26,553 nucleotides of DNA from a virus (Duplodnaviria > Caudoviricetes). Within the stretch, counting starts at the first letter, position 1. Each line of letters starts with the position of its first letter. This document shows, piece after piece, positions 1-26,553 of the stretch. The translations under genes were made by a program, and so were the position numbers. The notes below the pieces were generated by a model that was not told where the DNA came from, made no database searches, and saw only the letters and a list, made by a program, of their open reading frames with translations. The stretch spans positions 1 to 26,553 of IMG/VR virus record IMGVR_UViG_3300020045_005630. The stretch is one strand, 5' to 3'.

Positions 1-711
1 ATTATCAGCCGGAAGTGACGGTATAAACTTTTTATGCTCGTCTTCTGTTCCTTCTTTAAAAGGTACGTAGTAACGATTATAAACATGGTTCTTAGCCGGA
101 TTGAAACATTCAAACTGTTTTCTTTTTAGATTATATTTATCGTTGTTTCTCCATCCCGTACGCTCAAATAACTTATAAACTACTGATAGTTCAGTTTCAT
201 TACTTTCGTCTATTGCTGATCTGGTTAACTCAAAACCTCCAAATCTGGTATTTAACGGATCGCTAGGCTTATAAGCTGTATCAATCAAAAAAATATCTGA
301 CTTATTGCCTAATGATATTTTATTTAGCTCCTGATTGTAGTTATAAGTATTTTTAGCCGTTTTGTTTTGTTTCAGGTCAACTATTCCGTAAAACTCAAAC
401 TGTTTAAATAAAGTAAGTAATACAGTTCTTTTAAGCGTTGATAGTTCTTTACGTGCTAATCCCCATGCAATGTCAGGATATGCGAAACAATCAAAAATTA
501 TAGCAGTACATTCAATTATTGACTTTCCGCTGCGAGCTGATCCACCATATCCGACGTCAGTAGTAATTTCATCATTCAACAACTCTAAGGCACGAATCTG
601 TTTTGACGTCATATAAAAGTAATTCCCATCAGGATAGATACCGATAGGAATATGCTTGTATTCTTTACGCTTGTAAAGCTCTATATAAATGTCAAATTCG
701 TGAGAAGTCAT
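1..711 (-). CDS. terL: Terminase large subunit, N-terminal ATPase part (runs off the left edge)
   Basis: Not in the ORF track. Manual translation from ATG at 711: MTSHEFDIYIELYKRK...KQIRALELLNDEITTDVGYGGSARSGKS (Walker A)...ARKELSTLKRTVL. Lies downstream of terS, with an ATGA overlap with the 708..917 stop. Confidence 0.9.
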   Translation of the reverse strand, partial: MTSHEFDIYIELYKRKEYKHIPIGIYPDGNYFYMTSKQIRALELLNDEITTDVGYGGSARSGKSIIECTAIIFDCFAYPDIAWGLARKELSTLKRTVLLTLFKQFEFYGIVDLKQNKTAKNTYNYNQELNKISLGNKSDIFLIDTAYKPSDPLNTRFGGFELTRSAIDESNETELSVVYKLFERTGWRNNDKYNLKRKQFECFNPAKNHVYNRYYVPFKEGTEDEHKKFIPSLPADN

Positions 712-917
712 TTCGGTTCATCAATTAAAGGCATCCAATGCGTAGGATGACACCACCTATCAAAACCGTGTTCTATTCCTTGTGGAGATGTATTTTTACC
801 ACCAACATAATTTTGAATTGTTATTTTTTCATCGCCTGATTCTTCTGCCAATGGCCTAAATGTAATTACTTTTTGTCCTATTTTTGGCAATTGATCTTTA
901 ATGTTAATCCATTCCAT
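708..917 (-). CDS. DUF551-like phage protein
   Basis: MEWINIKDQLP...THWMPL matches the W-I-x-x-x-D-x-L-P...THWMPL signature of this family. Confidence 0.75.
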   Translation of the reverse strand: MEWINIKDQLPKIGQKVITFRPLAEESGDEKITIQNYVGGKNTSPQGIEHGFDRWCHPTHWMPLIDEPK

Positions 918-997
918 AATATTTTTAGTTTTGTTTTAGTACTGAATAAACGAGATTAACTAATTGATAATCAAAGTTAGTTTTCTATTTAACACTT

Positions 998-1477
998 CTA
1001 TTTTTCTTTCAATTTGTTAGTAGCATTCGCCCTCAATAGTAGTTCTTCGGTTGACAGTTGAGCTAAATCTAATACTTTCGGAGTCATTGAACCGTCTGAA
1101 CTTGACAAATCAACCTTTTCACCATATTTTTTAGGATATAGTTTTGCAGCTAACCACTTACGAGAATCTACTCTCAATCTATCTCTACTTATTACATGAT
1201 TATTTACTACTTCTCTGCCATCTGGTAATGTTATTAAGTCATCGCCAACACAATCAGCAATGTTTAATATATCCTCTGCCATTCGCTCTGCTCTAAGCTC
1301 AGTTGCTCTCGCGTATCTTTTTAGCCGAATTTCATTTTTATCCATAAATTCGTAAAAAGTAGCAGAAGATAGCCTATTCTTTAACGCTGAATATAAAGAA
1401 CTTCCGTTTTCTGAAATATCATTTATAATTTCATTGAATAGCTTTTCTTTTTCTTCTTCCGTCTTATTAGCTGCCAT
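998..1477 (-). CDS. terS: Terminase small subunit (Sf6 gp1-like)
   Basis: YARATELRAERMAEDILNIAD...RDRLRVDSRKWLAAKLYPKKYGEK motif; upstream of terL. Confidence 0.85.
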   Translation of the reverse strand: MAANKTEEEKEKLFNEIINDISENGSSLYSALKNRLSSATFYEFMDKNEIRLKRYARATELRAERMAEDILNIADCVGDDLITLPDGREVVNNHVISRDRLRVDSRKWLAAKLYPKKYGEKVDLSSSDGSMTPKVLDLAQLSTEELLLRANATNKLKEK

Positions 1478-1494
1478 TTCTTTTAACTTTTAAA

Positions 1495-1713
1495 CTAATT
1501 AATACAATCCTTGCAATACTTCCAACTGATAACTTTTTCTCCATCATCAAATGTTTTACTGCCAGCATAAGAGTTCCATTTTCCATCAAAATAAACTACT
1601 TCATACCAATTAGATTTTCCTAAATCGTTTATGTGTTCTATTTTTGCTAAAACTGGCTCTAATTGAATAGGATTATTTACAACATTTTTTTTGTTTTGTT
1701 TTTTGTTTTTCAT
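1495..1713 (-). CDS. Hypothetical protein
   Basis: 72-aa ORF with A-rich leader, co-oriented with neighbours. Confidence 0.6.
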   Translation of the reverse strand: MKNKKQNKKNVVNNPIQLEPVLAKIEHINDLGKSNWYEVVYFDGKWNSYAGSKTFDDGEKVISWKYCKDCIN

Positions 1714-1781
1714 GTCTTTTAATTTAAGCTGAATAGTGTTCTTATTTCGGTTTAAAATTAACTATTATAATTGAAATAACA

Positions 1782-1809
1782 AAGCCCTATCAGATTAATG
1801 ATAAGGCTT
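1782..1809 (-). terminator. Probable intrinsic terminator after 1818..2096
   Basis: AAGCCCTATCA-GATTAA-TGATAAGGCTT hairpin with a T-rich tail on the minus strand. Confidence 0.55.
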
Positions 1810-1817
1810 GTAAATTG

Positions 1818-2096
1818 TCAATTAAATTTGAAATAATATTCTGCTGCAATTAATTTAGCTTCTTTTAATGTGAATGCAGGACGGTTTAATTCATAGTCGT
1901 TATATGTAATGTTATCACTGCTTATTGTATGTAATGTAACTTGATATTTTATTGAATTTGCAGCGGTTTTATTATTTCTATAAATTCTAATCTGTTTTGA
2001 TTCGTTTATATTAAAAAATGTATATGTATTACTTTTTGTAGTTTTAAACTTACTGTTTGTAGCAAAATCTAATAATTGTGAATTTACGGTTTTCAT
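1818..2096 (-). CDS. Hypothetical protein with its own promoter and terminator (moron-like)
   Basis: 92-aa ORF; promoter at 2127-2159 and hairpin at 1782-1809. Confidence 0.7.
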   Translation of the reverse strand: MKTVNSQLLDFATNSKFKTTKSNTYTFFNINESKQIRIYRNNKTAANSIKYQVTLHTISSDNITYNDYELNRPAFTLKEAKLIAAEYYFKFN

Positions 2097-2126
2097 GATC
2101 TTTAGTTTTTGTGATTATTTATACAC

Positions 2127-2159
2127 CAAAGATACATCGAATACCCTATATGATTCAAA
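2127..2159 (-). promoter_or_regulatory. Bacteroidota sigmaA-type promoter
   Basis: TTTG-N21-TATCTTTG on the minus strand. Confidence 0.8.
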
Positions 2160-2205
2160 TAAATTCATGTGTTAGAAAACATCTTTTGAAAGTATTTTCA
2201 TGCTT

Positions 2206-2466
2206 TTACTTTTTAATTCCATTTTCAATCTCGTATGCTGTTCTTTCTTCTTTAGTATCGAAGTATTTTAGCTTAGTTCCTTCGGCCTGTAAATCAGATT
2301 CAAAGCCGTAAGTTGCTATTGCTTCAAATTCATCGTGAATGATCGTACCAGATTCATAAAACGATTGGCAGATTATGCAGTCGCAAAATGAAGTATTAAA
2401 TACTCTTTTACCTATTCGTGAGATAAACCATTGCTTTCTATCCATGACTTTAAATATTATGTACAT
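2206..2466 (-). CDS. Hypothetical protein (CxCxxC)
   Basis: ORF abutting the ssb stop; real start may be MDRKQW. Confidence 0.65.
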   Translation of the reverse strand: MYIIFKVMDRKQWFISRIGKRVFNTSFCDCIICQSFYESGTIIHDEFEAIATYGFESDLQAEGTKLKYFDTKEERTAYEIENGIKK

Positions 2467-2912
2467 CAGAACGGAAGATCATTTTCTGGATCTTCTGGTA
2501 ATTGTGATTGTGTAGCATATTCAGTAGGCGGTAAATTAGCTTTACTTTCATATGTTGGCAATTCTTCGCTTGTCTGGTTAGTTGGCTTATTTCCTAACAT
2601 TTCAATCTTTTCAACCTGAATATATGAGGCATAGTGTTTTACTCCGTCTTTCTCCCAATCTCTGGTTTTAAACTTTCCTTCGATGTAAATCAGATCGCCT
2701 TTTTTAACGTATTTTTCAATGATTTCAGCGAGTTTATTACTTGCTTGTACATTAATCCACTCAGTTGCTTCTTTCGGCTCTCCGGTCTGCTTATCGTTCC
2801 ATTTTTCAGAACAAGCGATTGAGAAGTTAACTACTTTAAAGTCGTTGTTTACTTGCCTTACTTCGGGTTCTTTTCCAATCCTGCCAATTCCGATGAATTT
2901 GTTTACTGACAT
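2466..2912 (-). CDS. ssb: Single-stranded DNA-binding protein
   Basis: MSVNKFIGIGRIGKEPEVR...KKGDLIYIEGKFKTRDW, acidic C-terminus ending in DLPF. Confidence 0.95.
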   Translation of the reverse strand: MSVNKFIGIGRIGKEPEVRQVNNDFKVVNFSIACSEKWNDKQTGEPKEATEWINVQASNKLAEIIEKYVKKGDLIYIEGKFKTRDWEKDGVKHYASYIQVEKIEMLGNKPTNQTSEELPTYESKANLPPTEYATQSQLPEDPENDLPF

Positions 2913-2915
2913 AGT

Positions 2916-3155
2916 TTATAGTTTTTCAAGTTCGTTTTTAACGGATACCCAATATTGTGAATAATGGTTATCTTCTTCTCTATTATTTGGAGGTGTTAAA
3001 TTTATATTTGGCAATAACTTTATTATTTCATCAACTGCAATTAAAGCGCACCGTTTGGCAGTTTCAAATTCAATAACTTTAATTTTTGTTTTTGAACTAT
3101 TGTCAATGCAATAATATTTTTTAAACAGTTCCTGAGCTTTTTCTTTTGCTTCCAT
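2916..3155 (-). CDS. Small phage protein (paralog of 3491..3712)
   Basis: KEKAxELFxKY...CALIxxDEII...YWxxVKxExEKL shared with 3491..3712. Confidence 0.75.
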   Translation of the reverse strand: MEAKEKAQELFKKYYCIDNSSKTKIKVIEFETAKRCALIAVDEIIKLLPNINLTPPNNREEDNHYSQYWVSVKNELEKL

Positions 3156-3156
3156 A

Positions 3157-3342
3157 TCAATATTCTTTTTGTAGGTTAATTTCGTTTAGTTCAATTTCTA
3201 TTTTTAATAGCTGTATTTCAAGTCTTAACTTGTCTTTAGTTAATTGCCTTAATTCGTTCTGATAAGTGATATATGAGCCAAATAAATAGCCTAAATAGAC
3301 CGAGCAGATAAATATTAAAATGCTTCTAATTTTTGATTTCAT
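3157..3342 (-). CDS. Small membrane protein with coiled-coil tail
   Basis: Hydrophobic ILIFICSVYLGYLFGSYI followed by a heptad-rich segment. Confidence 0.65.
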   Translation of the reverse strand: MKSKIRSILIFICSVYLGYLFGSYITYQNELRQLTKDKLRLEIQLLKIEIELNEINLQKEY

Positions 3343-3494
3343 AGCAGCTCACATTTAATTGATTCAAATAACTCCCACGGAATACGCTCTAAAGACCGAA
3401 TTTCAACTATTCCGCTTATTACAGTTACTTCTGTTATTCCGTAACGTTTTATCTCTTCGCTGAACTTAGATTGTAGTTTAGATAGTTGGTTCAT
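3339..3494 (-). CDS. Hypothetical protein, 51 aa (below ORF-track cutoff)
   Basis: MNQLSKLQSKFSEEIKRYG...; ATGA overlaps at both ends. Confidence 0.65.
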   Translation of the reverse strand: MNQLSKLQSKFSEEIKRYGITEVTVISGIVEIRSLERIPWELFESIKCELL

Positions 3495-3712
3495 AGCTTT
3501 TCAATTTCAGATTTTACATCATTCCAATAAGGTAATAAATCAGAACCTAAATTTAAGTCATAATTAAATTCTACTTCAATTAATTCTTTTATAATTTCAT
3601 CAATTGTAATCAAAGCACATTTTACTGATTGTTCTTTTGCTTTAAATGGATTTGATTTAAGAATAATCCAATATTTATTAAATAATTCCTTAGCTTTTTC
3701 TTTTGGTGTCAT
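3491..3712 (-). CDS. Small phage protein (paralog of 2916..3155)
   Basis: MTPKEKAKELFNKY...; preceded by TTTG-N19-TATATTTA (3734-3764). Confidence 0.75.
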   Translation of the reverse strand: MTPKEKAKELFNKYWIILKSNPFKAKEQSVKCALITIDEIIKELIEVEFNYDLNLGSDLLPYWNDVKSEIEKL

Positions 3713-3817
3713 AGTTTCAATTTTTAGTGATTATAAATATACTCAATTATAGTATTATTTCAAAGCAAAACACTATATTTGTTTCACTTCTTTTTGTTTC
3801 AAGGTTTAGTTTAGTTT

Positions 3818-3850
3818 ACCGGATAGTTTACTTAGGCTATCCGGTTTTTT
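3818..3850 (+). terminator. Plus-strand intrinsic terminator within a minus-strand gene block
   Basis: ACCGGATAG...CTATCCGGT 9-bp stem followed by TTTTT. Confidence 0.7.
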
Positions 3851-4146
3851 ATTTGTCCACAAAACTCGCAAGGTTGAACAACACCTTTCCTATTTGTAGG
3901 AAAATAATGATCACACGGTTTTTCAAATGGTTTTCTACAATAAGAACAAACTTTAAATCCAGCTTCTTTTTCCTGTTCTCTATTTGGATTATCACAATAA
4001 CAAATATCAGGTTCATTCCTTAAAAGCGGATGACTTACAACAAAGGCCAATAAATTACAACCTCTTCCAATTTCTGCCATTTCTTCTTTATACTTAATTG
4101 CTTCTTTTACAATTCTAAGTACTTCAAGGTTAGTTAAATTTGCCAT
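3832..4146 (-). CDS. Cys-rich hypothetical protein (putative zinc binder)
   Basis: CYC, CSYC, CDH and CEFC motifs. Confidence 0.7.
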   Translation of the reverse strand: MANLTNLEVLRIVKEAIKYKEEMAEIGRGCNLLAFVVSHPLLRNEPDICYCDNPNREQEKEAGFKVCSYCRKPFEKPCDHYFPTNRKGVVQPCEFCGQIKNRIA

Positions 4147-4147
4147 A

Positions 4148-4324
4148 TTATTTAGTATTACGCCTTGATTCTAAAATAGATTGCCTTGCAACGTCAGACA
4201 AGAATTTATCAGATAAATCATCTGGTAAATATTCATACTGTTCTGTATAAATAAATAGTTCTTCTGAGCAATTTGGACAAATACCACCTGATAGCTTTGT
4301 TCCACAATCTTCACACCATGCCAT
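4148..4324 (-). CDS. Zinc-ribbon protein, 58 aa (not in ORF track)
   Basis: MAWCEDCGTKLSGGICPNCSEE...; fills the gap between neighbouring ORFs. Confidence 0.7.
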   Translation of the reverse strand: MAWCEDCGTKLSGGICPNCSEELFIYTEQYEYLPDDLSDKFLSDVARQSILESRRNTK

Positions 4325-4325
4325 A

Positions 4326-4565
4326 TTATTTAATAATTAGATAACCGTTTTTAACTTCTGTATTATAGTTTTTTAATGCTGATTGAAACTGTTCAGCTTT
4401 TGAACCATTTTTAGGAATAACAATAACGCAACTTAACCCAAATTTATTCATTTGTTTTGTTTCAAAACTTCCGGTAGGTATATTCTGAAAATCAACACGG
4501 CTAAACGATGCTTTATTAAATCCTGATTTCTTTAATTCTTTTGTTATTTGAGAAGCTGTGATCAT
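4326..4565 (-). CDS. Hypothetical protein, first gene of the leftward transcript
   Basis: Start moved to MITASQ (4565), downstream of the -7 box at 4595-4602. Confidence 0.7.
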   Translation of the reverse strand: MITASQITKELKKSGFNKASFSRVDFQNIPTGSFETKQMNKFGLSCVIVIPKNGSKAEQFQSALKNYNTEVKNGYLIIK

Positions 4566-4594
4566 GTCTTTAGTTTTTAGTGTTTTTATATTCC

Positions 4595-4702
4595 CAAAGG
4601 TACTATATATAGTCACACCGTCAAAACAAATAAGTATGTTCTAAAGCATAAAAAATACCTGACTAAATATTTGGATTGTATTACTAAATATAGTTATCTT
4701 TG
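4595..4702. promoter_or_regulatory. Divergent promoter pair
   Basis: Minus: TTTG(4622-4625)-N19-TACCTTTG(4595-4602). Plus: TTTG(4670-4673)-N21-TATCTTTG(4695-4702). Confidence 0.85.
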
Positions 4703-4733
4703 GTGTATAAATTAATCACTAAAACAAAACATC

Positions 4734-5285
4734 ATGAACGCTCCTACAAACTTCGAATTTTGTCCACGTTGCTCAGGTAAAGGTAAATTAGATTGGACTG
4801 ATCATGATGGTGGTGTATGCTACAAATGTGAAGGTAAAGGATATATTGGCGAACGTAACGATGAGTTTGATTCATACGTTATTTATTTAGACGAATTACG
4901 CAAAAATGCTGCTAAATTAAGCAAAATGCGTTCAGCTATGATTAACTCTATTGTAACTAAATTGAATGGTCGTAAAGACTATACAATAAGCGATTTGATC
5001 ATTATGAATCGTGTTTCTGGCGAATATGTATTTTCAGGTTATAAATCAGAGTATGTATCTTTATTTGAAGCTCCTTATGTAGATGAATTATTTCAACTGA
5101 AAAGATATTCAGTAAAAGGATTAAACGCTTCTTTTATTCCTGAACTTAAAGAACAAGATCTTAATAAATTTGGTAAAAGTTTTGTCGCTAAATACGAAAA
5201 TGTATTAAAAACAGTTGGGGACGAGGGAAACGTAACAATTCAAAAAGTAGATAACAATTCAATAAAAATATCATTTAACATTTAA
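4734..5285 (+). CDS. Early protein with DnaJ-type zinc-finger motif
   Basis: CPRCSGKG...CYKCEGKG (CxxCxGxG twice). Confidence 0.75.
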   Translation: MNAPTNFEFCPRCSGKGKLDWTDHDGGVCYKCEGKGYIGERNDEFDSYVIYLDELRKNAAKLSKMRSAMINSIVTKLNGRKDYTISDLIIMNRVSGEYVFSGYKSEYVSLFEAPYVDELFQLKRYSVKGLNASFIPELKEQDLNKFGKSFVAKYENVLKTVGDEGNVTIQKVDNNSIKISFNI

Positions 5286-5327
5286 CTAACCATTTAAAGC
5301 TGTCCTATCTGGCTACGGGGAAATAAA

Positions 5328-5597
5328 ATGAAATGCAAATATAGAAAATCATGCGGACATGACTATTGTAATTTAGAAGATTGTCCAGAATTTAAGAAAG
5401 CAACAAAAAAGATGAATTATTCAAAAATTGATAATGTAGTACTTGATGGAATTGATACCAACGATTATCCAGATTTTTGCAATGCCTTTATTTTTAGTGC
5501 TGACTATAATGGAAAGCCAATGACCGAAGATCAACTAAATGAAATTAACGAAGATCATGATTACGTTTATCAAGAAGTAATAAACCATTTATATTAA
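5328..5597 (+). CDS. Hypothetical protein
   Basis: Acidic ORF (DGIDTNDYPDFC); alternative start at MNYSKID. Confidence 0.65.
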   Translation: MKCKYRKSCGHDYCNLEDCPEFKKATKKMNYSKIDNVVLDGIDTNDYPDFCNAFIFSADYNGKPMTEDQLNEINEDHDYVYQEVINHLY

Positions 5598-5601
5598 GCA
5601 C

Positions 5602-5808
5602 ATGAACGAAAAACTATCATTATTAACCCTCTTTATTGAGAAGCTAGAACAGGCTAGAACTGCCAAAATAAGCCAAAATAAAATATCTAAAGACACTGAC
5701 ATTGCCGTTAATACTATAAGTAGATATGTAAACGGACACGGTCAGATGCAAACTGACAATTACGAAAAAATAGTTAATTACATTAATACTAAACTTGATG
5801 AAAAATAA
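5602..5808 (+). CDS. XRE/Cro-like helix-turn-helix protein
   Basis: RTAKISQNKISKDTDIAVNTISRYVNG HTH pattern. Confidence 0.8.
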   Translation: MNEKLSLLTLFIEKLEQARTAKISQNKISKDTDIAVNTISRYVNGHGQMQTDNYEKIVNYINTKLDEK

Positions 5809-6103
5809 AGAACAATTAGAAAAACAAATCAAAGAATCTGCACGAATCAGAAATTGTCTAAAAGAAAGTTTTGATTTTGAAGAAGAATCGTACTATCAAA
5901 GACAGAAAATTGAAAAATATAACGAATTTATTGATGGTGCAAAATCAGAGTCATCTAAAGAATATTGGCAGAATGGAATGTATACACAAGAACAAATGTT
6001 ATCATTTGCTGATTATATATATGAAATATATTCAGATTCAGAATATAGCGTAAATGAATTATTTATTAAATGGATAGAACTCAATGAAAAAGCGAAAAAA
6101 TAA
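5795..6103 (+). CDS. Hypothetical protein
   Basis: Overlaps the HTH stop; FIDGAK...MYTQEQM pattern of small phage proteins. Confidence 0.65.
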   Translation: MMKNKEQLEKQIKESARIRNCLKESFDFEEESYYQRQKIEKYNEFIDGAKSESSKEYWQNGMYTQEQMLSFADYIYEIYSDSEYSVNELFIKWIELNEKAKK

Positions 6104-6209
6104 GATTCCGGCATTTATCCCGAATCAAAACTGGAATCAAAAAATAGGAGAACCTGGCGAACGAAACGAAATCGAACTACGCAAACAAAAAGAGAACCAA
6201 AAGAAGTTA
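6084..6209 (+). CDS. Small basic peptide, 41 aa
   Basis: MKKRKNKIPAF...ELRKQKRTKRS; fills the intergenic gap. Confidence 0.4.
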
Positions 6210-6240
6210 ATGCTAAACAACAAAAATAATAAATACTAAC

Positions 6241-6456
6241 ATGAAACTAAACACTAAATTATCGCTAAAGTATTGGATTGCCTTAATCGGATTTTGTGCA
6301 ATCGTTTTGTTCATACCTTACTCTGAATCTATTATTAATTCAGTTTCAAAAGCAATTAGTTTCGATTCAACAACGCTATTCTATCTGATCGTTGCTTTTG
6401 CTTCGGTATTGGTAATTATTAAAACTGTAATCGGAATTAAAAACATACTACGATGA
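6241..6456 (+). CDS. Small two-TM membrane protein
   Basis: Two hydrophobic stretches. Confidence 0.7.
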   Translation: MKLNTKLSLKYWIALIGFCAIVLFIPYSESIINSVSKAISFDSTTLFYLIVAFASVLVIIKTVIGIKNILR

Positions 6457-6608
6457 AACATTTATACGAATTAATTGTATTTCAGCTAAAAGAATTGTTT
6501 ATATACCTTGATAGCTTATCTTCTCAGACGATCTTTATTTGCTATGCTATTGCATTGTTCACACTTTATTTAATTTCAAACCGAGTTAAAAAACAATCTA
6601 AAAACTAA
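6453..6608 (+). CDS. Small membrane protein, 51 aa
   Basis: MKHLYELIVFQ...IFICYAIALFTLYLI; ATGA overlap with the upstream gene. Confidence 0.6.
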   Translation: MKHLYELIVFQLKELFIYLDSLSSQTIFICYAIALFTLYLISNRVKKQSKN

Positions 6609-6612
6609 TCAC

Positions 6613-7200
6613 ATGAAAGACTTAATGAATGCTTACACGCTTATTGACGTAGTTTTAATCCTGTTCTTTGTAATCTTATCACTCATTTACTTTTTGCGTC
6701 TTAAACAGGCTAAAAAGAAGCTAAAAACGTATCAGTTTCATACTACTATGTCGGCTCAGACAATGCAAGATTACGAAGATCAAATCAAGTTGCAATAATG
6801 TCAAATCGTTGACGTTAAAAAGTACTTTGAAGATGCTGTAGCTGAGATTACAGAACTACGAAATGAAAATAAACATCTTAATTCTGATTTAGTAAAATTA
6901 TATGCTGAAAATGCCAAACAGGATGAGCATAATGGGTTATTGATTGATGAAATTAATGATTTAAAATCTAATCGTGATTATTGGAAAGAAAGAGCATTGC
7001 ACCAGAAACATAGCAATCCAGTTAAACAGGTAGAAAGTGAATGGTATGAATGTTTGACTTCTTCTTATTATAATTTCAGAAAAGGGCATAATTATATAAA
7101 ATTAACAAATTACCTAAATATAAATATGTGTTGGATGATAAATGACAAAGGAAATAGAGTTATTGTTGAGCGCAAATATTTTAAACCAGTAGTAAAGTAA
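6613..7200 (+). pseudogene. Membrane-anchored coiled-coil gene interrupted by an in-frame TAA (6796-6798)
   Basis: 6613..6798 and 6940..7200 are in the same frame with no other stop between them. Confidence 0.65.
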
Positions 7201-7295
7201 TTCTTTACAACTGTTATATAACACATCAAATAGCTGTATTTATTCGCTAAGTATGGCTATTTTTGTTTCAGTATTAATCAAATAAAAACTAAAAC

Positions 7296-8357
7296 ATGGA
7301 ACTACAAAAAGTTGATCCTAAAGAATTCGGATTAGAAGAAATTCAAGTAGCAACAATTGAACAGGCTTTTATGCCTAAAATAGCTGAACGTGATGGATAT
7401 GCTCAAATTTATGAGCAATTAATCACAAAAGAATTAACGAAAGAACTTTGCAATGAAGCCGGAGACCTTCGTAAAAAGTTGGTTAAAACACGTACCGGAA
7501 TCGCCGATATTCACAAAACGCAAAAGGCTTTCTTTTTGTCGGCCGGACGTTTCGTTGATGCTTGGAAAAACAAAGAAACATTGCCTATTGAACAGATGGA
7601 AGAAAAGCTCTCTGAAATCGAAAAGCATTTTGAGCGAATTGAAGCCGAAAGAATTGCAAAACTTGAATCAGACCGTAAAACTGAAGCATTGAAATATACT
7701 GAGTTTCCAGCGTCTAATTTAGCCTCAATGAGCGAAGACACTTTCAATACTTACCTCGTAGGGTTAAAGGTTGCTAATGAGGCTAAAATTAAGGCAGAAC
7801 AGGAAGCCGAAGCCGAAAGACTTAGACTTATTGAAGTTGAGAAAGAAAATGCACGTTTAAAGGCCATTGAAGATGAGAAAATCAGACAGGAAAATGAAAG
7901 GCTAAAAGCAGAAGCAATTGCAAAGGAAAAAGAAATCGAAGCTGAACGCAAACGTCAGGCTGATTTATTGGCTAAACAAAAGGCCGATGCTGATGAAAAG
8001 GCACGTATTGAAAAAGAAAAGCAGGATTCAATTTTAGCCGAAATTGAAGCAAAGGCAAAGATTGAAAGGGAAAAGGCAGAAGCTGAACGCAAACGTTTAG
8101 AAGACGAATTAAAGGCAAAACAAGCCGCTGAACGCAAAGCAAAAGAATTAGCCGAACAGTTGGAATCTGGACGTATCGCAGCTGAAAAGAAAGCAGCCAA
8201 AGCACCAGACAAAGAAAAGCTAACAAAGATGGTTGATTCGATTGTTATCTCGATTCCTGAACTTAAAGATTCAAATGCAATTGCAGCCGCTAATGTGATC
8301 AATGCAAAATTTGAAGCGTTTAAAACATGGGCAAAAAGTCAGATTGAATCCGTTTAA
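7296..8357 (+). CDS. Long coiled-coil protein of the recombination module (DUF1351-like)
   Basis: E/K/A-rich heptads; LRKKLVKTRTGI...GRFVD N-terminal domain; promoter TATTTTTG at 7258-7265. Confidence 0.7.
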   Translation: MELQKVDPKEFGLEEIQVATIEQAFMPKIAERDGYAQIYEQLITKELTKELCNEAGDLRKKLVKTRTGIADIHKTQKAFFLSAGRFVDAWKNKETLPIEQMEEKLSEIEKHFERIEAERIAKLESDRKTEALKYTEFPASNLASMSEDTFNTYLVGLKVANEAKIKAEQEAEAERLRLIEVEKENARLKAIEDEKIRQENERLKAEAIAKEKEIEAERKRQADLLAKQKADADEKARIEKEKQDSILAEIEAKAKIEREKAEAERKRLEDELKAKQAAERKAKELAEQLESGRIAAEKKAAKAPDKEKLTKMVDSIVISIPELKDSNAIAAANVINAKFEAFKTWAKSQIESV

Positions 8358-8399
8358 AATAATTGTTGCATATATCAAAAGTGTTTTGTACTTTTGTCT

Positions 8400-8518
8400 A
8401 TGCGACAATTTGGAAAAATCATAGTAGATTCATATCAAAAGATATCCGTCAAACGTGGCGGTCAGGTTGTCGCAGACCAAAGATTTAGCATCTCTATTTA
8501 TTTAGGGGTGCTTTTCTT
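8400..8518 (+). ncRNA. Candidate small structured RNA
   Basis: -7 box TACTTTTG at 8389-8396; long-range TGCGACAA/TTGTCGCA pairing; terminator stem at 8487-8512. Confidence 0.45.
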
Positions 8519-8906
8519 GCTTTATTGCGTGGTTATGCTCGAAGTCTTACTCCACAAACTGACTCCTTATTCAGACAAAAGACCGGAACTTCCTCAAAAT
8601 ATACTTATTTGGCTAAAGTGGGTGCAATGCTGTACACTTGTAACATCCGACGTGATAATTTTTTAGTAGTCAAGTAAAAGAATAAGCCGTCGCACGATGC
8701 GGTTTTTGAATGTGATGTAGGTTAGACTAATAAAGGTAATCAAAAAAGTCTATCAACTGGATGGTAAAAGATCACGGAAAGAAAGTGTTATGAATAATGA
8801 TGAAATAAAGTTGAATTATGTGTTTTATAACACACTTCAAATTGATATTTGCATACCTATATTTAGTATTTTTGAGGTGTGAATTAATCATCTAAAAACC
8901 CATATC

Positions 8907-9233
8907 ATGAAAATCACAGCAATCGAATTATCAGAAATTGAAATCAGCGAAGTAGTTAATTATTTGACTTCAAAGTTTAATACCGAAGATACAAAACAAA
9001 CTATTGAAGAAGAACTTTCAGAAGTTCAAGATTTTACCAATGTTGATAATTTTCAGTTTGAATCAGTTTTAGAACTTTATACAGAGATGCTAGATTTTGA
9101 CGAAAATCATCAGACTGAAATTAGTTATCGTTCAGTTGTTAAATTCTCTATTACTTTCTTTTATGACGGTGAAGAAATTAAAGTCAATACAGATAAAATT
9201 TACGAGTTAATTCACAAATACTATGAAATCTAA
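8907..9233 (+). CDS. Acidic hypothetical protein
   Basis: Very E/D-rich; promoter TATTTTTG at 8867-8874. Confidence 0.7.
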   Translation: MKITAIELSEIEISEVVNYLTSKFNTEDTKQTIEEELSEVQDFTNVDNFQFESVLELYTEMLDFDENHQTEISYRSVVKFSITFFYDGEEIKVNTDKIYELIHKYYEI

Positions 9234-9342
9234 ACCAAAAAAACTATGTGTTAAGTGCGGTAATCTTGCCGTACTTAACGAATACTGAGTTTGTAAAGAT
9301 TGCGAATCATACGATGCAAATAAAAATAATTCTAAAAACTAA
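9223..9342 (+). pseudogene. Small zinc-ribbon ORF with in-frame TGA (9286-9288)
   Basis: MKSKPKKLCVKCGNLAVLNEY*VCKDCESYDANKNNSKN*. Confidence 0.5.
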
Positions 9343-9346
9343 AACT

Positions 9347-10240
9347 ATGGCAATTATTAAAAAATCAGATTCATTCCCTAAACGTCCGGTTATTATTCTG
9401 TTATACGGTCAACCCGGAGTAGGTAAAACAAGTTTATTCAATACCGCTGCAAATCCTATCCTTTTAGATTGTGATCGTGGAGCAGATCGTTCTATCAATC
9501 GTCAGGATACTATCATTGCTTCAAAATGGAATGATGTATTGGCTGATGAATCAGAAATCAAAAACTATTCTACTTTAGGCATTGATACCGCTAAATCAGT
9601 TTTAGATGACTTTTTGATGACTTACGTTGCTGAACAGGACTACAAGCTGAAAACTAACAAGCTAAAGGCTTACGGTGCAATAGGTGACGAATTTAAGCTA
9701 TTCATTAATCGGAGAAGAAACGAACAGATTGATATTGTTGTTATCGCTCATGCCAAAGAGGAAAAAGACGGAGACAATACAAAGTTCAGTCCTGATGTAA
9801 CCGGAGGCTCAAAAGACTTGTTATTGCGCATTGCCGATCAAGTTGGGTATGTTTACATGGCAAATAATAAGCGGACTATCAACTTTGACCCGACCGATAA
9901 GACAATCGGTAAGAACGTAGCACGGTTGCCAATTATGGAAATTCCAGACGAAACAAATCCGAAGTTTAAAACGTTTATGGCTGAAATTATTGACTCAGTT
10001 AAAAACTCAATTCAGGCAATGAGTAACGACCAAAAGGAAGCGATGGAGCAGATTGAAAACGTCAATCAGTTAATTGCTTCGATCAATACACCGGATGACG
10101 CTCAAAACTGTTCCGATGAAATTGGCAAACTTCCAAAGGATTTAAAGATTGGATTCAGGAATTCGTTCTTAGCCAAACTGAAAGAGGTTAATTTATCATT
10201 TAATAAAGTTACAAATACTTTTGAATATGCTGAATCTTAA
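9347..10240 (+). CDS. Sak4-like AAA ATPase / single-strand annealing recombinase
   Basis: ILLYGQPGVGKTS Walker A, LLDCDRG, GIDT Walker B, VVIAH; start moved to MAIIKKS. Confidence 0.85.
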   Translation: MAIIKKSDSFPKRPVIILLYGQPGVGKTSLFNTAANPILLDCDRGADRSINRQDTIIASKWNDVLADESEIKNYSTLGIDTAKSVLDDFLMTYVAEQDYKLKTNKLKAYGAIGDEFKLFINRRRNEQIDIVVIAHAKEEKDGDNTKFSPDVTGGSKDLLLRIADQVGYVYMANNKRTINFDPTDKTIGKNVARLPIMEIPDETNPKFKTFMAEIIDSVKNSIQAMSNDQKEAMEQIENVNQLIASINTPDDAQNCSDEIGKLPKDLKIGFRNSFLAKLKEVNLSFNKVTNTFEYAES

Positions 10241-10357
10241 CAAATAATTTTATATCTTTAGGATTGGATAGGTCGGAGTAGCTACCGATTGACAAGGGAA
10301 ACCAGAACTCCCTTCCAATTCCTTTTTGTTCTGGACTTCAAAAATAAACTGGTAATC

Positions 10358-10753
10358 ATGGAAAATGAAATTTGGAAAGACATTCCTTGTTATGAAGGAT
10401 TTTATCAAGCTAGTAATTATGGAAACATAAAACGGCTTCAAACAATAGTAAATCAAAGGCAAGGTAAAAGTGTTAAGAAAGAGCGAATAATGAGACAATG
10501 TAGATGCAGAGGATATTTGCATTTTAAGGTTAGTAAATATAATTTATGTAAAACTTTTTTATCTCATCGGATTATAGCATTAACATTTATTCCAAATCCT
10601 GAGAATAAACCATGTGTAAACCATGTTAACGGCATTAAAACTGATAATAGAGTTGAAAATCTCGAATGGTGTACTTATTCAGAGAACGAATTACACTCAT
10701 ATAAAACATTAGGGAAAATTCATCCATCACAATTTAAAAACAAAATAAAATGA
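10358..10753 (+). CDS. NUMOD4-HNH homing endonuclease
   Basis: EIWKDIPCYEGFYQASNYGNIK (NUMOD4); VNHVNGIKTDNRVENLEWCTYSENELH (HNH). Confidence 0.9.
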   Translation: MENEIWKDIPCYEGFYQASNYGNIKRLQTIVNQRQGKSVKKERIMRQCRCRGYLHFKVSKYNLCKTFLSHRIIALTFIPNPENKPCVNHVNGIKTDNRVENLEWCTYSENELHSYKTLGKIHPSQFKNKIK

Positions 10754-11424
10754 ATATAAATATACGTGTCACTCAATTAGAGAAATTCAGGCGTTTCATT
10801 TGCGAAACGTCTGAATACGACAGCGAAGAAAGTTTAATGGAAACATTGACCGGAAAGTTTACTGGCAATGAATATACCCGAATTGGAACGGCATTTCATA
10901 AAATTGTAGAATGTGGTGACGTATGCGATTTGGCTGGATTTATTAAAATTGATGATTTTAAGATAAAATTTAATCAATCACAGATAAATACTGCATTAGA
11001 GTATAAGAAGTCAATTTCAGGCTGTTTTCATGAGATTAGAGCGAATAAAGTATATTCGATAAATGGAACAGAAATAAACGTTTCTGGAGGTGCTGACGTT
11101 GTTTTAGGTAACCAAATCAGGGATATTAAAACCAAGTATTCATATTTGAAAAGTATCTCAGATTATACAGATTCCGTTCAATGGAAATTGTATTGCGATA
11201 TTTTTGAACTTCCTGAATTTTATTTTGATATTTTTGAGTTTAAAGGATATCAGAAAGAGAAAAACGGTTATGATGTTTCAGGTCTTACTTTGGTCAAACA
11301 CGATCCGATTCATTGTATTGAGTATTCAGGGATGCAAAACGACATTGAGTTGCTTTTAACTCAGTTTTTAGACTTTATCAGGTTTCGTAAAATAGAACAT
11401 TTGTTTTATGAACGAAAGATATAA
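10750..11424 (+). CDS. PD-(D/E)XK-type exonuclease, probable Sak4 partner
   Basis: GTAFH...E...GGADVV...DIKTK...QWKLY motif order. Confidence 0.75.
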   Translation: MNINIRVTQLEKFRRFICETSEYDSEESLMETLTGKFTGNEYTRIGTAFHKIVECGDVCDLAGFIKIDDFKIKFNQSQINTALEYKKSISGCFHEIRANKVYSINGTEINVSGGADVVLGNQIRDIKTKYSYLKSISDYTDSVQWKLYCDIFELPEFYFDIFEFKGYQKEKNGYDVSGLTLVKHDPIHCIEYSGMQNDIELLLTQFLDFIRFRKIEHLFYERKI

Positions 11425-11839
11425 TACCGGAACTGATACAGGCTATATCAAAGCCTTAGATCAATTGCACTATTATAAATCAATTAGTGCAATTATTGAA
11501 ATGCCTCAAATAAAAATGACTCGATCAAATAAGCAAAATTCGGCACTTCATTTGTTTTTTACTTGGTGTTCAAACTCTTTAAATGATGCCGGAATAGAAT
11601 ATAAATATACCGGATTAAAATTGAAAGAAATTGAAATACCGTGGACTCCAACTCTGTTTAAGGAAATGACATGGAAACCAATTCAAAAAACATTGTTTGA
11701 ATTTGAATCTACGACTAAACTTAACACGACTCAAATAAACACTATTTTAGACATTTTAACACGTTTTTTTGCAGAACGTGGTATAAGTATCAATTTCCCT
11801 AATCAGTTTGATTATTGGCTAAATAAATTAGATTATTGA
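11408..11839 (+). CDS. NinB/YbcN-like protein
   Basis: RSNKQNSALH...STTKLNT...GISINFP. Confidence 0.6.
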   Translation: MNERYNTGTDTGYIKALDQLHYYKSISAIIEMPQIKMTRSNKQNSALHLFFTWCSNSLNDAGIEYKYTGLKLKEIEIPWTPTLFKEMTWKPIQKTLFEFESTTKLNTTQINTILDILTRFFAERGISINFPNQFDYWLNKLDY

Positions 11840-11916
11840 TGTTTTACAGCATACGAAAACATTCTATTAAGTCACTACTAAAATATACTTTTGAGAACAC
11901 TTTAAAACTAAAAGAA

Positions 11917-12084
11917 ATGAAAACAATTAAAGACCTAAAGAAAAATGATAAGTTTAAATTTAATGACAAAATCTATACAGTTAAAAGATGTTGGATAAAC
12001 GACGACAAACCATTAATTGCACTTGATAAGTGGTTTGATGAGGGAAGGTTTTATTATAAAGGCCTTGAAATTGAAAAAATATAA
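11917..12084 (+). CDS. Hypothetical protein
   Basis: Start moved to MKTIKDLKK, downstream of TACTTTTG at 11886-11893. Confidence 0.65.
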   Translation: MKTIKDLKKNDKFKFNDKIYTVKRCWINDDKPLIALDKWFDEGRFYYKGLEIEKI

Positions 12085-12088
12085 AACT

Positions 12089-12502
12089 ATGAGCGCAAAA
12101 TCAACATTAATCAAATCAATCCAAAACATTGCCGGAATCGAGGAAGTAAACCTTCTGGCTATATCGCCTGAATCAAACGACTTTATGGTTGTGGAAATCT
12201 ATTTCGATCCTGAAACGGTTACCGATAGATTGACACTGGAAGAAGTGTCACTGAGAAATTATAACAGTGCGGTAAGACGTGGAAAGATCAACGATAAAAC
12301 AAACATATTTGATTTTATCGGCAAAATTGCAGAAGAAGCAATAGAACTATCTGATAGCACAAAAGTTGGAACTTCAATATTTGACGCCTCAGAACTTGCT
12401 GATATTTCAATAGTTTGTGACTCAATAGCTATTCACTATGGCATAGATTTACAAGCTGAGAAAGAAAAGAAAATGCTATTTAACGAATGTAGAAAAGATT
12501 AG
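12089..12502 (+). CDS. MazG-like nucleotide pyrophosphohydrolase-domain protein
   Basis: KIAEEAIEL...ELADISIVC...GIDLQAEKEKKM..N (EExxE...ELAD). Confidence 0.75.
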   Translation: MSAKSTLIKSIQNIAGIEEVNLLAISPESNDFMVVEIYFDPETVTDRLTLEEVSLRNYNSAVRRGKINDKTNIFDFIGKIAEEAIELSDSTKVGTSIFDASELADISIVCDSIAIHYGIDLQAEKEKKMLFNECRKD

Positions 12503-12527
12503 TCACTAAAATAAAAACCAAATCAGA

Positions 12528-13352
12528 ATGTTAATACGAGATCACTTCCAGAATTTCAAATCATATCAACTACCAAAAGCACAATTAATCATTGCTGATG
12601 TTCCATATAATTTAGGGAATAACGCTTATGCTTCAAATCCTGCTTGGTATAAAGACGGTGACAATACAAACGGAGAAAGCGAACTTGCCGGAAAAAGTTT
12701 CTTTGATACCGATACCGATTTTCGCCCTGCTGAATTTATGCACTTTTGTAGTACAATGCTTAAACCTGAAAAGAAAGCGAGTAAAGTTGAAGGCGAAGCA
12801 AGGCAAAAAGGCGATGCGCCGTGTATGGTTCTTTTTTGCGCCTTCGATCAACAGATGTATTTTATTGAACTTGCTAAAAAATACGGATTGAACAATTATA
12901 TCAATTTGGTTTTTCGTAAAAACTTCTCGGCCCAGGTATTGAAAGCAAATATGAAGATAGTAGGTAATTGCGAATACGGTTTAGTTTTATACCGTGACAA
13001 ATTGCCAAAATTTAGGAATAATGGCAAAATGATTTTTAATTGTATTGATTGGCCTAGAGATAATGAAAGCGAAAAGATACACCCAACGCAAAAGCCTGTT
13101 AAATTACTTGAAACTATTATTTCAATTTTTACCGATGAAGGCGATGTAGTTATTGATCCTGTTGCCGGAAGTGGTTCTACTTTGGTGGCTGCTGAAAACT
13201 TAGGAAGAAAAGCACATGGATTCGAGATTAAAAAAGACTTTCATATTGAAGCAACTAAATGGATTGAAGAAAATAAACTCAAAAAGTCTGAGATCAAACA
13301 GTTAGGTTATGCCAAAACTGAAATAAGTAAAATTAATCCGATATTATTCTAA
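12528..13352 (+). CDS. Orphan N4/N6 DNA methyltransferase (beta class)
   Basis: IIADVPY (motif IV), HPTQKP, VIDPVAGSGST (motif I). Confidence 0.9.
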   Translation: MLIRDHFQNFKSYQLPKAQLIIADVPYNLGNNAYASNPAWYKDGDNTNGESELAGKSFFDTDTDFRPAEFMHFCSTMLKPEKKASKVEGEARQKGDAPCMVLFCAFDQQMYFIELAKKYGLNNYINLVFRKNFSAQVLKANMKIVGNCEYGLVLYRDKLPKFRNNGKMIFNCIDWPRDNESEKIHPTQKPVKLLETIISIFTDEGDVVIDPVAGSGSTLVAAENLGRKAHGFEIKKDFHIEATKWIEENKLKKSEIKQLGYAKTEISKINPILF

Positions 13353-13629
13353 CACTCTTTAAAAATCCTCAGATAATTGCAAATTCAATTCGCCTTGAAA
13401 TCACTAATTATCTGGGGATTCGCTATTTTCAAACTATAAAAAAATTATATAACTGTTCTGTGCCAGGCTAAACACACTGCGTTCTGATTGAATTAATTAG
13501 TATTAACCAATAAGCATTTTGCTATTGTTCTGGTAATTATTACCCGCAATCGCTAAAGCCTTGGAGACTACGCAAGAAAGATTGACAACCGGAAAGACGG
13601 CAAAGCAGTGGAATGCTGCTTTTAAAATT

Positions 13630-13836
13630 ATGGAAAAGATTTTATATGTAACTTTTAGAGACAATGGTCCTGACAACGAAGGGAGGAGACATTTTTTACT
13701 TGAATGGGAAAGTAACCATATTGGTTATTTCAAAAATGAAACAGGATTATTTGGTCAAATATTTTTTACTCAACCAGAAAAAGAAATTTACAGTTTTATA
13801 AAAAAGGATTATGAAATCAAATATAAAAATTCCTGA
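13630..13836 (+). CDS. Hypothetical protein
   Basis: Start moved to MEKILYV, after the hairpin at 13602-13622. Confidence 0.55.
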   Translation: MEKILYVTFRDNGPDNEGRRHFLLEWESNHIGYFKNETGLFGQIFFTQPEKEIYSFIKKDYEIKYKNS

Positions 13837-14425
13837 TAATTTAATCGTAATTGATAAAGGAAGATATACTTATTTGCTTGATAAAAATGGAACTATTTAC
13901 CGACAAACAGGCAAAGGATTGAAAGAAGTTGAAAAAAGGATCGGACGACGTGGATATTGCGAATTGAAAATAAAAGGTAAAAATTATATTTATCATCAAA
14001 TTGTCGCTAAATATTTGGTTCCAAATCCAAATAACGGAAACAAAATATTTTTCAACTCATCAAATGTGTTTGATACACGACCACAAAATTTGAGATGGGT
14101 GTGGACACGAGAACACCAAAGATTAACGCCACATGAAGCTATTAAGCGGACTAAATGCAGAAATCTGATTGCATATTACCAAACAGGAAATAGACGAATA
14201 ATTGATAGCCTAATTCCTGATGTGCTGAATAAAATATATTCAATTTTTGACCGAAAAAAAGTAGATGAAATGCTAGGTGAATTATTTGAATTATTTTATA
14301 ACTATCTTGATAGATGTTTAATTTTTAACATTGAAAATGATATTATTCAAACATTTAGAGGACTACTAAAACAAGAATTAAGAAATAAAGTCAAAACGTA
14401 TCAAATTAACGAACGATTTATATAA
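13811..14425 (+). CDS. Degenerate HNH-fold protein with helical C-terminal domain
   Basis: GYCELKIKGKNYIYHQIVAKYLVPNPNN...DTRPQNLRW mirrors HNH_3 but lacks the catalytic His. Confidence 0.6.
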   Translation: MKSNIKIPDNLIVIDKGRYTYLLDKNGTIYRQTGKGLKEVEKRIGRRGYCELKIKGKNYIYHQIVAKYLVPNPNNGNKIFFNSSNVFDTRPQNLRWVWTREHQRLTPHEAIKRTKCRNLIAYYQTGNRRIIDSLIPDVLNKIYSIFDRKKVDEMLGELFELFYNYLDRCLIFNIENDIIQTFRGLLKQELRNKVKTYQINERFI

Positions 14426-14601
14426 TGAAAGAAATCCTATCCGAACTTGAAAAAGGCAATTCAGTATTGATCGAAACCGAGAAATTAGAGGAATTCTGGT
14501 ATTATTGCAGCACTAAAAGAACTCTATACGCTTTTAGATACGAATATCAGGAAACTATGGTTAAAATAACTATTACACCGGAAACAAATATCAGACAATG
14601 A
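14425..14601 (+). CDS. Hypothetical protein, 58 aa
   Basis: MKEILSELEKG...; TAATG and ATGA overlaps with neighbours. Confidence 0.6.
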   Translation: MKEILSELEKGNSVLIETEKLEEFWYYCSTKRTLYAFRYEYQETMVKITITPETNIRQ

Positions 14602-15251
14602 CACAATCTAAACTTTGTAGATATGAAGGATGTAATAATCAAGTTGCATCATTTCCAAACTCAACCATAAAAAGAAAATATTGCCATGATCATTTTATTG
14701 AATTTGTAATAACTAAATCTAAAGAACAGATTGCTAAATCAAAGATAATTGAAAAGAAAGAAAAAACAATCGAACTTCTTTCTTCCGATGGTTATAGACA
14801 AAAATACATTCAGCCTATTTTTAATGAAATTGCAAGGTTAATAGATTACGGATGTCCGTGCATAGCAACAGGATCAATGAATGGTAAGATGTCAGGCGGT
14901 CACTTCTGGTCTGTCGGATCAAATAGAACTACTTGTTTAAATCTTCACAATATCCATGTTCAATCATTTCATTCTAATTCGGCTATGGGTGGCGATAATA
15001 TCAGATATAGAGAAGGAATAATAAAAGTTTATGGTATTGACTACATGGAGAAGATAGAGTCGTTAAAGCTATTAAAACCGCTAAAATTGACTAAAGATGA
15101 TTTTATAGAAATTAAACGTATTGCTTCTGAAATTAGAAACGAATTAAGACAGCATCGAAAATATTGTTTTGAATTAAGTACGCCAGAAGAAAGAATAAAA
15201 ATGCGTGAAGAAATTAATAATAAGTTAGGGATATATGAAAGTTTATTTTAA
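14598..15251 (+). CDS. ninG: NinG/Rap-like recombination endonuclease
   Basis: N-terminal Cys cluster; QPIFNEIARLIDYGCPCIA...GGHFWSVG...HNIHVQ...N...GDNIRYREGI. Confidence 0.8.
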   Translation: MTQSKLCRYEGCNNQVASFPNSTIKRKYCHDHFIEFVITKSKEQIAKSKIIEKKEKTIELLSSDGYRQKYIQPIFNEIARLIDYGCPCIATGSMNGKMSGGHFWSVGSNRTTCLNLHNIHVQSFHSNSAMGGDNIRYREGIIKVYGIDYMEKIESLKLLKPLKLTKDDFIEIKRIASEIRNELRQHRKYCFELSTPEERIKMREEINNKLGIYESLF

Positions 15252-15322
15252 CTTTACTTTCGATTTCTGAATTTGGTTTTTTCATGTTTTGGTTAGTTTA
15301 GTTTTTTAGTGATTAAAGTATT

Positions 15323-15354
15323 GGTAGCCGGATATCTAACATTCGGCTACTTTT
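15323..15354 (+). terminator. Intrinsic terminator
   Basis: GTAGCCGGAT-ATCTAAC-ATTCGGCTAC followed by TTTT. Confidence 0.75.
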
Positions 15355-15377
15355 AAACTGATTTATTTACAAATTGT

Positions 15378-15536
15378 ATGAAAAGAATAACTATACGAAA
15401 AGATTTGATGAATAAGAGCGAATACTCAAAGAAGTATTCAATAAATAGGGTAACTATTGATAAAATGATCAATGAAGGCAAATTAGCCGTTGAACGTGTT
15501 TCTGGTATTGATTATATCAAACTAGAAACAAAGTAA
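15378..15536 (+). CDS. Small excisionase/MerR-like HTH DNA-binding protein, 52 aa
   Basis: LMNKSEYSKKYSINRVTIDKMINEGKL...SGIDYI; not in ORF track. Confidence 0.7.
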   Translation: MKRITIRKDLMNKSEYSKKYSINRVTIDKMINEGKLAVERVSGIDYIKLETK

Positions 15537-15569
15537 TTTTTTCGGATATAAATTTTAACACATTGTAAA

Positions 15570-16286
15570 ATGAATGAAGGTTGGATAAAAATATATCGTA
15601 AATTCTCAGATTGGGAATGGTTTAATATTTCAGAAATGGTACATTTATTCATTTACCTTTTGATTAACGCTAATCATCAAGATGGTGAATGGAGAGGTAT
15701 AAATATTAAAAGAGGTCAGATTTTAACCGGATTAAATAGCCTTAATAATGATACTAAAATAAGTATTCAAACTTTAAGGACGTGTTTAAAGAGATTAGAA
15801 AAAACACACGAAATCAACATACAAGTAACAAACAAATATAGTATTATAACTATCTGTAAATATGACGATTATCAAACAGAAAAAACAATAACTAACAAGC
15901 AATCTAACAAACAACTAACATTCAATCAACAAACAACTAACAACAAACAAGAATATAAAGAAGAAAAAGAAATAAATACTAACGTATTTATATATTCCGA
16001 GTTTTACGACAATCAGATTAAATTATCAGAAAACAATTCAGATTATATAAAATTTGTTAAATTTCTTTTTGGAGGTAACGATATTGAAAAGCGACTTAAT
16101 AGAGTTTTAGGTTTAAAAGATCAATTAACATATTCTCAATTTGAAAAGATACTTACTAAGTCTATTGAAAAAAATAAAAAACTTAGAAATATGCTTTTAG
16201 ACCTTGAAAATAATGTTGCATACACAAAAGGAAGGGTTAATTTATATTCGATTTTTAATTCATGGTTAAATCGTGAACAAAAATGA
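15570..16286 (+). CDS. Phage replication initiator (replisome organizer, lambda-O-like role)
   Basis: GWIKIYRKFSDWEW...LLINANH...IKRGQ...LRTCLKRLEK winged helix, followed by a Q/N/T linker carrying DNA repeats. Confidence 0.85.
   Translation: MNEGWIKIYRKFSDWEWFNISEMVHLFIYLLINANHQDGEWRGINIKRGQILTGLNSLNNDTKISIQTLRTCLKRLEKTHEINIQVTNKYSIITICKYDDYQTEKTITNKQSNKQLTFNQQTTNNKQEYKEEKEINTNVFIYSEFYDNQIKLSENNSDYIKFVKFLFGGNDIEKRLNRVLGLKDQLTYSQFEKILTKSIEKNKKLRNMLLDLENNVAYTKGRVNLYSIFNSWLNREQK
15890..15944 (+). repeat. Iteron-like direct repeats (putative replication origin)
   Basis: AACTAACAagc/AATCTAACAaac/AACTAACAttc/AATCAACAaac/AACTAACAac, period 11-12 bp. Confidence 0.7.
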
Positions 16287-16750
16287 TCTACGAACAAAAA
16301 TACATTCAAGAAACAGAGAACCTGATTAAATTTTATCAGGATAAAAAAAATCAGTCAATCAAAGAATATATTTTAACGTGTCACAATTATATCAGCGAAT
16401 TACGTAACTTAGATACCATTGAACTGTTTACAGAACTTGAATACGAAAAGGCATTTAAGCAAGTTTTGAGTTTAGTAAAAGAAACGTTTAGACCAGATCA
16501 TTTTAATAGCTCATTTCCGGCTCTTTCAGATACTTTAATTCATTGGCTTGACGATGAGTTTATAGTTTACATACTTGGGGTACAATCGCAGCTTAAACAG
16601 CCTATAAAGTGGAATTTATTAATTGACTTGCAATTTAAATATTCAATTGTTAGGATTCAATGGCTTTGTAAAAATGGATTTAATTCTGATTTTGAAAGTT
16701 ATTCGATTAAAAATATTAAACTAATAGAATTATTCAAACTAAAAATATGA
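16283..16750 (+). CDS. Hypothetical protein between initiator and helicase
   Basis: ATGA overlaps on both sides. Confidence 0.7.
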   Translation: MIYEQKYIQETENLIKFYQDKKNQSIKEYILTCHNYISELRNLDTIELFTELEYEKAFKQVLSLVKETFRPDHFNSSFPALSDTLIHWLDDEFIVYILGVQSQLKQPIKWNLLIDLQFKYSIVRIQWLCKNGFNSDFESYSIKNIKLIELFKLKI

Positions 16751-17646
16751 ACGGATTTGAAAATCTAAAAAGTACTCTTAATGAATTTCTTTTGCCTGAA
16801 AGCGAAAGAATAGAACCGACAAAAGATGATGACGCTAAAATGTGGAGTTATGTAGAATCAGCGCAAATACATTTTAATAATCGAATAAATAAACCTCCGG
16901 CAATAATGAGTATAAGACAGGATGGCAAAACTATTCCGATAATGACAAATGGTAATTTTTCATTATTCAAAGGTCAGGCAAAGAGCCGTAAAACATTTGG
17001 GTTATCAATGATCGCATCTTCTTTAGCTTATGACTTTAGTCTTTACGAAACATTTGTTCCAAATATGAAAGGTAAAGTTACTTTGTTTATTGATACTGAA
17101 CAGTCAGATTATCATGTATTTAGATTTGTAAATTCAGTAGTTAATATTGCAAATGCAGATGGTCAAAGTCCTTTATTTATTGCCGTTGCATTGAGAAAGT
17201 TTGAAACTGATATGAGGCTGAAAATAGTTGAATTTTTGATCTATAACGCTAAGAATTTAGGATACGTTATCATTGATGGAGTAAGGGATTTAATCAAAGA
17301 TTTCAACTCTTTGGATGAGTCAACAAAGATTGGAGATAAGTTATTGAAATGGACAAAAGAAAAGGATATTCATATTTCGGTTGTGTTACATGAAAACCCA
17401 TCGAAGGACGGTTCAAATAATAAAGCAAGGGGACATTTGGGCACTGAACTAACAAACAAAGCTGAAACTATTATAAGGTTTGAAAAGAACAGAGAGAATA
17501 AAAAGCAAACTATAATTATGGCAGATGATACTCGTGGCGAAGAATTTGAGCCGATTTATTTTGAGATTGATCAGAATGATATGGGACTTTATCCGGTAAT
17601 TATTGAAAAGTCGGTATTTGAATCAAAACAAGTAGATAGATTTTAA
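16747..17646 (+). CDS. RecA-fold (AAA_25/SF4-like) helicase-type ATPase
   Basis: GQAKSRKT Walker A, FIDTEQ, VIIDG, VLHEN, ARGHLG. Confidence 0.8.
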   Translation: MNGFENLKSTLNEFLLPESERIEPTKDDDAKMWSYVESAQIHFNNRINKPPAIMSIRQDGKTIPIMTNGNFSLFKGQAKSRKTFGLSMIASSLAYDFSLYETFVPNMKGKVTLFIDTEQSDYHVFRFVNSVVNIANADGQSPLFIAVALRKFETDMRLKIVEFLIYNAKNLGYVIIDGVRDLIKDFNSLDESTKIGDKLLKWTKEKDIHISVVLHENPSKDGSNNKARGHLGTELTNKAETIIRFEKNRENKKQTIIMADDTRGEEFEPIYFEIDQNDMGLYPVIIEKSVFESKQVDRF

Positions 17647-17662
17647 CTTAAAACTAAAAATT

Positions 17663-18028
17663 ATGAAACGAGAAATTTTATTCAGAGGAAAACGAATTGA
17701 CAATGATAAATGGATTTATGGATTGCCAATTGAGTATGAATATGGAATTTCAATTACAAATATCAATAGCTTACATCACATTGACGGTGCCGAATGGAAT
17801 TTTAATGACATTCAAATAATTCCTGAAACAATAGGACAATTTACAGGATTAACAGATAAAAATGAAGTTAAGATATTTGAGGGGGATGTTGTAAAAGATT
17901 GGGCAGGAACAAGAGTTGTTAAGTTTGAAATTTACGATAATTATCAGGGTTATGATCTTGAACCAGATGATATTGATTGTGAAATTATCGGTAATATTCA
18001 TGATAATCCAGAATTTTTAAATCAATGA
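17663..18028 (+). CDS. YopX-family protein
   Basis: MKREILFRGKRIDN...TIGQFTGLTDKN..IFEGDVV...EIIGNIHDNPE. Confidence 0.9.
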   Translation: MKREILFRGKRIDNDKWIYGLPIEYEYGISITNINSLHHIDGAEWNFNDIQIIPETIGQFTGLTDKNEVKIFEGDVVKDWAGTRVVKFEIYDNYQGYDLEPDDIDCEIIGNIHDNPEFLNQ

Positions 18029-18228
18029 AAGCCATATATTATGACTCTTACCAACGTTTCACCACTCGAATAATTAAGCAATGGCAAAATAACGGATTCA
18101 AGTATAATTCTAGTCATGTGGGCATTCTTTTTTACGCTTGGAGAACTAAGTTGTATTGGAGTAATGTAAATAGACTGAAAAGGTCTAAAATAAATCATAT
18201 AAATATTAATCAGTTAAATTTATTTTAG
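18025..18228 (+). CDS. Hypothetical protein whose 3' end is duplicated downstream of the HNH gene
   Basis: ATGA overlap with yopX; C-terminal KRSKIN recurs at 18848. Confidence 0.65.
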   Translation: MKAIYYDSYQRFTTRIIKQWQNNGFKYNSSHVGILFYAWRTKLYWSNVNRLKRSKINHININQLNLF

Positions 18229-18345
18229 TATATTTATAGTGCGATTCAGTTATGAAAACATTAAAAAATCCCATATTAGTTACATTGCCTGAAGTGCTTA
18301 ATAGCCTACTGGATCGCCTTTGTAATTGATATGGGTATTTTTATT

Positions 18346-18849
18346 ATGAAAGAAATACAACTAAGTAAGCAAGGTAAAAACAAAGGCAAATATGTTGCTT
18401 TAGTAGATGATGAAGACTATGAAAGAGTCAATCAATTCAAATGGCAAGCTAAAATAGGTTCTAAGACTATTTATGCAAGAATGCGCGTATATTTATGTGG
18501 TAAAAATAAAAATATACTTATGCACAATTATATAATGGGAATTGACGGATTAAGGTCAAATGGATTAGAAGTTGATCATATATTTCATAATGGACTTGAT
18601 AATCAAAAGAAAAATCTAAGAGTTTGTGACATTGCTAAAAATAGAATAAATAGAGAAAAGAATAAAAACGGATCATCAAAATATAAAGGCGTTTTTTTGC
18701 ATAGCTTAAACGGTACGTGGAGATCGGTAGTCCAGTTTAATTATAAAAAATATAGTCTTGGATATTTCAAAACAGAAATTGAAGCTGCAAAGGCATACGA
18801 TAAAAAAGCAAAGGAGTTGTTCGGAGAATATGCAACCACTAATTTTTAA
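18346..18849 (+). CDS. HNH-AP2 homing endonuclease
   Basis: ALVDDED..., VDHIFHNGLDNQKKNLR (HNH), SKYKGV...SLGYFKTEIEAAKAYD (AP2). Confidence 0.9.
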   Translation: MKEIQLSKQGKNKGKYVALVDDEDYERVNQFKWQAKIGSKTIYARMRVYLCGKNKNILMHNYIMGIDGLRSNGLEVDHIFHNGLDNQKKNLRVCDIAKNRINREKNKNGSSKYKGVFLHSLNGTWRSVVQFNYKKYSLGYFKTEIEAAKAYDKKAKELFGEYATTNF

Positions 18850-18897
18850 ACGGTCTAAAATCAATCAAATGGATATTCAACAAATAAAATTTAAAAT

Positions 18898-19146
18898 ATG
18901 AGAACAGAAAAAGAAGAACAAAAAGACAATTACAGATGTGTGGAAATACTACACAAAGAACATGATTTTCCTTTTGAGGGGTTTGAAATCATAAATGCTA
19001 TGAAAGAATTTGCATACGAAAAGTACAATCAGGCAGTAAAAGACTGTGCTGAATCAGCAACGGCATTCGTATTTCAGGAAACTGCCAACGGAGGTAAAGT
19101 GGCAAAAGTTAACAAAGAATCAATACTTAAAAATTTAAAGAAATGA
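18898..19146 (+). CDS. Hypothetical protein
   Basis: 82-aa ORF in operon context. Confidence 0.65.
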   Translation: MRTEKEEQKDNYRCVEILHKEHDFPFEGFEIINAMKEFAYEKYNQAVKDCAESATAFVFQETANGGKVAKVNKESILKNLKK

Positions 19147-19559
19147 CAGAAATAAACTATTCAGAAAGAATCGAAAAGATACTACACATCATTGCAAATA
19201 ATAAAACCAATAAAGAAAAGATTGATATGATATTAGTTGAGTCTTTATTAATCATGGATGAGCTAGGAGATGTTAAGCGGTCTTATACATTTGAGCAAAT
19301 TAAAGAACAGGTAGTGATGCACACAGGAATACATTTTAAACAGATTTGTTCTAAGTCAAGAAAGAAAGAAATAACAGAAGCTAGGCAGATGTGCCACTAT
19401 AAGGCTCGATTATTTACCAAAGAACGATTAGAGGATATTGGAAAGTTCTTCGGTGACAGGGATCATTCAACCGTTTTGAATAGTTTTAAACAGATTAAGA
19501 CTTATTTAGAATCAGATAAGCATTTTAAGATCAGGCACGAATTATTTTTGAATAACTAA
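19143..19559 (+). CDS. DnaA C-terminal (domain IV-like) HTH protein
   Basis: SKSRKKEITEARQMCHY...IGKFFGDRDHSTVL. Confidence 0.85.
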   Translation: MTEINYSERIEKILHIIANNKTNKEKIDMILVESLLIMDELGDVKRSYTFEQIKEQVVMHTGIHFKQICSKSRKKEITEARQMCHYKARLFTKERLEDIGKFFGDRDHSTVLNSFKQIKTYLESDKHFKIRHELFLNN

Positions 19560-19954
19560 TGTTTGATGTAAGTTTTCCAGCCCTTCAATTGGAAATGCGG
19601 TCGATCAATCATACTTTTAAAATTACCGCCCCATTCGATTCTAGTATCAATAGAGGTCAAAATATCAGCGAAGTTCTTAAAGTTAATAATTGACCAATCT
19701 AATGACTTGTCAGGCTTTAAAAAAGCTATATCAAAGGCCAATGAAGGCAAATAGTTATGCGGAGATTGTCCGGCATGAGCGTTTGTAACTTTTGGAACTT
19801 GTTTAAATAGTTGTTCCTGTTCATCATTGCTTCGATAAGTACAAGTCAAAAACGGTTTTGAAGCGTCAGGATATAATTCTGAATATTTGGCGACTGCTTT
19901 TTCATAAGCAATGCCTAATATTAAATGCAAGTCTTGAATTTTTCTTGATCCCAT
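19556..19954 (-). CDS. Endolysin, M15-family (L-Ala-D-Glu-type) peptidase
   Basis: TYRSNDEQ...VTNAHAGQSPHN...AFDI...EWGGNF...DRPHFQ; start moved to MGSRK, downstream of TATCTTTG at 19988-19995. Confidence 0.9.
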   Translation of the reverse strand: MGSRKIQDLHLILGIAYEKAVAKYSELYPDASKPFLTCTYRSNDEQEQLFKQVPKVTNAHAGQSPHNYLPSLAFDIAFLKPDKSLDWSIINFKNFADILTSIDTRIEWGGNFKSMIDRPHFQLKGWKTYIKH

Positions 19955-20187
19955 GTTACACAGCATATTAATTAATGGCTCTATTGTCAAAGATAAAGAT
20001 TAATTTTGAATATTAAATAACGCTGATGTATAGCGGCAGAGACGGATTCGGAGAGAAATCCAGTCGAACCGATATACAGATAATGCGAGAGTTGAACTAC
20101 GCAAACCGATACAACCGGATTTGACCGCTATACAAAGTTGTGGTTAGTGCTTCAAAGTCGATAATTAAAATTTAAAAACTCATAAAA

Positions 20188-20304
20188 ATGAAAAAACTTA
20201 AACAGTTCCTATTTGATGCTTATTGTATTTGGGATCACCCATTTACTCAAATAATTTTAGTAATTGCTATTATCGTTATACTTCTATTAAATGGAAAATT
20301 ATAA
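20188..20304 (+). CDS. Small membrane peptide, 38 aa
   Basis: MKKLKQFLF...IILVIAIIVILLL; A-rich leader. Confidence 0.55.
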   Translation: MKKLKQFLFDAYCIWDHPFTQIILVIAIIVILLLNGKL

Positions 20305-20554
20305 AGTTGATCTGAAAAAAGTATCGTGCTGCAATAGATTTGAGTGCAAAATATCATGCACTCCTGACAATTGCTTCAATGAACACTTTAAATGTACATG
20401 GTTTGCTCTCGCAATTAAGGTAGCTGAAGATAAACTGTCAAATAAATGTCAGTGCCTAAAGAACAATTACTACCATCTCACTGAAACTATTTGTCCTCAT
20501 TGCGGAAAAACATACGATGAACAGTATGACCGTCAACGAAGCATTTATCATTGA
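20291..20554 (+). CDS. Cys-rich protein (putative zinc binder)
   Basis: Many Cys including CPHCG; stop codon falls in the TGACTACAAC site. Confidence 0.65.
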   Translation: MENYKVDLKKVSCCNRFECKISCTPDNCFNEHFKCTWFALAIKVAEDKLSNKCQCLKNNYYHLTETICPHCGKTYDEQYDRQRSIYH

Positions 20555-20771
20555 CTACAACTTGTATATACCAGCAGTTAATTACTCAAAAGGCCAATGA
20601 AACCAATACTTTTAAAAATAGCTTATCGGTAAAAATAAATTAAAATGTATTGTAATAATTACTATATTTGTATAGTCATCTCTCACTGACATATAAGATA
20701 TTAGGTGTAAAAACCTTAGACCCTGATTTATGTGTGTGAGAGCCATATTTCAGGGTTTTTAATTAGTAGTT

Positions 20772-21245
20772 ATGAAAGAAATTAAATTAACTCAGGGACA
20801 GGTGGCATTAGTTGATGATGAAGATTTTGAATATCTCAATCAGTTTAAATGGTGCGCACATAAAAACGGAAATGTTTTTTATGCTATTAAGACTATATAT
20901 GTTTACGGCAAGCGAACTAAAGGAAAGATGCATAATATCATAATGGGAATAAAATTTATTGATCACGTGGATAATAACGGGCTTAATAATCAGCGATCAA
21001 ATCTTAGAGCTTGTACTAATAGTGAGAATCAAATGAACGCTACTAAACGAGTAAAAGCAACTTCTTTATATAAAGGTGTTTATTATTGTAAAAAAACAGG
21101 GAAATGGAAGTCTACTATACAAATTAACGGCAACCAAATTTATTTAGGATATTTTATTTATGAGGTAGATGCCGCCAATGCGTATAATAAAAAAGCTATC
21201 GAACTTTTCGGCGAATTTGCGAATATTAATATTATATCTTATTAA
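20772..21245 (+). CDS. HNH-AP2 homing endonuclease (paralog of 18346..18849)
   Basis: ALVDDED, IDHVDNNGLNNQRSNLR, YKGV...YLGYF..EVDAANAYN. Confidence 0.9.
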   Translation: MKEIKLTQGQVALVDDEDFEYLNQFKWCAHKNGNVFYAIKTIYVYGKRTKGKMHNIIMGIKFIDHVDNNGLNNQRSNLRACTNSENQMNATKRVKATSLYKGVYYCKKTGKWKSTIQINGNQIYLGYFIYEVDAANAYNKKAIELFGEFANINIISY

Positions 21246-21246
21246 T

Positions 21247-21280
21247 AAAAAAGGGAAGCTAATAACTTCCCTTTAATTTT
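21247..21280. terminator. Bidirectional terminator between convergent genes
   Basis: AAAGGGAAG-CTAATAA-CTTCCCTTT flanked by A and T runs. Confidence 0.75.
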
Positions 21281-21296
21281 TGCCAAAAAATGTTTT

Positions 21297-21485
21297 TTAC
21301 TTAGGTACTCCTGTTACATCTGAGTCTTTTGCGAATAAAAGGCCAATACCACCAAGTAATGAACCTATTGCAGCCATTACAATTTGTTCGTTTAAGGTAT
21401 TGCCTTTATAAGCAAAATAAACACCTACCACGGCACTTGCAATTAATGCAATCCCAGCCGAAGTTGTTTTCCATGATTTATTCAT
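21297..21485 (-). CDS. Holin-like two-TM protein
   Basis: MNKSWKTTSAG...two TM helices...GLLFAKD; start moved to 21485. Confidence 0.65.
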   Translation of the reverse strand: MNKSWKTTSAGIALIASAVVGVYFAYKGNTLNEQIVMAAIGSLLGGIGLLFAKDSDVTGVPK

Positions 21486-21639
21486 CTTGTGAATTTTTAA
21501 AATTGTTTTTACTCCTATTTTTGCCCACTGTAATTTTGATATTTTGTTCATTGATCGTGTCTGATAAGTTATATTTTTTCTTTTTAAACCTTTTTATAAA
21601 TCTATAAATTCCTGATATGGATATACTAAACGGCTTCAT
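21478..21639 (-). CDS. Small basic protein, 53 aa
   Basis: MKPFSISISGIYRFIKRFKKKK...; overlaps both neighbours. Confidence 0.45.
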   Translation of the reverse strand: MKPFSISISGIYRFIKRFKKKKYNLSDTINEQNIKITVGKNRSKNNFKNSQDE

Positions 21640-22084
21640 TGAGTATTTCCGGGTAATTATAAGCTGTTAGAGTCATTATTTTAGCTTCGTTGATAGCAAT
21701 TACCTTTCCTTCAAATTCTGATAGTTTAACAACTAATTCCGATGCAGCCTGAGTCTTAATGTTATCGCGCTCTGATTTGGTTAATGTCTTTAATTCTTCA
21801 ACGATCAATTTTAATTGAATATTTTCATCTTCGATATTAATGATGCTTTCCCATTTATGAAGTCCTTTTAAAACAGAAGGCAAAACAGTCCTTAAAAATA
21901 TCTTTACCTGATCGTCAACTGTTGAAGGGATAACCGAAGTTAAAAAGTCAGCTGTCGGAGAATCAACGAACTTTTTTATTCCGTTGACTACTTCAATAGC
22001 AATCGGAATAATAATTTTTAACTCTTTTTTAGTGTTCGTAAATGCTTTAATAATCCAAGTTTTGATCTTTAATAATAGTTTCAT
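21626..22084 (-). CDS. Hypothetical lysis-region protein
   Basis: Amphipathic helical ORF; start probably MKLLLKIK. Confidence 0.65.
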   Translation of the reverse strand: MKLLLKIKTWIIKAFTNTKKELKIIIPIAIEVVNGIKKFVDSPTADFLTSVIPSTVDDQVKIFLRTVLPSVLKGLHKWESIINIEDENIQLKLIVEELKTLTKSERDNIKTQAASELVVKLSEFEGKVIAINEAKIMTLTAYNYPEILNEAV

Positions 22085-22094
22085 ATTTATAAAT

Positions 22095-22637
22095 TTAATT
22101 AGTCCCATTTACTGCATTCTCATAATCTTCTTTATAATATTGTTTTGCTCCACGAAGTTCTGAACCATAGATATTAATTTTAGACCAAAAATAAGCCGAT
22201 GTATCCGAATTAACATTTTCCTTTCTTACAAATATGCTCTTATTATATTGATCACCTAAATCTCTTAACATTCGTATTTCGTTCATTGTCGGAACTTCTT
22301 TTTTGTCAGCCTTTTCAATGTTTATTACGTTTATTTTATTTTCAATTGATTTTTGCTGAATAAAATTATAAGAAATAACCGAAGCAAATAATGTAAGAAT
22401 TAATAAAGTCGCACCTGATCGCCAATAATCTCTTTTTTCTGCCCGAAGTAAAAACTCATCATATTTAACATCTTGCTTTTTTAAATGCTTCGTAAATTCA
22501 TTTTCTTGCTTTTCCATTAATTCTGAGGATTTAACTTCAAACATTCCAAAAACATAATTAGCATGAGTATTAATATTTTCAAAACACTCAACACATTCCG
22601 GTGTTCTTAATACTTCTGGTGTGATCTTATTAGCCAT
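22095..22637 (-). CDS. Single-TM membrane protein (lysis region)
   Basis: Central ATLLILTLFASVISYNFI segment. Confidence 0.65.
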   Translation of the reverse strand: MANKITPEVLRTPECVECFENINTHANYVFGMFEVKSSELMEKQENEFTKHLKKQDVKYDEFLLRAEKRDYWRSGATLLILTLFASVISYNFIQQKSIENKINVINIEKADKKEVPTMNEIRMLRDLGDQYNKSIFVRKENVNSDTSAYFWSKINIYGSELRGAKQYYKEDYENAVNGTN

Positions 22638-22696
22638 ATCTAGTATATTTCAATTCGTCACTAAATTAGATAAAATATATTAATGAACAAAATTAT

Positions 22697-23299
22697 TTAT
22701 GGACAAGCTGTTATTGATTGAATAATTCCGTTTAAAATATAAACTAATTGTGTCGGCCCATCTCCATTATTTATTAGCCCCCCCCAAAGAGCACCATGTA
22801 TATAATACCCATTTACCGTAATTAAATCACATAAAGAATCATTACTGTATAATTGCTTGCCGATAGTTAATGATTCAACTCTATATGCAACAAGTCCTGC
22901 TCCATCCCCACTTTGATAAGATTGGTTAAATATTGTACAAGCACTTTGAGCAGCGGATAAACTACCAGTGAAATCAGTTAATGTGTTTATCCCATTATAT
23001 GGACTGATAATAGCCACAGTAAAGCTAGTTGATGGATATGTGGTACAGTCAGTTGGTTTATAATCCCTAAACCTCAACATACTATTTGCAGGTGCGTAGC
23101 TATCTTGATTGTAGGTTGCATTAAAATAACCACTAATCGCATTATTAAAACAACTTTGTAAATCTTCGGTTGTTGCAGGCGTGTGATTGTCTACTGCATT
23201 ATAAACATTTTGAAGTGAGAACGTATCAGTATTTGGTACTGATTGTCCGAAGCAATATGAACTAATAAATAATAGAAATATAAATATTTTACTTTTCAT
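22697..23299 (-). CDS. Signal-peptide-bearing, virion-appendage-like protein
   Basis: MKSKIFIFLLFISSYCFG|Q; T/S/G/N-rich with several Cys; start overlaps the upstream stop. Confidence 0.7.
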   Translation of the reverse strand: MKSKIFIFLLFISSYCFGQSVPNTDTFSLQNVYNAVDNHTPATTEDLQSCFNNAISGYFNATYNQDSYAPANSMLRFRDYKPTDCTTYPSTSFTVAIISPYNGINTLTDFTGSLSAAQSACTIFNQSYQSGDGAGLVAYRVESLTIGKQLYSNDSLCDLITVNGYYIHGALWGGLINNGDGPTQLVYILNGIIQSITACP

Positions 23300-24320
23300 G
23301 TCGTTTAACTTTTTTGTGTAAATATTTAACCTCTGTTTCAAGATCATTTATTTTTTGTTCCATAGCAGCAAGTTTGGCAATTATCAAATCTGTATAACCT
23401 ACTGATTTCATCCCTTTCTCATCTATGTAAACTAAATTAGGATTTATTTTTTCAACATCTTGAGCAATTACCCCATATCTTTTTCGATGTGTACTATCGT
23501 TTTTAGACTCAAATTGAACAAACTTTATACCATTTACCCAATCTAACTTTTTAAGTGGTTTAATCTCTTGTTTTACACGCCTATCAGATGATAATATAAA
23601 GTTATGAGCATAAGCGTCCCCTGAAGCATCCCGCTTAATTAGTCTATCAGCAGTTCCAGCTGTAGTACCGATTACCCATTCAATTGCTGATAGTGTTATT
23701 CGACTTGTAGTACCACTAGTTGATTCAATTGGTACGAAATGTCCTAAGGTTGGATTTGAATTTGTTGTCAAACTTAAAATATCAAGTTCATAGGTCACAT
23801 TATATTCGCCAAAGGCATTTGATAAAACTCTACTTATTGCAGTTCCCCCATAAAACTCTACCCTGTTTGGATTTACTGAATTATTTGAATACACTTGGTA
23901 GCTACTTGTTCCGTCACTTATCCCCCAACTTCCATAATTATCATATACACCTGAATGCAAATGATCCCCATAAGCTGATGTTGTATGAGAAGTCCCCCAC
24001 GTTGGTACAATTACACCACTACCATCTATTGATATTCCAGTTCCTATCTTTACTCCACCTAAAACAGAGCTAGAGGCTATTGGTAGAATATAACCAGACG
24101 AACCTCCCCAAGTTGGAGTATTTGTGCCCATTGTTAGTACCTGACCAGTAGTTCCGTTGGGGAATGGCAATATGACTCCTAATGGATCAACAATAGCTAA
24201 TCTAAAGTATGTATTAGTTGCCGTTATCTGTAGCTTATTAGCTCTATAACCGCCATCCTGAGCCTTACAGAATACTGTAAGAGCTAAAAAAACAAATAGT
24301 ATTATTGATTTTCTTTCCAT
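23289..24320 (-). CDS. Tail-fibre-like protein with C-terminal S74 intramolecular chaperone domain and N-terminal signal peptide
   Basis: SSDRRVKQEI...GVIAQDVEKINPNLV...SVGYTDL plus coiled coil; LPIASSSVLGGVKIG fibre repeat; MERKSIILFVFLALTVFCKA|Q. Confidence 0.85.
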   Translation of the reverse strand: MERKSIILFVFLALTVFCKAQDGGYRANKLQITATNTYFRLAIVDPLGVILPFPNGTTGQVLTMGTNTPTWGGSSGYILPIASSSVLGGVKIGTGISIDGSGVIVPTWGTSHTTSAYGDHLHSGVYDNYGSWGISDGTSSYQVYSNNSVNPNRVEFYGGTAISRVLSNAFGEYNVTYELDILSLTTNSNPTLGHFVPIESTSGTTSRITLSAIEWVIGTTAGTADRLIKRDASGDAYAHNFILSSDRRVKQEIKPLKKLDWVNGIKFVQFESKNDSTHRKRYGVIAQDVEKINPNLVYIDEKGMKSVGYTDLIIAKLAAMEQKINDLETEVKYLHKKVKRHEK

Positions 24321-24784
24321 AATTCGTATGCTTTATTAATGAAATAATCTATTCCTGTTGAAATACTGATTTGGTATTTAGCTTGATTTTCCCACATATC
24401 ACCAAATATGATAGGTCGGTTGTATAACTTATACCAATCAGTTTCACTATTATTAACTAAAAACCCATGATTTTTAAGATAAGTTATTATCTGTTGTTTT
24501 CTAGCTTCATCGGCTGCTATTTGTGCTGCTATCTGATTTGCTTGTTCTGTTTCTGCAATTACTTTAGCTGCATTTATTTCTTTTTGAACCGCTACTTCTA
24601 GTTTTTTTTCAGTCTTTAAATAAGTAGCTAGTTGAGTTGTTGTCATTGCATCGAAGTTTACCGACAATTCAGCCGTTTTAAAGTCATCTAATGCCTTTTG
24701 AGCTACTGTTACTGTACTTGATGTTGTTTGTGCTTGCGATAGACTTACTATCAGTATAAGCATGATGAATAATAGTGTTTTCAT
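24302..24784 (-). CDS. Signal-peptide-bearing coiled-coil protein
   Basis: MKTLLFIMLILIVSLSQA|Q; start moved to 24784. Confidence 0.7.
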   Translation of the reverse strand: MKTLLFIMLILIVSLSQAQTTSSTVTVAQKALDDFKTAELSVNFDAMTTTQLATYLKTEKKLEVAVQKEINAAKVIAETEQANQIAAQIAADEARKQQIITYLKNHGFLVNNSETDWYKLYNRPIIFGDMWENQAKYQISISTGIDYFINKAYELWKENQ

Positions 24785-24789
24785 ATTTT

Positions 24790-25515
24790 TTAGTTTTGGA
24801 ATTGTCCTTTTGTTAATAAATAATAGTTTTTTACTTTGGCAGGTGACCAAACCGTGTTGTCTACTATTACTTCATCAATACTTCCATAGTTATAATGACT
24901 GCCATTATGGTCTACGCCAATTGAAAACTGTGTTGTTCCTGTTAAATTTAAATTGTTCGCAGGATTAGATGAACCTTTATATACGCCATTAAAATATGCT
25001 TTTAATACGTTATTTCCATCAAATGAAATAGCCAAAGAATACCAAACTCCAACATTTAATGTAATTGGATAAAAATAGCTTGATAATCCTGTGGAAATTT
25101 GTCCCTCATATCTTAAATTATAAGTACCGCCATTATTATGATATCTTATATAAAACAATGAACCTGTGTATGGAGAGGTATTATCTGCTATAAACTTTAC
25201 AGCATAAGTATCTAGTGTTCCTAGTGCTGGAAGCGACGTTAGTTTTATGTTTAAAAATATTGTGAATGGAGAATTTGATGGGATATTTAAATCTGAAAAA
25301 ATTTTAATACTAGATGTATTCCCATTTAAAAAAGCCCCTTGATTTAATCTTCCGTAAGCCTGAGAATAACTTATATCAGTATCAGTACCATTATTCCCAT
25401 TTCCACTCGCATCGTTTGAGTTTCCGTTTAGTCTCCAGAAGACTTTCGCCACAGTAGTCTGCCCAAATCCTTGAAATGAGCAAAACAGTATCAATATAAA
25501 AAGTAGTTTTTTCAT
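24790..25515 (-). CDS. LamG/concanavalin A-like domain protein with signal peptide
   Basis: WRLNGNSNDASGNGNNGT...VWYSLAISFDG...AYFNG...GSIDEV; MKKLLFILILFCSFQGFG|Q. Confidence 0.85.
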   Translation of the reverse strand: MKKLLFILILFCSFQGFGQTTVAKVFWRLNGNSNDASGNGNNGTDTDISYSQAYGRLNQGAFLNGNTSSIKIFSDLNIPSNSPFTIFLNIKLTSLPALGTLDTYAVKFIADNTSPYTGSLFYIRYHNNGGTYNLRYEGQISTGLSSYFYPITLNVGVWYSLAISFDGNNVLKAYFNGVYKGSSNPANNLNLTGTTQFSIGVDHNGSHYNYGSIDEVIVDNTVWSPAKVKNYYLLTKGQFQN

Positions 25516-25516
25516 G

Positions 25517-26553
25517 TTAAAAAGCCGTAAAAATTGATGTTGGTATGATGTATAATTTAGCCTGAAAATCAGCGGCTTTATTTGTTGCGCCTGCCGAACT
25601 CATTAATCTTAAACTAACCGTTTCGGCTGCTGTAATTGTGTTCGTTGTTGGTCGCTGTGTTCGCAGTACTGTGTTGGTAGTCATATCGGGAGCAGAACTA
25701 AACAAAGCGGTTGTATTCTTGTAAATATTGACCGTTAAAGCTGCTCCAGTTCCGGCTGCTGATGTTAATACGCTAAAATCACAGGGCAATAAATAACTGT
25801 TGGTTTGAATGTCAGCGTAAAACATACCCTGAGAATATGAAGCATCGGCAATACATTCGCCCGGAATGGTAACCAACCTCATATAATCAGTAGCCTTTCG
25901 ATTATAGGCTACTTTAAAATCCTTATCTCCACTTACCAAATTAGTATCGGTAATCACATTGGCTGTAATCGTTCCGCTTGCATTGGTAGCTGTTTTAACG
26001 TAGCCTATACGCCTAGTAGTTCCCGCTGCATCGGTACAAGTGAACAAACTCATTTCAAGCAACCCAACATCTTTGTCGGTTCCGGTAAAAGTAAATGTCG
26101 TAGCACTCGCATAGGTTCCTGTTAATGCTGTCCATATTTCAGCAGTTCCACTACTTGCCGTTATTGTTACAGTCTTTGTATTTGTGCCATTTTCAGCAAC
26201 TGTTAAAGTACTTCCTACATAACTGAATGTACTTATAAGTTCGTTCGTTGCACTTAAATCCGCATCGCCTGATATGTGACTTTGAATATTAGCGTTTGCA
26301 GCTTCTTTCCCTGCCAATCCATCATATACTGCATTTTGACTAGGTGCGGTTGTAGTTACTGCATCATTTATAGCATCAACAATAATAGAACCACTATTTA
26401 TTTGGTATTGTTGACCTGTGGGAATATTTAGCGTTCCTGCAACAGTGGCTGTTACCGCTTTATGTTCTAGTGCTGTTTCGCCTGAATTAACTCCCTGTAA
26501 TTTATTTGAAGCTCCTGTATAACTTGTCGGAGTATCGGTTAGCTGTAAGTAAG
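25517..26553 (-). CDS. Tail-fibre-like protein (5' end outside the window)
   Basis: Frame open from the right edge: YLQLTDTPTSYTG...VNSGETALE...APSQNAVYDGL; T/A/G-rich. Confidence 0.75.
   Translation of the reverse strand, partial: YLQLTDTPTSYTGASNKLQGVNSGETALEHKAVTATVAGTLNIPTGQQYQINSGSIIVDAINDAVTTTAPSQNAVYDGLAGKEAANANIQSHISGDADLSATNELISTFSYVGSTLTVAENGTNTKTVTITASSGTAEIWTALTGTYASATTFTFTGTDKDVGLLEMSLFTCTDAAGTTRRIGYVKTATNASGTITANVITDTNLVSGDKDFKVAYNRKATDYMRLVTIPGECIADASYSQGMFYADIQTNSYLLPCDFSVLTSAAGTGAALTVNIYKNTTALFSSAPDMTTNTVLRTQRPTTNTITAAETVSLRLMSSAGATNKAADFQAKLYIIPTSIFTAF

Follow-up and report, generated by a model that had tools for sequence, protein, structure and literature searches.

Does the hairpin in the lysis region of this phage belong to a mobile gene cassette, and if so, where would the cassette be cut, and by which enzyme? 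The window, that is, the whole stretch of DNA that was analyzed, is virus record IMGVR_UViG_3300020045_005630 (26,553 nt; completeness 35%). The original prediction held that an integron attC-like hairpin and a complementary distal core delimit a cassette with two small ORFs. The features of the locus are:

19556-19990, − strand: endolysin (peptidase M15); left neighbor, outside the cassette unit.
20019-20139, + strand: attC-like hairpin, consisting of an AAC core, 5-nt spacer, 10-bp stem, variable loop, 2-nt spacer and GTT core.
20019-21, + strand: left AAC core, the putative crossover, followed by the 5-nt spacer.
20027-36/20125-34, + strand: 10-bp stem, with an extrahelical A at 20124.
20137-39, + strand: GTT core, separated from the stem by the 2-nt spacer.
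20140-20153, + strand: right flank, complementary to the distal core; after excision, it would complete the outer stem of the circle.
20188-20304, + strand: cargo ORF1, 38 aa; C-terminal half hydrophobic; conserved in L125, L126 and L150.
20291-20554, + strand: cargo ORF2, 87 aa; cysteine-rich; homologues 92% and 73% identical.
20552-20561, + strand: distal core TGACTACAAC, ending in AAC (20559-61), the putative crossover; its TGA stops the 87-aa ORF.
20559-20596, + strand: attI-like array-end site AAC-5nt-WATA, conserved from the AAC onward and without a hairpin partner.
20597-20632, + strand: 11-codon stub of an 80-aa gene that is intact after the end site in relatives.
20772-21245, + strand: HNH endonuclease; right neighbor, outside the cassette unit.

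Early and middle genes of the window lie on the + strand up to 19559, and the lysis and tail genes lie on the − strand. The cassette had been described as inserted against the late-gene direction; that orientation stands, but it is the direction of the early and middle genes, as it is for the arrays of relatives. The cassette, the HNH gene and a terminator-like two-way hairpin (21250-21274) stand between the endolysin and the remaining lysis-region genes (window 19556-21551). The HNH gene, just before which the 11-codon stub sits, has a paralogue at 18331-18849. That the two ORFs have no visible promoter, as first proposed, is uncertain because a TAnnTTTG motif, the -7 promoter element of Bacteroidota, lies at 20001-08 on the + strand, although 29 such motifs occur on that strand across the window. 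A TAnnTTTG motif belonging to the endolysin (19995-19988 on the − strand) was recorded as overlapping it. A sigma-70 promoter scan of the sequence gave a site count no higher than in shuffles, and sequencing reads (one run with a small share) covered the HNH leader only. The host is presumably a member of the Bacteroidota, because a relative, a Lutibacter MAG contig, carries the same hairpin subtype beside similar lysis genes. Endolysin relatives were 39-40% identical at most and provided no synteny, and blastn of 19990-20780 against cultured phages returned short, weak matches only.

The predicted motifs were all present: TAAC at 20018-21, the stem at 20027-36/20125-34, the unpaired A at 20124 and GTTG at 20137-40. 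GAAGCA (20538-43) complements TGCTTC (20148-53), and 20552-61 pairs with 20137-46 through 8 Watson-Crick and 2 G-T pairs. The hairpin had been drawn from 20018 to 20146. This segment does fold, but the true extent is 20019-20139, since 20140-46 pairs with the distal core and not with the hairpin's own left flank: the right flank scored 8.5 with the distal core, 419 nt away, versus 1.5 with the left flank. A complement score of 8.5 was reached by 2 of the 1080 AAC sites of the window, and the distal core is beyond chance. The right flank co-varies with the distal core in two related loci (L125 and L149). No convincing upstream partner for the hairpin's left flank was found, the best scoring 6 at a distance of 3.8 kb.

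DNA folding of 20010-20155 compared with 200 shuffles gave z scores of -3.18 (+ strand) and -2.79 (− strand), with 1 and 0 shuffles as good. The minimum-energy DNA folds lack the long stem; the centroid folds contain it, with a probability of ~0.65 on the + strand and ~0.9 on the − strand. Nine perfect 10-bp inverted repeats within 150 nt occur in the window, and such a repeat alone is weak evidence. The pairing probability of the AAC/GTT cores was ~0.06 in the linear molecule and 0.71-0.93 (+ strand) at the modeled circle junction, in agreement with the proposal that an excised circle would have a better-paired hairpin.

A search for the stem arms returned four viral loci on two contigs, one contig with several copies, and a looser pattern returned 44 loci, some of which are chance hits or belong to a different element. 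At L008, L013, L023, L031, L033, L035 and L047, the loose pattern matched a separate hairpin of 109 nt that is highly conserved and occurs in many viral contigs; because its flanks are constant, it may be another element. Exact patterns performed poorly in bacteria (1 locus in the genome collection; 2/301 genomes), and therefore a covariance model was needed. We aligned 30 hairpins of 118-129 nt, from 34 chosen by an AAC/stem/GTT filter. Sixteen of 22 pairs had changed on both sides, a score reached by 0/500 shuffles, and the AAC/GTT pairs were invariant; because of the filter, pairing is overestimated and the cores could not be other than invariant, and the register of the inner pairs is poor.

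The covariance model built from this alignment, R1, was run with at most 41 candidates scored per genome and matched 39 of 81 Bacteroidota genomes, often as arrays, and the family also forms arrays in phages. The family architecture is AAC-5nt-stem...stem-2nt-GTT with a median length of 123 nt (171/196 sites measure 118-128 nt, partly by construction), and one 9.9-kb phage contig holds 13 sites. The hairpin is accordingly a palindrome of the attC kind, with AAC/GTT cores, an unpaired central spacer, an extrahelical base and a structure kept under sequence change. R1 found one strong match in the window (94.4 bits), the hairpin itself, which was in the training set; a weak match lies at 66-150 (17.4 bits, E 0.054). 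With one strong hairpin in a record that is 35% complete, the window is not a CALIN (at least two attC sites without an integrase). No Rfam family, Flavo-1 included, matched the hairpin or its homologues. Some phage-like hairpins enclose a whole gene in a 290-360 nt loop, and two chromosomal arrays have a near-identical short unit before several of their hairpins (L106/L107, four copies; L114, three).

If these hairpins delimit cassettes, neighboring sites should be joined by the complementarity seen in the window. The right flank of one site and the left flank of the next paired with a score of at least 6 in 59/76 phage-like and 26/36 chromosomal neighbor pairs. The corresponding controls were 3/121 and 7/75 for a site's own flank, 7/76 and 3/36 for reversed flanks, and 157/4817 and 153/4719 for random pairs. 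As in integrons, cassette ends are thus complementary on circularization. Gene polarity differed between hosts and viruses. In chromosomes, the longest inter-site ORF was antisense to the AAC-5nt orientation in 43/43 units, which is the classical layout with the hairpin downstream of the gene. The cargo was sense in 38/39 viral or metagenome units, with the hairpin upstream of the gene, and in 32/38 units on the small contigs of set G001. The proposal that the hairpin precedes its cargo therefore holds in the window and in these units, and the attC rule of a site downstream of the cassette gene does not apply to the window. In phage-like arrays, the first ATG lies inside the hairpin in 25/70 sense cargo ORFs (e.g., L044:3616-3739, L170).

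Movement of such units would require a recombinase. None is visible in the window, as had been noted: no PF00589 (tyrosine recombinase) match was found there, in G002 and G003, or in the complete phage G305, and phage P12002L has no recombinase match. The complete phage G304 encodes a 265-aa PF13495+PF00589 protein directly past its array, and homologues adjoin five of the chromosomal arrays examined. A profile built from six of these sequences placed the family (265-275 aa) in 27/81 genomes. Hairpins occurred in 22/27 recombinase-positive versus 17/54 other genomes (p 4e-5), and in 16/21 recombinase-positive genomes when the six training genomes were removed (p 7e-4), relatedness being ignored in both comparisons; the co-occurrence suggested as a check was therefore observed. 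Hairpins were present without a recombinase match in 17 genomes, and the recombinase without hairpins in 5. Of the 17 non-profile genomes with both, at least 10 have the gene no more than 12 kb from a hairpin and, among the matches listed, invariably on its GTT side; the direction of the gene varies. No R1 site was found near the recombinase of Ingeline_1, though one long-loop hairpin is present. From its position beside such arrays, the PF13495+PF00589 protein is likely the enzyme of this system. The candidate has 21 residues where VchIntIA has 64, so that ~43 are absent at the IntI insertion; it aligns continuously with the archaeal XerA structures 4a8e and 5hxy, and it scored 158 bits on TIGR02249, for which the cut-off is 265. 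It is thus not an IntI with the specific insertion near patch III.

These properties bear on one alternative, that the hairpin is an ordinary attC, a single site without integrase that came from a host integron and is recombined by standard IntI. The likeness is real: attC sites have the same AAC/GTT triplets, an asymmetric central spacer and bulges, according to the part of the source available (PMC8946536). Recombination of attC sites uses a folded single strand, shows strand bias and is resolved by replication. Phages carry published attC clusters without integrase (CALINs), including two sites in Polaribacter phage P12002L, which the accessible portion of that report treats as ordinary attC (PMC9892861, Qi et al. 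2023). However, the heptamers RYYYAAC/GTTRRRY are absent from both strands, the + strand reading AAATAAC and GTTGTGG and the − strand CCACAAC and GTTATTT; the triplet alone is kept. The enzyme beside the arrays lacks the insertion residues. In the portion consulted of the CALIN report, IntI1 recombined five of six tested sites, P12002L attC2 among them, and the sole exception was P12002L_attC1, a short member of this hairpin family predicted by HattCI (PMC9892861). We found that P12002L_attC1 matches R1 (E 0.0018) and that the published attC2 stretch does not; in the whole phage (L174, NC_028924), R1 finds 7 sites at E<0.01 versus the 2 published. Integrons are also very rare in Bacteroidetes, with one complete integron in Bacteroidetes proper, in the part available of 10.1101/2022.02.28.482270. 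An ordinary attC is therefore an improbable reading of the window hairpin.

The accessible portion of PMC9892861 describes no separate family, end site or short recombinase. The words "cassette," "integron" and "deletion" are absent from the main text of PMC8776804, which was available in part, and the available parts of PMC2864571, PMC9723704, PMC8618304 and PMC13616975 hold nothing specific on the hairpin system. A literature search, whose coverage mostly excluded subscription journals, returned no description of the hairpin system as such.

The distal AAC of the cassette begins an end site that is conserved in relatives: in 9/10 loci compared (L089 being the exception), identity begins at the AAC and the sequence upstream differs. 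The end site is listed at eleven loci besides the window. We considered whether it could be the left arm of a long-loop hairpin and rejected this, as the best stem scores (3.5 for a search within 215 nt, 11 for 1500 nt) did not exceed the background median of 11.5; for comparison, long hairpins scored 24 and 26.5 in two cases. Phages G304, Freya and Leef and three chromosomes have a similar AAC site without a hairpin, ~45-100 nt ahead of the gene for the recombinase. Rather than being an arbitrary target, the distal site is a conserved array end that resembles attI, and it quite likely acts as a double-stranded attI; in the window, however, no recombinase follows it.

Where the crossover lies is best seen in Polaribacter phage Freya, for which ten records are available (GenBank MT732463-MT732472; L158-L173). 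All ten encode a homologue of the candidate recombinase, the position of which varies from record to record, and their hairpins match R1. Six records were compared with Freya_10 as the reference (Freya_3, 4 and 7 were left out), and all 6/6 break at an AAC. In five, between 307 and 4942 bp are missing, and the sequence common at the joint is just 3-4 nt (AAC). Each missing segment begins at the left AAC of a hairpin; four extend to the end site and one to another left AAC. Freya_6 instead has an extra 469-bp unit, AAC to AAC, before the end site, with a hairpin of 290 nt. In 5/6 records the joint is the end site, which lies 46 nt ahead of the recombinase gene. Three joints are internal and three lie within 4 nt of record ends, so that assembly effects are possible at the latter. 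The Freya records are a natural series in which cassettes were lost and, once, gained at AAC cores beside a recombinase. Exchange at the AAC cores, as the original prediction had it, agrees with these breakpoints and with the varied sequence upstream of the same distal AAC. Its companion expectation found no support: a scan for an empty site joining 20021 to 20562 gave 2 pattern matches, neither homologous to the window flanks, that site was found in no relative, and for the window locus it remains a model.

A crossover at the right core (G|TT) would instead assign the hairpin to the upstream unit and make the two ORFs a cassette with a decayed downstream hairpin. In L125, the same cargo (88% over 449 bp) follows a hairpin of the 80-nt class that is unrelated to that of the window (identity 0.51, against a background of 0.54), and identity with the window begins at the right core; L059 and L060, which hold near-identical hairpin copies, have the left flank and hairpin type in common and differ in their right flanks. 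A single left-core crossover is therefore insufficient for L125, and right-core exchange or microhomology is also needed. Yet the six Freya differences and the variable joints at end sites all break at the left AAC, the GTT side of arrays is where the non-hairpin site and the recombinase are located, and in the best-conserved other cargo pair (94%) the upstream hairpin is better preserved than the downstream hairpin (identity 0.69 versus 0.33). Among ten homologous cargo pairs, most of them distant, upstream-hairpin identity exceeded the background 95th percentile in 4, and an all-against-all blastn for breakpoints gave five informative pairs only. The right core is quite improbable as the main crossover of the window; exchange there is likely a minor route, like attC top-strand recombination.

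The cargo itself matched no PHROG or Pfam family with either ORF, and ORF2 had no atlas hit at 0.9. Differences between ORF2 and its homologues fall mostly at third codon positions, and from this bias both ORFs look translated. What comes after the shared 3' end of the cargo, starting at the AAC, is the end site in the window, in L125 and in L149, and a complete hairpin in L150. At L126:1602-1938, both ORFs occur with neither hairpin nor cores, a state that may precede capture or result from decay.

It is highly improbable that the hairpin is a structured RNA leader or a small RNA, regulating the genes after it and spread by ordinary homologous recombination: the hairpin is more stable as RNA than as DNA, precedes genes in phages and contains the first ATG of the 25 ORFs mentioned above, but it has no Rfam match, in chromosomes follows genes in antisense orientation, and as an RNA would leave unexplained the flank pairing across a whole gene and the breakpoints with 3-nt identity. 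Retron-, hammerhead- and riboswitch-like readings, judged by eye, were dropped given the arrays and chain pairing.

We conclude that positions 20022-20561 are quite likely one cassette of a Bacteroidota integron-like system, probably excised and inserted at its AAC cores by a short tyrosine recombinase acting in trans. Site anatomy, family covariation, arrays, chain complementarity, variable sequence at the same distal AAC and the Freya breakpoints are observations, and together they support the attC-like cassette reading with which we began. By analogy with the attC bottom strand (PMC8946536, available in part), the + strand, which carries the AAC-5nt side, would probably fold when single-stranded and be cut at AA|C, next to the 5-nt spacer. 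Recombination between this AAC and the following one would excise 20022-20561 as a circle of 540 bp, leaving behind a left flank-AAC-end site, and insertion would occur into the double-stranded end site. For the window phage, the enzyme would come from the host or a co-infecting source. Because the gene follows the hairpin in phage cassettes, unlike in chromosomal ones, new units would be added at the 3' end of the early operon.

More broadly, and with moderate confidence, we suggest that a second lineage of integrons operates in Bacteroidota and their phages, in which a short Xer-like enzyme without the IntI insertion acts on folded single-stranded hairpins. Phages would build inverted-polarity cassettes of their own, which are shuffled during growth (as in Freya) and swap at either core, and recombinase-less phages, including that of the window, would borrow the host enzyme. 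The IntI insertion has been taken as necessary for integron activity and used to define integrons, in the part available of PMC4889954, and standard scans detect almost no integrons in Bacteroidetes. If the shorter enzyme does recombine these hairpins, a cassette system detected in 39/81 genomes was missed, and single-strand recombination is possible without the IntI insertion. The opposite gene polarity of phage and host cassettes bears on how cassettes are made. The cultured Freya phages and their host offer a ready system for a direct test; the window locus itself is a small, one-cassette example without its enzyme.

Among known systems, the Flavo-1 RNA motif (RF01705) is likewise a repeated Bacteroidota hairpin, but it differs in sequence and structure, and identity with it was rejected, as its covariance model has no match in the window. 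The P12002L CALIN is closer: its attC1 belongs to the hairpin family, the phage has no integrase, and the cargo includes a methyltransferase. The candidate enzyme resembles XerA/XerC/XerD in aligning to XerA without the IntI break; unlike them, it adjoins hairpin arrays (27/81 genomes carry it), and its site is not a short dif-like duplex. With integrons, the system has in common imperfect palindromes with AAC/GTT cores, an asymmetric spacer and a bulge, cassette ends that are complementary only after circularization, one array end with a non-hairpin site next to a tyrosine recombinase, and, in chromosomes, the classical gene-then-hairpin layout. It differs in an enzyme without the IntI-specific insertion, in spacers of 5/2 nt, a length of ~123 nt and the absence of the heptamer consensus, and in phage cassettes whose hairpin lies upstream of the gene. 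The window unit thus works like an integron cassette, yet departs from integrons in IntI, in the heptamers and in the position of the site.
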